DNA of 64,000 nucleotides, taken from sequence record NC_070999.1. One strand, given 5' to 3'. The notes under the pieces were generated by a model. It worked only from the letters and a program-made list of their open reading frames with translations. It did not search any database and was not told the DNA's origin. This document shows, piece after piece, positions 1 through 64,000 of this stretch (positions within the stretch are counted from its first letter, which is position 1; every line of letters begins with the position of its first letter). A program made the position numbers and the translations under genes.

Positions 1-485
1 TATTCAACCAATACGATAAGGTTAAAATCCCAGATACTTTATCTAAAGAAGATTTCGATAAATACGAAACGGAATTAGCCAAGCACTTTCCGATTAAACC
101 TGAAAAGCTTAAAGACACTAGTATTGATGAAGTTGTAAAGATGTTTAATCTTTCTACGGAAGTCGCTGGTGAGCTTCCTGTGTTAAATAAGGAAGGGGTG
201 AAAGAAGCCGTTAAAGTAATGTCAGAACTATGTGACATCGCCAGTGGGTTTGAGAGCAAAACAGTCGATTTATTGTCAGCTGGTATTGATTACGACGATC
301 GTGATGGTTCTGACTTCTGGTATCGAATGCATGAGAAACATTCTAAATACGAGAAAGAACTTTTCAGTGCTATCAACTGGGGTGAAGTAACTAGTTCAGT
401 AGTGGATATTGAAATCGGTTTTGAGAAACAAGTTATTAAGCTACTTAAGTTTCTTGAAATGTGGATCTGGTGTTCTATTAAATAA
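1..485 (+). CDS. 5'-truncated ORF, probable virion (internal head-type) protein C-terminal part
   Basis: Frame is open from base 3 through the ORF-track start at 141 to the stop at 485, so the gene begins before the window. It is helical and acidic, and is followed by a strong terminator. The product call is a weak resemblance only. Confidence 0.55.
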   Translation, partial: FNQYDKVKIPDTLSKEDFDKYETELAKHFPIKPEKLKDTSIDEVVKMFNLSTEVAGELPVLNKEGVKEAVKVMSELCDIASGFESKTVDLLSAGIDYDDRDGSDFWYRMHEKHSKYEKELFSAINWGEVTSSVVDIEIGFEKQVIKLLKFLEMWIWCSIK

Positions 486-488
486 AAT

Positions 489-520
489 AACCTACCTAAC
501 CGTAATTGGTTAGGTAGGTT
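489..520 (+). terminator. intrinsic terminator hairpin
   Basis: AACCTACCTAACC-gtaatt-GGTTAGGTAGGTT, 13-bp stem directly after a stop codon. Confidence 0.8.
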
Positions 521-552
521 TAAATCCTGTATAATTAAAAATTTACTGTGTC

Positions 553-584
553 CTATATTTTTTCAGATAGATATTATTAAGATG
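553..584 (+). promoter_or_regulatory. phage early promoter motif (copy 1 of 9)
   Basis: CTATATTTTTTCAGATAGATATTATTAAGATG upstream of ORF 623. The motif recurs 9 times in front of plus-strand gene runs and resembles the TATATTAC-type early promoters of phiKZ-like virion RNAP. Confidence 0.75.
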
Positions 585-622
585 AGTAAACCAAGTAAGT
601 TGTTTCAAAACAGTCTAGGAGA

Positions 623-1000
623 ATGATTATGCGTTTTAAACACGATAGTTTAATGAAAGTAAAGAAGGTTTTAATGACTCGTGTAAGTTACATCATTAAC
701 TTGCAAATCCGTAATGGTGAGAAAGCTGTTGATCTCGCTACCAAGTACAAAATCAACCCCAGTACTATTTCTGAACTGAAACTTCAGAAAGTTGATAAGA
801 TGAGTTTAGATCGTCTTATTACTTGTGTTGATAAAATGGGATTGGAATATTCCATCGGGATTGCGAATTCCAATGGTTATAAAACTATAGACGTTTCTTT
901 ACCGAAGTATGACAATGATCCAGTTATTCGTCAGATTGATATGACACGTCATCAACACAAACATGAATCTAGCAAAAACGTAACAACTCGAGCGGTATAA
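623..1000 (+). CDS. XRE-family helix-turn-helix DNA-binding protein
   Basis: KAVDLATKYKINPSTISELKLQKVDKMSLDRLI matches the XRE/HigA-like HTH pattern; AGGAG RBS. Confidence 0.7.
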   Translation: MIMRFKHDSLMKVKKVLMTRVSYIINLQIRNGEKAVDLATKYKINPSTISELKLQKVDKMSLDRLITCVDKMGLEYSIGIANSNGYKTIDVSLPKYDNDPVIRQIDMTRHQHKHESSKNVTTRAV

Positions 1001-1004
1001 AGAG

Positions 1005-1346
1005 ATGATCAAAGAAATTCTATCTAATAGTGAATGTGTAGAGAAACAACTCATTAAAACATTCCCGGAGTTTAATCAGCAATTCCCGGAAGAGTTAAAG
1101 CTAACTTTGATCAATATGATCAAACACGATGAAACGGTTACTGTATTCCCTAACACTGTGGAAGTTCAAAATAGTACCTTTAAGCAACTTGTAATCAAAA
1201 TCTGTAAAGAGTGGGTGATCTTTATTACCGAGGAGTTGACTGAATACACTTGTTTCTATCGACAAGCTAATTTGGATAAACTTAAATCTTTTATTGCACT
1301 ACACAGTGAACAAACACTAGTAGGAGAATTATACGCTAAGTGTTAG
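1005..1346 (+). CDS. hypothetical early protein
   Basis: ORF tightly packed in early operon. Confidence 0.7.
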   Translation: MIKEILSNSECVEKQLIKTFPEFNQQFPEELKLTLINMIKHDETVTVFPNTVEVQNSTFKQLVIKICKEWVIFITEELTEYTCFYRQANLDKLKSFIALHSEQTLVGELYAKC

Positions 1347-1359
1347 GAGATTTGTTAAA

Positions 1360-1461
1360 ATGAAATTAACAAAACGTTCCGGAACAGTTATTGTAATTAC
1401 AGTAGTGTTCTGGGTAATAACAGGGATAGTTGGATACCAACTTTACCATGCCGCAGTGTAA
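1360..1461 (+). CDS. small single-TM protein (33 aa, not in ORF track)
   Basis: AGGAGA RBS at 1345; MKLTKRSGTVIVITVVFWVITGIVGYQLYHAAV; fills the gap between 1346 and 1476. Confidence 0.6.
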   Translation: MKLTKRSGTVIVITVVFWVITGIVGYQLYHAAV

Positions 1462-1475
1462 AAGGAAACAATGAA

Positions 1476-2810
1476 ATGACCAAGAAAAACAAAGAAGCTA
1501 AAGCAACAGAAGTTCCCCCGGTAGAAACTACCGAAGTTGTAGTTGAAAAAATTAAAGATCAGTCAGAAGCTACTTTTGACCATATTTATCCGGTAGTTAA
1601 AGTTGTAGAACCTGTGGTAATGGATAACGTAGAGATTCGTCCTAAGTACCCAATGTCACGAGTTACTGACAAACCTTTGCTGGTTGTGGGTGGTAAACAG
1701 ATTGAACTGAAAGAAGTGGAACTCAGTACCGATTACTTCTTTAGCAATATTGGACACCGCCGCTTCCCTAGTAACTATCGATTCAATTCTCACTTTAACC
1801 CACAAGAGATGAAGAGTGTCGATAAAGAACCTAAGTGGTACGGTGCAGAAGTAAATGGAATCCAATTCTTCTTGACCTGTGGCTCTCACGTTGAAATCGA
1901 ACGACTAAATAACGATACTACATTTGGTAGTATCGTGACAGATGGTCGTAAACCAGCTATTAAGTTCGCTTACTCCAGTATGATAGTGGAGACTCTGGGT
2001 ATTCGTAGTTACGAGGAAACCAAACTCTTTAATGTAGGTATCCGAGCGAGTTACTTGGGTCTTGATAATGTTAAACTTACAGATGGCCATTTCCACATCG
2101 ACAACTCTTGTGATTTGTCAAACGTAGATCTGGGTATCTTTAATGTTTCATCTGTACGTTCACTGCGTATCAGCCAATTCACTGGACATCGACTTTCTCT
2201 TAATGGTTTTGGTAATATCAATATCCATAGTGTAAGTTGTTACTGTAATGACGAAAATGCTTTCATTTTGGAACTTCCTGCTAATAAATCAGTTGATCTG
2301 GTTATTAGCAAGACTTCTCTGAATGACTTCAAGTTTATTCATTATGGTCGTGATCTAGCAACCGGCATTGATACTCAATCAAAGATAGTTATTAATAAGC
2401 GTTTGGATTATGGTCACATTGTAGGTGTTAATCCTGTACCGTTCGTTAAAGTTGGTAAGAGTTCTATCTTGGTAGGTGAGAAGTTGTTCACTGCTGTAGA
2501 GATGCTCGGTAAGATCTCTATGAACACTTTGGGGGAGATTGCACCACTATCCCCTTGGTACCCTACTCCGGCGTTTGGCTCACCTCGTACGCTTGATCCA
2601 TTGGTTGGTAAGGACACTGCTGATAAAGCTTACGCAGTTGCTTTCTATAACGGAGCTAATGGAAAAGTACCTGATCATCAACCTGATCAAATCGTAGTTG
2701 ATATTGTTCAAACTACAATTGATCAAATTCGATCTAAAGTTAAAGTGTTTGCTTTGATCGAAACACTAGAACCCGATGGACATCATTATGCCGATGAATA
2801 TCCGTACTGA
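1476..2810 (+). CDS. hypothetical protein with probable beta-solenoid core
   Basis: 444-aa ORF with AAGGA RBS, acidic N-terminus, and a central region of short repeating beta-strand-like units. Confidence 0.75.
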   Translation: MTKKNKEAKATEVPPVETTEVVVEKIKDQSEATFDHIYPVVKVVEPVVMDNVEIRPKYPMSRVTDKPLLVVGGKQIELKEVELSTDYFFSNIGHRRFPSNYRFNSHFNPQEMKSVDKEPKWYGAEVNGIQFFLTCGSHVEIERLNNDTTFGSIVTDGRKPAIKFAYSSMIVETLGIRSYEETKLFNVGIRASYLGLDNVKLTDGHFHIDNSCDLSNVDLGIFNVSSVRSLRISQFTGHRLSLNGFGNINIHSVSCYCNDENAFILELPANKSVDLVISKTSLNDFKFIHYGRDLATGIDTQSKIVINKRLDYGHIVGVNPVPFVKVGKSSILVGEKLFTAVEMLGKISMNTLGEIAPLSPWYPTPAFGSPRTLDPLVGKDTADKAYAVAFYNGANGKVPDHQPDQIVVDIVQTTIDQIRSKVKVFALIETLEPDGHHYADEYPY

Positions 2811-3504
2811 TACACTAAGCGCACTTGAAAGAATTACTAGAAAGTTTGGAGATATGTATCTTCATCTTTCTGGTGAAGGGAAAGTTTCTTTTCAAGGATT
2901 AAGAGACAGTTCCGCAAGTGGGTTCATTGTAACCCGCTTTGACGGTACCTTTGGTTGTATGGAACGTTTAATCGAAGATTGTACTTGTGCTTTGCAAGAT
3001 GCAATCTTGTTCATGGGAAACCTGAACATCGTCCCTAATCTGAACTTAGATGAAAATACCAAGTACGTACTAACTCCAGAGGAGTGGAATAAGGAACTAT
3101 CTGATTTTGCTAAGAAAATCGAAGAAAATCCTTTTAAAAAGGATTTTCACCATTACATTTATTACAAAGATAAAAATGGTAAGGATGAAACAGTAATCAG
3201 CATCGTTTTACAACCTCTTTGTAATGCCGAAGTTATCGGTGAATTTCACGCCAGTAGTGAAGCAGAGTTCTTGGGAGAGGTTACTGCTGTTAAAAGTAAA
3301 GATGGTTACGACACTATTATGTTCACCTCTGATAAGTTTGCGTTTTTATTGGAGACCACTAACGACAAACATCTTTACGACGATGAGAACTGTCTAAAAT
3401 ACAGAAGACATATTCCTACAGCAGGTGATTACCTACTAAGAGATAATGGTTCTGGTAAACTGATAGTTTTACCTCGTAGAGATTATGTAGGGTATTACCA
3501 CTAA
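2776..3504 (+). CDS. hypothetical protein
   Basis: 242-aa ORF overlapping the previous gene end and followed by a terminator; the true start may be slightly downstream. Confidence 0.7.
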   Translation: MDIIMPMNIRTDTLSALERITRKFGDMYLHLSGEGKVSFQGLRDSSASGFIVTRFDGTFGCMERLIEDCTCALQDAILFMGNLNIVPNLNLDENTKYVLTPEEWNKELSDFAKKIEENPFKKDFHHYIYYKDKNGKDETVISIVLQPLCNAEVIGEFHASSEAEFLGEVTAVKSKDGYDTIMFTSDKFAFLLETTNDKHLYDDENCLKYRRHIPTAGDYLLRDNGSGKLIVLPRRDYVGYYH

Positions 3505-3509
3505 GTTAG

Positions 3510-3537
3510 AGTGCAACTGGGAACTCCCAGTTGCACT
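3510..3537 (+). terminator. intrinsic terminator hairpin
   Basis: AGTGCAACTGGG-aact-CCCAGTTGCACT then ATTTT. Confidence 0.75.
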
Positions 3538-3549
3538 ATTTTACCTGCT

Positions 3550-3581
3550 CTATATTTTTTCAGATAGATATTATTTAAGTG
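3550..3581 (+). promoter_or_regulatory. phage early promoter motif (copy 2)
   Basis: CTATATTTTTTCAGATAGATATTATTTAAGTG. Confidence 0.75.
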
Positions 3582-3611
3582 TAAATCTAGGAGTGTATAA
3601 AGGAAACTAAG

Positions 3612-4409
3612 ATGTCTAATAAGAAAAAGAGAAATGAAGCTAAAAATCAGAAGAAGAAACAAGCTATTGCTGCTCACAAGCAGTTCTTTGCGCATCGCGC
3701 TAAAGTAACACATATCACCCAATCTCTTAATCACGCTCTAGGTAAGTTTTATATCATTGGGGATAAGAATCATCTTCCTATGACTTTTGGGTTGTGCGAG
3801 CTCAAGAACCGATTAAAAGGAGAAGATCTTAAAATCGGGTTAGAAGAAGCTATGAAGTTTCTACTCGATACTCCTAATACCTGGGTGATTGCTATTTATC
3901 ATTTCTTTGATATCGATGGGATAGTGGAGGTAATCCCGGTTACTTGCACAGTTCCAGATTTCACTTTAGGTATTGCTTGTGATCTAGTTCCTGCTTTAAT
4001 AGAGGAAACTAAAGTTTGTATTTTGGAAACTGAAGAGTATAAAGATCTTAAAGATTATTACTCTCACCATGGGTATTACATTAACTACGGAAATGACCTT
4101 AATTTTGATAAAATGGATGGTGATTTAATCAACGCCATGTTCACCGTCAGTAAAGACCTTCAGATGACTTCTGATAACATTCCAGAGGTAAACGGATATA
4201 AGGTACTAGATAACATTCTGAAGGATCCTAGCGAGGTTACAGGAAGTTCTGAGAGTGTTCCTCTTTGTAGTAATATGGTGGAACTAACTGAGGAATTGTT
4301 AAATGGTTTTATTTTGAATAAAGAAGAAAGTGTAGAAGAACTGGATGAGTTGTTTTCTGGGATTATGGGAGAGGGATTAAATGAATCAGTTGCAGTTGAG
4401 TGTTGTTAA
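3612..4409 (+). CDS. hypothetical early protein, basic N-terminus and acidic C-terminus
   Basis: AGGA RBS, first gene after promoter copy 2. Confidence 0.75.
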   Translation: MSNKKKRNEAKNQKKKQAIAAHKQFFAHRAKVTHITQSLNHALGKFYIIGDKNHLPMTFGLCELKNRLKGEDLKIGLEEAMKFLLDTPNTWVIAIYHFFDIDGIVEVIPVTCTVPDFTLGIACDLVPALIEETKVCILETEEYKDLKDYYSHHGYYINYGNDLNFDKMDGDLINAMFTVSKDLQMTSDNIPEVNGYKVLDNILKDPSEVTGSSESVPLCSNMVELTEELLNGFILNKEESVEELDELFSGIMGEGLNESVAVECC

Positions 4410-4710
4410 TAGCCAAGCAAATATTGAAACATTTCTCAAATCTAGTTTTGAAGCCAGTCATAATACAGGTGGAACTCTAGATCTTTATCTTTCCGATAAA
4501 CTTCATCTTACTGTTGCACTACATGCAGATAGTAAACAGTGTTGGATCCAACCTTGGTTGTTTGTAAAGAACGGTAAAAACTACTGGGAAGATAGCACTG
4601 GGTATTACCTTAATACCATTTACTGTAAATCGAATAACACTGACAAGGTTGCAAATATTGTTTCGCATCAACTTCACCAAGTTGTATTGAATCAACTTTG
4701 TAATCTTTAA
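4381..4710 (+). CDS. hypothetical early protein
   Basis: GAGGG RBS, overlaps previous gene end. Confidence 0.65.
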   Translation: MNQLQLSVVNSQANIETFLKSSFEASHNTGGTLDLYLSDKLHLTVALHADSKQCWIQPWLFVKNGKNYWEDSTGYYLNTIYCKSNNTDKVANIVSHQLHQVVLNQLCNL

Positions 4711-4748
4711 TACCAACTTAATTAGTCTAGATAAAAGGAATATAGAAA

Positions 4749-5126
4749 ATGAAACAACAACACATTGATAAACTCGCTTCCCTGATGACCAACGAAAAGT
4801 CAGAGTTTCGGATGCAGGTTTCTGCTCTAAATGGCAAAGGTGAACTGCGTATCGGGGGAAGTACTTTTGCGGTAGGTACTTTCGAGATCGTTGCGCATTA
4901 TGACGGCAAAGAAGTAACCTGTTCTGGTCACATGGGTCGTCAATACCTCACTATGACACAAGTCAGTAACGCCGAAATTGATCCTAGTAAACCTTGCTTC
5001 AAAGTTAACATCACTCGTCGCAATGGTGCCTTTATCAAGAACGATCAGTACATCAAAGCTGAAGAACACGCCGTAGCTAAGTTCTTTGCTGACTGGAGCA
5101 TTGATGTAGAACTTGATAATAAATAG
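4749..5126 (+). CDS. hypothetical early protein
   Basis: AAGGA RBS, packed operon. Confidence 0.75.
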   Translation: MKQQHIDKLASLMTNEKSEFRMQVSALNGKGELRIGGSTFAVGTFEIVAHYDGKEVTCSGHMGRQYLTMTQVSNAEIDPSKPCFKVNITRRNGAFIKNDQYIKAEEHAVAKFFADWSIDVELDNK

Positions 5127-5135
5127 GAACTTGTA

Positions 5136-5528
5136 ATGAGTACCATATCTGCGAACGTGTTTAATCAGATCATTGACTCCATCATTAGTGCTGGTGGAGT
5201 CGGTTTCTGGGTAGAAGATAACTTAATTAGAACATTGAAACAACATAATCATTTACGGTTCTGGCAAACAGCTAGTCATAGACCAGAGTTGTCTATTGAA
5301 AGTCCTAAAGCTAAACTAGAGTTTCGTTTAGTTAATCCTCGTAATCACGAATGGTCTTTCACCATTAGTTCTCAAACTGGAATGAGAAAGTCTGTAAGTT
5401 TAACCTGGATGGGGAACTTATCTAATCCTAAAACTAATCACGAACAAGGTAAATTACTTAGAAGTGAAGTAGGGTTAGTGTTAAGACAGTTTCTAGTTCA
5501 ATCGGGAATTAAATTCATTCCAAGTTAA
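5136..5528 (+). CDS. hypothetical early protein
   Basis: AGGA RBS, packed operon. Confidence 0.7.
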   Translation: MSTISANVFNQIIDSIISAGGVGFWVEDNLIRTLKQHNHLRFWQTASHRPELSIESPKAKLEFRLVNPRNHEWSFTISSQTGMRKSVSLTWMGNLSNPKTNHEQGKLLRSEVGLVLRQFLVQSGIKFIPS

Positions 5529-5540
5529 AGGGTTATAGTT

Positions 5541-5936
5541 ATGCCAGATCCTAATTTGAAATTATTACCTATTAGTAAAGACATTGTTTCAACTATTGAT
5601 AAAAGTAATATTGATACTTGGACTAAACACTTGCTCCCTCATCCAACACCTTTCTGGGAGTTCTGGAATACAGAGGAAGAGTTTAAATATCCATTTGTTT
5701 CTCTTTGTACTATTTATAACGAAGAGGGATTAATTAAACCTGAATTGTTGGTAGCGAAACCTGGAATTAACTATGAAGATGCAATTAAACATCTGGAATT
5801 GGTTTTAGTTCCAAATGTCTGGATCCTGCATGATGAGATTGGAATTCGTGCTGGTTCTTATTTGATTGCACTTTGGTTTACACCTGAAAGTGTTGTTTCT
5901 GAATTGAAAAGATTATTAGGAGATAAAAATGGATAG
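5541..5936 (+). CDS. hypothetical early protein
   Basis: AAGGG RBS, packed operon. Confidence 0.7.
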   Translation: MPDPNLKLLPISKDIVSTIDKSNIDTWTKHLLPHPTPFWEFWNTEEEFKYPFVSLCTIYNEEGLIKPELLVAKPGINYEDAIKHLELVLVPNVWILHDEIGIRAGSYLIALWFTPESVVSELKRLLGDKNG

Positions 5937-6525
5937 TAATTTCCCTTATAACAATCGGATTAATTATAACACATTTGTAACTGGCGTTTGGATTCCGTAC
6001 AACGGGTGGCGGGTAAAGAGTCTTCACGACATTAAACTTCACGATGGCACTATACTAAAACAGATGCAGCCAAATGCTTGTGCTTGGTTTGGTTCCGTAG
6101 GAAGGGTTGAAGATGATCAAGTTTTAGCCATTCGGGTTGTTCCTGATGAAGAACGTGGTAAATATGAATACACTGGTAAATCTAGAATTGAACGCGATCT
6201 TCGTTATTTTGGTCACTCTATCCCTGTTTGGTTGGAAGATGAACAACGTTTCATTTATCCTGACGAAGTTCCAGAAGGTAAATTCATTACCCCTTTGCAA
6301 CAAGCGCTGTGGAAGAAGTGTTGTACAAAGGAAGGTGATAAAGAAGAGTCATGGGAAGTAATTGTTTTAACAATTACTGGCAATCTAACCGATATGAATC
6401 TTAAAAGTTTCACTGATGGTGAACTTACTCGTTTATTCGATGAATGTGACGAGAGGTTGGTTACACCGGATGAACTTTCTGAAAGAATCAGAAGACGTGT
6501 TCTTTCTAACTACAACAGTTTTTAA
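5929..6525 (+). CDS. hypothetical early protein
   Basis: AGGAG RBS, overlaps previous gene end. Confidence 0.75.
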   Translation: MDSNFPYNNRINYNTFVTGVWIPYNGWRVKSLHDIKLHDGTILKQMQPNACAWFGSVGRVEDDQVLAIRVVPDEERGKYEYTGKSRIERDLRYFGHSIPVWLEDEQRFIYPDEVPEGKFITPLQQALWKKCCTKEGDKEESWEVIVLTITGNLTDMNLKSFTDGELTRLFDECDERLVTPDELSERIRRRVLSNYNSF

Positions 6526-6536
6526 GGATAAGTAAA

Positions 6537-6854
6537 GTGGAAACGGTATTTGAAAACCTTACGGATAAAGGTAAAGAGCGGTTGTTGTACGGATTGGAAA
6601 CCAGTATCAAATCTTTTAGTACATCTCGACATAAAGATTTTAAAAGATTCAATCTATGTAATGGTTCTTCAGTTTTGGTAAAGTTGGAACCTTACATGAG
6701 TTACAAAGAACATCTATCAGTTTTAATTACAAACCCCAAATCCAAGCAAGTTGTTAAAGAAGATTTCTATTTCCCTCTAACAGCTATAGGAAGGACAGGG
6801 GTATTTGAAACTAAGGCTAAAGAAATGATTAAAGTTATTTCTGAATTAATGTAA
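6537..6854 (+). CDS. hypothetical early protein
   Basis: AAGGA RBS, GTG start, packed operon. Confidence 0.65.
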   Translation: METVFENLTDKGKERLLYGLETSIKSFSTSRHKDFKRFNLCNGSSVLVKLEPYMSYKEHLSVLITNPKSKQVVKEDFYFPLTAIGRTGVFETKAKEMIKVISELM

Positions 6855-6885
6855 TCGTAACCTTAAGTCTAGATAAGGATATGCC

Positions 6886-7236
6886 GTGAAAGCTCTTGTA
6901 ACACTCTCTATTGTATTTCTGTTAACTATCTTTAGCTTCACAGCTATTAGCAAAGATAATCAACCTAATACCTCTCAGAAACGTTATATGAAAGGTACAG
7001 TTGTGCACGTAGATAACTGTGATGTAGAAACCAGTTATCACAAACTCTGTGTTGTGGTTATTGAACATAACGGAGTAGATAAACCTGTTACTGTTCTAGG
7101 TAAAGTTGATATTGGATCTGTAGTATACAAAGAGTGTAGAGTTAAACTTGGTTCTGTCCAGTGTAAAGAAGATTGGAAGAACTATATCAATGAAGACTTC
7201 TTAACTGGTGGAATTTATATTAAGGATAACACATGA
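6886..7236 (+). CDS. exported or membrane-anchored small beta protein
   Basis: N-terminal hydrophobic segment MKALVTLSIVFLLTIFSFTA followed by four Cys (possible disulfides). Confidence 0.65.
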   Translation: MKALVTLSIVFLLTIFSFTAISKDNQPNTSQKRYMKGTVVHVDNCDVETSYHKLCVVVIEHNGVDKPVTVLGKVDIGSVVYKECRVKLGSVQCKEDWKNYINEDFLTGGIYIKDNT

Positions 7237-7391
7237 CTTTACAAGAACGTTTGGAACAAGAAAGTAAAGAAACTTCAGTAATACAAGTACCTCTGGGAAA
7301 TGTTAACGACAACAGTATTCTGGAACAATATCCAGGAGAAAGGGTAACTTTAGCTGATTTTCAAAATAGTATTGATGTAACACCAAACTAA
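7233..7391 (+). CDS. small acidic protein (52 aa, not in ORF track)
   Basis: AAGGA RBS, ATGA overlap with previous stop, MTLQERLEQESKETSVIQV..., ends just before a terminator. Confidence 0.55.
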   Translation: MTLQERLEQESKETSVIQVPLGNVNDNSILEQYPGERVTLADFQNSIDVTPN

Positions 7392-7410
7392 TTTGGTAGA
7401 ATAACTAATA

Positions 7411-7444
7411 AACTCTCTACTCCCAATTAAGGGAGTAGAGAGTT
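7411..7444 (+). terminator. intrinsic terminator hairpin
   Basis: AACTCTCTACTCCC-aattaa-GGGAGTAGAGAGTT, 14-bp stem. Confidence 0.8.
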
Positions 7445-7473
7445 ATAATTTTATTTGTGTTTTTTTGTTTCAA

Positions 7474-7485
7474 GATCTTATGACC
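7474..7485 (+). promoter_or_regulatory. candidate late promoter (TATG)
   Basis: GATCTTATGACC between terminator and tailspike 1. Similar GATnyTATG occurs before the other tail-anchor genes and at 36434. phiKZ late promoters carry TATG at the start site. Confidence 0.4.
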
Positions 7486-7539
7486 GTTCTGAGGAATCAC
7501 TTTAATAGTGATTTGAATTTTCATAAGAGGAACAGATTA

Positions 7540-9735
7540 ATGTCTAGCAATAAACCTTTCCCGTCGTCAGATCTTGACGTATTTAAAGACAACAGTCTTA
7601 TATTAGACAACTTTGTCAACAGTCAGGATAATGAATATCCTGATCGTTTTGGTCGTAAGAGACCAACTATTACAGGGATCATCAAAGAAGCCTTTAACGT
7701 TCGTACTGACATTTCCAATATGAATGAAACTCTTATTGGTCAAAGTCGTTGGGACACGGTTCCTAAGAACACCAGTTTGACTTTAGGTGGCGATAACGGA
7801 GCTTTGAACAAGCAAGCACAAGCATTGTTTAACCGTACTGAAATGTTGAAAGTTCACTCTAGAGAAGCTTTACGTAGAACTTATTTAGAAGTGGGCTTAA
7901 ATTTAGTTGAAGGCAGTTTTGAAGAAGGTGGGACTTTAGAAACGCTCACAGACATACTCATCGAAGATAAAACAGGTAAATGTTATTCTTGGAAAGGTTC
8001 ACTCCCAAAAGTAATCAATAAAGGTGAAACACCAAGCGAAAATGGATGGTTTTTGGTTTCTAAGTTATCTCCTGAACATTTTGGCGCAGGTGGGGAAGGA
8101 AGCACCGATGACACCTTGGCACTTAAAAGGTTTATTCAGGCGATTTTAGATGGTGTTGATTGTAAATTTCAAAGAAATAAGATTTACAATGTTAGTTCTA
8201 ACTTAAGTTTTATTCTATCTGATAAAATTTACGAAATAGATTTTAAGGATTGTGTTATTAGGTACATAACACCAATCCCCGAAATGACACTGGTCAAGGT
8301 GCTTAATTTCACCCAACCTGACCACACAAAACAAACATCATTGAAAGTTAGTAACTTAAAAATTATTTCAGATATCCCCTATTTTGAATCGGTAACTGCT
8401 AGTGATAGACGAGGGATTTGGGGGATGACATTTACAGGAATAAAAGATTTTACAGTAGAAAACTATAAAGCTGAGAATTTGTTTTACGGGTCAGGGTTAA
8501 CAGCTAGTAAATATAATAAAGGTTATATCAGAAATATTAATTTTGTTAACGTTGGGAGTAAATTTAACCCAACTAAAGATGACGTTTCTGCGTCGGATGC
8601 AGCAGGTGATGGTTTCCATTTTTACGATGTTATTGGCGATGCTTCTACGGTAATGGAAAATGTAACCACAAGTTCTTACACTGACAAGATAGGCAGGTGC
8701 GGAGTGGCTTTAGAAGCCTTTGGGAACTTAGGTACTTCGCATAACGTTTCAATAAAAAATGGGAATTTCTTTGGGTACCATCGTGTTGTACATCAGGAAG
8801 ATGGTGGAATTTCTGTTATAAGTTGGGAAGGTGGGGAGGTTAGAGATTTTTCAAACCTTTTTGTTTCTGTACAAGGTACCGTGGGGAACTTACGTGGTGT
8901 TTTTAATAATCTAAAAATCACTGTTAATCAAAAAATTGCATATGGCGGTGTCTCTGGTTTAGTTAATTTTCAGCAGGGTGGGCGATTAGTTTTAAATGAA
9001 TGTTTTATAAAATACCTGAGCAGTGTCCAGCAAAAAGGTCCGTTGACTATAAATAATTCAGTATTGGATCTTGGGTCTAAAACAATTTTTCATGCCAGTT
9101 TAAATGAAATTATTTATAACAATTGCAATTTAATTGCTGATAATGGAAAATTTGACACATCTGGTCAGCCAAAGGGGTTTGTATTTAATAATTGTTTTGG
9201 AAAGAAATTCGTTATAGTTAGTCAAAATCCTATAGTTAAAATATCTCATTGTGAGTTCGAAGACGTTAATTTTAAACTTACCAATACAGGGACTAGAAAT
9301 AGCGAAATTCGAGACACTAGTATTCACTACAGCTTAGGTACAACAATTTTAGAAAATTCTTATAACTGTGGAATTGATTTTTTAAACACCAATATCACAT
9401 CTATCGGGATCTCAGTAATTTATGGCGACGGAAACGTGGACAGCAACGTTAAGTCATGTACTTTGAAAAATGTAAAACTGCAGATTTCGAATGGAAACGC
9501 TGATCCAGAAGGTAGAGATGTAGTTCAGATAACAGGGACTAAATTCATTGCTACAGAATCAAGTTTCGGAACGTCTTTTTTTAACAAATACCAAGCTGCT
9601 GGAGTTGTTCAATCCTGTATTTTTATAGATAAAACAACGGAACAAACATTAGTCAAAGAGACAGATGGACCTGTGTTTTTGGTCACTGGGCGCGGTAACG
9701 TATTAATAAATAAAGCTGGCGGACAGAGTATTTAA
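7540..9735 (+). CDS. tailspike 1: virion anchor modules plus beta-helix (pectate-lyase-like) depolymerase domain
   Basis: Likely start is the ATG at 7540 (AAGAGG RBS), not the TTG at 7465. N-terminal DN..LD.....DRFG..RPT anchor, GG..GALNKQAQALFNRT motif, GLNLVEGSFEEGGTL tailspike N-module, GAGGEGSTDDTLA beta-helix entry motif, then Asn/Gly-rich repeats. Confidence 0.8.
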   Translation: MSSNKPFPSSDLDVFKDNSLILDNFVNSQDNEYPDRFGRKRPTITGIIKEAFNVRTDISNMNETLIGQSRWDTVPKNTSLTLGGDNGALNKQAQALFNRTEMLKVHSREALRRTYLEVGLNLVEGSFEEGGTLETLTDILIEDKTGKCYSWKGSLPKVINKGETPSENGWFLVSKLSPEHFGAGGEGSTDDTLALKRFIQAILDGVDCKFQRNKIYNVSSNLSFILSDKIYEIDFKDCVIRYITPIPEMTLVKVLNFTQPDHTKQTSLKVSNLKIISDIPYFESVTASDRRGIWGMTFTGIKDFTVENYKAENLFYGSGLTASKYNKGYIRNINFVNVGSKFNPTKDDVSASDAAGDGFHFYDVIGDASTVMENVTTSSYTDKIGRCGVALEAFGNLGTSHNVSIKNGNFFGYHRVVHQEDGGISVISWEGGEVRDFSNLFVSVQGTVGNLRGVFNNLKITVNQKIAYGGVSGLVNFQQGGRLVLNECFIKYLSSVQQKGPLTINNSVLDLGSKTIFHASLNEIIYNNCNLIADNGKFDTSGQPKGFVFNNCFGKKFVIVSQNPIVKISHCEFEDVNFKLTNTGTRNSEIRDTSIHYSLGTTILENSYNCGIDFLNTNITSIGISVIYGDGNVDSNVKSCTLKNVKLQISNGNADPEGRDVVQITGTKFIATESSFGTSFFNKYQAAGVVQSCIFIDKTTEQTLVKETDGPVFLVTGRGNVLINKAGGQSI

Positions 9736-9738
9736 TTA

Positions 9739-9771
9739 AACCCTACTTACTCCTAAGGAGTAAGTAGGGTT
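9739..9771 (+). terminator. intrinsic terminator hairpin
   Basis: AACCCTACTTACTCC-taa-GGAGTAAGTAGGGTT, 15-bp stem. Confidence 0.8.
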
Positions 9772-9793
9772 ATTTTATATTCTTTATTTTACT

Positions 9794-9805
9794 GATTTTA
9801 TGACC
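9794..9805 (+). promoter_or_regulatory. candidate late promoter (TATG)
   Basis: GATTTTATGACC between terminator and tailspike 2. Confidence 0.4.
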
Positions 9806-9832
9806 TTAGAAATTAAATCAAGGAATAAGTAT

Positions 9833-12115
9833 ATGAGTCATAACACTGGTAATGATTTAGAATCTTCAGATATCTTAGATTTTGAAGATAACTGTGAAAA
9901 CTTAGATGTTTTAATGAACACTGATCAAGACCACTGGACAGATCGTCTTGGTAACAAACGTCCTACAATTGATTACGCTTTGCGTATGGCTGGATTCACT
10001 CCTGCTGGTTTTGATTTCACTACAGGCGGTGTTTTAAAGAATGGTGATAGAAACAAGTGTGTATTTAACCAAGCTGATCAAACTTGGTATAGTTGGTCAG
10101 GAGATCTTCCTTATAATGTAATTGCTGGAAGTGTTCCTGGAGAAGGTTGGAAAGTTGTCAATAGGCATTCCTTAATCATAGCAAGAGAGGCACTTCGTAG
10201 AACTTATCAAGAAGTTGGATTAAATCTGGTTGAAGGTTCTTTTGAACAAGGTGGCACCCTTGTAAATAGTAATGATGTGTTACTCCACGAAACTAGTAGT
10301 AAGGTATATGCTGGTGAGGTAGGATCATATCCAGCTGGAACAGAACCTGTTGGGGCTACTTGGATAGATATGTCAGCTGTGTCTGTGCGGGATCAGTTAT
10401 CTGTCAATAACGGCGCCTCGATGATTGGCACCTCGGTAGGCCGGACTATTGAAAACAGACTATCAGACACCATTAAAGTTATTGACTATAAAACCCTTGG
10501 TAGGACATACCCAGAGGCTATTGCGACCTGTATAGCCTACGCAAAGGAGCTACAAGCCTCTGGGAAGTCGGTAAAAATATCCTTCGAAAATTGCGATGCT
10601 TTTATAACAACGACAGTGGGGTTTGTTCTCGACTTCCCCGTTATCTGGGACCAGTGTAAAACTAGGATTACTGGCGATGGTTCTATACCCACCCTTTTAA
10701 AATGTACAGCTGCTGACATTTGGTTGTGTAACTTTAGCCTTCGCGGGGTGGGTGACGGCGACAACACTAGACTACTGTGGATGAGTGGCGCGCCTAGTTT
10801 CCGCATTCAGAACGGTGACGTCAGTAATGGTAAGGAGGGCTGGTGGTGTGATGGTGGATCTTACGGTGGATTCATTGATGTCTTCACGGTCAACAACAAT
10901 GTGTCACGCGGGATATACTGTGATGTTGTGACCAGCGCAGAACATTCGTGGCGTGACGTGTACGTTGGGTTGTCGAAGTCATACCTAACCGACTCTACAG
11001 TTGGCATTGAAATGTACTCAAGCAGTGTGATCGATTCTGGCGGGTATCACTGGTACAACGTGTTAGTCGTAAATAACACGGCTGCTGGCGCGAAAGCTGG
11101 TAAAGGTGTTTATCTGAATGGGTCAAATTTCCAAGGCATTACTCCGATTCATTGGGTTGGTGGGGGCGCTGATGGTTTTATCAAAGCTAACGGTAAGACT
11201 GGCGTGAACATCAGAAACTGGGCGCAGGTTAAGTGCGTTAACGTCTGGACATCTAACTGCGAAATCAACAGCGCAGATAGCCCTCAGTGGATTGGTGGTA
11301 ATTGTTCAACTGGTTTTACCCTCAAGGGTACTATTAAAGACCCAGCATTCATCGCCCCACGTTGCGGCGAGGCGGTAGATGGAGCTTATCTGCTAGACCC
11401 AGCGCTCACGATAACTGGATTTATCAGAGAGTATAATACAATCACCTCTCTAATAACCAATAACCTTACTAAATGGATTTTTTATACGAGAAACTCGCTT
11501 GTAAAAACCACATCAACAGAAAGCTCTTTTACAGCCGAAAGGTACAGTGATCAGACTGGGTTAACCAAGTTTTACCGTCGCATAAATTCTGTCGGTGAAA
11601 ACACTTTCCTTAAAAGCGATTTCACCGACCACACAGTAATGCGACAAAATGGCCAGTTGTATGTCCCAGGTGGGTATGCGCCGTTCACCGGTGTTCACCA
11701 GATGCGTTCTAGTGAGTACATTGATAATGGGAAAGTTGTCATATTTGTGAATTCAGAACAAATTGTTGATCGTCTAACCGTATACAACTCTGAATTAGAA
11801 GTCGATGAGGATGTCGCTGTAGTGACAGAGGGTGAGGTAAAGCTGTGTAACGAGGATGACTCTCTGTTGTTTGCTGGGATTGTAGTTGAGTCACAGCTAA
11901 TCGGTGACTACTATCTCGTCACTGTTGCAGCATCTGGTGATAACTCAATGCCACAACTCGATTGCGTGGCTGTTGATGGTGATTTCTCAATTGGCGACCT
12001 ATTATCAACGTCAGCAACAGGTCTGCTTAAGCGGTATGAAGGTAATGATTTGCGGATCCCTTGCTTGCGTGTGAAAGGAGTTAGAAACGGAAAGGCCTAT
12101 GGGTACTTCCTTTGA
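9833..12115 (+). CDS. tailspike 2: anchor modules, beta-helix domain and C-terminal chaperone-like domain
   Basis: Likely start ATG 9833 (AAGGA RBS). Shares REALRRTY.EVGLNLVEGSFE.GGTL with tailspike 1 and the NTGNDL...WTDR.G..PTID.AL..AGF.PAGFDF.TGG.L module with ORF 12820. Beta-helix-like middle; YAPFTGVH...GD..IGDLL.TS C-terminus. Confidence 0.8.
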   Translation: MSHNTGNDLESSDILDFEDNCENLDVLMNTDQDHWTDRLGNKRPTIDYALRMAGFTPAGFDFTTGGVLKNGDRNKCVFNQADQTWYSWSGDLPYNVIAGSVPGEGWKVVNRHSLIIAREALRRTYQEVGLNLVEGSFEQGGTLVNSNDVLLHETSSKVYAGEVGSYPAGTEPVGATWIDMSAVSVRDQLSVNNGASMIGTSVGRTIENRLSDTIKVIDYKTLGRTYPEAIATCIAYAKELQASGKSVKISFENCDAFITTTVGFVLDFPVIWDQCKTRITGDGSIPTLLKCTAADIWLCNFSLRGVGDGDNTRLLWMSGAPSFRIQNGDVSNGKEGWWCDGGSYGGFIDVFTVNNNVSRGIYCDVVTSAEHSWRDVYVGLSKSYLTDSTVGIEMYSSSVIDSGGYHWYNVLVVNNTAAGAKAGKGVYLNGSNFQGITPIHWVGGGADGFIKANGKTGVNIRNWAQVKCVNVWTSNCEINSADSPQWIGGNCSTGFTLKGTIKDPAFIAPRCGEAVDGAYLLDPALTITGFIREYNTITSLITNNLTKWIFYTRNSLVKTTSTESSFTAERYSDQTGLTKFYRRINSVGENTFLKSDFTDHTVMRQNGQLYVPGGYAPFTGVHQMRSSEYIDNGKVVIFVNSEQIVDRLTVYNSELEVDEDVAVVTEGEVKLCNEDDSLLFAGIVVESQLIGDYYLVTVAASGDNSMPQLDCVAVDGDFSIGDLLSTSATGLLKRYEGNDLRIPCLRVKGVRNGKAYGYFL

Positions 12116-12215
12116 CAACAAACCTTTAAAAAGGTACCATGCTGAAACAAGTGATGGTATTTGGAGAAAATATTTAAAATTTGGTAAAGTTCAGACAGCT
12201 GCACTGGGGTGGTAA
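12099..12215 (+). CDS. possible 38-aa ORF or gene remnant overlapping the tailspike 2 end
   Basis: MGTSFDNKPLKRYHAETSDGIWRKYLKFGKVQTAALGW, preceded by GGAAAGG; not in ORF track. Confidence 0.3.
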   Translation: MGTSFDNKPLKRYHAETSDGIWRKYLKFGKVQTAALGW

Positions 12216-12318
12216 TTCTTATCGGTAGTGGGGGTAACTGTTACAGTTAAAAATAACCTCTGTATCACTACACCCTCCCCCACACTGTTGTTACTGTTAA
12301 TTTTTAAGGAGTTGAGAA

Positions 12319-12720
12319 ATGACTTTACAAGATTTCCTTTCTCACTATCAATACAAACCTGATCCTGTTAAGAAAGATATTTGGATTATTCCTAACAAAG
12401 TTAACAATCAATATCTTGATGATTGTGATGGATTCTGTTTAGGAGTGTTATTCTACGTTCTTGCTAATAGTTCACTTCTTACGTTCTGGTATTTGTTACT
12501 GTTTACAGATACTAGAATTTATTATGTGATTACTAGTAAAAACATTGGTCATGTAGTATTGAAACACAAAGGTCTTTATATTGACACTTATTCAAAAGCT
12601 TGGGTGAGTAAAGAACAGATGTCGTCTTATGGACATAAGTTCCATTGGTCTAAAATGTTCTTTTTCTGGCAAGTTGCTTTGAAGATGTTAATTGGTAAGA
12701 TCTTAGTTAAAATGAAATAG
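12319..12720 (+). CDS. transglutaminase-like cysteine protease-fold protein (BTLCP-like)
   Basis: DDCDGFC ... GHVVLKH.GLYID resembles the GDCEDY...HAVL...LDN Cys-His-Asp triad pattern; AAGGAG RBS. Confidence 0.5.
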   Translation: MTLQDFLSHYQYKPDPVKKDIWIIPNKVNNQYLDDCDGFCLGVLFYVLANSSLLTFWYLLLFTDTRIYYVITSKNIGHVVLKHKGLYIDTYSKAWVSKEQMSSYGHKFHWSKMFFFWQVALKMLIGKILVKMK

Positions 12721-12729
12721 TAATAAATA

Positions 12730-12763
12730 CTCTCTACTTCTCCAATTAAGGAGAAGTAGAGAG
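12730..12763 (+). terminator. intrinsic terminator hairpin
   Basis: CTCTCTACTTCTCC-aattaa-GGAGAAGTAGAGAG, 14-bp stem. Confidence 0.8.
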
Positions 12764-12774
12764 ATTCTTTAATT

Positions 12775-12786
12775 GATTTTATGTAC
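12775..12786 (+). promoter_or_regulatory. candidate late promoter (TATG)
   Basis: GATTTTATGTAC between terminator and ORF 12820. Confidence 0.4.
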
Positions 12787-12819
12787 TTTAGTTTAACAGT
12801 AAAGAGAAGGTAAAGATTT

Positions 12820-13935
12820 ATGAGCTTTAATACAGGTAACGATTTACCGAGCTTAGACGAGCGTGATCTCTACGATAACGCTACTAATCTTGACAAAGCA
12901 ATGAATAGCACTGATCCAACCTGGACAGATAGATTTGGAGTTGAGAAACCTACAATTGACGCAGCTTTGAAATCTGCAGGATTTATGCCAGCTGGTTTTG
13001 ACTTTGTAACTGGCGGCACTCTTCAACCTGGAGATCGTAATAAAGCTGTTTATAACCCAGCACCTAATGGTGATAATAACTGGTATCGTTGGAATGGGTC
13101 GTTTCCAAAGGAAATTGCTGCTAATAGTCAACCTAATCCTAAAGATGAAAATAATTGGGTTCCTGTTATATTTAAATCTAGGTTCGGCAGAGAAAGCGAT
13201 ATTTTACAGTATATGATCGGACCTAATAAGGTTTCAATCACAGCTCATCGTGGATACTGGAGATTTTCTACTGAAAACTCTATTAAATCTATAACTAAAG
13301 CAGGTATGCTTGGTTTTGACATGGTGGAGTTAGATGTAGAGTTTACCTCTGATATGGTCCCTGTTTTGTTACATGACGTGACTTTAGATAGAACCACATC
13401 TGGTACTGGTAGCGTTAGAACAAAGACCTTTTCGGAACTTTCCGGTTTATACTTAACCAACGACCCGGATGGTGATCGTGAACCAATCCCTACATTCAGG
13501 GATGCTGTGATCGCATGTAAGAAGTTTGGTCTTTCGATTAACATAGATTGGAAATTTTCTGGGACGTGGTACGATGACGATAAGTATTTGCGTATCGTTT
13601 ATGATATTTTAATTAAGGAAGGTTATAGTCATAAATCATTTTTCATGATTAATGACCACAAAAACCGGCTCCAAATGAAAAATATAGATCCAACGATGTC
13701 TATGGGATTTTTAACTACTAATCCTTCCGATATTAATATTATAAACACCTTTTATCCTGGATGTTTAGTTGGAATGAGAGTAGGAACCTCGCAAACCATC
13801 ATAGATCAGTTTTTAGCTAATAAAACACCAGTCTACATCTATGGGTGTGAAACACATCAGCAGATTGAACAGGCGTTAAAATCTGGCGCTAGTTTTATTG
13901 AAACTAACGACTTTATACCTTCTGGAGTGATCTAA
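12820..13935 (+). CDS. tail-appendage anchor fused to glycerophosphodiester phosphodiesterase (GDPD) domain
   Basis: N-terminal ~115 aa are homologous to the tailspike 2 anchor. The C-terminal part has the GDPD motifs ITAHRG, ENS, VELDV, LLHDVTLDRTT and a terminal IETND. Confidence 0.85.
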   Translation: MSFNTGNDLPSLDERDLYDNATNLDKAMNSTDPTWTDRFGVEKPTIDAALKSAGFMPAGFDFVTGGTLQPGDRNKAVYNPAPNGDNNWYRWNGSFPKEIAANSQPNPKDENNWVPVIFKSRFGRESDILQYMIGPNKVSITAHRGYWRFSTENSIKSITKAGMLGFDMVELDVEFTSDMVPVLLHDVTLDRTTSGTGSVRTKTFSELSGLYLTNDPDGDREPIPTFRDAVIACKKFGLSINIDWKFSGTWYDDDKYLRIVYDILIKEGYSHKSFFMINDHKNRLQMKNIDPTMSMGFLTTNPSDINIINTFYPGCLVGMRVGTSQTIIDQFLANKTPVYIYGCETHQQIEQALKSGASFIETNDFIPSGVI

Positions 13936-14858
13936 TGTATATCAGTAATAGTTTGCTTTTAACACCTCTCTCTTGTGGAGGCGGTGGTGGTCAGGGTAAG
14001 TTATTCACAACTATACCTAGTGAGTTGGCAGAAAGAAAGGTACTTATTAACTCACCTGAAAAAAGTTGGTTTAAAATGGGTGCGTTAGATCCGTATCTGG
14101 AGCATCATTTTCCTAATGTTGGACCTGGAATGATTGTTAATATTAAGTTGACAATACAAACTCCAGGTAAGACCTTTAAAATCACTGGTCTAGGACAGGA
14201 TTTAAGCTTCAACGTCGTTCCAAACGTAACCACGCCTTTTGATATTAACATTCCTATTTTTACCAATCCTACACAGAAATATATCAATATTAGAGGAATG
14301 GAAATTAACACTGTTTTATCAGATGTTAGAATTTCAATAACTGGTAACGAAGTCTTTCAAGACTTTGTAGTGATGAGAACACCCGCGACACTGCTTGAAA
14401 ATATACATTATTCCCCATCCGTTAATAACATCATACCCACTAAGATGAATCTGTCAAAAGACTTGCTTACATCTGGTGTTATTGTAAAAACAGATCAGGG
14501 AATAAATTGGAATTCAGGTCCGGAAAATAAGCAAAAAACATTTGGACCAGTTAGGATCGTCCCAGTTGAAATGCAGGGTGGGGTCTTAATGGCGCGTTTT
14601 AAATACAGTTCCAATTTACCCTTTATGTTAAGACTATGGAGTCTTACAGGTGTAACAACAGATCTGTTTTTTCCAGCCGGGGAAAATCAAGACATTTTTA
14701 GAGATACTTACGTAAAGACTAAAAATGACGTTATTATAGCAACAATGTCCAATTTTGATTACGCTGGGACTTGGAACTGTTCCGTCCAAGCTGCTGATTT
14801 TTCTTTCACTTCTATCAATAGTGACGTGAAGTTGATAAGAGAATTTAAAGGTTGGTAA
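13935..14858 (+). CDS. hypothetical beta-rich protein, translationally coupled to the GDPD fusion
   Basis: TAATG stop/start overlap; N-terminal LLLTPLSCGGGGG; shares the terminator at 14857. Confidence 0.7.
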   Translation: MYISNSLLLTPLSCGGGGGQGKLFTTIPSELAERKVLINSPEKSWFKMGALDPYLEHHFPNVGPGMIVNIKLTIQTPGKTFKITGLGQDLSFNVVPNVTTPFDINIPIFTNPTQKYINIRGMEINTVLSDVRISITGNEVFQDFVVMRTPATLLENIHYSPSVNNIIPTKMNLSKDLLTSGVIVKTDQGINWNSGPENKQKTFGPVRIVPVEMQGGVLMARFKYSSNLPFMLRLWSLTGVTTDLFFPAGENQDIFRDTYVKTKNDVIIATMSNFDYAGTWNCSVQAADFSFTSINSDVKLIREFKGW

Positions 14859-14888
14859 AGTATCCCGGACTTCGGTCCGGGATACTTT
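14857..14888. terminator. bidirectional terminator
   Basis: AAAGTATCCCGGAC-ttcg-GTCCGGGATACTTT between convergent genes. Confidence 0.85.
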
Positions 14889-17800
14889 TATCTTTTCATT
14901 TCAACATTAACTATTACATCCCAACTTCTTTCATTATCAGTTAGAATGACTCTCAATTGTGTTTCTCCTATTTTACCTGTGCTAGAAACATTAATTCTAT
15001 ATCTTCCGTCTTCTACTAATTTAAGTCCTTTACCAACTGTGTGGATATAAGTGGGATCAAAACTAATATTTGCAATTACATCGGTATTCAGTGGAACATT
15101 TGGATTATTGTATTTATCTAGTTTAACAGTAAAGTCGATATCTGAATTGACGTTAAGAACAGCTATTCCATCTGTAACATCTGTAACTTTAGGTATGGTT
15201 GGGTTAACTTCAATCTCGTTCTTGTCAGAACGCACGACAGTTCCACCTAAGTTCACACTAATAATAAACCCAGCTTTACCACCTAAGTGACTTAACATCA
15301 AATGGGATTGATAAATACCATTCACTGGATCAATAAGGTCAATAAAACTATCTGTCCCAATAATGGTCGGTAAATTATTATCTCCATTCTCATAACCCAC
15401 ACCGGCTGTTCTAGCATTGTAGATATAAGACCCAGTTTGATCTTTGAGTTTATACAAAATAGCTTGTTTGGTACTAGCAGCAAAGTTCTTAGTTAGTAAT
15501 TCAACAGTTATCCCTGTAATAACCTTTCTTGTTACCTGTACTAATCCTCCTACTTCCTTCCTATATAAACTAACACCATCTAATAATCTAACTTCCAAAT
15601 CTATTTCAGAAATATCAACTTCTCCCATAGGAACAGACTTAGTAGTTTCCAAAACTATTCCATCTGGTTCAATTGATTTAACTAAAACTTCTGAGGAACT
15701 TAATTTTACATTTACAGTTATTCTAGGATCTGTTAACAAAACAGTATTTCCATTATAACTAACTGAAACATTAAGCTTTTTACTTAAGTACGATTCAATA
15801 CTCACCATTCCGTCCATATTAACTTTCAATGGATAAGAAGGTTGAATATCACTGTTTACTAGCAACTCACCGATATCATCAGGATTAGCACTATCATTAA
15901 ACTTCAATACCGAAGTTACTGGGCCCTGTTCCACTAAACTATAACCAATAGTAATAAACTGTTCAGTTACTTTCCTCAGTGGATTAAAATTGATATTAGG
16001 GTACAAAGTTGACAACTCAGGTTTATATTGAACTCTAGTGTTTATCCGTTCACGTTTATTATAAACACAAACATCAAATTCCCCAGTTTCCAATTCCCTT
16101 CCTTCCAAGTCTTTAGATTTAGGTAACAAAACCAAATCAGGTCCAGTGTAGCCTAAAATCTCAAACTCCTGTTCCCAAGAGAAGTCCTTCTCAATCCCAT
16201 CTACCAAAACTTTAAATTTGAAATTAACTTTCTTATTAACAGTTGTACTTTCCCCATCAACAACTATCCAACTATTCTGAATAGTCCAAGGATCAAAGTT
16301 CATTATTACTGGGGAAGTTTCACTGTTCTCAATATTCACATCTCTAACTTTATCACTTGACTCATTACCATTAATATAAACTTGAAATGGTAAAGGTCCT
16401 TTCTGATAACGTTCAACAGTTTTATTAAAACTATTTCTAGGTCTAAGATCTACAGTAGAAACTTTAATAACTTCTACATTTAACTTGTCAGTTCTAGAGT
16501 AAAGTTCTCCATTACTAGCGGGATACTTTAATCCAAAGTTAATTGTATCAGTAATGATCGTTCCAGGTGAATTAGAATCCTGAACAATTTCATATCCAAA
16601 ACTCTCTGTATCGATGTCTGTGACATTTATCAGTTGTCTTTGACCTACCAGGCCAGTATTAACACCACACTGATTTAAAGTGATTGGGGAACCCTTTAAC
16701 TTAACCTGATAAGTTATACTTCCAATATCACCTTTCTCACCTTTAATTAGCACTGGTTCTAAGTTAACTAACTCTAACTGATCCTGTTCACCTAAAGGCT
16801 TAACTACTTCTAACTCTACAAACAAGTTGCCTTTATTTCCCAGGTAACTAAATTCTCCAATAATAAGATCATTGAAACTAGAATTGTAATCAGGAAGAAT
16901 AGTAGTTGGTACACCTGTATAAAGTAACCCATCTTTCCAAGTTTTATCTAAAGTGTATTTGTCATTAGTGAGCTTACAAGTTAACCAGTTAGGATATATA
17001 TCAGGAATAACATTTTCACCATTCACTTGACACTTAACAACTATCCCCAGTTTATACAAAGTAGAAGTTCTAATACTTTCAGTTTGCGCTAAAACTTTAA
17101 GTTCAGATGTTTCATCTTTATTAATCGTAAAACTTAACGTAACGACTTTAGAGAAGATGTAATCATCGTGGACTACATTGATATCAATTTCTACTTCATC
17201 GTTCAATACGGAGTTTACAGAGCCCTTTACAAAGGTAAAAATACTCTCAAGTTTATTAGGAGATTGTCTCCCAGAAATATAACCATTTTTACTTCTGTAA
17301 GTTAATTCTGTTTTAGCCGTTACATCTATATCATCGACTGTAAACAAGTTGGTGAAACGTAATTCATCACCCCGTTTACCAGTTAACGTACTAGGGAAAT
17401 TATCAGTAACTGTATTCTTATCTAACTGATCTTGAACTAACTCTTCAACAAACAAGTAAACTGGTTCTACGCCTACTGAGTCATCAGTGATTAGTACACC
17501 ACCGGATGTTAATTTACTTTTACTAATATAAGTTTCATCTTCCCGATAGAACTCCGATTGTTCAAAGAACACATCACCCATTAATTCATTGAAGTTAGCT
17601 AAACCAAAAGCTTCCTCGTGTTTAACACAATAACCTAGAGCATTTCTCCAGACTAAGTTAAGTAGTTTACCTTGCACTTCTTTCCTATTAAACTTATTCT
17701 TGAAATCAGTTAAGGTATTACAAACAACAACTTCCAGATTAAAGTCTTTAGCAATAGTTAACACACTAACAGTAGAAACTGGTATATCTACCCTAGCAAA

Positions 17801-18037
17801 TGACTTATCACGTTTCACCAAGCAGATCTTTTTAGAACCATCATCGTCAGTATAAACTGACTCTATCATAAAGTCTTCAGGTTTCAAATCAGAGTAACGA
17901 GTATCTGCTAAATGACGCTCTACTAAGTTACCTTGTTCGTTTACAATTTCGTGTCTTTGTTTAAAGAACTGTTTCACAATGGAGAATAAAGGATCGTTTA
18001 TCTTCTTTGTGAATACCTTATGTTCATTAGCTACCAT
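14888..18037 (-). CDS. large virion-associated-type protein with DP..RY N-module and repeated beta-rich (Ig-like) domains
   Basis: Likely start ATG 18037 (AAGGA RBS; ORF track uses 18070). Val/Thr-rich beta-sandwich-like repeats; N-module shared with ORFs 27309 and 36501. Confidence 0.7.
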   Translation of the reverse strand: MVANEHKVFTKKINDPLFSIVKQFFKQRHEIVNEQGNLVERHLADTRYSDLKPEDFMIESVYTDDDGSKKICLVKRDKSFARVDIPVSTVSVLTIAKDFNLEVVVCNTLTDFKNKFNRKEVQGKLLNLVWRNALGYCVKHEEAFGLANFNELMGDVFFEQSEFYREDETYISKSKLTSGGVLITDDSVGVEPVYLFVEELVQDQLDKNTVTDNFPSTLTGKRGDELRFTNLFTVDDIDVTAKTELTYRSKNGYISGRQSPNKLESIFTFVKGSVNSVLNDEVEIDINVVHDDYIFSKVVTLSFTINKDETSELKVLAQTESIRTSTLYKLGIVVKCQVNGENVIPDIYPNWLTCKLTNDKYTLDKTWKDGLLYTGVPTTILPDYNSSFNDLIIGEFSYLGNKGNLFVELEVVKPLGEQDQLELVNLEPVLIKGEKGDIGSITYQVKLKGSPITLNQCGVNTGLVGQRQLINVTDIDTESFGYEIVQDSNSPGTIITDTINFGLKYPASNGELYSRTDKLNVEVIKVSTVDLRPRNSFNKTVERYQKGPLPFQVYINGNESSDKVRDVNIENSETSPVIMNFDPWTIQNSWIVVDGESTTVNKKVNFKFKVLVDGIEKDFSWEQEFEILGYTGPDLVLLPKSKDLEGRELETGEFDVCVYNKRERINTRVQYKPELSTLYPNINFNPLRKVTEQFITIGYSLVEQGPVTSVLKFNDSANPDDIGELLVNSDIQPSYPLKVNMDGMVSIESYLSKKLNVSVSYNGNTVLLTDPRITVNVKLSSSEVLVKSIEPDGIVLETTKSVPMGEVDISEIDLEVRLLDGVSLYRKEVGGLVQVTRKVITGITVELLTKNFAASTKQAILYKLKDQTGSYIYNARTAGVGYENGDNNLPTIIGTDSFIDLIDPVNGIYQSHLMLSHLGGKAGFIISVNLGGTVVRSDKNEIEVNPTIPKVTDVTDGIAVLNVNSDIDFTVKLDKYNNPNVPLNTDVIANISFDPTYIHTVGKGLKLVEDGRYRINVSSTGKIGETQLRVILTDNERSWDVIVNVEMKR

Positions 18038-18103
18038 AACGTAGTTTCCTTTGGTTTTAAGGATAGTCAAAACATCTTTATTTTATTTTTCAATTTACTC
18101 TAC

Positions 18104-18210
18104 TATATTATAACTGACTAGGAAATCCCGGTTAGCCCGGTAGGGCAATTTGTTTGTTATATAGCGGAATGAACGTAGTGAATGACGTCCTTCTTTATTT
18201 AATCTTTAAT
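18104..18210 (+). repeat. dispersed structured intergenic element, copy A
   Basis: Collinear similarity to 54461-54552: TATATTATA ... GCCCGG(G)TAGGGC ... GGAA..CGTAGTGA.. TCCTT..TATT..TCTTTAAT. Confidence 0.65.
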
Positions 18211-18226
18211 GTTTATTTTTCTACTT

Positions 18227-18258
18227 CCAAATATTTTCAAACATATATTATTAAGATG
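18227..18258 (+). promoter_or_regulatory. phage early promoter motif (copy 3)
   Basis: CCAAATATTTTCAAACATATATTATTAAGATG. Confidence 0.65.
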
Positions 18259-18291
18259 AAAGAGTAACAATGTTCATTAATCTAGGAAACA

Positions 18292-18663
18292 ATGGAAATG
18301 AAAATAACTAAAGTCATGATAAATAGACCAGGTTGGGTATTTACGGGTCTATTTTACGGGTTTCCTCTTTGCTGCATTAAAGAGTTTTGTGGACTTAAGC
18401 ATATAGGGTTGGGACGAATTAAACTTCAGGGGACGGGATATATACCTTGTTCAAAATGCAGAACAAAGAACGAGGATGAACTAATTAGAGTAATCAGTGA
18501 AAACCGTTTTGATCCCGAACCTTTTCCCGAAGAGTCTGGATGGGATGAGCGAGAAAAATTTGTAAATCGGTTAATTAAAGAAGGTCTTCCTGAAAAATGG
18601 AATGATCTACAACCAGTTCTAAATGAACTAATTAATAATCGTAAATTAGCTAAAAATAAATAA
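18292..18663 (+). CDS. Cys-rich hypothetical protein (possible metal binding)
   Basis: FYGFPLCCIKEF ... GTGYIPCSKC motifs. Confidence 0.7.
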   Translation: MEMKITKVMINRPGWVFTGLFYGFPLCCIKEFCGLKHIGLGRIKLQGTGYIPCSKCRTKNEDELIRVISENRFDPEPFPEESGWDEREKFVNRLIKEGLPEKWNDLQPVLNELINNRKLAKNK

Positions 18664-18683
18664 CTTAGTCTAGGAGATAAGAA

Positions 18684-19127
18684 ATGTATAAAGCTGATGA
18701 TCTTGAAGTAACTTTGGGTCCTGTTGATGTTCGTGTTGATCTCTCTGCACCCCAGGATAGTGTTACAGGTCGTGTTCTTCATAAACTGATGTATAATAAT
18801 ACCTCTTTGTATGAACTCGCGCCTAACCCGTCTGGTTGTCCCCATAATGGTGGTGAACATACCTTTTCTATCACAGGGTCTCGGGTAGACGTTAATGCTT
18901 GGTTGGATCTGCTAAGTGAAACTTACCCAGAAGTAAGAATAATGGTCATTAATGTTAAACGTAAGATTCATAAAGACTTTCTCTCTGGTGAATGGCGTAA
19001 GTACAACCGGATTAATGTGAAACTTAAAGATCTCCAATATCTGGAACAGAAACCTCATCAAGACAAACCTGTTGCTGTTAAATGGTTCCAGAGTAAAGTC
19101 GAGAAGTTTGTTCCTGGTAATAAGTGA
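18684..19127 (+). CDS. hypothetical early protein
   Basis: AGGAG RBS, packed operon. Confidence 0.7.
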   Translation: MYKADDLEVTLGPVDVRVDLSAPQDSVTGRVLHKLMYNNTSLYELAPNPSGCPHNGGEHTFSITGSRVDVNAWLDLLSETYPEVRIMVINVKRKIHKDFLSGEWRKYNRINVKLKDLQYLEQKPHQDKPVAVKWFQSKVEKFVPGNK

Positions 19128-19153
19128 TCAAATATAGTCTAGGAGAGAATACC

Positions 19154-19954
19154 ATGTTTTCAAGAAATAAAGATATTTTTGTTTATTCCAGTTATTGGAG
19201 AACTTGGTCACGCGTTCTGTTGAGAATGGGTGGTAAGTTCAATTATCAACTGGAAGTTGATGTAACGCCCATTAATGAACAGTATAAGGAATCTTGGGAA
19301 CAGACCAAGAATATCCGTATCCGTCGTCACTGCACTGTACATGGACCGAGAGATATTTATACTCATGATCTTCCTGATGAAGTTGTAGAGAGTATGAAAG
19401 AACACATCTCTCAAGAAACCATTGATGTTATTCTCCACTCTGATCTCTACAATATGATCGATTGGGAGCGTTTTGATGATGTTCACAACGCAGGTGGTGG
19501 TGGAGTTCATCTCCTTGATTGTATTAAAACTATTACTCCTATCTTTAGATTAGGGTACGCTAATGATCAAGGTAGTGACATTATTAATGGTGATGTTGAA
19601 TCTTTTTCCAATAAACTCAAAGAAGATTTTGGTAGAGAAATCAACAATAACGAAAGATTGGTCACCGGTTGGATTGAAATTCAATCTCAAGGTACCGTTT
19701 GTATTTACATTACCAGAGATAAAGTGACCGAGGTTTCTACAACACACTTTATAGTCAGGGATGGAAATACCCAATATTACGTAAATGCTTTCATGGTCAA
19801 GTTCCCCAGTGACTGGTATTATGAAATTAAAGGTCTTGTAGATCAGTTGCTGGGTGAGTATATTGACAAACTGGAAATTAGGGGTGAGGTCGATACTTAT
19901 GTTGACCAAGCTAAACTTATTTTGGAATACGATATGCTGTGGGAATTAGTATAG
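19154..19954 (+). CDS. hypothetical early protein
   Basis: Likely start ATG 19154 after the AGGAG RBS (track start 19124). Confidence 0.75.
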   Translation: MFSRNKDIFVYSSYWRTWSRVLLRMGGKFNYQLEVDVTPINEQYKESWEQTKNIRIRRHCTVHGPRDIYTHDLPDEVVESMKEHISQETIDVILHSDLYNMIDWERFDDVHNAGGGGVHLLDCIKTITPIFRLGYANDQGSDIINGDVESFSNKLKEDFGREINNNERLVTGWIEIQSQGTVCIYITRDKVTEVSTTHFIVRDGNTQYYVNAFMVKFPSDWYYEIKGLVDQLLGEYIDKLEIRGEVDTYVDQAKLILEYDMLWELV

Positions 19955-19956
19955 TA

Positions 19957-20484
19957 ATGAGTGAATTAGAACAAGAGTTGTCTTTAATTCTTTCTGAATC
20001 GGTTGGGGTGAGATCCCCAACCTCTACGGATTGTCAACTTATCGAATACATCGGTAAGGATACACCAAAGAACGTAACGTCTTTCAATATAGATAAACCC
20101 GTTCTAACACCGGAACAGGAACTTATAAAGAAAGATCTGTTAAATCGACTGGAACTTATTCCACCAGGAGTAACTGTTTCTATTAAGTCACTTGGATTAG
20201 ATAAAGAAGAACTAGGAGAGTTGTTTAAACATTTGACTATCACTGGTTCTACTATTCTTAATAGTTCCATGGTTGAACAACCTAAACTGGAGTTCTTCTA
20301 TACCAATTACAAAGGTAGCGAAGAAAGAAGAGTTGTTTCAACCAAAGTCCACATCTGGCATGGTGTATCAAAATACCATAAAGATAAACAACATTTCTTA
20401 AGAGCTTACGATTACGATCGTGAAGGAATAAGAGATTTTGCTATGTCGGATATTTCTTGTTTCTTACAAGTTCCTGGATACTGA
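19957..20484 (+). CDS. WYL-domain protein lacking an obvious HTH
   Basis: C-terminal LEFFYTNYKG..ERRVV...IWHG...YH...HFLRAYDYDREGIRDFAMSDI matches the WYL pattern; likely start ATG 19957. Confidence 0.7.
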   Translation: MSELEQELSLILSESVGVRSPTSTDCQLIEYIGKDTPKNVTSFNIDKPVLTPEQELIKKDLLNRLELIPPGVTVSIKSLGLDKEELGELFKHLTITGSTILNSSMVEQPKLEFFYTNYKGSEERRVVSTKVHIWHGVSKYHKDKQHFLRAYDYDREGIRDFAMSDISCFLQVPGY

Positions 20485-20485
20485 T

Positions 20486-20914
20486 ATGAACATATTTAGT
20501 TTACAGCATCAGTTGTTGTTTTATAAGAAAATGGAGTTGTGGGTAAAGTTAAAGAAAACTAAAACACAACTTGCAATTCTCTTATATAAAGAGAAACTGC
20601 ATAAGTTAATCTTTGGTGACCATGTTAGATTTGTTCTAGCAACATGGGATTGGAAAGAAATTAAATATCCCAATGATCAAGTAATTAAATATCGTAAAGT
20701 CTCTTGGTTCTGGACTTATCAACGTTTTGATTTTTCTGAAAAAGAGATCACTACCGGTTATCAACTAGATGGTGAAGATGGGATATATCTTGCCAATGTA
20801 GAACCAGAACAATTTCAAAACCATTTACTGTATCTGGAAGACATTTATAGTAAAGCGGATAATCTTTGTATAAGGCTAGGTATTTTGACTAGTCAAATGG
20901 AGAAACGGAAATGA
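20486..20914 (+). CDS. hypothetical early protein
   Basis: Likely start ATG 20486 just after the previous stop. Confidence 0.65.
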   Translation: MNIFSLQHQLLFYKKMELWVKLKKTKTQLAILLYKEKLHKLIFGDHVRFVLATWDWKEIKYPNDQVIKYRKVSWFWTYQRFDFSEKEITTGYQLDGEDGIYLANVEPEQFQNHLLYLEDIYSKADNLCIRLGILTSQMEKRK

Positions 20915-21369
20915 ATGTAGTAGAAAAATCGTTCAAAGAGTTGATGAGTGATATCCAGGGATTTGCGCCAATTGATGTTCGAGATATCATTATTGAAACT
21001 TTGAAAAACATTACTCATCAAAGTTTTGGTGATAAGAATATCTTTGAAAGCTCTTTGGTGAATTTTAAAGAGCGTGTTAAGTACAAGTACGAAGCGTTCC
21101 ACAACCAACTCACAGAAGAACAGTTTGATGAGATGACAGATTGGCGCAGGAGTTATTCAGAGTTTATTTCCGGACTCTCCATTCCCCTGGTTTCACCTAA
21201 GTGGTCAGTTGGGAGCTCTGCAAGGTTGGTTATTGCTATTCCTGATAATCTCCCTATTCCACAAATCTCAGTTCAGTTTTATGTTGACAATGTAGATAAA
21301 TGGGTTTCTGTTCCTTGTCGCACAAACACCGTGAAAGAAACCATCATGAATTTGTTTCCTCAAGAATAA
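20911..21369 (+). CDS. hypothetical early protein
   Basis: ATGA overlap, GGAG RBS. Confidence 0.7.
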   Translation: MNVVEKSFKELMSDIQGFAPIDVRDIIIETLKNITHQSFGDKNIFESSLVNFKERVKYKYEAFHNQLTEEQFDEMTDWRRSYSEFISGLSIPLVSPKWSVGSSARLVIAIPDNLPIPQISVQFYVDNVDKWVSVPCRTNTVKETIMNLFPQE

Positions 21370-21381
21370 AAGGATAAAGTA

Positions 21382-21924
21382 ATGGAAAAGTTTGATAGTG
21401 TAGTTCCTGTAGACCAGTCCCAATTTGCTAAGAACTTTTTGACCAGAGGTTATCCTGAGTCGTTTGTTCATCCGGAAGAGAACAAGCAAGAACTCGATCT
21501 GGAAAGGGATTTTACCCTCTACCAGTTGTCATTTAAGAACATTATCTTTGGTTTGGTTGCTGTTAACAATAAAACAAGTGATGATCTGGCAGAACTGCAA
21601 AAGCAAGTTTGCGGGATTAAGAAGTACAAGCATCCGTTCCATGATGCTGTCCGTATTACTCCGGTATCAGATCGTTATGGATATAAGTGGTTGGGTCAAG
21701 CGATTGCTAATTATGTTGGACAGTCCCCTATTCAGGTCCACTCTTACATTAACCCTGATCAGAGTGTCGGGATGTTGATGTGTTGTCCTCGTAAGGCTTT
21801 GCGTAAAGGATTTGTTAACGCGGCAGTTTGGCAGGGTGTGGATGACCTTGATGGTGTAAAGTTTGGTAAATTTATTTACCCTATCCTGGAAGCAGGTGGA
21901 TTTGTTAGTGTAGAGAAAGTTTAA
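21382..21924 (+). CDS. hypothetical protein
   Basis: AAGGA RBS; followed by a terminator. Confidence 0.75.
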   Translation: MEKFDSVVPVDQSQFAKNFLTRGYPESFVHPEENKQELDLERDFTLYQLSFKNIIFGLVAVNNKTSDDLAELQKQVCGIKKYKHPFHDAVRITPVSDRYGYKWLGQAIANYVGQSPIQVHSYINPDQSVGMLMCCPRKALRKGFVNAAVWQGVDDLDGVKFGKFIYPILEAGGFVSVEKV

Positions 21925-21938
21925 TAGTTATCAATATC

Positions 21939-21966
21939 CTCTCTAACCGAACATTCGGTTAGAGAG
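21939..21966 (+). terminator. intrinsic terminator hairpin
   Basis: CTCTCTAACCGA-acat-TCGGTTAGAGAG then TTTT. Confidence 0.8.
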
Positions 21967-21992
21967 TTTTATTTAAATCTAGGAGAAGAATT

Positions 21993-22703
21993 ATGGCTTT
22001 ATACAACGTCAATATTAAAGTAGGCGGGTCAGCAAATAACCAATTTTGGGTAGATGTAGATGGTATTCATGAAGACATCGAACTTCCTGAGTTGTTTATG
22101 CTGAATCAGGCAAATGGAGATAAAATTTTAGTTACTCATGTAAAAACTATAAAACAGAATAGATGGGGAGAAAATCCAAGGTATTCTAGAATTTCTCTTT
22201 TTAACATTTCTAAATCCATTCCGGTTGATCTAGAAGAAGTGTTTTCAGTACAACTCGAACTTCCAGATCTACCTGTACCAACACGCTGGGAACATGTCGA
22301 GAAACAGGAAGATGTTGAAATTGTTATAGGGAGTGGCGGGTGTTATACTGGTGAGACGATAGTAATGAATGATGGGTCTTCTGGATGGTTAAAATCTGGA
22401 TGTCCGTTTAAAGCTATAGACGTAAAAACCGGTAATCCAGTTATTGTCACTAGTTCTAGTTCTGAACATAGAGGTGGACATGGCGAGGGGAATATCACGC
22501 TAACCTCTTTATCTATCACCGATCTTGAAACTATGGAAAAATTACCTAAAGACACAGTAATGGTGTACTCCGGGATAGTTGTAAGACCGATAGAAGTTAC
22601 CGACACGGAACGTCATAATAAAATAAAACAAACAGAAGTATACTCATTAGATGGTATTGAGAAGATTACGACTCTGTTTAATAAAACAGATAAAGGAGAA
22701 TAA
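21993..22703 (+). CDS. hypothetical protein
   Basis: AGGAG RBS, 236 aa. Confidence 0.75.
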   Translation: MALYNVNIKVGGSANNQFWVDVDGIHEDIELPELFMLNQANGDKILVTHVKTIKQNRWGENPRYSRISLFNISKSIPVDLEEVFSVQLELPDLPVPTRWEHVEKQEDVEIVIGSGGCYTGETIVMNDGSSGWLKSGCPFKAIDVKTGNPVIVTSSSSEHRGGHGEGNITLTSLSITDLETMEKLPKDTVMVYSGIVVRPIEVTDTERHNKIKQTEVYSLDGIEKITTLFNKTDKGE

Positions 22704-22705
22704 AC

Positions 22706-23209
22706 ATGTTGCAACAAGTGTGTGTACACCAAGGTAAACGAAATCGCTTTTTCATTATGGAACATCAGAATGTTCCTACATTTGTTAAGGCGGTTAAAGA
22801 ATGTAAAGACACCGACATTTATGTCAATGGAGCCATTAAAGGCCAGGATTTAGATAAACAATTCAGTTAATCTCATTTCAAGCTTTGTTTTAGTGTTGAA
22901 CTGGGATTTGGGATTTTAGCTTATGGACTAAAAGAAGCTGACGGTATAGGTATTCCAGGGTTTATCAACAAACACACCGATTGTCGTGAGAGTGTTAATA
23001 AACTAGGAATTGCAGAGTTTATTCGCCAAGGTGAAATGAAGTTCCTACTGGGTACCGAAGATCAAGCGACATTTGACTTCAGTGAGGTAGGTGATGATAA
23101 GTTTCTTGATAAAGTAATTGTTGATAAGATTGACGAAACTTTGCGTAAAGAAGGTCTTCAGTTAACTCCTTCCCAAATCCTGGTACTCAATAAATATATT
23201 AAGGACTGA
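22706..23209 (+). pseudogene. 167-codon ORF interrupted by a single in-frame TAA
   Basis: AAGGAG RBS and ATG at 22706; TAA at 22868-22870 (codon 55); the same frame continues open for 112 codons to TGA at 23207-23209, exactly filling the gap before ORF 23213. Confidence 0.7.
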
Positions 23210-23212
23210 GAC

Positions 23213-23614
23213 ATGAATGAGAAAGAAAAAGGAATCTTAATTATTCATTCACCCACAGATATTGAAAAAAGTAAAGTATTGCAGTACGTTGGTGAACGGA
23301 GGATTGGTAATGGAGTTGAAGTTACACCTGTCATTCATCTTGACCGATTGAAATCTGAAGAAGCTGACAATTTGGGGTTGATTATGGAACCTAGTGGTCA
23401 GATTACAGTTAAACAACCTGTAGTTTTATCTGGTACAGGAACTGTAACTTTGGTGAATCATCTTAATTCCCACTTAGCAGTAATTAATGAAGTTTGTAAA
23501 TCAATCGGTAAGTTATTTAAAGAGAGTGGTTATGAGGGTTGCCGGACTCCAGCTCCTTTTCGTAATGACAAAGCCATTTACAGGCAACATAAACGTCAAA
23601 GGAAACATAAATGA
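23213..23614 (+). CDS. hypothetical protein with basic C-terminal tail
   Basis: AAGGA RBS; ends RQHKRQRKHK. Confidence 0.7.
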   Translation: MNEKEKGILIIHSPTDIEKSKVLQYVGERRIGNGVEVTPVIHLDRLKSEEADNLGLIMEPSGQITVKQPVVLSGTGTVTLVNHLNSHLAVINEVCKSIGKLFKESGYEGCRTPAPFRNDKAIYRQHKRQRKHK

Positions 23615-23874
23615 GAATAAGAGAATACATTATCTTGTTCTGTGGTTCAGTCATGTTATTTGGGTTATTACCAAACTTAATAAATAAAACTGGTAAAGAG
23701 TTTGAAGTTACCTTATTTATATTTGGAATGTTTGCTCTTTGTCTAATGTTAACTTGTGCTACTTACTATATAGAGTGGTTAATAAGAAAAGAGAATAGAC
23801 GGGAATTAAGAAAAGACCGTAAAGATTACAATGAGAATCTTAATCTATTAAATGATTTTTGTAACAAAGATTAA
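23611..23874 (+). CDS. small 2-TM membrane protein
   Basis: Two hydrophobic segments followed by a charged tail; ATGA overlap. Confidence 0.65.
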   Translation: MRIREYIILFCGSVMLFGLLPNLINKTGKEFEVTLFIFGMFALCLMLTCATYYIEWLIRKENRRELRKDRKDYNENLNLLNDFCNKD

Positions 23875-23876
23875 GA

Positions 23877-23909
23877 TCCAAATAGTTTTAGATCTATATT
23901 ATTTAAGTG
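23877..23909 (+). promoter_or_regulatory. phage early promoter motif (copy 4)
   Basis: TCCAAATAGTTTTAGATCTATATTATTTAAGTG. Confidence 0.6.
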
Positions 23910-23942
23910 TTATTCAACCATAATGTTTAAGGAATCTAGGAT

Positions 23943-24326
23943 ATGATGAACGAACTGAAAGCTCAAATCTTCAAAAAGAAGGTCCTTGGTCTGAAGCATA
24001 AACTCCGTTTTCTCAAAGATGACGAAAAGATCCAAGAAGGCGATCTTCACTTTAAGGTCAGTGGTGATGGTGTTTTTAAATTTAAGACCCAAGACTCCAT
24101 GATGGGTTATTTGGAACATCGGACCAAAGAAGCTGAAATTGATAACTGGGAAGGTAAAGTTCTTAAATATCTTTCTGAAAATCTGGATAAGTATCAAGAG
24201 GGTTACAAGCTGATCTTGGTTGCAAGGTTGCTCGATAACCCTGACGATACAGGTCTTTGGTCGACACATTGTTTCGGTGAACCTGTAACTGATTTCCCTA
24301 TGCGTGTTTTCGTACGTAAAATCTAG
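23943..24326 (+). CDS. hypothetical early protein
   Basis: First ORF after promoter copy 4. Confidence 0.7.
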   Translation: MMNELKAQIFKKKVLGLKHKLRFLKDDEKIQEGDLHFKVSGDGVFKFKTQDSMMGYLEHRTKEAEIDNWEGKVLKYLSENLDKYQEGYKLILVARLLDNPDDTGLWSTHCFGEPVTDFPMRVFVRKI

Positions 24327-24342
24327 ATAAGGAAATAACAAA

Positions 24343-24693
24343 ATGAAAAACTTCATAGTCAGTATTATGTTAGTGCTTTGTTCTATCGGGACTGTTCACG
24401 CAGAACAAGGAAGACTGAAACTTCAAGTTCTTCCAGCTGGTAACTACTTGGCGTTTCGTTTGACATCTCTGGTTGATCAAGTAACCATAAATAAGGTAAC
24501 TGTTAACCGAGGTGCGTGTGATCGTTGGTCATTCGGTGATCCTAAACCAGGTACAGTTCTCAAGTACGGTCAAAGTAAGGACTGGAAACTGATGGTTTAT
24601 AATGGTTCTAATGGTGTCGAGTACCCTTGTGAAATTCTTGAAGTTGCTGTAAGTACTCCGGAAGGAACACATACTTTCACAAGAAACAACTAA
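24343..24693 (+). CDS. secreted or periplasmic beta-sandwich protein
   Basis: Sec-type signal MKNFIVSIMLVLCSIGTVHA (VHA cleavage site); the mature part has two Cys. Confidence 0.7.
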   Translation: MKNFIVSIMLVLCSIGTVHAEQGRLKLQVLPAGNYLAFRLTSLVDQVTINKVTVNRGACDRWSFGDPKPGTVLKYGQSKDWKLMVYNGSNGVEYPCEILEVAVSTPEGTHTFTRNN

Positions 24694-24740
24694 CACTTCT
24701 ATATTGTAGTTAATAAAACCCTACCAAAAAGGAATAGATA

Positions 24741-25118
24741 ATGATCAAAGGTATCAAACAAGGTCAAGTTGTAGTTGGTAAAGTTAAACATCCTAAAGTA
24801 GGTATGCTTCCTACCAACCTTATTCTGTTTGCAGTAGAAGGTGAAGTTGAAGATCTTGGTCTGGAACTGGAATGGGTTCAAGAACCTGTAGTGTTTGAAA
24901 CCTCAATTAATCTTGACCATAAAGAAGGTTACGTGAAAGCTATTAAAGGCTTCGCTCGGACTTTGGATAAAGAGATTGGTCGTAAACTGGAATGTCTGGC
25001 TGACTCTATCCACGGATCTTCTTCCAGTTACTATCTGGACGTGTTGGATCCTAACCATTGCATTACACTGCTGCTCTCTAAGAACCACGGTGTGCAACTG
25101 GGTGATCGCTGGAAATAA
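24741..25118 (+). CDS. hypothetical early protein
   Basis: AAGGA RBS. Confidence 0.7.
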   Translation: MIKGIKQGQVVVGKVKHPKVGMLPTNLILFAVEGEVEDLGLELEWVQEPVVFETSINLDHKEGYVKAIKGFARTLDKEIGRKLECLADSIHGSSSSYYLDVLDPNHCITLLLSKNHGVQLGDRWK

Positions 25119-25133
25119 GTATAGGAGAAAGGA

Positions 25134-25583
25134 ATGCTGAAATATCTTTATGGAAAACTTCCAGTAGCAAGTAAGTTGAATGGTGGACGGGAAGAACGTA
25201 TGGGGAGAGCTGATGCTCTCCTCTTTTCTGTCCGTCGTGATGCATACCAACATAAAGAAATGGCTTTTGATGCTTGTTTCATTGCTTTCAATGGAGGGTT
25301 TAGTAACTTCACTCCTAATTTGAAAGAACGACATTTCTACGGGGAAAGTATTTCCTGTCGTGTTGAAACAGACAAGTCAATTATTGATAAGCTGATTGAA
25401 CTGAAGCACACTGGTCGGGTATTCTACACTAATGCGGTAGATAACAAACAAAAACTGTTTGCTATTATCGAAGGTGAAAATATTTATCCTCGTAAAACTG
25501 AGCGTGCCGGTAACTGGATTCCGTGTTCTTTGCAAGAGATGGAAAAACTCTGTAACGAAGAACGTTCCACATTACCTTATTGA
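25134..25583 (+). CDS. hypothetical protein, tandem paralog 1
   Basis: RDAYQHKEMAFD..F....GGF...F.G.S.SC.V shared with the next gene. Confidence 0.75.
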   Translation: MLKYLYGKLPVASKLNGGREERMGRADALLFSVRRDAYQHKEMAFDACFIAFNGGFSNFTPNLKERHFYGESISCRVETDKSIIDKLIELKHTGRVFYTNAVDNKQKLFAIIEGENIYPRKTERAGNWIPCSLQEMEKLCNEERSTLPY

Positions 25584-25599
25584 GTATAGGAAAGAAAAT

Positions 25600-26025
25600 A
25601 TGTTTAAATATTTAGCTGGCGCTATAGATATTAATGAGGAAGAAGGACTTTCAACAGCACTTTTCTTAACTGTTAAACGTGATAGCTATCAACACCGCGA
25701 CATGGCTAAAGATTTCCGTTTTGATCCTATCCATGGCGGGTTTGCTGCTTTGCAAAAAGAAACTCCTAATGAAATGTTCTTTGGGAAATCAGTTTCTTGT
25801 AATGTCTCCACCTGTCAAGAAATTAACCAAACTCTTTTTGATCTAGTTAAAAATGGTAATGTTTACCACTGTTCAAAAGAAAAAGTTAAAGATGTCTGGG
25901 TGTTTCTGGAAAAGAATTACACGCCGGATACTTGGTTAACTTCTGGCTGCGAGTTTAAACAAGTAACAATGGAAGAGTTCAAAGCTAGAACTGACGAGCT
26001 CATCAAAGATCCATATTACTTTTGA
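25600..26025 (+). CDS. hypothetical protein, tandem paralog 2
   Basis: Likely start ATG 25600 (MFKYL, AGGA RBS); RDSYQHRDMAKD..F....GGF. Confidence 0.75.
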   Translation: MFKYLAGAIDINEEEGLSTALFLTVKRDSYQHRDMAKDFRFDPIHGGFAALQKETPNEMFFGKSVSCNVSTCQEINQTLFDLVKNGNVYHCSKEKVKDVWVFLEKNYTPDTWLTSGCEFKQVTMEEFKARTDELIKDPYYF

Positions 26026-26033
26026 GGTGTAAA

Positions 26034-26513
26034 ATGATCGATAAAAAAGAAATTGAAAGAAAATGGATTGTTAATAAAAATAACATCCCTGATATCTTGA
26101 TACCTTACGAGTACAACAACATAGTTCAGTTTTATACTGAAAATGGTGTTAGGTATCGTCTCTGTGAAGGTATTGATTTAAACACCAAGTATTACAAAAC
26201 TGAAAAGTTTGGGGAAGGTTTAGTACGGGTAGAAAAAGAAAGTGAAATCACGAGTACCGAATATAATGAAATGGTAGAAAAACTATCGCCATTTATCCCG
26301 ATCACCAAGATCAGATATAAAATTAAGTTCGGAAAAGATGTGATTGAACTGGACGAGTTTGATACTGGTGAATGTTACGCTGAGATTGAATTTAACTCAG
26401 AGCAGGAAGCTTTGGAGTTTACTGACCCTCCTGCGTGGTTTGGGAAAGAAGTAACAGGGGACAACACCCATAGCAATTTTACCATCTATACTAAAATGCA
26501 ACAGAAGGTGTAA
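26034..26513 (+). CDS. CYTH-domain (triphosphate tunnel metalloenzyme) protein
   Basis: EIERKW N-terminal ExExK-type motif, KIRYKI, AEIEF, PAWFGKEVTGD...SN; likely start ATG 26034. Confidence 0.8.
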   Translation: MIDKKEIERKWIVNKNNIPDILIPYEYNNIVQFYTENGVRYRLCEGIDLNTKYYKTEKFGEGLVRVEKESEITSTEYNEMVEKLSPFIPITKIRYKIKFGKDVIELDEFDTGECYAEIEFNSEQEALEFTDPPAWFGKEVTGDNTHSNFTIYTKMQQKV

Positions 26514-26514
26514 G

Positions 26515-26877
26515 ATGGCTGAACCAGTAGCAAGATTCAATATCTATACTGTAAACGATTTAATCACCTATTTGTCAGCTTGTATAAACGGTGATCAACC
26601 CATCGCTGGGATGTATATAGTCAATACAGATCCTGTTGTTCAGGAAGAGTACTCGACAAAGTTTGGACTGGTGTTATCACAAGTTCCAGTTAAGTACCAA
26701 CCTTACGAACTCGATATTGACCTTATCATTTCTGAGAATGTTACCATAGATCAAGTTATTGGTATCTTGAAGAAAGTCAAAGATCCGTTTACTTTAATTA
26801 AACATATCAGGCTCAAAGGTGCAAGTAATAAGATTTATGCTTGTGTTGATGAGAACGGTTTTGTAATGCACGATTAA
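26515..26877 (+). CDS. hypothetical protein
   Basis: Packed operon. Confidence 0.7.
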   Translation: MAEPVARFNIYTVNDLITYLSACINGDQPIAGMYIVNTDPVVQEEYSTKFGLVLSQVPVKYQPYELDIDLIISENVTIDQVIGILKKVKDPFTLIKHIRLKGASNKIYACVDENGFVMHD

Positions 26878-26896
26878 TTAAATATAGGAAAATAGA

Positions 26897-27250
26897 ATGA
26901 ACATTTTTGATATTGTTGAAGAACAGAAATCCGGTATCACTGTCGAGAACTTTAATAAACTTTGGGATACTGTAACTGGTAGAAATACTCGTTCAGTTCT
27001 TAAAGAAGTGGTTATCAATCTTGGCAATAAAGAACCAAGTGGAAATGAGTTTGCTAAAACTCACATCCAACGTGCAATTAATGTGGCGTGTATGGTACAC
27101 GGTTTTAATGTTGAAGCTTATAAAGAAAGTATTCCTGTCTTGATCTCTGTTAAAGTGATTTACGAAGGTGCACTACAGATGAAAGATCCAGACCAAGTGT
27201 TTAAAGATTTTTCTAATCAATACCTAGAATTGGAAAAGGTTTTTCAATAA
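26897..27250 (+). CDS. hypothetical protein
   Basis: AGGA RBS; last gene before a terminator. Confidence 0.7.
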   Translation: MNIFDIVEEQKSGITVENFNKLWDTVTGRNTRSVLKEVVINLGNKEPSGNEFAKTHIQRAINVACMVHGFNVEAYKESIPVLISVKVIYEGALQMKDPDQVFKDFSNQYLELEKVFQ

Positions 27251-27260
27251 TTAAAGTATC

Positions 27261-27290
27261 CCCAACCTAACCCAATTGGGTTAGGTTGGG
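27261..27290. terminator. bidirectional terminator (perfect 30-bp palindrome)
   Basis: CCCAACCTAACCC-aatt-GGGTTAGGTTGGG between convergent genes. Confidence 0.8.
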
Positions 27291-27308
27291 TTCTTTTACA
27301 TGTTTATT

Positions 27309-27908
27309 TTATTCTTGTAGGTGGGGTTTATAATAAATAGGTACTACTTTATCATCCATGTTTATTGATTTAATTAAAACACTCCCAGAACGCTCTGTAA
27401 CAGGATCTTTAGTATCAGGTATAGTGAGTGTCATCTCGTACCAATGGGTCTCTTCAAAGAGTTTATATACTGCTTCTACACTTGTTCTCCTTTCACTTAA
27501 TACTAATACTATTTCTTTAGTATCCGTTAAGTAATAAACACCACTATCTAACCCTTGTTCCTTAATAGTTGTTAGAATAGTTTCAGTTGTAAACTCACCT
27601 TCTAAAACAACTTCTTGATCTTTCAGGATAGTTTCAAAATCTACTTTTTCCAATAAAGCATCAGCGTGGAAGAACCCTCTACTTCTTGATACAAAGCAAG
27701 CTCTGATCTTACCATTATCAAACTTAACAGCAGGTTCTATTTGTACGTCCATGTAACGAAGATTTTCATATCTCTGTTTAGCGACTTTGATCCTTTCTTC
27801 ATTACCTTCTGTGATAATGAGCGTTAATTGATTTTCTAGATATTTCTTTATTGAACTAAATAATGGATCATAAATCTTCTTACGCTTAATAGATTCTTCA
27901 TAAATCAT
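27309..27908 (-). CDS. DP..RY N-module protein (paralog of the ORF 14888 N-terminus)
   Basis: KIYDPLFSSIKKYL...G...AKQRYENL aligns without gaps to KINDPLFSIVKQFF...G...ADTRYSDL; AAGGA RBS. Confidence 0.75.
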   Translation of the reverse strand: MIYEESIKRKKIYDPLFSSIKKYLENQLTLIITEGNEERIKVAKQRYENLRYMDVQIEPAVKFDNGKIRACFVSRSRGFFHADALLEKVDFETILKDQEVVLEGEFTTETILTTIKEQGLDSGVYYLTDTKEIVLVLSERRTSVEAVYKLFEETHWYEMTLTIPDTKDPVTERSGSVLIKSINMDDKVVPIYYKPHLQE

Positions 27909-27981
27909 GTTAATTCCTTACTTAGTGTACTATTCTAAGAAGAATGTTAAAAGTCATTCAAACGATCTTAAATTGATAACT

Positions 27982-28013
27982 CTATATTTTTTCAAGTAGA
28001 TATTATTAAGTTG
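27982..28013 (+). promoter_or_regulatory. phage early promoter motif (copy 5)
   Basis: CTATATTTTTTCAAGTAGATATTATTAAGTTG. Confidence 0.75.
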
Positions 28014-28041
28014 AGTAAGTATAGAGTATTAAGGAATATGC

Positions 28042-28545
28042 ATGTCAAATACTGTTTTCATAAGTGATCTACATTTAGATCATCCAAAGGCTTTGCAAGT
28101 AAGAGGGTGGTTCCCCACCCTAAAGGAATACCAAGAATATGTTTGTGACATTTGGATTGATAAAGTAACTCCAAGAACCACTATATATCTTTTAGGTGAT
28201 ATTACTTTCACTTGGGAAGGTTTAAGCATTCTAAAGAAACTCCCAGGTAAAAAGCTACTTGTTGGTGGAAATCACGACCACACACGTAATTCAACTAGAG
28301 ATCTGTTAGAAGTCTATGATGAAATTTATGGACTTCATAGACATCGTTCTGGTCTGTGGTTAAGCCACGCCCCAATTCATCATTCTGAACTACGTGGTAA
28401 ATTGAATGTACATGGACATACACATGAAAAGATTATTCAGGATCCTCGTTATATAAATGTATGTATTGAACACCTAAGAGACGGCCCAGTTGATTTGGAG
28501 CTAATTAGATCAGGTGAATATAGAACATGGAGAGATAACAAATGA
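28042..28545 (+). CDS. calcineurin-like metallophosphoesterase
   Basis: SDLH, LGD, GNHD, LSH, HGHTH motifs all present. Confidence 0.9.
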   Translation: MSNTVFISDLHLDHPKALQVRGWFPTLKEYQEYVCDIWIDKVTPRTTIYLLGDITFTWEGLSILKKLPGKKLLVGGNHDHTRNSTRDLLEVYDEIYGLHRHRSGLWLSHAPIHHSELRGKLNVHGHTHEKIIQDPRYINVCIEHLRDGPVDLELIRSGEYRTWRDNK

Positions 28546-29015
28546 GCGAAGAGTCTATAGAAAGAGTAGAACTTGAATTTAAAACAAGGGTGAGATACCT
28601 TAAGTTTATATTGGAAGAAGATTACGATATCTTTTATCAGAAATGTCCAGATTCAGACAGAACCGATTTCTGTGTAAAAATGTTGGGGATTGTGGCCACA
28701 CATAAAGAAGCTGGAAGACACATTGTTCCTAAGTTACTCAACGTTCTAAACGCGGTTAACAATGGTAAACTTCGGACTCTTCTTTCTAATGAGAGAGATT
28801 ACCGTGAAACCAACATGTTGTTACAGACAGAATTTTGTAGGTCTATATTAACGGTGTTTAATAGAGGAAGTTTAACTTTCTCAGTTAAGAAAGATATAGA
28901 AATACCTGAAACAAGAATTGTCATAAAACACACTTTTGATCTGATGGTCTTTGTAGAAGCCATTAATCAATTTGTTAAAATCGAATCTGTTAAACCAATC
29001 TTTGCTGGAGAATAA
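28542..29015 (+). CDS. hypothetical protein
   Basis: GGAG RBS, ATGA overlap. Confidence 0.7.
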   Translation: MSEESIERVELEFKTRVRYLKFILEEDYDIFYQKCPDSDRTDFCVKMLGIVATHKEAGRHIVPKLLNVLNAVNNGKLRTLLSNERDYRETNMLLQTEFCRSILTVFNRGSLTFSVKKDIEIPETRIVIKHTFDLMVFVEAINQFVKIESVKPIFAGE

Positions 29016-29017
29016 TA

Positions 29018-30262
29018 ATGTCTGAAGCTTCTGTAATGAAAATGAATATAGATCCCTCTAAATGTCCATTTTGTAATTCACCTGAGGTAGAATACCCAAC
29101 CCCTCGCACTGTTTATTCTTGCGGGACTAGTGATTATGATGGACGACCAGAATCGGCAATGCAATCTGAAACGTGTAAAGAACGTGTGTTAGTTAAACCT
29201 GTTTATGTCACTCAGTTTGAAAAGAAGTTTGGTATTAAAGAAGAAGATTGCAAAAACCAATATGAACTGTGGTATTTCAAAACTCTTCTTTCTCTACTGG
29301 AAGATGGAACAGTTAAGGAAGATCGCACTAATACAGGAACACGCTCCATACCGTTCCATTCCTATCAGCACGATCTTCGTGAATCTTACCCATTGATGAA
29401 GTCCCGTTATTTGAATCCATTTAACCCGATTAAAGAAATGATCTGGATGTTAAGTGGTTCTTCTAATGTTAAGCCTCTTCAGGAAATGGGAGTTCCTTTC
29501 TGGGATTGTTTTGCTGATGAAGATGGAGAGCTGGGTCCTGTCTATGGTGTTCAGTGGCGTCATTGGAAAACCCCTGATGGTGAAGAAGTTGATCAAATTC
29601 AATATGTTCTTGATCTACTGGAGAATGAACCTACTTCACGACGTATGGTGGTTAACTGTTGGAACCCTTCATTCACCCCGGTTGCTAAAACAGCTCCTAA
29701 AGATAATCCAAAACTTGGGAAGATGAGTTTGACACCATGTCACTACTCATTCATTCTGACCGCGACACCAATGAATTTTGGTGATCGACTGAACACTTTC
29801 AAACACTCCCATACCGCTATCCATGCTAATCTTTATCCAATCTCTGGTAAAGGTTGGGCTGAACATGCTGAAGAAGTAATGGATCGTCATAACGTTCCTA
29901 AGTTCTATCTGGATCTTAGCTTCATCATGCGTTCTAATGATTTCGTTCTAGGTAACCCAGCTAACCTAAACGAATACGGCTCTCTGTGTATGATGTTTGC
30001 TCAGCAACGTAATATGGTTGCACGTTACGTCAACTATACAGGGATAGATGTTCACATTTATTCTGATCACATTACCGGTGTTAGAGATCAGATCGATTAC
30101 GCTAAGAAACATCCAGAGATCTTTACTGATAAACCAGCACAAATGTTTTTGATTGGTGATAAACCTGAAACCATCTTTGACTATACTGCCGATCATTTCT
30201 CAGTACAAGGTTATAGTAAAGAAAACACAGGTCCGGTAATTCGTTTCCCTATCGCTGTATAA
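29018..30262 (+). CDS. thyA: thymidylate synthase with N-terminal Cys4 extension
   Basis: DRTNTGT, GELGPVYGVQWRHW, SRRMVV, PCH catalytic motif, RSND...N (dUMP-specifying Asn), DVHIY. Confidence 0.92.
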   Translation: MSEASVMKMNIDPSKCPFCNSPEVEYPTPRTVYSCGTSDYDGRPESAMQSETCKERVLVKPVYVTQFEKKFGIKEEDCKNQYELWYFKTLLSLLEDGTVKEDRTNTGTRSIPFHSYQHDLRESYPLMKSRYLNPFNPIKEMIWMLSGSSNVKPLQEMGVPFWDCFADEDGELGPVYGVQWRHWKTPDGEEVDQIQYVLDLLENEPTSRRMVVNCWNPSFTPVAKTAPKDNPKLGKMSLTPCHYSFILTATPMNFGDRLNTFKHSHTAIHANLYPISGKGWAEHAEEVMDRHNVPKFYLDLSFIMRSNDFVLGNPANLNEYGSLCMMFAQQRNMVARYVNYTGIDVHIYSDHITGVRDQIDYAKKHPEIFTDKPAQMFLIGDKPETIFDYTADHFSVQGYSKENTGPVIRFPIAV

Positions 30263-30284
30263 CTAAATAAAGAGGTCGATTAAA

Positions 30285-30395
30285 ATGCTGTTTGGTGCTT
30301 TGTTGTTAATTGGTGTATTGTATCTTATTGGTGTTTTAATCGATCTTATCATTAATAAGAAAGATAAGAGACCTAAAGGTTTCAGGGAGGGATGA
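30285..30395 (+). CDS. small single-TM protein (36 aa, not in ORF track)
   Basis: GAGG RBS; MLFGALLLIGVLYLIGVLIDLIINKKDKRPKGFREG; ATGA overlap with the next gene. Confidence 0.6.
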   Translation: MLFGALLLIGVLYLIGVLIDLIINKKDKRPKGFREG

Positions 30396-30721
30396 GTGAT
30401 AAAAGGAATTTCTATACTAATTATCTTTGGGATGATTGTATTACCCTTTGTAATACTTATGGAGAAGACACTTTGAATTTAATTCTAGACTTTGTTTTGG
30501 GGTTTCTTCAGTTCGTTAAAGAGTACTGGATTACAGTAGTTCTGGTGTCAACTATCTTTATTATATTTGACATCATTGATCTGAAGAGACGTGAACACAA
30601 ATCAGTGCGTGTACATCGTGTAATGTTGTTCTGGTTGTTTGTCCAGTATAATGTTATCACAGTGGTATTCGGATACTTCCTTGTATTGATTGGTAAAACT
30701 TTTCACTTTATAGCAGGATAA
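30392..30721 (+). CDS. small membrane protein
   Basis: Two or three hydrophobic segments. Confidence 0.65.
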   Translation: MSDKRNFYTNYLWDDCITLCNTYGEDTLNLILDFVLGFLQFVKEYWITVVLVSTIFIIFDIIDLKRREHKSVRVHRVMLFWLFVQYNVITVVFGYFLVLIGKTFHFIAG

Positions 30722-30725
30722 TAAA

Positions 30726-30998
30726 ATGGACTTTATCACTTTCATTAGTAATCAAGGTTTCTTGTTCTGGGTTTTTCTGTTTCTAGCTTGCTTGTTTGCT
30801 TATCTTCTATCTGTTTTGAAAGTTATTCTGTTTGATGTAAGGGACACAAAACTTGCTTATGGTCCTTATTGTAAAAATCTGAAGTTGTTGTACAAACCTT
30901 ACAAACAGTGTTTCAGAGAAGCTTTTATAATGGAATGGAAAACGATGGTTCTATTCATCGTTCTTTACGTAGGTTTCTCTTACTATCAATTTGGTTAA
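30726..30998 (+). CDS. small 2-TM membrane protein
   Basis: Hydrophobic N- and C-terminal segments; AGGA RBS. Confidence 0.65.
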   Translation: MDFITFISNQGFLFWVFLFLACLFAYLLSVLKVILFDVRDTKLAYGPYCKNLKLLYKPYKQCFREAFIMEWKTMVLFIVLYVGFSYYQFG

Positions 30999-31004
30999 TT
31001 TATT

Positions 31005-31027
31005 AGGAGGTGGGAAACCCACCTCCT
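31005..31027 (+). terminator. hairpin, probable terminator
   Basis: AGGAGGTGGG-aaa-CCCACCTCCT; weak U-tract. Confidence 0.55.
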
Positions 31028-31056
31028 CTCTATGTTTCAATATAGGAATTTTAATA

Positions 31057-31707
31057 ATGAGTAAATTGGTTCTAGCATTTGATATGGATGACACTATCAC
31101 TCAAACCGGTCTGTATATCAACAAAAAGATCAAAGAGTTCTTCAAACAAAATGACATGAAAGAAGAACTGGAATACGTTCTTGCTAATGAAGAAAATGTT
31201 TCTACTATGTTGTATCCAGCTTGGATCAAGAAACACGTGGATAAAGAAATCATTGGTCCAGGTTTGTACATGCTTGAAGCTGGTAAGACAGCTCTGTGTT
31301 CAGCATTTTCTATTGGTACGCTAGAGGCACTGTTGGAACATCACGGTGAAGACATCATTGTCTCTGTTTGTTCACATCGCGGTTTTCACCCTTATGGTGA
31401 AATCTTTACACGTCAGTGGTTGGATGATAACGACCTTATTCATCTGTTTGACGATATACATATGTTGGACTCGGCTGTTCAACCAGATAAAGTTTCTTTC
31501 CTTAAGGAAACTTATCCCGATCATGAAATCCTTCTTATCGACGATAACCCCATGTCCAAACACTTGGGCGAAGTAATTCCTCATCATGAAGAAATTGTCA
31601 TTTACGATGAGGAACATAAACTTGATGCTTATGTAAATCAAACACGTTATCAATCCCCTAAACAACTCTCACGATTGATTATGAATCGACTGGAACGTCT
31701 TCTATAA
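31057..31707 (+). CDS. HAD-superfamily phosphatase (5'(3')-deoxyribonucleotidase-like)
   Basis: Likely start ATG 31057; FDMDDT motif I, CSHRG motif II, LLIDDNP motif IV. Confidence 0.75.
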   Translation: MSKLVLAFDMDDTITQTGLYINKKIKEFFKQNDMKEELEYVLANEENVSTMLYPAWIKKHVDKEIIGPGLYMLEAGKTALCSAFSIGTLEALLEHHGEDIIVSVCSHRGFHPYGEIFTRQWLDDNDLIHLFDDIHMLDSAVQPDKVSFLKETYPDHEILLIDDNPMSKHLGEVIPHHEEIVIYDEEHKLDAYVNQTRYQSPKQLSRLIMNRLERLL

Positions 31708-31718
31708 GGATAATAAAG

Positions 31719-32204
31719 ATGGAACTCAAATTCCTTTCCGTTAATCTCAATACCATTAAGAACGTACTTAATGAAAAACAGATCGCTAAAGTTATTGAAT
31801 TGCAAAACAACTTGATCAAATGGGAAATTGAAAACAAGAAACTTTTGTGTGATCAAGAAACTTTATCACCACTATCCACTGATATTACAGGATTACTCAG
31901 ACATGAGTGTCAAGTGCTTTATGTCGCTATTAATCCCGTTAACAATCTACCTGTAGCGATTACTGTAGCTGAACCTCATCCAGATAACAGGGATATTTGT
32001 GGATTGATGTCTGTTTGCGTTGAACCTATGTACAAACGGGAAGGAATTGGTTCTCAATTGATGAGTAAAATTAAAGAAGATCTTTCTAGTAATGGATTTA
32101 AAGAGATCGTTTTGTTTGTAGATTTCAGAAGTCCAGAAGCTTTGGGGTTCTATACAAGTTTAGGGTTTCAACTTACTTTTGCAAATGCTTCTTTAGGGAT
32201 TTAA
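31719..32204 (+). CDS. GNAT-family acetyltransferase
   Basis: VCVEPMYKREGIGSQLM (acetyl-CoA binding motif A) and ALGFYTSLGF (motif B). Confidence 0.85.
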   Translation: MELKFLSVNLNTIKNVLNEKQIAKVIELQNNLIKWEIENKKLLCDQETLSPLSTDITGLLRHECQVLYVAINPVNNLPVAITVAEPHPDNRDICGLMSVCVEPMYKREGIGSQLMSKIKEDLSSNGFKEIVLFVDFRSPEALGFYTSLGFQLTFANASLGI

Positions 32205-32205
32205 G

Positions 32206-32730
32206 ATGACTTGTCAGGTATCAATGATTTTTGCTAGTGATGAACAATACGCAATTGGTTATCGGAATGAGTTACCGTGGAAAAGTTGCCCAGAGGACAT
32301 GGAGTGGTTTAAACAGAACACTATGGGTAAAGTCGTAGTTATGGGTAGGCTAACCTACGAGTCTCTCCCAGCGCGATTTAGACCGCTTCCTGGACGTATC
32401 AATGTGGTTCTCACTTCTAACACTGAAACCTTTATTGATGCGATTGTTTCACCGTCTGTAGAAGCTGTATTAGAACGGTTTAAAGAAGAGAAAGAAATTG
32501 TAGTCATTGGTGGTGGAGAAGTCTACAAGTCTTTTGCTCCTTATATTACAAAAGTATATCAAACCAATATCCCTTATACTCATGATAATGACATTAGAAT
32601 GGAAGTAGAATGTCATGACTGGGATTTGGTTTATCACGATTCTCGTTTAGGTGAAGATGGACCGACATTCCAGATCTTTGAAAAGATGGATAGTAATGAC
32701 GAACTAGAAATCAATATTAGAAAATATTGA
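32206..32730 (+). CDS. folA: dihydrofolate reductase
   Basis: AIGYRNELPW, EDMEWFK, VVMGRLTYESLP, RPLPGRINVVLT, VIGGGEVY. Confidence 0.93.
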   Translation: MTCQVSMIFASDEQYAIGYRNELPWKSCPEDMEWFKQNTMGKVVVMGRLTYESLPARFRPLPGRINVVLTSNTETFIDAIVSPSVEAVLERFKEEKEIVVIGGGEVYKSFAPYITKVYQTNIPYTHDNDIRMEVECHDWDLVYHDSRLGEDGPTFQIFEKMDSNDELEINIRKY

Positions 32731-32732
32731 GT

Positions 32733-32764
32733 CTATAATTTTTCAGACATATATTATTACGTTG
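32733..32764 (+). promoter_or_regulatory. phage early promoter motif (copy 6)
   Basis: CTATAATTTTTCAGACATATATTATTACGTTG. Confidence 0.7.
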
Positions 32765-32798
32765 TATAAGTACAAAAGGTATTTAGGAGACCCCCCCG

Positions 32799-32900
32799 AT
32801 GAGTGAAGATAATAAAGTAGAAGAAGAGTGTAAAGAGTTTGGACTCAAACAACATGTTCCTGTTCCAGTTGGATTGAAGTTCCCTAAAGCTTTCGCTTAA
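32799..32900 (+). CDS. 33-aa ORF upstream of groEL (not in ORF track)
   Basis: AGGAGA-CCCCCCC-G-ATG; MSEDNKVEEECKEFGLKQHVPVPVGLKFPKAFA. Confidence 0.5.
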   Translation: MSEDNKVEEECKEFGLKQHVPVPVGLKFPKAFA

Positions 32901-32952
32901 AGTTTAGCACAAGTCTAGTAATGTAAACCTATAATTAAATAAGGATCTGATC

Positions 32953-34506
32953 ATGTCTATTTTGACCGAACAAACTTTTACTAATAAAGAAGAAACCAGA
33001 AAGATCATTGACGAAGTAATTCAAATGGCATATGAATCAGTTTGTAGCACCATGGGCCCAAACGGTTCTTATGTTGTTATCAACCAGCTCAATAAACCGA
33101 AACTCACCAAAGATGGTGTATCGGTTGCTAAAGCGCTGGACTTCAACGAAGCTCGTCGTAATCTCATTGCTGATGTGATCAAAGAACCTTCTATCAAAAC
33201 TGATCTGGAAGTCGGTGACGGCACCACCACTACTGTATTCCTGACTTACAATCTTTACAAAATGTTTAAAAACAAAATGAGTTTCGGTCAAACTCGTTTT
33301 GTGGACAAGCTGGTTAAAGAAGCGATAGAAGAGATCAATAAACTAATCATCCCAGGTGATATTCATTCTGATACATTCCGTAAGATGTTGATGACAACTT
33401 CTAACTACGAATCAGAAATCGTAGATAAGGTATTGGAGATTTATCAAACTCATGATAATCCCAATATCCGTTTGGAAAACTGTCCGACTCTTCCGGCTGA
33501 TCAGATTGTGGAAACCAAGGAGATTCTGTTCCCTGGTAATTATGGTAAAGATATCTTTACTCCTCCACATCCTGGTATTTTGAATGTTCCTCTGGAAGCT
33601 ATGTGTCCGGTAGTGATCGTTGATGGTGTTGTTAACATGATTGCTGTTAACAAACTCGTTGCTGCCTTTACCGGTTATAAGAATGTGGTAATGTTTGCAC
33701 GTAGTTTTGAACCTATTGCGCTGAGTGCTCTGCAATCTATTAATGGTCAAGGTACTACTAAGTTCATTCCGTTCAAAGTAGAAGCTGCTGGTTCGCTTGG
33801 TAGCAACATTCTATCTGAACTGGGTAAACTAATTGGTGTTACTCCTGTTGTAGGTGTGGAAGAGATCTATGATCGTGAAGCGGTAGAATTGGCTACAAGT
33901 TCATTTATCCTCACTACGCAAGGTGTTATGTTCACTAAAGAAGATCCAGCTATTAGTAAAGTCGCTGAAGAGATTCTTTCTGAACTTGTACCTCGTTATG
34001 AGAAGATGAATGCCATTGACAAACAAACTCCAATTGGGTTGTCTCTGTTCACCCGTATCTCTCGTTTGCGTGCTAACAATGTAACGATCAAAGTAACTGG
34101 TACTGTTCCATCAGAAGCCACTGAACGTTACTACCGTTATGAAGATGCAATGAAGGCTGCTAAGACTGGTTCTATTTATGGTATTCTGCCTGGTATCGGT
34201 TGGGCTTATTTGACTGTAGCTCAAACATTGCTGGAGAAGTATAACCAGATGGAATTGACCACAGAGCAAGAAGAGTTGGTACTTGACTTTACCTCGGTAC
34301 TTACCCAACCTTATCTTCACCTCACTGGTAACACACTGGATAATATCAAATTCCTTGATCTGGTAACAGGTGAGGAAGAAGACATTCCTACTAGTGTGTT
34401 TGATAATGCTGCCGCTACTATGACAGCGTTGACTGGTGGTTGGGCTTGCTGTAAGACACTGGCTAAGATTAATAACATTATGGGTCGTTCTAGTAAATCG
34501 TATTAA
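32953..34506 (+). CDS. groEL: phage GroEL-like chaperonin
   Basis: STMGPNG, TKDGVSVAK, VGDGTTT nucleotide-binding motif, RYEDA (catalytic Asp equivalent), GILPGIG; no GGM tail. Confidence 0.92.
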   Translation: MSILTEQTFTNKEETRKIIDEVIQMAYESVCSTMGPNGSYVVINQLNKPKLTKDGVSVAKALDFNEARRNLIADVIKEPSIKTDLEVGDGTTTTVFLTYNLYKMFKNKMSFGQTRFVDKLVKEAIEEINKLIIPGDIHSDTFRKMLMTTSNYESEIVDKVLEIYQTHDNPNIRLENCPTLPADQIVETKEILFPGNYGKDIFTPPHPGILNVPLEAMCPVVIVDGVVNMIAVNKLVAAFTGYKNVVMFARSFEPIALSALQSINGQGTTKFIPFKVEAAGSLGSNILSELGKLIGVTPVVGVEEIYDREAVELATSSFILTTQGVMFTKEDPAISKVAEEILSELVPRYEKMNAIDKQTPIGLSLFTRISRLRANNVTIKVTGTVPSEATERYYRYEDAMKAAKTGSIYGILPGIGWAYLTVAQTLLEKYNQMELTTEQEELVLDFTSVLTQPYLHLTGNTLDNIKFLDLVTGEEEDIPTSVFDNAAATMTALTGGWACCKTLAKINNIMGRSSKSY

Positions 34507-34516
34507 TGCGGGGTTT

Positions 34517-34542
34517 GATGGGGGAGATTCAACTCCCCCATC
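34517..34542 (+). terminator. intrinsic terminator hairpin
   Basis: GATGGGGGAG-attcaa-CTCCCCCATC then CTTTTT. Confidence 0.8.
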
Positions 34543-34566
34543 CTTTTTATAAACTGTTATTTATTT

Positions 34567-34836
34567 TTGTGTGAGGAAATGAAAATGAATATAGCGGCGA
34601 GGCGTAGAGCTAACTTATTGAGCAATACTAATCTGATACTAATGGTTAGTTTAGTTTTTATAGCTGGCGTGATGACATTAGTTAAGAGTGATCACTTTGG
34701 CTTATTTTTATTTGTTTTCACGTTAATCAGAGTTGGTCAAATGCTCTTTACTGATATCCGTTGGGTAATAAGTCCTATGACAATGTTTATCATTGTCTGC
34801 GCAGCAATAGGGAATGTTATCGGATATCTTCTTTAA
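34567..34836 (+). CDS. small multi-TM membrane protein
   Basis: Three hydrophobic segments; true start probably ATG 34579 or 34585. Confidence 0.6.
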   Translation: MCEEMKMNIAARRRANLLSNTNLILMVSLVFIAGVMTLVKSDHFGLFLFVFTLIRVGQMLFTDIRWVISPMTMFIIVCAAIGNVIGYLL

Positions 34837-34848
34837 AGGAATAAAGGG

Positions 34849-35127
34849 ATGAACTGTAGTCTAGAATTGAAAATAATTAAAAACGATTTCTTTAATTGGT
34901 TAGAAAATAATCTATTAAACTTTATATTCACAGTTATAGCAGCGGGATTAGTTAGCATTTTAGCTTACTATTATGTTCCTTATCATATTGGAACTGTCTA
35001 CGGACCTTTCTCAATAGTAGTTTTGGTTATTCAAGGATATAAGTCTAATTATATATTTCATCCATTAATGTTTCTTGTTTGGATAATCGCAGTAATTTGC
35101 GAAGTTACTAGAATCTTTATTATTTAG
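34849..35127 (+). CDS. small multi-TM membrane protein
   Basis: Three hydrophobic segments; AAGGG RBS. Confidence 0.6.
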   Translation: MNCSLELKIIKNDFFNWLENNLLNFIFTVIAAGLVSILAYYYVPYHIGTVYGPFSIVVLVIQGYKSNYIFHPLMFLVWIIAVICEVTRIFII

Positions 35128-35153
35128 ATTAATAACTTATAAAGGATAAATTT

Positions 35154-35846
35154 ATGGCAAAGAAACTTTATTTACACTACGGTCCTATGAACAGTTCTAA
35201 AACTGCTAGTTTGATTATGACACATTTTAATTATCGGGAACAAGGTCAAAACCCGATGATTCTAAAACCCAGTATCGATAATCGCGAAGGTACTGAATCT
35301 CTGGTTAAATGTCGTGCTGGGTTGAGCGCTGGCTGCGTTCTGTTTGAACAAACCGACAACCTTTTCACGTTGGCTGCTTCGCTGGCGGGTGCCAAAGATC
35401 GTCACATGGAAGTCTTCATGGCGAACACCATGCGGACCGTCCACAACCCAAACGGTCACTCCCTGCACGACTATAAGGTGGAATTCGGCAACAGCTTCGA
35501 AAAGACAGTTGATTGTTTCCTGATTGATGAAATTCAATTCCTTACATTGGAACAAGTTAAACAACTTACTGACATTGCAGATTACCTTGATATCCCAGTA
35601 ATGTGCTTTGGCCTTCGTAACGATTTCCAATCTAACCCGTTCCCTGCGTCGGCTTATCTTCAAGCTAATGCTGAGGAGCTAAAAGAAACTAAAGGTATGT
35701 GTTTCTGTAAGCGTAAAGCAACACACGTTCTTCGGGTAGATGACGAAGGTAATGTGATTAAAGAAGGTGAACAGATCTGTGTTGGCGGGGAAGATAGATA
35801 CCTCTCGGTATGTCGTTTCCACTGGAAAGCAGGTATTTACCGATAA
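35154..35846 (+). CDS. tdk: thymidine kinase (type II) with internal insertion
   Basis: YGPMNSSKT P-loop, LIDEIQFL, CFGLRNDF, Zn-site CFC...C, ICVGG..RYLSVCRFH. Confidence 0.92.
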   Translation: MAKKLYLHYGPMNSSKTASLIMTHFNYREQGQNPMILKPSIDNREGTESLVKCRAGLSAGCVLFEQTDNLFTLAASLAGAKDRHMEVFMANTMRTVHNPNGHSLHDYKVEFGNSFEKTVDCFLIDEIQFLTLEQVKQLTDIADYLDIPVMCFGLRNDFQSNPFPASAYLQANAEELKETKGMCFCKRKATHVLRVDDEGNVIKEGEQICVGGEDRYLSVCRFHWKAGIYR

Positions 35847-35856
35847 CATTTAAGAT

Positions 35857-35888
35857 CCATAGATTTTCAAACCTATATTACTATAGTG
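35857..35888 (+). promoter_or_regulatory. phage early promoter motif (copy 7)
   Basis: CCATAGATTTTCAAACCTATATTACTATAGTG, contains an exact TATATTAC. Confidence 0.7.
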
Positions 35889-35940
35889 ATAAATAGAAGA
35901 GATAATTTTAATCCCTTCTTTAACTTAACTAAATATAGGA

Positions 35941-36375
35941 ATGAACATCATGAACACTGTAAACACCGAAGCTCTGAAAGCCGCCGTAAACACTTCCTCT
36001 ATTCTGGGTCAAATGGATCTCGAACGGAACTCCTTTGCACAGATGGTAGAAGTAAGCAAGAACGAAGCTATCCTGGGTGAGAACACCAATATCGCAGCTG
36101 CACTGGTCGGGGTCGGTTTGGCTGTTGGTCTGGAACTGGTTTCGAGCAATGGTAACAAACTCTCTGCCACTGTAGCTGCTGTAACCGGTGGAGCGGCGGT
36201 ATACGCTGCTAGCGACGCACTGCGTGGTTATCAGTCTACCGGCACTGCTGTAGTTTCTGGTCTGGTTGCGTACAAACTGTCAGCTATGGCTGGGAGAACT
36301 GTCGCTTCATACTTCCCCGCCGTTAACACAGTAGAACGCGTCATCGAAGTTCCGGTGCAGGTTAATGCCGAGTAA
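35941..36375 (+). CDS. Gly/Ala-rich glycine-zipper-like membrane protein
   Basis: Three small-residue-rich hydrophobic helices; ~50% GC with CTG/GGT/GCT/ACC codons; has its own promoter and a double terminator. Confidence 0.75.
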   Translation: MNIMNTVNTEALKAAVNTSSILGQMDLERNSFAQMVEVSKNEAILGENTNIAAALVGVGLAVGLELVSSNGNKLSATVAAVTGGAAVYAASDALRGYQSTGTAVVSGLVAYKLSAMAGRTVASYFPAVNTVERVIEVPVQVNAE

Positions 36376-36418
36376 GGATCCTTCGGGGTCCTTACAATAA
36401 ACCCCATTGGGGTTTATT
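36372..36418 (+). terminator. tandem double terminator
   Basis: GTAAGGATCC-ttcg-GGGTCCTTAC immediately followed by AATAAACCCC-att-GGGGTTTATT and a T-run. Confidence 0.85.
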
Positions 36419-36433
36419 TTTTTTTATTTCAAA

Positions 36434-36445
36434 GATACTATGAAC
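36434..36445 (+). promoter_or_regulatory. candidate late promoter (TATG)
   Basis: GATACTATGAAC between terminator and ORF 36501. Confidence 0.35.
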
Positions 36446-36500
36446 TTGGGATAACATAATAGTTTCCCTCATTTTTATTTTGTTTATAAAGGATAAATTT

Positions 36501-37298
36501 ATGGCTCAGCTTATTGATCCTCGTCAGTACTTTCTGAACATTATTGCTAAATCCCGTTTGGCTAGCGCCCAGCAAACTGGTGTACAACTTCAAATGGACA
36601 TCGCCAAAGGTCGTTACGAAGATCTGGATATCAGTGAAGTTGTATTTGGTGAAGAACAGTTTGATCAAGAAACTGGTGAGTGGAAAGTAGACATCGCTTG
36701 TAAAGGTCGTAGCTACATGTTAGAAGGTGTTAAGTATCGTTCCGGTACTCTCGCCCCTATGATCAAAGCAAACGCTGTAGAAGCTGCTGGCGAGCTTCTG
36801 GAGATCACCACTCCTGGTTTCTATCTGTTTAATGATCAACTCTATCTCCTCGCTCACAAGACTATGGAAGTATCTGAGCTACTCGCATGGACTGGCTATG
36901 AGATCACTGAGAAACATTACTCAGTAGTTGAGCATGAACAGCGGGACGAAGTTACTAAAGCTGATGCAGAAATTGATGTAGAATACAGTTTCCTTAAAGG
37001 TAAACTGTTTGTAACGTACATTGATTCTATTCCTTCTACTCAAGCAATTGATCTTGATACTGTTGGTATGGATCACGACATTGCTAGACTGGAAGAAACA
37101 CAGCTTGAACACAAAGTAGAAACCAATGGGGAAGAACAACCAGTTACTGAAGAAGTTGTACAGGATGAAGTTGTATCTGAAGAACCAGTAACTGAGACAG
37201 ATACCAGTGTTGCAGAAGCTGAACTTGTACAGGAAGAGGAAGTACAAGCTCCTGTTCAACAAGTTCAAGAAAACCGTAAAGGTAATAAACGTCGCTAA
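36501..37298 (+). CDS. DP..RY N-module protein with acidic low-complexity tail
   Basis: Likely start ATG 36501 (AAGGA RBS); QLIDP-x19-G-x7-A-x2-RYEDL; Glu/Val/Gln-rich C-terminus ending RKGNKRR. Confidence 0.75.
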   Translation: MAQLIDPRQYFLNIIAKSRLASAQQTGVQLQMDIAKGRYEDLDISEVVFGEEQFDQETGEWKVDIACKGRSYMLEGVKYRSGTLAPMIKANAVEAAGELLEITTPGFYLFNDQLYLLAHKTMEVSELLAWTGYEITEKHYSVVEHEQRDEVTKADAEIDVEYSFLKGKLFVTYIDSIPSTQAIDLDTVGMDHDIARLEETQLEHKVETNGEEQPVTEEVVQDEVVSEEPVTETDTSVAEAELVQEEEVQAPVQQVQENRKGNKRR

Positions 37299-37310
37299 GA
37301 CTTTCTAATC

Positions 37311-37340
37311 GAACCTCTTAGCCAACAGGCTAAGGGGTTC
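37311..37340 (+). terminator. intrinsic terminator hairpin
   Basis: GAACCTCTTAGCC-aaca-GGCTAAGGGGTTC. Confidence 0.7.
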
Positions 37341-37385
37341 ATTCCTTCTTTATAATAACTAATTTACGGGACTATTTTCTTTGTT

Positions 37386-37417
37386 CTATATTTTTTCAAG
37401 TAGATATTATTTTAATG
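37386..37417 (+). promoter_or_regulatory. phage early promoter motif (copy 8)
   Basis: CTATATTTTTTCAAGTAGATATTATTTTAATG. Confidence 0.75.
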
Positions 37418-37465
37418 TTATTACGGCATGATCTTCACTTAAGTATAGAAAAGAGAGAATAGAAA

Positions 37466-38131
37466 ATGATTATGATAAATGAGAAAACAATTGCAAATGC
37501 TTTAGCTTTAAGTATTAGTCAAGTAGAATATAAAGACGATCCCCGTTTATATCTCTATGAAGTTAATCAAGTTCTTAATCGTTATAAAACTAATCTGTAT
37601 AAACTAATGGATGAGTCAAAATCCAATATCGATCCTGCTACTGTTATTCAGTTTGTACTTCGTAGTTCTGTCGATATTAGTGGCCAGGGTAATGTAGTAA
37701 ACCTGGTCAGAAAGAACAGTACAATGTTGAAAGTTTATGGTACTCGAGCATACGGACCAGAAGTATATGTGGAATACGAGCCATTTCAATGCGCTATTGA
37801 CATTACAGATAAGTTTCATTCAGAAGCTTTGGCACAGATTCGTGACGATCTATTCTTAAGAGAAACTGGTAATGAAAAACGTCCAGCTTGGCACACCTGT
37901 AATACCACAATGTTGGAACATCCAGATATTCTAGAATCAAGAATGTCAATTGGATTTCAGTTGATCAAATCTGGTCACACCGATGGCTGCTTATCTATTC
38001 TTATGTCAGGAATTATTTACCCTGAAGAACTAGAGAAAGGACGGATGAGATGTCCTATGCAATTTGATCCTGGTGAACCAAAACGTAATCAGAAACAACG
38101 TAAACCTGACGCTTATTACCTTACTGCTTAA
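37466..38131 (+). CDS. hypothetical early protein
   Basis: 221-aa ORF after promoter copy 8. Confidence 0.7.
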   Translation: MIMINEKTIANALALSISQVEYKDDPRLYLYEVNQVLNRYKTNLYKLMDESKSNIDPATVIQFVLRSSVDISGQGNVVNLVRKNSTMLKVYGTRAYGPEVYVEYEPFQCAIDITDKFHSEALAQIRDDLFLRETGNEKRPAWHTCNTTMLEHPDILESRMSIGFQLIKSGHTDGCLSILMSGIIYPEELEKGRMRCPMQFDPGEPKRNQKQRKPDAYYLTA

Positions 38132-38158
38132 TACAATAATAAAATCTAGGGATAAACA

Positions 38159-38746
38159 ATGAAGCAAGATGTTTCTATTAAGAATACTATTACTGAATTG
38201 AGTACTGAAAACTCCGGGTTTTACGGCGTTAGATTTGGTGCTTTGGGAGAACCCTATATAACGTTTTATAAGGATCGATTTAACGTATTATGTTTCGATG
38301 CTAAAACTTGTAGTAAGGTATTTGGGTTTATTCATCGCACTACGGCAATTACAATTGAGATCTCTTGTCAAACTCTGAAAGTTAACTTCTTTTCTAAAGG
38401 GTCTGAACAAGGAATAAGTTTTGCAATTGTTATTAATGACACTGATTATACGACACGTCATATGAGTGCTTCAGACGCTCTTATTTTGATTAAGAGAGAA
38501 TTGATATCTAACTGCATGGATAAGTTGTTAGAACTTCCCTCACGTCGTCGTAAGGCGTTGTGCTCGATGCTCTGGTTAATAAATGATGAACACGTTACTA
38601 AGTACAAGATAGGTCCACGATATAAACTTATCAAACATCGTGGTAGACTTAGATTGTTATTTGGTGATAGTATTGCATCTGATGTTAACTGCATGGAAGA
38701 GTTGACTAAAGATATGTTCGTTCATCAATATCCAGCATCTGTATAA
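38159..38746 (+). CDS. hypothetical early protein
   Basis: AGGGA RBS; followed by a terminator. Confidence 0.7.
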   Translation: MKQDVSIKNTITELSTENSGFYGVRFGALGEPYITFYKDRFNVLCFDAKTCSKVFGFIHRTTAITIEISCQTLKVNFFSKGSEQGISFAIVINDTDYTTRHMSASDALILIKRELISNCMDKLLELPSRRRKALCSMLWLINDEHVTKYKIGPRYKLIKHRGRLRLLFGDSIASDVNCMEELTKDMFVHQYPASV

Positions 38747-38756
38747 AGGAAATAAT

Positions 38757-38786
38757 CCCTCTACTATCCCTAGGGATAGTAGAGGG
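38757..38786. terminator. bidirectional terminator (perfect 30-bp palindrome)
   Basis: CCCTCTACTATCCC-ta-GGGATAGTAGAGGG between convergent genes. Confidence 0.8.
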
Positions 38787-38796
38787 TGGAATATTT

Positions 38797-39432
38797 TTAA
38801 GGATTTGTTTGGCCGGTGATAGTTGCTTCTAACTCTTTAATATAAGTTTGAAGTTCACTAATGGTTTTATTAGCTTCTACCAATTTAACCGTGTCGCTAG
38901 GTTCTTCAGTGATTTGTAATTGACGAGAACGTTCCCAGTTCTCAGCAGTTTCCCTACTAACATATCCGCGAGTCGGAATAGTACCTAAAGTAGTATTAGG
39001 TTCTTTAATTCCAACACTCTCTTTAACATAGTTATTGATATGTTCGATAGCTACATTAAGTCGATCTTTCATAGAAGGAGGGCAAGCACCTAAGCTTACG
39101 ATCAAAGCTAGGTTCTCGTAGACAACACCATCTAAAAGAGGGATACTTTTAAGAAAGGTAGAGAGTACGTATACAGGACCTCTTCCTCTACTAGTTAAAG
39201 AAACCACAACTGCTTTGTTGTCAATAGCAGTTTGAATCTCTTGCTGTGCTTGTTCAGTGGTGTACCCAGCCGGCTGGAACACAGTAGTGAAAAGATCTAT
39301 GTTTAAAGCTTGCATCTCAGGAAGAGTTCTAACAGCCTCCACTGTATAGAAGACTTCTGGATTAACAACCTTATCATAAGGAACATTAGCAACAAATTTA
39401 CCAGCCGAACGGATAGATGGAATATTATTCAT
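38797..39432 (-). CDS. putative virion structural protein
   Basis: Coupled to the upstream minus-strand gene; C-terminal coiled coil; product inferred from position among phiKZ-like late genes. Confidence 0.55.
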   Translation of the reverse strand: MNNIPSIRSAGKFVANVPYDKVVNPEVFYTVEAVRTLPEMQALNIDLFTTVFQPAGYTTEQAQQEIQTAIDNKAVVVSLTSRGRGPVYVLSTFLKSIPLLDGVVYENLALIVSLGACPPSMKDRLNVAIEHINNYVKESVGIKEPNTTLGTIPTRGYVSRETAENWERSRQLQITEEPSDTVKLVEANKTISELQTYIKELEATITGQTNP

Positions 39433-40759
39433 CGATCAACCCATCCTGTACAAATTGGTACCGTGAGATCATGGTTAATTTAACCTTGCTAGAACGTTTG
39501 CTCAAGTAAAGACGATTGTTCTTGATAACACGTTGAATACCTTGTGGAGGTAGTGAGTTAGGTGTAACTACTTCACCTGCTGCTAACAAAGCTTCCAGAT
39601 CTTTAATGAGTAAAGCAGTTTCTTTACTCATCATTCCAGCTTGAGAATCGGAACTTGGAATGAGTTGATAATCAGAGAAGATATTAGTCAGAAGGATTCG
39701 ACCATCACTGTTAGTGGGCTTACCCACCACACCTAGTTTAGCTGATTTATACAAGTGTGGAACGATTTGTAACGATTTTATGATGTCGCTCTGAGGATAA
39801 AAGTCCGCATACTTCTTCGGAAGCACGTCTCCACCTTGGTAGGTGAATATAGGACTGTAAGTGGATCCAAGTGCGGTTTCATTAATCAAACCCAATTCAT
39901 TCCAATACGGCACTACGACAAACTCAAGTGGATTGAACAAATCAGGAATAATTTCTTCCCATTTAGTTTCAGGATACACAGAGTTAGCCAGAATTTGTTT
40001 ACGAATCTCTTCGTAAGTTTCTTCTTCTGCGTCGTTAGGATTCCCGTAATAGATCACCGTCCAATACGCGGTATTCTTTTGGGGTTTATTGATCAGATCA
40101 TAAACATCAAAAGGAAGTACAATACGACGAGTATATGGATCTTGATTACCAACCAAATCGTACACACGTTGTTCGATCTTGTCAGTGGTCTCTTCCGCTA
40201 AGCGATTTTGCACTTCTTTATAGTTGTGCTCAGCAAAGTAGTCGATACCACCAATTGGGAGGGAATGAATTACATAGATTTCTCGGTACGGGAACTCACT
40301 TTCAAAACTACTATTTGCAAACCAGATTTTGAACTCATGAATCACGCCACCTACTTCGTAAGTGAAGCTGATACTTGAGGGTAACCAGATGGCGTTGTTA
40401 GTTACCATCTTAGCCACATCTTTCCACACCCAACCCTGAGTATAGTTCGTTTGTAGAGCCTGCAAACACGCTTGTGAGTTTTCAGACAAGTTTCCTTTCT
40501 TGGCTTCTTCATAGAGCCAATTAATCATTGTCAACACAGGGGTAGCGTGAGTGCTAGGAATTTTCTCATAACGAACATCTGGATTTGCTTGGTTAACACC
40601 TCGGAAACCTACCAGTTGACAAGGTTGATTATTCAAGTAGTAGTAATCCGGAGACTTAGCATAGGTTTTGGTCTCGTTGGTCAACTCTCCAAGTGGAGAT
40701 GTTGAACCATTGAGTACCAGTTCAGTAATAGTGGTAAAACAGCTAAAAAGAGTTGACAT
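39425..40759 (-). CDS. putative virion structural protein
   Basis: 444-aa Pro/Tyr-rich ORF, AAGG RBS; product inferred from context. Confidence 0.55.
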   Translation of the reverse strand: MSTLFSCFTTITELVLNGSTSPLGELTNETKTYAKSPDYYYLNNQPCQLVGFRGVNQANPDVRYEKIPSTHATPVLTMINWLYEEAKKGNLSENSQACLQALQTNYTQGWVWKDVAKMVTNNAIWLPSSISFTYEVGGVIHEFKIWFANSSFESEFPYREIYVIHSLPIGGIDYFAEHNYKEVQNRLAEETTDKIEQRVYDLVGNQDPYTRRIVLPFDVYDLINKPQKNTAYWTVIYYGNPNDAEEETYEEIRKQILANSVYPETKWEEIIPDLFNPLEFVVVPYWNELGLINETALGSTYSPIFTYQGGDVLPKKYADFYPQSDIIKSLQIVPHLYKSAKLGVVGKPTNSDGRILLTNIFSDYQLIPSSDSQAGMMSKETALLIKDLEALLAAGEVVTPNSLPPQGIQRVIKNNRLYLSKRSSKVKLTMISRYQFVQDGLIDE

Positions 40760-40807
40760 AGTTGACCTTTAAGCGTATAATGTTGGTAGTTAATAAAATG
40801 GTGGGCA

Positions 40808-41227
40808 GTGGCGATGCTGATTATATTGCGAGCCCTGGTTAATCGCTGGATTGACCATTTGATGCATGGGACTACGGGTGAAGTCTCTTTAAAACGATTA
40901 CGTCAATTGTTACTGCGTTCAATTGTCATTGCGATAAGTGCAATCACCTTTAGTATAGGATTGACGGTACGATCTCTCATATGGTATTTGGATTCTAGAA
41001 CAATGGAACAGTCGATCAGGAAGATTGACGTACATCTTGTTCAACAACAGGAGAACATCAATGACCTGTTTCGTATTAACAGTGAACAACACAAAGCAAG
41101 TGTTAGACTTACGTCTGAGAACATTGAGTTGAAAAACGACGTGTTCACACTGCTTCGTAAGAACAAACAACTCACCCAAGAAGTAAAAAAGCTAAGGGAA
41201 GAGTTAATTGATCAAACCAAAACTTAA
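40808..41227 (+). CDS. TM plus coiled-coil protein (i-spanin-like architecture)
   Basis: Hydrophobic segment SIVIAISAITFSIGLTV followed by a long heptad region; function not established. Confidence 0.5.
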   Translation: MAMLIILRALVNRWIDHLMHGTTGEVSLKRLRQLLLRSIVIAISAITFSIGLTVRSLIWYLDSRTMEQSIRKIDVHLVQQQENINDLFRINSEQHKASVRLTSENIELKNDVFTLLRKNKQLTQEVKKLREELIDQTKT

Positions 41228-41293
41228 GAGAGGTGATTTAAGACTACACTTGCCATCAGTTGTCTAAAAGTAAACCAACGTACAGGGAACATT

Positions 41294-42718
41294 ATGAATA
41301 TCGTTTATTATCTTGTCAGCTCATTAGTAAAAGATAAAAACGTAGGACTCTCTGGTGGTCATGGTTATACCTACGATCAAACTAAAGAGAGTTCCCGTAA
41401 GCTGATAAAAGACACCCCATCCGGTTACGGTTACTTTGTGAATGGGAGTTATCAAAGTATCCCCGTTGAACAAGTAATGATATTGAATGGTCGTGGTCTT
41501 CGACAGGAGACTGATGTAGATGCATTCTTAGCACATTTGATTGAACTGCTGGAATACGCGGAACGAGAAAACGCTGAGAAGGTATTGATCATTCACGATA
41601 GTGTCAATGGTCAGAAACTCTTGGAAAATAATAAAGTATCTGAAAAGTTTGCTGATAATAACTATGTAAAGAGAGCGCGGGAACTTTACGGCAAACTTAA
41701 AGGTAAGATTATCTTTGACCTTGAGTATTACGCTAAAGGCGGGGAAGGTCCGAAACAAGCTCACAAACAGATGGAACTTGCTCAAGCAATGTTGGAACTA
41801 CCCATTGGGGAACCGGTGAGTATCGATATTGTTACTGTAAAAGAATATAAGAATCCTGAGAACGATTTTAACAAAGTGGTTACAGCGTCTCGTTGGTTCT
41901 TTAATACTGGTGACAAGTCAGAGTTTTACAACATTGATGAAAACGGTTATCGTCGGTACGAGTTTGGTCGGATAGATCCTCAGAAAGCGTATTATGGTAA
42001 AGCTACACCTGATGTCTTTTATTCAGCACTGTTTACCAAAACCCCGATTACTATTTTAGATAAGTTATACGACTTCTGTAAAGCAGTTAAGCCTAATCCG
42101 CTGAATCTGTTAGCAGCAGCAGATGTTGGAATGGTTAAGTCCAAGGAAATTAGTCGTGTAATCGACACCATCCCTGGAACGTTGACTAAGAACGATCTGA
42201 AAGCATCTATGAGTATTGCCGGTGTTACAGATCCTGTATTGGTTAACTTCATTGATCCCCCTGGTTTGAGTTATCGAATTAAAGATTTCCAATATAAGTT
42301 GAAAATGCTTCATTCGTACTTTATGCGCAGGGATGAGAATAACCAATTCCAAAAACAACATTTCTTGGACATCACTGATAAGTTCTTTGAACAAGACGCT
42401 AAAGGTAAATGGAAGATTCATTCTGACTTTACTAATAACACCTTGACTGTGCCTATCATGATCGATGCCCCAGGTTGTGTTAAACAAGTTAAGATTAATT
42501 TGGCTATTCGTTATGACATTCCAGAACGTAACGCTTTGAACAGTATTATCAATAATAAGATACCCGATTTCAAAGTGTGGATTGGATTGGACTTTAATGA
42601 TGACGCTGGTGTGATGTATTACACTGTGATCCAAACACCTGATTTCAACTTGGTACATTGTAACTCATGCGCTTCTCTTCGAGTATATAACTTAAAAGAG
42701 TTGGGAAAAGCTAAATAA
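41294..42718 (+). CDS. RNase H-like protein (phiKZ gp155-like), possibly catalytically degenerate
   Basis: G..GGHGYTY, VLIIHDS and GGEG...A spacing matches the RNase HI-fold N-domain plus a long C-domain; near uvsX as in phiKZ-like phages. Confidence 0.6.
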   Translation: MNIVYYLVSSLVKDKNVGLSGGHGYTYDQTKESSRKLIKDTPSGYGYFVNGSYQSIPVEQVMILNGRGLRQETDVDAFLAHLIELLEYAERENAEKVLIIHDSVNGQKLLENNKVSEKFADNNYVKRARELYGKLKGKIIFDLEYYAKGGEGPKQAHKQMELAQAMLELPIGEPVSIDIVTVKEYKNPENDFNKVVTASRWFFNTGDKSEFYNIDENGYRRYEFGRIDPQKAYYGKATPDVFYSALFTKTPITILDKLYDFCKAVKPNPLNLLAAADVGMVKSKEISRVIDTIPGTLTKNDLKASMSIAGVTDPVLVNFIDPPGLSYRIKDFQYKLKMLHSYFMRRDENNQFQKQHFLDITDKFFEQDAKGKWKIHSDFTNNTLTVPIMIDAPGCVKQVKINLAIRYDIPERNALNSIINNKIPDFKVWIGLDFNDDAGVMYYTVIQTPDFNLVHCNSCASLRVYNLKELGKAK

Positions 42719-42733
42719 CAATATATTGAATAT

Positions 42734-42764
42734 AACCTCTACTCTCCAATGGAGAGTAGAGGTT
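42734..42764. terminator. bidirectional terminator
   Basis: AACCTCTACTCTCC-aat-GGAGAGTAGAGGTT between convergent genes. Confidence 0.8.
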
Positions 42765-42781
42765 TACTTTATGCTTTATTT

Positions 42782-43738
42782 TTATACTTCGAGAGGTTTA
42801 ACACTCTCTTCAGTCATAACAGAATCAAAAATATCCTGCTCCTCACTAAGTACAGCCAAAGCAACACTCTTAAAGATCACAGCCATTTTACCAATCGACT
42901 TAGAACAGCTCTTGATGCAGTTAGCAGTGTGACTAGAAAGGTTAGCTAGATAGTTAGTTACTTTCTTGGAGTAACGATGATCTTGTTCGTTCTCAACTTT
43001 GCCTTCTGCAAGTTTCTTAGTCTGTTCGTTAGACTTCTCAAGAGCAGGGGTAACTTTAGCTTGCAGGGATTTGAAAGCAGAACGCAGTTCAGCGATCTTA
43101 GCACACAGAGTCGCTGCTTCGGTCAAAGACTTAACATCTGCTTCTACTTTCTTACCAACCAGTTTACCCATATCCTGATAAAGAGTGTTGATCTTACTAA
43201 GGTCAGAAGAGAGATCAGGGAAGTCTGCTTTAATCTTTTCAGCAGTTCCTTTGATATCTTTCATAAGTCCGTCTTTATCGATCAAATAAATATCATTCAT
43301 CTTACGAAGACCGACTGTATGAACAACTGTCTCTGGATCGAGTTTAGCAACGTGAGTTTTCAGTTTAGCTTCTGCTTTCTCACGTTCTTCCGGAGACATT
43401 GCAGCCAGAGCTTTATTAATCTTACCAGGGAGTTCATTAGCTGCTTTTACAGTTTTAGCTACCTGTTGATCTTGCTTAGCGCCAGCTGCACCAAAGAAGA
43501 ACTCTTTAATAGATTTGAGCCAAGATTTAATCATCTCGTAGAACTTAACAGCGCCATCTTTGATGGTCTGAACGAAACCCTCATTACCAGCGTACTGGTT
43601 AAAAGAAACACCGTTCAAAGACAAGCAAGTACGAGTGTAAGCTGCGTCACCATCTTTAGCATTGATATCATTATCGAGTGATTCAAAACCGGCCAGCAGA
43701 CTTTGGAAATGTTCTACATCAGAAACAAACACGTTCAT
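42782..43738 (-). CDS. internal head (inner-body-type) protein with propeptide
   Basis: AGFE-S and AGNE-G sites match the S/A/G-x-E cleavage motif of the phiKZ prohead protease, followed by an amphipathic IKDGAVKFYEMIKSWLKSIKEFF helix; Lys/Ala-rich helical body. Confidence 0.7.
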   Translation of the reverse strand: MNVFVSDVEHFQSLLAGFESLDNDINAKDGDAAYTRTCLSLNGVSFNQYAGNEGFVQTIKDGAVKFYEMIKSWLKSIKEFFFGAAGAKQDQQVAKTVKAANELPGKINKALAAMSPEEREKAEAKLKTHVAKLDPETVVHTVGLRKMNDIYLIDKDGLMKDIKGTAEKIKADFPDLSSDLSKINTLYQDMGKLVGKKVEADVKSLTEAATLCAKIAELRSAFKSLQAKVTPALEKSNEQTKKLAEGKVENEQDHRYSKKVTNYLANLSSHTANCIKSCSKSIGKMAVIFKSVALAVLSEEQDIFDSVMTEESVKPLEV

Positions 43739-43750
43739 AAATACAGTCCT

Positions 43751-45877
43751 TTAAAATACATCAGAAATAGAAGTACGGATAAGAGAAATACTTGGAACAG
43801 CTTCCACAACATCCAATGGAATATCTAACAAAGGATCCATAGTCGGAATGTCCCAGATATATTCACCAGATTCCATCCCACCAATTGCAGTTGTGTTAAC
43901 GCCAAGTTCAGCAACCCCTGGTATTTTACCACCACCAAGTAAAGCCTCTACTTGTTCCCTAGACCATTCCATGATATCGATCGATCTACTAGTGATGTTC
44001 TCTTCCTCACCAGTATCAAGATCAATTAGATAAACATAACACTTTTCATCTTGCCCTCTACGATGAACCCGAGCGATGGTCTGCGTCAATTCGTAGGATC
44101 TAAATGGAGAGTTCATTAAGATGATCTGGTTAGCCATTAACATTGGCTTACCTTCCCTCAGTGTTTGGAAGGTAGTGATCAATGGGTTGGTATCTGGGTC
44201 ATCAGTTAACTGTCCAATTACTTTATCAATCTCGGTACTATTATTACCATACACGGAAACTGATTTTAAACCAACTTCTTTAAAGTAATCTTCCAACTCT
44301 TTAATGACTTCCACATAAGAAGTATATACAAGAGTTTTCTTCTTAACCCCCTCAATAAGTTTAGGTAAGTTAGCATGACGAATGGTTTCTTTAATGGCAT
44401 TCATCCGAGCTTTACCTAACACATTACCTAGAGCCTCACCTCTGATCTTTAAACCAACATATTTGACAGCTGATTTAATGTGTCTAAAGTAATGAAGATC
44501 TTCTCCTTTCAAATAGGACTCGATTTCCTTTTCAACCGAAGCACAGAACTTTGATTTATCTGCATCAGTAAAGTTATTGTATCCATTAGTTTGGAAGTAG
44601 TTAACATAGTCTACATAAGTCTTTACTCTAGCCTGAATAGATTGGTCACTCCACTTACGTTCTTTGAAATCATTAACGTAAATTAACCAATCTTCCTTAT
44701 AAGTGCTCATCCGTTCTTTGTAGAACCTAACACGTTCTGTGATATAGGTCAACATATCAGTACGGATGTTATTCAGGGTAAAGGCCTCAGCACCTGGGAA
44801 GGAAACTTTTATTACCTCAGGTTCTGGAGGAGCTTCCATAGTTGTAATAGCTGGTATGGTGTATTTGATCCTACCCAGCCTATGAGCAAGCATCTCATTA
44901 AGGAACGTGTTATCCCTTCCATACATCTTCAAGAAGTTATCTCTGACATTCTTATCAAAGAACTTATCGATGATGGTAAACAAAGCGTACGTTTCTTTAC
45001 CTTGTGCTTTAATAGGTGTGCCTGACATAAAGAGCACATCAGAGATATATGGATGAGAACAGAAATCAATTAAACCTTTAGTTTGTTGGGAACTATGTTC
45101 ATTGTAGTTATGACATTCATCTACAATGACTTTGGCTGGAAGCTGACCATTCTTAGTAATGGTTTTAATAGCCAATTCCCAACTCTCTGTACGGATAAGT
45201 TCTTTATGGATAATAAAGATCTCCGCATCCACATGGTTTAGGATGTTAGTTCCATCTAGAGAAGTCCAAACTTTGGGAGGTTTCTTATACACTTTATTGA
45301 TTTCATTTACCCAAGGTGAGTAGACCAATCCCTTCGGTACAACAATAAATAACTTGCCTTTGGAGATCATTTTACTCCAAATCAAAGACGTCGGGGATTT
45401 CCCGCTCCCAACTACTGCGTCTAGTAAACACCCCTTAAGTTGGAAACCGTATTTAATCCGACTGTATTCTTCCAGGAAATCCCGTTGGTCAGGATAAGGT
45501 GTTATAGTAAACTCTTTAAGAGCTTCGTCAACAGGATAACTTGGAAAAGTTTGATACGTAGTTTCTAGCCATGTTTTGGTTTTGACTTCATCGTACAATT
45601 GCTTATAACGGAACAGTCCGACGTAATAACGATCAACTGTACGTTTATTCTTTTGGTTAGTAAGATGATCTAAAATCCAAGCAAGTTCCACCATAAAGAA
45701 CTTATGAATTTTAAATGATCTTGCATTAATTCTGGTAATAAGGCGATTGAAAATAACACTTGTGCCGAAGTTAGTCCGCAAGTCACTTTCAAATGCTTTT
45801 GTATTAATACCAGTAACAACGTAAAACGAACCTACTTGCTCTACCTTTGGGCTGAGTGTAAAGTAACCAGATAACAT
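43751..45877 (-). CDS. SF2 (SNF2-like) helicase
   Basis: LLDAVVGSGKS (Walker A), IVDECH (DExH), MSGTPI (motif III), QTIARVHRRGQ (motif VI). Confidence 0.88.
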   Translation of the reverse strand: MLSGYFTLSPKVEQVGSFYVVTGINTKAFESDLRTNFGTSVIFNRLITRINARSFKIHKFFMVELAWILDHLTNQKNKRTVDRYYVGLFRYKQLYDEVKTKTWLETTYQTFPSYPVDEALKEFTITPYPDQRDFLEEYSRIKYGFQLKGCLLDAVVGSGKSPTSLIWSKMISKGKLFIVVPKGLVYSPWVNEINKVYKKPPKVWTSLDGTNILNHVDAEIFIIHKELIRTESWELAIKTITKNGQLPAKVIVDECHNYNEHSSQQTKGLIDFCSHPYISDVLFMSGTPIKAQGKETYALFTIIDKFFDKNVRDNFLKMYGRDNTFLNEMLAHRLGRIKYTIPAITTMEAPPEPEVIKVSFPGAEAFTLNNIRTDMLTYITERVRFYKERMSTYKEDWLIYVNDFKERKWSDQSIQARVKTYVDYVNYFQTNGYNNFTDADKSKFCASVEKEIESYLKGEDLHYFRHIKSAVKYVGLKIRGEALGNVLGKARMNAIKETIRHANLPKLIEGVKKKTLVYTSYVEVIKELEDYFKEVGLKSVSVYGNNSTEIDKVIGQLTDDPDTNPLITTFQTLREGKPMLMANQIILMNSPFRSYELTQTIARVHRRGQDEKCYVYLIDLDTGEEENITSRSIDIMEWSREQVEALLGGGKIPGVAELGVNTTAIGGMESGEYIWDIPTMDPLLDIPLDVVEAVPSISLIRTSISDVF

Positions 45878-45890
45878 AAGGAACCCTTAG

Positions 45891-46970
45891 ATGCAAAATT
45901 TTAATTCGGATAAATTTGTTAGTTTTCTTCACTTCGCTAACTTTGTACTCCCTGAAGAAGGCATAATGGAGCTAGATGAAGATACCGTAAACGAAGTAAT
46001 CAAAATATCTCTTGGTGAACATCTCTTTACTGTTACTAGAAAGTTCTGGAATAAGTTTTGTAAAATTGTTGAAAGAGAAGAGTTAGGTGAACTACTTCAG
46101 ATGCTGGAAGAAGTTGATGGACCATTTAAGTATTCTGCTAAACCTAGTGTAGATGATTTCTTACCTAACTTGGCTGAAGATCTAAAAGAACTTCCTGATA
46201 ATGTTAAAGACGTTATTCAACAGCGTATTTCCGGTATTGTTAATATCACTGGTATTCAGATTCGTCGTTTGGCGGAGATCATTAACAAACGTATTGAAGA
46301 CGTTAGTCGTGATGTTAACATTATCAAAGACTTTGACGCTTTTCTAACTCTCGATGTTACCTATGAGAAAGGATTTAAGTTGTTTCTCTGTTTTGATAAG
46401 ATTAAACCGATCTTTGATGAACCAACTGATATTCAGATTCTTCGTACCCCAATGAGTAATGAAGACATTAAGCTTTATATCGGTGACGACTATAAAGAGA
46501 TTCGTCGTTTGTTCACTTTGATCGAAGAAGGTGTCAATAGTCTACTGGAATGTAAAGCAGTTAGCTTTAGTAGTTTAGCTAAGGACTTTGCCATCAGCTT
46601 GGTTAATGGCTCTATCGTTCAACATCTACTTCAGATTACCCCAGTATTTATCTCATTTGGGGGTGTAGATAACTGGAGACTGTTTGGTGATCTTACTCCT
46701 AACTCTACAGTTTGTCATAAACTGCTTGATCAGGAACTTGAGTACATTGTTAAGTATCTCAAAGAGATCCCGTTGGAAGAAGGTGTTGACTATTACGCAG
46801 TAGATATTAACCATCTTACTGTATATGGTCGTAATAACCTCAATAAGACAGTCTCTGGTCCATTTGCTAAGCACAGTGACCACCTATCCCTGCGTTACAA
46901 TGACGGCTTCTTTAATCTGCTCCTGTTGCGTTTAAAACAAGCTGACAATAAAATCTGTTTTAGCTACTAA
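45891..46970 (+). CDS. hypothetical protein
   Basis: 359-aa ORF, AAGGA RBS, back-to-back with the helicase start. Confidence 0.75.
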   Translation: MQNFNSDKFVSFLHFANFVLPEEGIMELDEDTVNEVIKISLGEHLFTVTRKFWNKFCKIVEREELGELLQMLEEVDGPFKYSAKPSVDDFLPNLAEDLKELPDNVKDVIQQRISGIVNITGIQIRRLAEIINKRIEDVSRDVNIIKDFDAFLTLDVTYEKGFKLFLCFDKIKPIFDEPTDIQILRTPMSNEDIKLYIGDDYKEIRRLFTLIEEGVNSLLECKAVSFSSLAKDFAISLVNGSIVQHLLQITPVFISFGGVDNWRLFGDLTPNSTVCHKLLDQELEYIVKYLKEIPLEEGVDYYAVDINHLTVYGRNNLNKTVSGPFAKHSDHLSLRYNDGFFNLLLLRLKQADNKICFSY

Positions 46971-46982
46971 GCAAACATAAAG

Positions 46983-47010
46983 CCTAAGGTAGACGATCGT
47001 CTACCTTAGG
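46983..47010. terminator. bidirectional terminator (perfect 28-bp palindrome)
   Basis: CCTAAGGTAGACG-at-CGTCTACCTTAGG between convergent genes. Confidence 0.8.
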
Positions 47011-47013
47011 TAT

Positions 47014-47787
47014 TTACAGTTTCACTAATTCTTCAGAATGAATATTGAGAACTCGTGTTACTTCTGCGAGCAAAGTAAAAGAGTACCCAATGAAAGTCAT
47101 GTTATCTGAAAGGAATTGAATAGACTCATTAAGTAAAGCAAAGTCGGCAGGAGATAGAATGATCTCGTTAGTATCGACCTTACGCTTAACCAGCTTAACA
47201 ATCTCTACAACTTGATCCGCTTGTTTAGCCAGAACCTCCGCGTCACGAGATTTCAAAGTAACAACTTCTTTATTGAAGTATTTGATCACATCCCCCACTT
47301 CCGACCAATTGGTATAAAGTTCAGAAACAGGACGAGTGAATACTTTACTTTCTTTAAGCTGTTCTACTTTCTCACGCAGTTCGCTAATTAGAACCAAGTG
47401 ATCGCCATTGCGAATACTAAAAGGAACCTTACCAGTGGCAGCAGTATTCTTTAGTGCTCGATAAAGATCTTCAGCTTGAGTCATAACCAGTTTCATAGCA
47501 CCGATAGATTGGAGTAATAAAATAGTATACTCTTTGAAACTCATCTGTGCTGGGTTAAAGAAAACTGGGGATTGGATATGTTTGAACGAGACATCAAAAT
47601 AAGTTTTATTACTTTTCAACCAAACACTTGGATCTGTTTTAACAGTATGAATGGACTTATTAAAATGTTTGGCATTGAACTTATCAATACCTAGAGAAAA
47701 TTCTTTATACAGAGATGAAATACGCTCACCAACGGTAAGTGCTTCATTTCCAGTGATCTGATCAAGATCAAAAATACGAGTAGTCAT
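47014..47787 (-). CDS. putative internal head protein
   Basis: Short N-terminal propeptide ending TGNE-A (G-x-E protease motif); helical body. Confidence 0.6.
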   Translation of the reverse strand: MTTRIFDLDQITGNEALTVGERISSLYKEFSLGIDKFNAKHFNKSIHTVKTDPSVWLKSNKTYFDVSFKHIQSPVFFNPAQMSFKEYTILLLQSIGAMKLVMTQAEDLYRALKNTAATGKVPFSIRNGDHLVLISELREKVEQLKESKVFTRPVSELYTNWSEVGDVIKYFNKEVVTLKSRDAEVLAKQADQVVEIVKLVKRKVDTNEIILSPADFALLNESIQFLSDNMTFIGYSFTLLAEVTRVLNIHSEELVKL

Positions 47788-47844
47788 GCTATGGAAATCC
47801 CATTAGTGTGAATCGATTCATAACATTTGAGAAAAGGGTTGATT

Positions 47845-49311
47845 ATGCTTTCTGCTTTGAGTTTTATTAAAGATTACGGCGCTGAATCTAATCTACAAAT
47901 TGGCTTAAACGTTTCTCCAATTTTTGATATGCAAACTACCAACATGATCAAGGGTGAAGATGATGTTTGGTATATGAATGGTGGGTTGATGCCGATCAAT
48001 GCATTGGCTGGTGGTAACAACACCCAGAAGACTGGTCGACTGGTTAAAGACTGCGCTGCCCTACTTCACCGATTCCGTCACGCAACCATTCTTTATGGCG
48101 ATACTGAATCCACCTTGGATGTGAACCGTCTTGCTGAAGAAGTAAACCGCTTGTATGGTATTGAAAACTACTTCGAAGATTATATCGAGGATAAGCGTTT
48201 CTTTTATATGCCAAACTCTGCCGGTATTGACGGCACTGAACTTCATAACAAAGTACTTGATATCTATAAACGTATCCAAACACTCTCAGAGTCCAAAGAT
48301 AAAGCTGAACAAGAAGCGTATAAAGAACTCTTCATGGATACCCCGTGGACTTCTAAGAAGACAGGTAAACGTATTCAAGTTCAACACCCCATTCTCTTTA
48401 TCTGTGATTCCATTTCAGAAGTTATGTTTGACAAACTAATGTTCAAACAGTTTGATGAAGGCGATATGGATGAAGGCGGTAAGAAGCGTACTCGCGATAT
48501 GGAGATCGGTAACCTTCGTCGCATCCTGATGACTGATGTCTGTATTCTCGGTCCTCGGGTAGGTATTCGTTCATATTGGATTGCTCAATCTGCCGATGTG
48601 ATCAATATGGATGGTAAACCTAAAGAAAAAGACTCAACCTTCCTTCGTCACAATAAGAAACTTTCTGCTCCTAAAGCAATGTTGAAACTCCCTCACATTG
48701 GTGTCGAAATTATCAAAGGGACAGTACTCAAGCAGACAGATCACTCCGTCACTTATCCTCGTGGTAAAGAGAGTCAGATCGAAGTTAATGCTAAGAGTAA
48801 TCCAGATCTTGTTGAATACTTCACCACGGTGTTTCGTAACAAGTCAGGTAGCTCAGGTGGTGACATCTCCTTTATCGGTTCTCAGGAGCTGGGTATTCAG
48901 GAAGGCATGAGTATGTATCACATGCTCAAAGAAGCTAAGTACTTTGGTTTGACTGGTTCTGCTGTTCGCCATGCTTGTGCTCTTTATCCTGAGTGTAGTT
49001 TGATGCGCACCACAGTACGTGATCTGGTAGAAGGTGAAACACGAGATCCTAAGTTGTACCGTGCTATTGAGATCACTTGGCAACTGTGGTTTATTCAGAC
49101 CTTCTGGAGCAATATCCCAGCTAACTTCCGTATCACCCCGGAGGAGCTTTATAACGCTGTTAAAGAACAAGGTGTCGATTGGAACGATATCCTTGAGAAC
49201 ACAGTTTACTTCTGGCACGATAACCCGGAACACATTAAGAAACACACACTGACTGTTTATGAACTTCTAGAGATTGCAGTCAATAAGAAAAAACCTTATT
49301 GGATTAAATAA
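47845..49311 (+). CDS. uvsX: UvsX/RecA-like recombinase (phiKZ gp152-like)
   Basis: Likely start ATG 47845; AGGNNTQKTG Walker-A variant, YGDTES, ICDSIS Walker B; typical size and synteny with the RNAP subunit gene. Confidence 0.75.
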   Translation: MLSALSFIKDYGAESNLQIGLNVSPIFDMQTTNMIKGEDDVWYMNGGLMPINALAGGNNTQKTGRLVKDCAALLHRFRHATILYGDTESTLDVNRLAEEVNRLYGIENYFEDYIEDKRFFYMPNSAGIDGTELHNKVLDIYKRIQTLSESKDKAEQEAYKELFMDTPWTSKKTGKRIQVQHPILFICDSISEVMFDKLMFKQFDEGDMDEGGKKRTRDMEIGNLRRILMTDVCILGPRVGIRSYWIAQSADVINMDGKPKEKDSTFLRHNKKLSAPKAMLKLPHIGVEIIKGTVLKQTDHSVTYPRGKESQIEVNAKSNPDLVEYFTTVFRNKSGSSGGDISFIGSQELGIQEGMSMYHMLKEAKYFGLTGSAVRHACALYPECSLMRTTVRDLVEGETRDPKLYRAIEITWQLWFIQTFWSNIPANFRITPEELYNAVKEQGVDWNDILENTVYFWHDNPEHIKKHTLTVYELLEIAVNKKKPYWIK

Positions 49312-49313
49312 TT

Positions 49314-49667
49314 ATGCTTCACGACTATTCTGTATTGGTATTGGTAGAACCGGATTTCAACTTTAAAGCTAAAGATGTCGAAACTTATCTAGCTAAACTT
49401 AAAACGTTTCTGTTAAAACGTGCCGGTGATATTAATCTGCGTGTGGTAACAGTAGAAGGTAAGTACGGTATTCCTGGTGTAGAAGTTATGCCAACCGATA
49501 ATCGAAATAAGACCGCTTTCATTAAAGCTGTCGAAGATTATTTGGGACAACTCAATGAGATTGTCGTAATTGCTAACTTCCAGAAAGAACCTTATTTAGA
49601 TGCAGTTAGTATTAAAGCGTCAGAAGCATCTAAGACATTCACTGTTTACGGTTACGAGACCAAGTAA
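49314..49667 (+). CDS. hypothetical protein
   Basis: Tightly packed between uvsX and the RNAP subunit gene. Confidence 0.7.
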   Translation: MLHDYSVLVLVEPDFNFKAKDVETYLAKLKTFLLKRAGDINLRVVTVEGKYGIPGVEVMPTDNRNKTAFIKAVEDYLGQLNEIVVIANFQKEPYLDAVSIKASEASKTFTVYGYETK

Positions 49668-50345
49668 ATGAAACATCGTAGCGAAATTGAAGAAGAGATT
49701 CTGACATTCGCAAAACGCATGACACCAGGTGGCGGAAGTCACCTGGTTTATAAAGCTCTGTTTAAGAAAATGAACGATGAGCAATTTAAAGCGTTTTGGA
49801 ATGGAATTTGTGACAGTAACTTTATTCCTGTCTTTGTGAATAACTTTGACAATAAGGAGATGATTGATTACGATGATGTTTGTTTGTTCGCAAAAGAACT
49901 AAACATTCCATTGGAGCAGCAGCTCGTTATTACCGATCCTGATTCTGGTTTGGAATATACCACTCCAGAGACAGCTATTGTAGGTTACGCAGAGATGCGT
50001 AAACAACGTCAGTTGCAAGCTAAGAAGTTTGGTGCTAGTAAGAACGACCATGAGACAGAAGACCTTACAGGACAACCTACAGGTGATTCTAAAGCAGGTG
50101 GTATTAGTTCTCCTGAGATTCGGGTACTGTTGTCACTAGGTTTGAAAACTACTGCTAAGGAACTCTTTGATGTTCGTGGTGGTGATGTTAAAGCTTATCG
50201 GGCTTACAAGTCAGATATTCTTACCAGTGGTGAAACAACTACACAATCTTCTTTGCAGCGCGGATCTGGTGTTAAGTCTCTTCAGACAGCACACTTCTTA
50301 CTACGCGGCAGGATGCTTGATAACAATCTCAACGCTAAGGGCTAA
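49668..50345 (+). CDS. RNA polymerase beta-subunit C-terminal fragment (virion RNAP, phiKZ gp149-like)
   Basis: LTGQPTGDSKAGGISSPEIRVLLSLGLKTTAKELFDVRGGD aligns to the RpoB C-terminal [44 protein letters not shown]. Confidence 0.8.
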   Translation: MKHRSEIEEEILTFAKRMTPGGGSHLVYKALFKKMNDEQFKAFWNGICDSNFIPVFVNNFDNKEMIDYDDVCLFAKELNIPLEQQLVITDPDSGLEYTTPETAIVGYAEMRKQRQLQAKKFGASKNDHETEDLTGQPTGDSKAGGISSPEIRVLLSLGLKTTAKELFDVRGGDVKAYRAYKSDILTSGETTTQSSLQRGSGVKSLQTAHFLLRGRMLDNNLNAKG

Positions 50346-50347
50346 CT

Positions 50348-50800
50348 ATGGATCAACTACCTATTCCAGGTCAACTAGTTGATCCTGTTGAAGCTCTGCT
50401 AGGGGACATTGTTGAAGAAGCAATGATTGAGATTATTGCTAATAAAGACAGTTCTCTATTTTGGACCAAACTCAAAGATCATCTTTACGATACCGCTTTG
50501 ATTTCTTTTGAAGAAAACTATAATAATCTAATTGCTGACTTGGGACAATCCCCAGATGCATTTGATTACTTTGTTAGATTTGTTCAACGTGTATCGGCTA
50601 AACCTTACTGTTCAGAAGCTTTGCGTAAAGTAGAGTCAACTAGAGAGTTAGTTAATAAAACAGCTGGGTTAGATAACATGTTGGTTGTTACTGCCGATAA
50701 TAAAGATCACGTTAAACCCATCTGTTATATGCTCGCTGTGTACGCCCCAATCACGATGTATCGAATTAATGTCATTGGTGCAGATAAAGGGGAAGAATAA
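50348..50800 (+). CDS. hypothetical protein
   Basis: AAGGG RBS, packed operon. Confidence 0.7.
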   Translation: MDQLPIPGQLVDPVEALLGDIVEEAMIEIIANKDSSLFWTKLKDHLYDTALISFEENYNNLIADLGQSPDAFDYFVRFVQRVSAKPYCSEALRKVESTRELVNKTAGLDNMLVVTADNKDHVKPICYMLAVYAPITMYRINVIGADKGEE

Positions 50801-51528
50801 TGGACATCCTCGTATACACTGATCTAGACAGCTTATTTGATACACGTCGCGGGATCCTTCACAAACTTGCTTTAGAATCTGGTAATGTCAACTTCAACTG
50901 GGATAATCAATTCTCCCAAATCTACGCTAGGCGAAAGTACGATATCTTTAATCAGCCGGAACTTGGAATTACTCAAGAGAAGTTCGAAGAGAGGTTTGAT
51001 AAAAGAACTCTTGATGATTTTGCTGACTCAAAGTGCGCTTATGTGCTTCCGAGTAAGCTTATCAATCATATGTTTAATATTGTACGCGAGTTGGAATTTG
51101 GTGTAGGTAAGATGTTGTCCATGAGTACATTCAATGTGACAGTTAACCTATACCCATTCGAGCTCAGTTTGGAAAGACAAAGGGCACTGGAAGATACGTT
51201 ACGTGGCGCGGTGAAGTTTAACATAGGTATTAACTTTGTTAATATTCCTTATGATGATCAACGTGCTAAGTATCTTAACAGTTTTCAATATGTCTTTAAG
51301 TATGATATCTTCTTGTCTAAACACATGAAGAATTATTGGTCAGATTACGGAACGTGCCAACCTAGCAACGTGAAGTTTATCGTACCTGATGTATTAGCAA
51401 AACAAACAGAACTACCCGAAGGAATGGATGCTGAATCTCCCAGATCTCTCATCAGTAAGCTGAATATCTCCCTTGGCGGTAAAACGACCTTTGTAGCAAT
51501 TGATAAGACTATCTACGACTATCGTTAG
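50800..51528 (+). CDS. hypothetical protein with HAD-like N-terminal DxD motif
   Basis: MDILVYTDLDSLFDTR; TAATG overlap. Confidence 0.65.
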   Translation: MDILVYTDLDSLFDTRRGILHKLALESGNVNFNWDNQFSQIYARRKYDIFNQPELGITQEKFEERFDKRTLDDFADSKCAYVLPSKLINHMFNIVRELEFGVGKMLSMSTFNVTVNLYPFELSLERQRALEDTLRGAVKFNIGINFVNIPYDDQRAKYLNSFQYVFKYDIFLSKHMKNYWSDYGTCQPSNVKFIVPDVLAKQTELPEGMDAESPRSLISKLNISLGGKTTFVAIDKTIYDYR

Positions 51529-51541
51529 ATAACGGCAAATA

Positions 51542-51573
51542 CTCCTACTCTCCCAGTTAAGGGAGAGTAGGAG
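51542..51573. terminator. bidirectional terminator
   Basis: CTCCTACTCTCCC-agttaa-GGGAGAGTAGGAG between convergent genes. Confidence 0.8.
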
Positions 51574-51588
51574 ATTTATGTTTAGTGT

Positions 51589-52128
51589 TTATTCGTCAAA
51601 ACTTTCTTCAATTTCTTTTGCGTCTACAACAATCAAACCTTGGTCTAGTTCTTCCGGTCTGATCATGGTTTCGGAATTCAATTGTGTGACAGGTTTTAGA
51701 GGATCTAAAATAATACCCATGTCGCCATAGTTGGGAATTACAAGTTTACCATTAGCTACTTCATTAAGAGCGTTAACAAAAGCTGCAAAGGAAGTCTTGT
51801 TGTCTTCCATCTCTTTTGCCTTAGCTTTTTCTTTTCTGTCGTCACGCACCGACTTCTCTAATTGCCCAATCAAAGTGTTGATAGAATCAAGCAGTTTACA
51901 GTTAGATGGTTTACTAATGTAAGTTTGAGTAGCAATGTCCAACAGCAAAGTACGTTGTTTTTGAACTAAATTAATAAGCTCATTTTCTGTCTCGCTATTT
52001 TGATCTTTCTTCAAGATAGCATTAATGTTACTAATAAGGACATCCTTATCCTTCAACATTACATCGCTCTTAGTTCCCTCTACTGGTGGAGGTAGGATTC
52101 CTGAATCCTCCATTTCATCATCGTACAT
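51589..52128 (-). CDS. hypothetical coiled-coil protein
   Basis: GGAG RBS, 179 aa. Confidence 0.7.
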   Translation of the reverse strand: MYDDEMEDSGILPPPVEGTKSDVMLKDKDVLISNINAILKKDQNSETENELINLVQKQRTLLLDIATQTYISKPSNCKLLDSINTLIGQLEKSVRDDRKEKAKAKEMEDNKTSFAAFVNALNEVANGKLVIPNYGDMGIILDPLKPVTQLNSETMIRPEELDQGLIVVDAKEIEESFDE

Positions 52129-52151
52129 AAATTACTCCAATTTTAGTCTTT

Positions 52152-52183
52152 CTATAATTTTTGAGATAGATATTATTCTCATG
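52152..52183 (+). promoter_or_regulatory. phage early promoter motif (copy 9)
   Basis: CTATAATTTTTGAGATAGATATTATTCTCATG. Confidence 0.7.
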
Positions 52184-52232
52184 GTAAACACATGAGAAGT
52201 TTTCTACTAATGAGAATAAGGATACATTACTC

Positions 52233-52781
52233 ATGTTCTTTAAGAAGTTGCTTGCTAAGATACCATTTATTCGTAAAAGAATGATTAAGTCAATTAGAGC
52301 TAAACTGACCGAGATCTTAGAAGACTTTGATTCTGGAGCATTTAACGATATCTACGTTAAAGCTTTACAAAGCATTCTAAAATCGCCTGTAATCAATTTT
52401 AACGAAGAGTTGGTGCTAGGTTCGATAAATCCCATTAAGACGTTTAGCAATAGCTCAGCGAGTCTTGTATTAAGTATAGAGAAGAAGGAAGTAAAGAAGT
52501 CGGTAATGATGAAGAATGGGTCAGTGGCTTTAACCCAGAATACTAGATCGTTCTCTAGATGGTATTCAAATAAAGAAAGTATAGAAACGTTTGTTGGTGT
52601 AATTAGCGTATACTTAGAAAAACAAGTTATGCTAATGGAACCAGTTCTTGTCAACGGAGATAAAGTAGTCGAAGTTGTTATGACACCAGAGGAGGATGAA
52701 TTCCTTGATAGTCTATTGTATAGACTAGCTCTGGTTGATCTAGTTAACATCATCGACTTCTACCTAGAGAGACAGGTATGA
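52233..52781 (+). CDS. hypothetical early protein
   Basis: AAGGA RBS after promoter copy 9. Confidence 0.7.
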   Translation: MFFKKLLAKIPFIRKRMIKSIRAKLTEILEDFDSGAFNDIYVKALQSILKSPVINFNEELVLGSINPIKTFSNSSASLVLSIEKKEVKKSVMMKNGSVALTQNTRSFSRWYSNKESIETFVGVISVYLEKQVMLMEPVLVNGDKVVEVVMTPEEDEFLDSLLYRLALVDLVNIIDFYLERQV

Positions 52782-53200
52782 ATGACCAAAAGAAAACAAA
52801 AACAGTTCCCTTTGGAAAGAATAAAAACTACGTTCCAAAAGAGCAACTAACTGATACCCCGAGTCGAATGTTTAGAGATATCATGGACGTCATGGGAGTC
52901 AATGCAGCTAAGTGGAAATCCTACATGGATGAATACTTGCGTTGGATCCACCCAGATGACTCCGGTACACCATTAGAGGTTAAGAAAGCCAGAGGTACTT
53001 CCTTAGGTAATGCGCAGAGCGCTTACTTTTGTAGCCGTACTTTGAGTTTTAACAAACTCATTACTGGTTTAAAGATTCTTAAACTCAAACGTGTGACTTT
53101 CAAGATAGAGTGTGAAACAGAATCAGGAGAAATCTTTGATGTTTCAGAAACTACTATTCTGAGACGTTCACGTTCAGATGTAATTGATGATAAAGATTAA
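52778..53200 (+). CDS. hypothetical basic protein (possible DNA binding)
   Basis: ATGA overlap; followed by a terminator. Confidence 0.65.
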   Translation: MNDQKKTKTVPFGKNKNYVPKEQLTDTPSRMFRDIMDVMGVNAAKWKSYMDEYLRWIHPDDSGTPLEVKKARGTSLGNAQSAYFCSRTLSFNKLITGLKILKLKRVTFKIECETESGEIFDVSETTILRRSRSDVIDDKD

Positions 53201-53209
53201 TTAGAGTAG

Positions 53210-53237
53210 TTCGATACCTCCAACAGGAGGTATCGAA
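53210..53237 (+). terminator. intrinsic terminator hairpin
   Basis: TTCGATACCTCC-aaca-GGAGGTATCGAA. Confidence 0.75.
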
Positions 53238-53272
53238 ACTCTTCTTACCTATTTTATTTTTAAGGGTTAAAT

Positions 53273-54388
53273 ATGAACTTACTTCAAAACAATAATCTAT
53301 TTAAAGGGGTTGATTTAGACAACCCTCTACAAGCCGCCTCTAAATCAATCTCTGATGCGATGAGTGGGTTCAGTGATCAGTTAATTAATCCAATGAAGAA
53401 CATAACAGAATCTGTTAGTTCTGGGGTTGCTTTGGTTGGTGAAAAGGACTCTATGCTCACCAAGGCACTTACTACCTTTAAGTCCATCAACATTGAGAAG
53501 ATTCAATCAGGGGTAACAGACTTAGTAGGGGGGATTCTTAACTCTCCTGATTTAGGATCTATTCTCTCTTATGAAGATGGATTCAAAGTAGATACTGATC
53601 AGTTAATGAGAATCGCTTCTCAGGGACTTGGTTACAGTATCAATGGTATCTCAGATATTAAGAATCAATTAGGTTCAAGCTTCCTGGATGAACTAAACTC
53701 CATGACAGGTGGATTAGCTTCTGGCCTTTATTTCGATGATGGGATGAAACTTCGGATTAACGATGGCTGGGAAATGGGTGCTATTGATACGCTCACCGCT
53801 TTCCTTGGTAAGAACAATCCAGCGTTTGCTAAGATCCAAAGTTTAGCTGGAGTTAACTCTATCCTCAATACCATGTTGAAACAGGCTGCTCAAAACGGCA
53901 TGTATCAAAGTTTTGAAGATTTCAGTAATCAATATTTGTTCACTAGCGACTATGTTGATGCTATTATCAATTCACTAGAGTACTGTATTGGTAAAGGTGA
54001 TATCCAATCAATTAACAAGATCTTTGAAATTATTAGTTCTGATGGATTACCAGTAGTAAGAGCTAAGTATCCAGATCTAATTGAAAGGATGTTGACTAAC
54101 TTTACGTTTAGTTCTGAAACTAATCCTGAAGATTATCAAGAGCTCGGTATATTGCTTAAGAAGCTCTGTGAGCTCGTTGGTGGTGAACACTGGTATCTTT
54201 ACCAAACAGAGTTCGGAATGGCTATAAACCTCGTTACAGTGGCTTTAATTAGCGATGATGCTAAACTGCTCCTTTCTGACTATCCTGAATACTGTCCATT
54301 CTTATGTGCTTCTGGCATTTATCAGGAAGTGGATGCTAGAGAACACTTCTTATCACAATTCCCTAATGCAATTGCATTTGAAAACTAA
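53273..54388 (+). CDS. putative virion structural protein
   Basis: 371-aa standalone ORF between terminators, adjacent to the tail module; product inferred. Confidence 0.55.
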   Translation: MNLLQNNNLFKGVDLDNPLQAASKSISDAMSGFSDQLINPMKNITESVSSGVALVGEKDSMLTKALTTFKSINIEKIQSGVTDLVGGILNSPDLGSILSYEDGFKVDTDQLMRIASQGLGYSINGISDIKNQLGSSFLDELNSMTGGLASGLYFDDGMKLRINDGWEMGAIDTLTAFLGKNNPAFAKIQSLAGVNSILNTMLKQAAQNGMYQSFEDFSNQYLFTSDYVDAIINSLEYCIGKGDIQSINKIFEIISSDGLPVVRAKYPDLIERMLTNFTFSSETNPEDYQELGILLKKLCELVGGEHWYLYQTEFGMAINLVTVALISDDAKLLLSDYPEYCPFLCASGIYQEVDAREHFLSQFPNAIAFEN

Positions 54389-54393
54389 TATCC

Positions 54394-54423
54394 CCTTACC
54401 TAACCGTAATTGGTTAGGTAAGG
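54394..54423 (+). terminator. intrinsic terminator hairpin
   Basis: CCTTACCTAACC-gtaatt-GGTTAGGTAAGG; the central 24 nt are identical to the hairpin at 489-520. Confidence 0.8.
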
Positions 54424-54460
54424 TTTAACAGTGTATTAAATTATTTTATTAAATAGATGG

Positions 54461-54590
54461 TATATTATATGTCACCATAGAAACCCCTGGATGCCCGGGT
54501 AGGGCTTTGATTGTATATTAGTGGAACGTAGTGACTTCCTTTATTCTTTAATCATTATTTTTAAAGACGAGAAACTAAAGAATAAAGGAA
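54461..54590 (+). ncRNA. candidate structured ncRNA or cis-element, copy B
   Basis: Non-coding, bracketed by terminators, begins with TATATTAT, similar to 18104-18210, and contains a perfect 15-bp inverted repeat (54536-54550 with 54576-54590). Whether it acts as RNA or DNA is unknown. Confidence 0.4.
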
Positions 54591-54617
54591 ATAAGAAAGT
54601 AATAAGAATTCAAATAT

Positions 54618-54657
54618 CAAAACTCTACTTACCCTTAATTGGGTAAGTAGAGTTTTG
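54618..54657. terminator. bidirectional terminator
   Basis: CAAAACTCTACTTACCC-ttaatt-GGGTAAGTAGAGTTTTG, 17-bp stem. Confidence 0.85.
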
Positions 54658-54684
54658 TTTATTAATAACGCAGTAACATCTATG

Positions 54685-56874
54685 TCATCGGTTCATTGGT
54701 CGACCTACAAATAACTTACCCACGTCCCCTACAATAGAATCTGCGACTACATTGGCGACACTAGAAGCCTTAAACATGTTTTTTGTATCTGTGGTAAACC
54801 GTGTAAGTCTCCTGTTAAGGTCAGCATAGCGAAGAACAGTATCGAGGTAATCTACACCGGCAGTACGGTTTATCCAGTCATTGTACTTACCTCTATCACC
54901 TAGATAACGACTGGACTGTGCCGCCATGTTAGCAAGATCAAGAGGGTTGGTTACACGGCTAATCGGTACTGACATGATTGGTTCGAAATCAGCCACATCA
55001 ATTGTGACACGACAGTTACGAGGTTTCATGTCTGTAGTCCAACCAAGCGGGCCTTCTCCAAAGGTAATACTGGCATTTCTTACCATCCCCATGCGGATAA
55101 TTGATTTGCCTCGTTGGAAACATTTAATCATGAATGGTGAACCGTAGGTAGCACCACCGGTACTAAATGGTACAATAAACGGTAGAATCAAAGACAGTGG
55201 TAGGAACACATTTGTAGCAATGGAATAAGGATGGGCGTAAGGGGCTTCAAAGAACAAGCTAAAACTTTCTGTATGAAGATTAGCTGTACTATCTTGCCAG
55301 TGTTCTGGTATCTCTACACGAGAGTTACCAAGCAGCGCCATAGGAACATTACCTATGACAGAACCAGCTGCGACACCAGCTACAGCATCTTTTAATTTAC
55401 CAACTGTGTCGTCAATTAATCCGATTCCGGTATTTCCGCCTTGGATATTGAACTTGAAATCTGAAACAGCTTGGACTGTACTATTGAATGTAGAAGCTAT
55501 AGCTGACTGTTGGAAACTATTACTAAATGAATCTGATACAGGTCCTGTACCTTCTACTCTAAATGTAACACCATCCATGCCACCATAGAGCTGATCCATT
55601 AATACAGAACCGATTTCAGTAAACCAACCACCTTCATCAATACCTGAGTCATCAGTGATAGTGGGAACATTACCTTCTAATTGTGGTGGATTTGAACTAC
55701 TAGCTGTATTGTTATCCAATCCAACACTTTCGTTGTTGAGAGCGTTTACTCGCGCTCTAATATCATTAAGGGGATTTTCAGATACTCCACTAGAAACAGA
55801 AAGAGCTGGATTAGAGGGTTTGATTTTAGAGTAAGCTTCTGGATCGGTATAAGCGGAGGCTACTTCAGGATAAGCTATTTCGTCTTCTCCTCTAGAAGCC
55901 GCTACACTGCGTAATTCAGCATCCAAGTACTCTTTGGTCCCTTTACCATCAGCTCTTGTTCCTTTCCCGTTAACGAAGTTACCGTCACGAATAAGCTGAT
56001 CTAGAATTTGTTCAATAGCCTGGTCTTTTTCTTCAACCGTCCTAATCCCGGTATTCTTATCAAGGTCTTTTACTTTAGATAAGAAATGACGATACTTACG
56101 TACACCTCTTAGAGCAAGTCTAGTGATGTCGATTGTACCATCTTCGTTAATAGCGTCTGGGAATAAGGAATTCATGTATGCGAAGTTATTACGCATAGCG
56201 GAACTATTAGTTTCGTACCCCCTATTACCGGCTTTGGCTCGATCACCTGCTCTTACATCCAAGGTGTTACCTTGCTTGGGTAATACAGTAAGAGTATAAC
56301 CGGCGTTTACCATTAAGTCGTTGAAGATACCTTGGGCGGCGGTAAAGTACATCCCCATTGCTGGTTTACCGTAATACCACTTGTTCTTAGGCTCATTCAT
56401 CAGATATTCAAAGAAGTTGTAACTAGTGGCTAGGATCTGTGCTGGCCAGAACGCAATAGCGCCTGCGGCTTGACCTATGTAGAAAGCCCAAGAAGGAGCA
56501 CGTCCTTTAGTTACCATTACAGAAGCAGAATAATCGAACATGTTCAAAAGGAATGTCAAGAGCCCTGTAAACTCTGGTACACAAGCCGTAAATGTAGCAG
56601 TTTGTGCATTATCATGATGAATGCGCTTATAATACCTTCCCATATTCCCCATACGGTTTTCCATTATCGGCTTAGGATAAGGATCGGTATTTAAACCGTA
56701 ACCTGGTAGAGGATTAATGTATCGATTATCTCCAATAGCTGTGGAGAAGAAACTGGTATAAAGATCGTAGTCAGATCTGATAAGCACTTCTTCTGGATTA
56801 CGAATACCGTCACTCATTAAACGAAATGAACGAGATATCACGTTATCGTCTTTATAAGGAAGCTTGACGCTCAT
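54685..56874 (-). CDS. tail tip or baseplate-hub-type structural protein (phiKZ gp182-like position)
   Basis: 729 aa, immediately downstream of the giant tail lysozyme gene as in phiKZ gp181-gp182; GAGG RBS; call is mostly from synteny. Confidence 0.6.
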   Translation of the reverse strand: MSVKLPYKDDNVISRSFRLMSDGIRNPEEVLIRSDYDLYTSFFSTAIGDNRYINPLPGYGLNTDPYPKPIMENRMGNMGRYYKRIHHDNAQTATFTACVPEFTGLLTFLLNMFDYSASVMVTKGRAPSWAFYIGQAAGAIAFWPAQILATSYNFFEYLMNEPKNKWYYGKPAMGMYFTAAQGIFNDLMVNAGYTLTVLPKQGNTLDVRAGDRAKAGNRGYETNSSAMRNNFAYMNSLFPDAINEDGTIDITRLALRGVRKYRHFLSKVKDLDKNTGIRTVEEKDQAIEQILDQLIRDGNFVNGKGTRADGKGTKEYLDAELRSVAASRGEDEIAYPEVASAYTDPEAYSKIKPSNPALSVSSGVSENPLNDIRARVNALNNESVGLDNNTASSSNPPQLEGNVPTITDDSGIDEGGWFTEIGSVLMDQLYGGMDGVTFRVEGTGPVSDSFSNSFQQSAIASTFNSTVQAVSDFKFNIQGGNTGIGLIDDTVGKLKDAVAGVAAGSVIGNVPMALLGNSRVEIPEHWQDSTANLHTESFSLFFEAPYAHPYSIATNVFLPLSLILPFIVPFSTGGATYGSPFMIKCFQRGKSIIRMGMVRNASITFGEGPLGWTTDMKPRNCRVTIDVADFEPIMSVPISRVTNPLDLANMAAQSSRYLGDRGKYNDWINRTAGVDYLDTVLRYADLNRRLTRFTTDTKNMFKASSVANVVADSIVGDVGKLFVGRPMNR

Positions 56875-56898
56875 CTTGTTACCTCTAAAAAGAAAATG

Positions 56899-56924
56899 GA
56901 GTAGGAGGTTTGACCCTCCTACTC
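56899..56924 (-). terminator. intrinsic terminator hairpin
   Basis: GAGTAGGAGG-tttgac-CCTCCTACTC with a T-rich tail on the minus strand, after the giant tail gene. Confidence 0.7.
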
Positions 56925-56931
56925 AGTTTTA

Positions 56932-59900
56932 TTAATTCATCCTCACCCCACTTTGTTGTTTAGCGAGACGATTGATACCTTCATTCAGAGTATCGACGGA
57001 TGTGATCAACCTAGCCATTGCGGCTGTGTTGGCTTCATCGTTAACAGCCAGAGGTCCATCAGGTAACTTAAGTTCTACCGGAACTTCTTTGGTAGGTGTT
57101 TTCATTACACTAGACGGATTAACAGCAGGAGTGTTAGTTGCTGTATTACTAGGCGGTTGCGGAGCAGCAATACTCGGTGGTGGTGTAGGTACTTTAGGTT
57201 TACTAGCAGGAGAAGCTGTAGGAGTACTAGTTGGTGAAACAGGTTTATTAGAAACCTTAGCAGTATCTGCTGCGTTCATCAAACTGTTGATGTCTTCCTT
57301 AGCATCTGGATTAACAGCTTTGTTACCGTCAATGTGATCAGGTGGAACATTACTATCTGGAACAGAAGGTAACTGGGCTTGTTCATTACTAATTTGAACA
57401 GCACCTTGTTCACCAGTATCAGGTACAGAGATATCACCACGGTTAAGACGATCCAGGTACTCTTGATAGTATTGTCTACGTTCATCAGAACCAGGAACGG
57501 GATTACCACCATTGATACCGCGCATAGCGGTTTCAAAATCACCTGTCTGTGCAATAGAACGCATCGCTTTACTATTAAGTAAGAATCGTACAGCAGACTC
57601 AGCCATTACATTAGGATCTTCAGACACGATACGTGGATTAGATACAACATCAATACCAGTCTCTTGTTTGAATTTCTCGTAGTTAGCCTTGCCTGTTAAC
57701 TGGAACAGTCCTCTACCACGGTATAACCAACCGTCTTCCGGTTTAGTGTTACCAAGTGTTGGACCTTTCGGAGCTTTACCATAAACATACATGGCGCGTT
57801 CCGCGGGGGACAAAGCAGCAACTTTCTCAGCAGTAGCCATATCGGGAATATTTCTGAAGTACTTCTTCAAAGTAGGAGCAGACCAGTTGGTATTCTCTAC
57901 AGTAGCTGAATAGTTACCAGTTTCCTTCTTAGCCATTGCCAGCGCAAGAGCCAACATCTTCTTATCAGTTACCCCTGCTTTTAACAAGTGGTTTAATAAG
58001 AGTTGTTCTCCTTGGGCAGGATCCATCTTGATCCCTTTGTCATCACCTGCTAACTTCTGGAACTCTGGATTAAAGGTATCTGACCAACCAAGGTTAACGT
58101 TACCACCTTGTAAGTTGTAGTTAGTACCATATCCAAGACCATTGTTATTGCGCCCATCAGCAGTAAATGAATTACCAGTTCCTCCCCCGTAAATACCAAC
58201 ATTACCAGCGGAGACATTTCGGTTCTTACCATACACTTTATCAAACAGTGCATTGGTATTAGCTTGAACTTGACTATAGTTGACTTTACTTCCACTTGCT
58301 TTCTCATCGTAAGTAAGTGAACGTTCATCTTCTAACTCAGGTTCTTTCAGTCTCGCTTTAGTGGCTTTAGCATCCAAAGACTTAAGATACTTCTCTACTC
58401 GATCAGGCCAACTACCAGAATTAGAATTTTCAAATGGAGAAGCTTTCACATCCCACACTGTCACTTCTTCTTGCTGATAGATAACTCGAGTTTCTGACAA
58501 GAATCTAGCCAACTTAGCTTTGTTAGTATCAGAAAGTGATCTCCAACCTTGCTTAGGTAGTTGGTTACGAAGACGTTTCATTTCCTTAACATATTGCTGT
58601 AATACAGGTAAGAAACGATTCTGGAACCACAGATGCCAGTTAGTCTCGCCGTTAGTTGTTTCAATTCTAAATTGCGCTTTAAACAGATTAAATACCCTAG
58701 TAGGATTACCACTAAAGACCGCTTCTGTTCCAAGCGTATTAATCAGATCTTCACAATAACGTTCCAGTCTAAGTACAGCATCAACTCGCCAAGGCATATT
58801 GTCGATGTTACCATAAACACCTAAACGAACCATAGTAAAAGCATCGATTGCTGTATTAGCGTCTTTATGCAAATCAGAGATATCGATTTCTCTTACAGCT
58901 TGTGGTGTTTGGAACTTACGATCAACTTCTTCCTGTGCAAGTTTATTAGCTCGATCTCCATAACTATTGCTAAACCACCCTGCCAGTCCATCTGGTGTCT
59001 TTTCGTTTAATACTCGGTTACGACGTTCTACATCTGTTTCTAGTTTGAACTCTTCTTCAGGAGTAGGATATTTCTTACGAAGTTCTGACAGTAAAGAACT
59101 AACCAAATTCTCAGTCATCACTCGATTAAGAATACCTTCCCTTGGATCTATCTGAACTTGTACTTCATAAGGGAATGGATCCAAAGTACCCATAGATGTT
59201 CTTACGCGTTCACAGAGTAGTGTAACCTCATAACTCTCTTTACGATCAAACTCGTTGATGTCACCGTGTCTACCGATAGATACTGCTACAGCGTACAACA
59301 AGAACACAGGTTTGAAACGAGCATTAAACCAAGTGTGAACCTGGTCAAACGGAACACTATCACCACCTTTAGCAAACTGTTGTAGTATCTGTGCAACAGG
59401 AGCACTTTGAGAGAAACTTGCTCTGTTATTAGCGATAGCCAAATGAGGAATTAACGCTTGTTCCAACTTAGAGACACGCTTAGCCAAATTACCGTCAATA
59501 CTCTTGATACCGTACTGAGCATAACGAATACGACGTTGTAGTGAATCAGGAATCTCTTTAGTACTAACTCCACCGGTCCCATCAATGTAAGCTTGTGCTT
59601 CACGACGATCAGTAAAGAAGGTTCCGTCAGGGGCCCAGAATACACCCTTGTTCTCGATAAAGTCAGTAGCAGCTTTTGGTAACAGGAATTCCTTAGCGGT
59701 TTTCAGAGCAAGTGTAGGTAAGAAGAAATCAGAAGTAGTATCAACAACTTTCTCCATAGTGGTTAACTTTGGACCATTGCCATCTTTACCATCTTCGTAA
59801 ACATCTCCGTCAGTGGGTTCAGCTTCACTACCAAAAGCATCAGCTGCGTACATCCCACCACCCACTACGGCACCAGTACCTAATAAAGCAGCCATCATTT

Positions 59901-62900
59901 TACCTCGACCACCCAACTTACTAAGTACACCACCGATCTTACCTCTCATCCCTCCTCTACCAGCACCACCCAATGCGTCACCTAAGCCACTTGCTGCTGT
60001 TTTAGCCATAGTAGCTTTAGTTAAAGCTGTGAAACCCCACTTCATTATTTTGAATATAGGAGAAGCGACTCCTAACACACCTGAGAACAACATGGTCCCA
60101 ATAGAAGCTAAGCGTTTTCCAGAGTTAACCAGAGAACCCATAATTAAACCACCTAAGGTTCCAATGGGGTTCTTAATAAGACGCATGGCAAAATCTCCCA
60201 TACCCCCCATTAAGCTAAAGAGTTTACCGAAGACACCTTGCTTTTCGGTTTTCTCTCCCTCTTTAGGTTCTTTCATTCCTTCAGCAATATCGATGATGGA
60301 ATCCTGAACCTTCTCTTGCTTCTCTGCTTTAGCTTGTCTGATCTTATCTTCCAGAGAGTTTAGTCTCAACCCTTTAGCGATAGGTGAACCAATTGGATCA
60401 CTTTCACCATCAAAGTTATCAGGAATATCAATACCAAACTTCTGGGAGAGTATAGCATAAATACGGTCTAAACGACGTTCTACACCACGGTTACTACTTT
60501 GTCCTGATTTACCTATCCCAGAACCTTCTGTATCGCCTTGTGGACGATTGTAACCGAACTTCCCTAGGATGTTATCTAAACCTGATCTAGCGAGTCCTGC
60601 GGCTGTTCCAGCTAATCCTGAAGCAGCACTACCCACCGCTCTTACTTTTTGACCAGTTGCAGTAATAAGACCTTGATCAAATTCTACTTGGGAGATAACT
60701 TCGTTACCTTCACTGTTGTAGACAGGGCCATTAATTTCATTCCATCCCCAAATAGGCTTAATGGAACCAGTACTATCTTCAATAGAGTACTCACCTTCTT
60801 TGAACTTAATAGCTCTCAGTCTAGGGGTCTTTTCACCCTTTACAAATACGTCTTGTTGGTAAATGAGGTTCTTACCCATTTCCATAACCGACTTAATGCG
60901 TGTTAAGGGATCAATGAAGTTATAAGCTCCCACTGCCGCATCTTTGATCTTGGTAATTCCTGATAGAACTACAGCTCGTCCGTCAGCGCCAAAGATCTTA
61001 CCACCCAACTCTTTAACGGTAATGGTGACTTTATTAGCAACATCAAACAAAGGACCTTTGATATCACGCCAAGTTTTTATCACACGACGTTTTACAGCAT
61101 CGTAATAATCACCAGCTTTAAGTTTAGCGGAAGTTAAGATCTTATTTCCGTTCTCATCGAGGATGTCTTCATCATCAGACGGTTCGTCACCTACACCTTC
61201 TGCATAATCCGTTTTACCCCAATGTTGAACTAAAGCTCCTAGTGCAATACCACCCACACCAGCTGCCGCTGCAAGAATAGGATTTTGGATAAAGTGTGAA
61301 CTTACACCACCTAAAATAGAACCAAGGATCAATGGTTGATTTTGCATAACCATTTCAAACCCTTTTCCGAGAATATTAGTCGGAAGGATTTTCTTGAGTC
61401 TATTTACTACATCAAAGTTGTAACGATCGGCTTGACGTTCTTCAGTTTGCGACTTAGCTTGCTTACTAAAGAGTTTCCCATCTTTTACAATACTGAGTAA
61501 TTCAGTAAAGAGAAGATCCATATTAGATGTTGAAGTAGCTATCTTATCGATGTTTGAAACAACTTCACCGGTATGAGTGTCAAAGTAAGCCCGAGGTCCA
61601 CTGGAACGTTCTGTATCAACTTTGGAAGTATTATCAATCAATCTACCAAGCTGTGCTGACAAATCGCTTATAGAACTGTTTAGTTCGTTAAACGTATTGT
61701 TAGTTGACGAAGATCCAGTTGGTGACTTAGGTACTATAAACCCGCCTTTACCATCACTTACTGGTTTCTTAGATGTATTATCAAACATCCCCTTTAGCTG
61801 TGGGTTATTTGGGTTCTCCATGAACTGTCCCAGTCTTTCATGGAAAATGTTCATGTTAACTTTCTCTACCCCAGCTTCGGTGTAGATAACACCAAGATCT
61901 CTAAGCAGTTGCTCATTACCGGTAGAACGAAGCATATCGATGCGTTCTGCTACATTGGGGAATAGATCCTTCATGTTAGCAGCAGTAGCGGAAGCTACGT
62001 TAAGACGCTCGTTACCCTCGTTACTACGCATGTCGGTCATGCGCTTGAGCTTATCAAAACCCTTAGCGGACTTAAACTCAGAAACATCTTGATCATTAAG
62101 ACCAAAGTGACGTTTCATTACAGCATGTATTTCTTTTTGATGGGAACCGGATACGTTAGGAATATCACCAAGATAATAAAATGGGTTAAACCCTTTCTCT
62201 TGATCGACATCTTTAGCAATCTGCTGCGCAAGTGCTTTCCTAGCACCAGGGCTAAGAGTACGTTCTGTATCCAATCCATCAACCATTTCCAAAGCAGCTT
62301 GAGCGTAACGACTAAAGTCCCCGTAAGGCATTAAATCGGCTTTAACAGAAATGCGTTTTTCTGAATCAGTTTGGAACTGACCACGCATATAGTTATAACT
62401 TACACTTTCGATATTCTTTTCACCAGTACGAATACCTTCAGTACTAGTTAAGATCTTACTAAGCAAACCTGGGATAACTTCATTAAGGGTAATGTTATTA
62501 GTCTCTTTCCAGATACCTGGATTATTGAGATCTTTCACATTGCGCTTATTAAGTGTATATTGAGTCCCACGAGATTTAGTAATCTCAGACATGAAACTGT
62601 TAACAGAAGCTTTAGCTTTGTTGGTAGCCGCGTTCTTAGCAACCCAAATAGCCTTTGGAATTGGCTTCTTACCTGGAGGAAGTTGATCTAAGTAATCTTG
62701 ATAATCAAGATACTGCATCTCATCCATAGCTTCGTAATCTTCAGCAAGGTAGTTAATTAACCCAACACCAGAAGTAGAAGCGTAAGAAGCTTTATTACCA
62801 AAGTTAGTCAGTTTACCAAACATCTCTTGGAACTGTTTAGCTTCTTTGGGATTTTTAGCTGCTAACTTATTAATCCAATCTTTACCTTTACCACGCTCAA

Positions 62901-63975
62901 AGAAGTAAGGAATATTGGAAACAAACATACTACCGAGTTGTTTGCCAATTAGATCACCAATCATCCCTTTGGACATCGGCATTCCATCTGACATATCCAA
63001 CATGTCGGCAATTTGTTCTAAAGCAAAGTTACCACCCTGATAACCTTCCTGTCTAGCTGATTTACCAAACTTGTCTTTAATTAAACCAGTGAGACCACCT
63101 ACTCGTTTACCTACTGTATTAAAAAGCTTATTTCTCATAAACTCTTTAGATGCAGTAAAGTTAGACGTCTTTTGGTAATCACTCATCATACTGGCTTTTT
63201 GAATCTTCTTCAATTCAGCAATTTCAGTATGAATTCCTTTCTCCATGAACTTATAGTACTTAACGTTAGAAACGTAAGTCTTAGCTAATAAAGAGAGTTT
63301 AGCCTGATCCATTCGAAGTTGGACGTTGCGTTGGTAGTTAACCAAATCACGCATTCCAGATTCGATATTAACAAGTTGTCTATTACCAGATGAGATACTC
63401 GCAGTGATCATTCCGCCAACATGAGCAGACATGGTATTAAGTGTTTCACCTAATGCCGAGAACATCCCTTCTTGAGCTTCTAGGGAACGATCTAAAGCAG
63501 CAGTGACATCGTACTCACTTGTCTCTTCAATAGACAAACCACCGGTTTCATAACTACCTAATTTCTCCCAACTAGAAAAGTCTTTCTGAGAGAAATTCTC
63601 GAGTTCATTTGTAATTGAACTGGGCATTCTTTCGCCCATTTTCTTTGACAGATGACCCGCAATGCTTTGTAACGATTTAACAGAAGAAGCATTTTCTTCT
63701 TTAAATTCTGTTTTTAATTCGTCAAATCTACGACCAGCCCAGCTGACCCGATCCAACGCTGTGGAGAATGATTTAGGGAGAATAGTTCGAAGTGAACGCA
63801 TTCTTGCTTCACCACTTCCAACTGTTTCATCGACAATCCCAGAAAGGAATCCAGAGGCCATACCTCCGACAAACCCTTTCTTTGCATATGGATCCATATC
63901 GAAATCCATATCAAAGTCGATATCTCCACCAAAAGGATCATCATCCCAGTCTAGATCATAAGTATCACTTGCCAT
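56932..63975 (-). CDS. giant tail-associated protein with C-terminal GH19-type lysozyme domain (phiKZ gp181-like)
   Basis: Likely start ATG 63975 (GAGGG RBS; track start 63987). AMAKKETG, YVYG...LGNT...DGWLYRGRGLFQLTGKANY and INGG...G.DERR GH19 motifs at ~57440-58000; Gly-rich hydrophobic segments; Pro/Thr/Ser-rich tail. Confidence 0.85.
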   Translation of the reverse strand: MASDTYDLDWDDDPFGGDIDFDMDFDMDPYAKKGFVGGMASGFLSGIVDETVGSGEARMRSLRTILPKSFSTALDRVSWAGRRFDELKTEFKEENASSVKSLQSIAGHLSKKMGERMPSSITNELENFSQKDFSSWEKLGSYETGGLSIEETSEYDVTAALDRSLEAQEGMFSALGETLNTMSAHVGGMITASISSGNRQLVNIESGMRDLVNYQRNVQLRMDQAKLSLLAKTYVSNVKYYKFMEKGIHTEIAELKKIQKASMMSDYQKTSNFTASKEFMRNKLFNTVGKRVGGLTGLIKDKFGKSARQEGYQGGNFALEQIADMLDMSDGMPMSKGMIGDLIGKQLGSMFVSNIPYFFERGKGKDWINKLAAKNPKEAKQFQEMFGKLTNFGNKASYASTSGVGLINYLAEDYEAMDEMQYLDYQDYLDQLPPGKKPIPKAIWVAKNAATNKAKASVNSFMSEITKSRGTQYTLNKRNVKDLNNPGIWKETNNITLNEVIPGLLSKILTSTEGIRTGEKNIESVSYNYMRGQFQTDSEKRISVKADLMPYGDFSRYAQAALEMVDGLDTERTLSPGARKALAQQIAKDVDQEKGFNPFYYLGDIPNVSGSHQKEIHAVMKRHFGLNDQDVSEFKSAKGFDKLKRMTDMRSNEGNERLNVASATAANMKDLFPNVAERIDMLRSTGNEQLLRDLGVIYTEAGVEKVNMNIFHERLGQFMENPNNPQLKGMFDNTSKKPVSDGKGGFIVPKSPTGSSSTNNTFNELNSSISDLSAQLGRLIDNTSKVDTERSSGPRAYFDTHTGEVVSNIDKIATSTSNMDLLFTELLSIVKDGKLFSKQAKSQTEERQADRYNFDVVNRLKKILPTNILGKGFEMVMQNQPLILGSILGGVSSHFIQNPILAAAAGVGGIALGALVQHWGKTDYAEGVGDEPSDDEDILDENGNKILTSAKLKAGDYYDAVKRRVIKTWRDIKGPLFDVANKVTITVKELGGKIFGADGRAVVLSGITKIKDAAVGAYNFIDPLTRIKSVMEMGKNLIYQQDVFVKGEKTPRLRAIKFKEGEYSIEDSTGSIKPIWGWNEINGPVYNSEGNEVISQVEFDQGLITATGQKVRAVGSAASGLAGTAAGLARSGLDNILGKFGYNRPQGDTEGSGIGKSGQSSNRGVERRLDRIYAILSQKFGIDIPDNFDGESDPIGSPIAKGLRLNSLEDKIRQAKAEKQEKVQDSIIDIAEGMKEPKEGEKTEKQGVFGKLFSLMGGMGDFAMRLIKNPIGTLGGLIMGSLVNSGKRLASIGTMLFSGVLGVASPIFKIMKWGFTALTKATMAKTAASGLGDALGGAGRGGMRGKIGGVLSKLGGRGKMMAALLGTGAVVGGGMYAADAFGSEAEPTDGDVYEDGKDGNGPKLTTMEKVVDTTSDFFLPTLALKTAKEFLLPKAATDFIENKGVFWAPDGTFFTDRREAQAYIDGTGGVSTKEIPDSLQRRIRYAQYGIKSIDGNLAKRVSKLEQALIPHLAIANNRASFSQSAPVAQILQQFAKGGDSVPFDQVHTWFNARFKPVFLLYAVAVSIGRHGDINEFDRKESYEVTLLCERVRTSMGTLDPFPYEVQVQIDPREGILNRVMTENLVSSLLSELRKKYPTPEEEFKLETDVERRNRVLNEKTPDGLAGWFSNSYGDRANKLAQEEVDRKFQTPQAVREIDISDLHKDANTAIDAFTMVRLGVYGNIDNMPWRVDAVLRLERYCEDLINTLGTEAVFSGNPTRVFNLFKAQFRIETTNGETNWHLWFQNRFLPVLQQYVKEMKRLRNQLPKQGWRSLSDTNKAKLARFLSETRVIYQQEEVTVWDVKASPFENSNSGSWPDRVEKYLKSLDAKATKARLKEPELEDERSLTYDEKASGSKVNYSQVQANTNALFDKVYGKNRNVSAGNVGIYGGGTGNSFTADGRNNNGLGYGTNYNLQGGNVNLGWSDTFNPEFQKLAGDDKGIKMDPAQGEQLLLNHLLKAGVTDKKMLALALAMAKKETGNYSATVENTNWSAPTLKKYFRNIPDMATAEKVAALSPAERAMYVYGKAPKGPTLGNTKPEDGWLYRGRGLFQLTGKANYEKFKQETGIDVVSNPRIVSEDPNVMAESAVRFLLNSKAMRSIAQTGDFETAMRGINGGNPVPGSDERRQYYQEYLDRLNRGDISVPDTGEQGAVQISNEQAQLPSVPDSNVPPDHIDGNKAVNPDAKEDINSLMNAADTAKVSNKPVSPTSTPTASPASKPKVPTPPPSIAAPQPPSNTATNTPAVNPSSVMKTPTKEVPVELKLPDGPLAVNDEANTAAMARLITSVDTLNEGINRLAKQQSGVRMN

Positions 63976-64000
63976 ACATTCCCTCACTTAGGAAATAGCG

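Follow-up and report, generated by a model that had tools for sequence, protein, structure and literature searches.

The window analyzed here is identical to the end (64,000 nt) of the 235,066-bp genome of Aeromonas phage pAEv1810, a member of the genus Ferozepurvirus (OL964756.1), and adding 171,066 to a window position gives the position in the record. Because the record contains split beta/beta'-like RNA polymerase genes together with a phiKZ-like internal head protein, pAEv1810 is a phiKZ-type jumbo phage. Two intergenic loci in the window, referred to as copies A and B, carry the same series of short motifs (Table 1). The divergent genes _191 (- strand; 1049 aa) and _192 (+ strand) flank copy A, which heads a long block of small genes running rightward on the + strand. 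Copy B is flanked by the convergent genes _247 (+ strand) and _248 (- strand); it is located beyond the 3' end of _248 and on the opposite strand from it. The product of pAEv1810_248 is a homologue of phiKZ gp182 (E value, 3e-37).

All of the motifs that a sequence-only reading of this DNA had listed were found in place in both copies. The AT-rich 9-mer TATATTATA, which marks the 5' end of each copy, has exactly two exact copies in the window and is not significant taken alone, because chance would supply 1.34. The GCCC-GG(G)TA-GGGC pattern, with 0.00 matches expected, has two, both at these loci. Local alignment of copy A with copy B gave a score of 53, versus 14.9 ± 2.3 (maximum, 27) in 2000 shuffles, and copy B is the best non-self match of copy A on both strands of the whole 64 kb. 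The two loci are clearly related and are genuine copies of one undescribed, strand-specific structured element. A structural scan of the entire 235-kb genome found just copies A and B and no third full module.

Table 1. Features of copies A and B and of their 3' surroundings, in window positions
Feature	Sequence or pairing	Position	Strand	Remarks
Copy A, AT-rich box	TATATTATA	18104..18112	+	5' limit of A/B similarity; putative -10-like start signal
Copy A, H0 (5' hairpin)	UGACU-A-GG AAAU CC-C-GGUUA	18115..18134	+	RNAfold
Copy A, H1 hairpin	GCCC-GGUA-GGGC	18135..18146	+	-8.2 kcal/mol; pattern unique to the two loci
Copy A, P2, long form	GGA-AUGAAC-GUA-GUGAAU-GAC	18166..18186	+	Base G-C + tandem G.A
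Copy A, pyrimidine-rich tail	N-UCCUU-CUUUAUUUAAUCUUUAAU	18187..18210	+	Anti-Shine-Dalgarno-like
Full member of conserved promoter family		18226..18258	+	PWM score 47.0 (site at 18244); outside repeat
Copy B, AT-rich box	TATATTATA	54461..54469	+	
Copy B, H0 (5' hairpin)	CCA-UAGAAACCCC-UGG	54475..54490	+	
Copy B, H1 hairpin	GCCC-GGGUA-GGGC	54493..54505	+	-7.8 kcal/mol
Copy B, P2, short form	GGA-AC-GUA-GU-GAC (DNA GGAAC-GTA-GTGAC)	54523..54535	+	
Copy B, pyrimidine-rich tail	UUCCUUUAUUCUUUAAU	54536..54552	+	
Copy B, purine-rich SD-like segment	AAAGAAUAAAGGAA	54577..54590	+	Perfect 14-bp pairing with tail 54536-54549
Terminator-like hairpin, then T run		54618..54657	+	Conserved in 5/5 phages

The two copies differ in the hairpin designated P2. 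In copy A, positions 18165-18187 pair as C-G, G-C, G.A, A.G, A-T, T-A, G.A, A.G, A-T, and C-G around a GTA loop, and the stem holds a second, internal tandem G.A. The copy B hairpin had been described as that of copy A with 4 nt removed from each arm, and a gap-penalized local aligner, unprompted, opened exactly these two 4-nt gaps. No single 8-nt deletion can convert A into B. At the RNA level, the long hairpin is the short GGA-AC-GUA-GU-GAC form plus one U-A/G.A/A.G/A-U unit.

Both copies are present in the sister phages AVP1, ACP1, PS1, and PS2, at 83 to 97% identity. Copy A is 95.7 to 97.4% identical across the sister phages and the coding flanks in the surrounding 4 kb are 82 to 92% identical. 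Within the AT-rich box, TATTATA is kept in 10/10 Ferozepurvirus copies; the copy B box reads CTATTATAT in ACP1, PS1, and PS2. The H1 stem is kept while its loop varies among GGUA, GGGUA, and GAUA, the copy B loop being GGGUA in three phages and GAUA in two. The outer pairs of the copy B H0 also vary (CUAGG-AAACC-CCUGG in PS1 and PS2). The variable positions of copy B are loops and linkers; P2 and UCCUU are unchanged in the sister phages. A gene for an HNH endonuclease follows copy B on its 3' side in AVP1, PS1, and PS2 and is missing in pAEv1810 and ACP1. Copy B is therefore present with or without this gene and is independent of it.

The + strand unit containing copy B is ~190 nt long, carries no gene or open reading frame (ORF), and is closed by the terminator-like hairpin listed in Table 1, so it would be a stand-alone small RNA. 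Within this unit, the pairing of the tail with the Shine-Dalgarno (SD)-like segment is worth -14.1 kcal/mol and is partly kept in AVP1 (12/14 pairs), ACP1, and PS1. A terminator scan flagged no terminator at P2 of either copy; in SPFM16, a 7-bp P2 is followed by AUCCUUUUUUGUUUUUG. A small protein was considered as the product of the element and rejected. A 37-aa coding sequence is annotated over copy A in ACP1, and ahead of the indel the frame of copy A is not that of copy B; the copy B frame starts with GTG in pAEv1810 only and has GCG there in the other four phages, and no such ORF is common to the other genera.

An exact-pattern scan of IMG/VR and metagenomes for the hairpin plus tail identified jumbo-phage contigs of 150 to 246 kb that are otherwise without detectable DNA similarity to the window. 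A looser pattern in IMG/VR, AGCGGA-N5-25-GACNTCCTT, gave matches that were almost all due to chance, and one ambiguous locus (L084) was dropped from the set. Erwinia phage Asesino is one of the lineages recovered in this way, and its relatives Stratton and phiEaH2 have the loop GCA for GUA. Other genera were reached by tracking the neighboring baseplate-assembly gene to the syntenic spot, where a diverged element was found in Seoulvirus (SPN3US-like; SPFM16, Proteus phage 7, and STsAS), Machinavirus (Machina, pSal-SNUABM-04, ChrisDB, and Caitlin), and Derbicusvirus (EarlPhillipIV). The same syntenic search did not find the element beside the baseplate gene in phiKZ or Vibrio phage pVp-JHP1101. 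In all, the module stands at the start of transcription units in at least five named genera (Ferozepurvirus, Erskinevirus, Seoulvirus, Machinavirus, and Derbicusvirus) and in three jumbo-phage lineages that are uncultured. When 185,579 genomes of bacteria and archaea were scanned, the only matches were chance ones in coding DNA, so the element looks phage specific.

The degree of conservation over this range is high. The baseplate-assembly neighbor, the one protein compared, is ~28% identical to its Ferozepurvirus homologue, and a core of 19 to 27 nt is identical between phages separated by that distance. Where coding DNA has fallen to ~80% identity, the intergenic element is still 95% identical. 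The 21-mer of the copy A P2 is identical in uncultured lineages L018/L169, L170, and L164, and the 13-mer of the copy B P2 is identical in group 2 and in Erskinevirus, both of which carry two modules in tandem. Every lineage has the consensus GGA-[stem-loop]-GAC-N-YCCUU; the exception is the first module of group 2, in which GAC-A-UACUC replaces GAC-N-YCCUU.

Between the invariant GGA and GAC, the stem changes in sequence and length and the pairing is retained. Eleven variants of the P2 stem, 2 to 8 bp long, provide 62 pair positions, and every one is paired, with 55 Watson-Crick pairs, 1 G-U pair, and 6 G.A pairs; these pairs were counted with our own script, as the MAFFT alignment left stems of different length out of register. 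Pair identities differ at most stem positions. Ferozepurvirus, group 2, and Erskinevirus share one short form; in EarlPhillipIV, its A-U pair is replaced by G-C, a compensated change (GGA-GC-GUA-GC-GAC). ChrisDB and Caitlin differ in the loop-closing pair (U-A versus C-G). SPFM16, STsAS, Machina, and group 2 have 7-bp stems that differ at the three loop-proximal positions of seven, with pairing kept. The loop is mostly GUA, with GCA, AACG, UACA, UCCC, and GGA also occurring. Since GGA and GAC stay constant while the spacing between them ranges from 7 to 19 nt, the two motifs must meet via the hairpin. P2 is under selection as a structure, in line with the view of the sequence-only reading that structure and not sequence alone is conserved: relatives retain pairing through compensatory changes, with 0 mismatches in 62 pair positions. 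The claim of strand specificity made in that reading also holds, as the non-Watson-Crick G.A and G-U pairs of P2 are possible on the + strand alone.

The mini-hairpin had also been expected to be very stable as single-stranded DNA (ssDNA), and folding did not bear this out. For the two copies, RNA parameters gave -0.5 and 0 kcal/mol and DNA parameters gave -0.8 and 0 kcal/mol. In nearest-neighbor folding, whose parameter sets may underestimate sheared G.A pairs and GNA loops, the isolated G.A hairpin was no more stable than shuffles. Given this negligible intrinsic stability, P2 must be conserved because it is recognized or because it is part of a larger fold.

The 5' side of the module has the same composition in all lineages: AT-rich box, H0, G-rich block, and AU-rich linker. 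The box takes the form TATATTATA or CTATTATA in Ferozepurvirus. SPN3US-like phages have TTTTTTACG and then TTTATTC, and two of the uncultured lineages have GTTAATATA. H0 often forms around a GAAA-type loop with lineage-specific outer pairs; counterparts with other outer pairs than those of copy A were read from the sequences of copy B, group 2, Erskinevirus, and ChrisDB. In Ferozepurvirus, the GCCC/GGGC hairpin makes up the G-rich block; in other genera, two G5 tracts do so.

Minimum free energy (MFE) folds of SPFM16, Machina, L018, and L170 each independently contained a helix, P1, and P2 with its G-C/tandem-G.A base. For SPFM16 and Machina, the predicted structure is a three-way junction of P1, P1a, and P2, in which P1 is formed by the second G tract and the YCCUU tail. 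The linker hairpin P1a varies in sequence with its pairing kept (GUUUAUG/CAUAAAC, GAUCU/AGAUC, and UCUGU/ACAGA). L018 and L170 have a local P1, AUAAGG/CCUUAU, extended by GAGAGA/UCUCUC in one and by AAACU/AGUUU in the other. RNAalifold analysis of nine SPN3US-like sequences gave P1 pairing potential in 9/9, with one or two sequences breaking at three of the five core pairs, and found no P1 pairs with two-sided compensatory changes. A P1 helix in SPN3US-like phages is thus plausible, not proven, by these predictions. Pairing between G-rich and CU-rich strands is promiscuous, which weakens the inference of P1. In Ferozepurvirus, H1 would be a competitor of P1, and the fold does not readily show a three-way junction.

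In every lineage in which a gene follows, the element is co-oriented with it, and in Erskinevirus, group 2, and Seoulvirus, the element ends 25 to 60 nt 5' of an SD sequence and ATG. Within group 2, the downstream gene has been swapped while the element stays unchanged. Copy A is immediately followed by the promoter at 18226-18258, 5' of gene _192. This promoter belongs to a family of ~26 sites in pAEv1810, all on the + strand and presumably early, with the consensus TCyATAwwTTTTCArAyn-kATATTAy-T...TG, which fits the conserved AT-rich early-promoter motif of RNA polymerase (RNAP)-encoding jumbo phages (PMC7598289). The order of element and then promoter recurs in EarlPhillipIV. Transcripts from a strong promoter placed between element and gene, as in copy A and EarlPhillipIV, would lack the element.

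The suggestion that the TATATTATA box is itself promoter-like did not hold for this family: PWM scores were -21.9 (copy A) and -33.8 (copy B), versus 25 to 56 for family members, with which the two boxes share just an ATATTA core. No sigma-70 promoter match was found at the AT-rich box of either copy. On the - strand, the copy A box reads TATAAT, facing gene _191.

Comparison with known RNA families returned no assignment. Rfam 15 gave 0 matches at the gathering threshold in the window, permissive E-value Rfam scans of both copies and nine related loci found nothing consistent on the element, and no tRNA or tmRNA was found. A kink-turn was rejected, as the 3-nt bulge is missing and the G of GGA, which pairs with the C of GAC, directly adjoins the G.A pairs. 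A three-way junction with one hairpin extended by two sheared G.A pairs (GA-[hairpin]-GA) is a likeness to the hammerhead ribozyme. That assignment was rejected as well: the 5' flank is variable (UAGC, UAGU, CAGA, CCAA, AAAC, and others) rather than CUGANGA, the 3' side of the module is GAC-N and not GAAA, and Rfam gave no ribozyme match. The element is best filed as a new family among phage structured leaders and small RNAs.

We propose that the element is a structured RNA, either a 5' leader or a small RNA with an anti-SD-like tail, that would act as a riboregulator; from the sequence comparisons above, we give this reading about an even chance. A small structured RNA was among the candidates of the sequence-only reading, and it is the one that best fits the co-orientation with genes, the nearby SD and ATG, and the copy B terminator. 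Transcription of the + strand would start a few bases past the AT-rich box. The P2 hairpin, with its base of one G-C and two sheared G.A pairs (GGA...GAC), would form the invariant core, and after one variable base, GAC would be followed by the YCCUU tail, complementary to AGGA-type SD sequences. In SPN3US-like phages, the tail and the upstream G tract would form P1 and, together with P1a, a three-way junction with GGA and GAC at the junction. The tail could have three alternative partners: the G-rich strand on its 5' side, the GGA of its own module, or the purine-rich SD or SD-like segment downstream. A binder of the invariant GGA/GAC junction would select the winning pairing and so control translation of, or read-through into, the following genes; the binder may be a protein or a ligand, or a tertiary contact may take this part. 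This specific SD-switch model deserves less confidence than the overall reading as an RNA riboregulator, and for copy B, a stand-alone small-RNA role is as likely as a switch role.

Within this riboregulator reading, the junction GGA-hairpin-GAC-N-YCCUU may more specifically be the sensor of a new riboswitch-like or protein-operated switch class in chimallivirus-type genera, gating operons of small genes. This is a tentative proposal that we think unlikely as it stands. The near-absolute conservation would then reflect binding of a single conserved partner, which may be a small molecule or a factor of host or phage origin.

Several described RNAs have features in common with the element. Small RNA sRNA005 of 201phi2-1 and the small RNA 5' of gp182 in phiKZ are derived from 5' untranslated regions and are conserved between genera (PMC11512511); like the element, they are short and structured, stand at the head of transcription units, and occur in phiKZ-like jumbo phages across genera. 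The element is not the published gp182-upstream RNA, whose corresponding site in the window is at ~56875-56931 (- strand) and not at copy B, and which differs in sequence and is without the GGA...GAC module. Leader switches that work through SD, anti-SD, and anti-anti-SD pairing likewise set a pyrimidine tail against an AGGA-type SD with alternative upstream partners; unlike these, copy B of Ferozepurvirus has no direct ORF, and a promoter intervenes after copy A. The put RNAs of HK022 are cis-acting antitermination stem-loops that act on the host RNAP, and they resemble the element in having two copies per genome, with pairs of stem-loops just 3' of an operon-start promoter. Sequence similarity between put and the element was not noted, and phiKZ-like phages use their own polymerases, unlike put, which targets the host RNAP.

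A first alternative to the riboregulator reading is that the RNA, made as proposed above, works in trans, away from its own locus, either as a small RNA that targets Shine-Dalgarno regions with its UCCUUAU tail as a seed or as a decoy whose GGA titrates a conserved RNA-binding protein of host or phage. The latter has a precedent in the CsrB-type RNAs, sponges that titrate an RNA-binding protein through GGA motifs. A trans-acting RNA would account for a copy B that is without a gene, has its own terminator, and is conserved in five phages regardless of the HNH gene, and also for the unchanged element sequence upon the swap of the downstream gene. An identical core in phages of Aeromonas, Erwinia, and Salmonella would suit a conserved partner, possibly of the host. 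For a sponge, however, the number of modules is low, with one or two at each locus and two loci in a genome, the GGA is located in the base of a stem and not in a loop, and binding of the CsrA type leaves the invariant GAC unexplained. In most lineages, moreover, the element is fixed at the head of an operon beside an SD sequence. We consider this alternative rather unlikely.

The sequence-only reading had also raised roles for the element as ssDNA. On this view, the + strand hairpin, extruded or in a cruciform, would act as a promoter of the hairpin type, as a signal for priming, or as an origin of replication. The hairpin promoters of N4 are read by a T7-like single-subunit virion RNAP and require a purine at the center of the loop (-11), -10G, -8G, and a 5- to 7-bp stem on the template strand (PMC4496689). 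P2 resembles them as a short hairpin with a 3-nt G-N-A-type loop and a sheared G:A, confined to one strand, and the position of the element in divergent intergenic regions of several lineages would suit such a signal, as might the G-rich tracts of SPN3US-like phages, which on the RNA-like strand could favor R-loops. The N4 analogy fails at the loop, however, whose center is T or C in most variants and not a purine, and the module differs further in stems of 2 to 8 bp and loops that are sometimes 4 nt. The annotation of the pAEv1810 record lists only beta/beta'-like "putative RNA polymerase" genes, which are of the multisubunit type. Nor did cumulative GC skew yield an origin signal; it simply mirrors gene orientation, climbing along + strand genes and dipping only over the - strand genes _191 and _248/_249. 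In an ssDNA signal, moreover, neither the conserved tail nor P1 pairing nor the proximity of SD sequences would have a role, copy B and the L170 element lie outside divergent regions, and the DNA hairpin stability given above is close to zero. Taken together, these points make an ssDNA signal very improbable.

A duplex-DNA operator, bound by a phage transcription factor that controls the neighboring and often divergent promoters, would fit the location in promoter-rich intergenic DNA, and inverted-repeat symmetry coevolving with a dimeric protein could mimic covariation. The variable spacing of GGA and GAC and the strict asymmetry of the half-sites argue against it: a distance of 7 to 19 bp would shift the two motifs around the face of the helix, and the half-sites read GGA versus GTC in all lineages. 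The orientation to downstream genes is also constant, and we regard an operator as very improbable.

Least probable, and already nearly refuted, is a relic of a mobile element, either an IS200/IS605-type right end with its omega RNA or the cargo of a homing HNH endonuclease. Copy B does have a weak full-length match to Rfam IS605-orfB-II (TnpB omega RNA), including an exact GAUUGUAUA, and an HNH gene on its 3' side in three phages. The match, judged to be due to chance, reaches 19.2 bits (E value, 0.48) against a gathering score of 88, however, copy A and all other lineages have none, conservation of GAUUGUAUA does not extend to copy A, PS1/PS2, or other genera, the neighboring proteins are without OrfB/TnpB or transposase domains, the element also occurs without the HNH gene, and there are only two copies per genome.

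To our knowledge, the control of gene expression in nucleus-forming jumbo phages is little understood past promoter motifs. A module that is nearly letter-for-letter the same in phages of Aeromonas, Erwinia, Salmonella, and Proteus, despite a neighboring protein of ~28% identity, is a strong candidate for a shared regulatory device or host contact. It is small (13 to 25 nt plus the tail), hence directly testable, and can readily seed a model of a new RNA family. Should it turn out to be no more than a stabilizing or processing hairpin, it would still be an annotation landmark for the start of a transcription unit. The leader of L018 extends beyond the module with five further hairpins, spaced by AUCCUU-like tracts.

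A sharply conserved promoter family, TCyATAwwTTTTCArAyn-kATATTAy-T...TG, occurs at approximately 26 sites across the pAEv1810 genome. All of these sites are on the + strand, each 5' of + strand genes. The same consensus was found in the Erwinia phage EarlPhillipIV (L190) and in the metagenome contig L170. This family probably represents the early promoters that the virion RNAP of pAEv1810 recognizes. In the sister phage ACP1, a 37-aa CDS (ACP1_0002) has been annotated across copy A of the structured element and the promoter behind it. Its reading frame is preserved neither in copy B nor in other genera, and the annotation is therefore probably spurious.

An HNH endonuclease gene of 1368 nt, with its own GGTATATTATG box on the 5' side, is inserted 3' of the copy-B terminator in the sister phages AVP1, PS1, and PS2, whereas pAEv1810 and ACP1 lack it. 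The gene is free-standing, of the homing type, and polymorphic for presence or absence. Outside the window, the HNH gene _34 of pAEv1810 adjoins 2.4 kb of the record (L009) without an annotated gene. Several TATATTAT boxes are found on the - strand of this stretch, which also has a strong hairpin at L009 position 41343, GGA-CGATCCC...GGGATTG-GAC; noncoding RNAs or an intron could lie inside the stretch.

In the uncultured lineage L018, the leader 3' of the module (the GGA-hairpin-GAC core of copies A and B) is approximately 380 nt long. Past the module, it contains five more perfect hairpins with AUCCUU and AUCCCUAUCCC tracts in between, and a G4-like run, GGGAGGGGTTGGGGTGGGG, is located upstream of it. 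Four related metagenome contigs (L174, L175, L176, and L178) have in common a different conserved noncoding stretch, ...GGCTCATTGGAAAGCGCGTAGTGA(A/T)C(G/T)TCCTTATTAGTG..., that matched the search pattern and from which the module is absent.

In the spacer that separates pAEv1810 _249, a gp181-like tail lysin, from the gp182-like _248, a hairpin of the terminator type, GAGTAGGAGG...CCTCCTACTC, precedes a T run and an SD. This arrangement mirrors the gp181/gp182 spacer of phiKZ, the site of a reported conserved 5'UTR sRNA (PMC11512511). Finally, pAEv1810_189, annotated as "hypothetical," encodes an N-terminal tail-spike domain together with a Pfam GDPD (glycerophosphodiester phosphodiesterase) domain at E 6.5e-23. 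From this domain composition, its product is likely a receptor-modifying tail spike.

Coordinates of the promoters, genes, and noncoding stretches described
Feature	Position	Strand	Equivalent or compared position
Promoter-family sites (core positions)	window 570, 3567, 18244, 23895, 27999, 32750, 35874, 37403, 52169	+	
ACP1_0002	L004 (from ACP1) 454-567		window 18169-18267
HNH insertion site	L005 661-908, L007 660-897, L008 660-897		window 54660-54690
Gene-less stretch by _34	L009 40862-43290		
L018 leader	L018 6870-7250	-	
_249/_248 spacer	window 56875-56931	-	
pAEv1810_189	window 12820-13935	+
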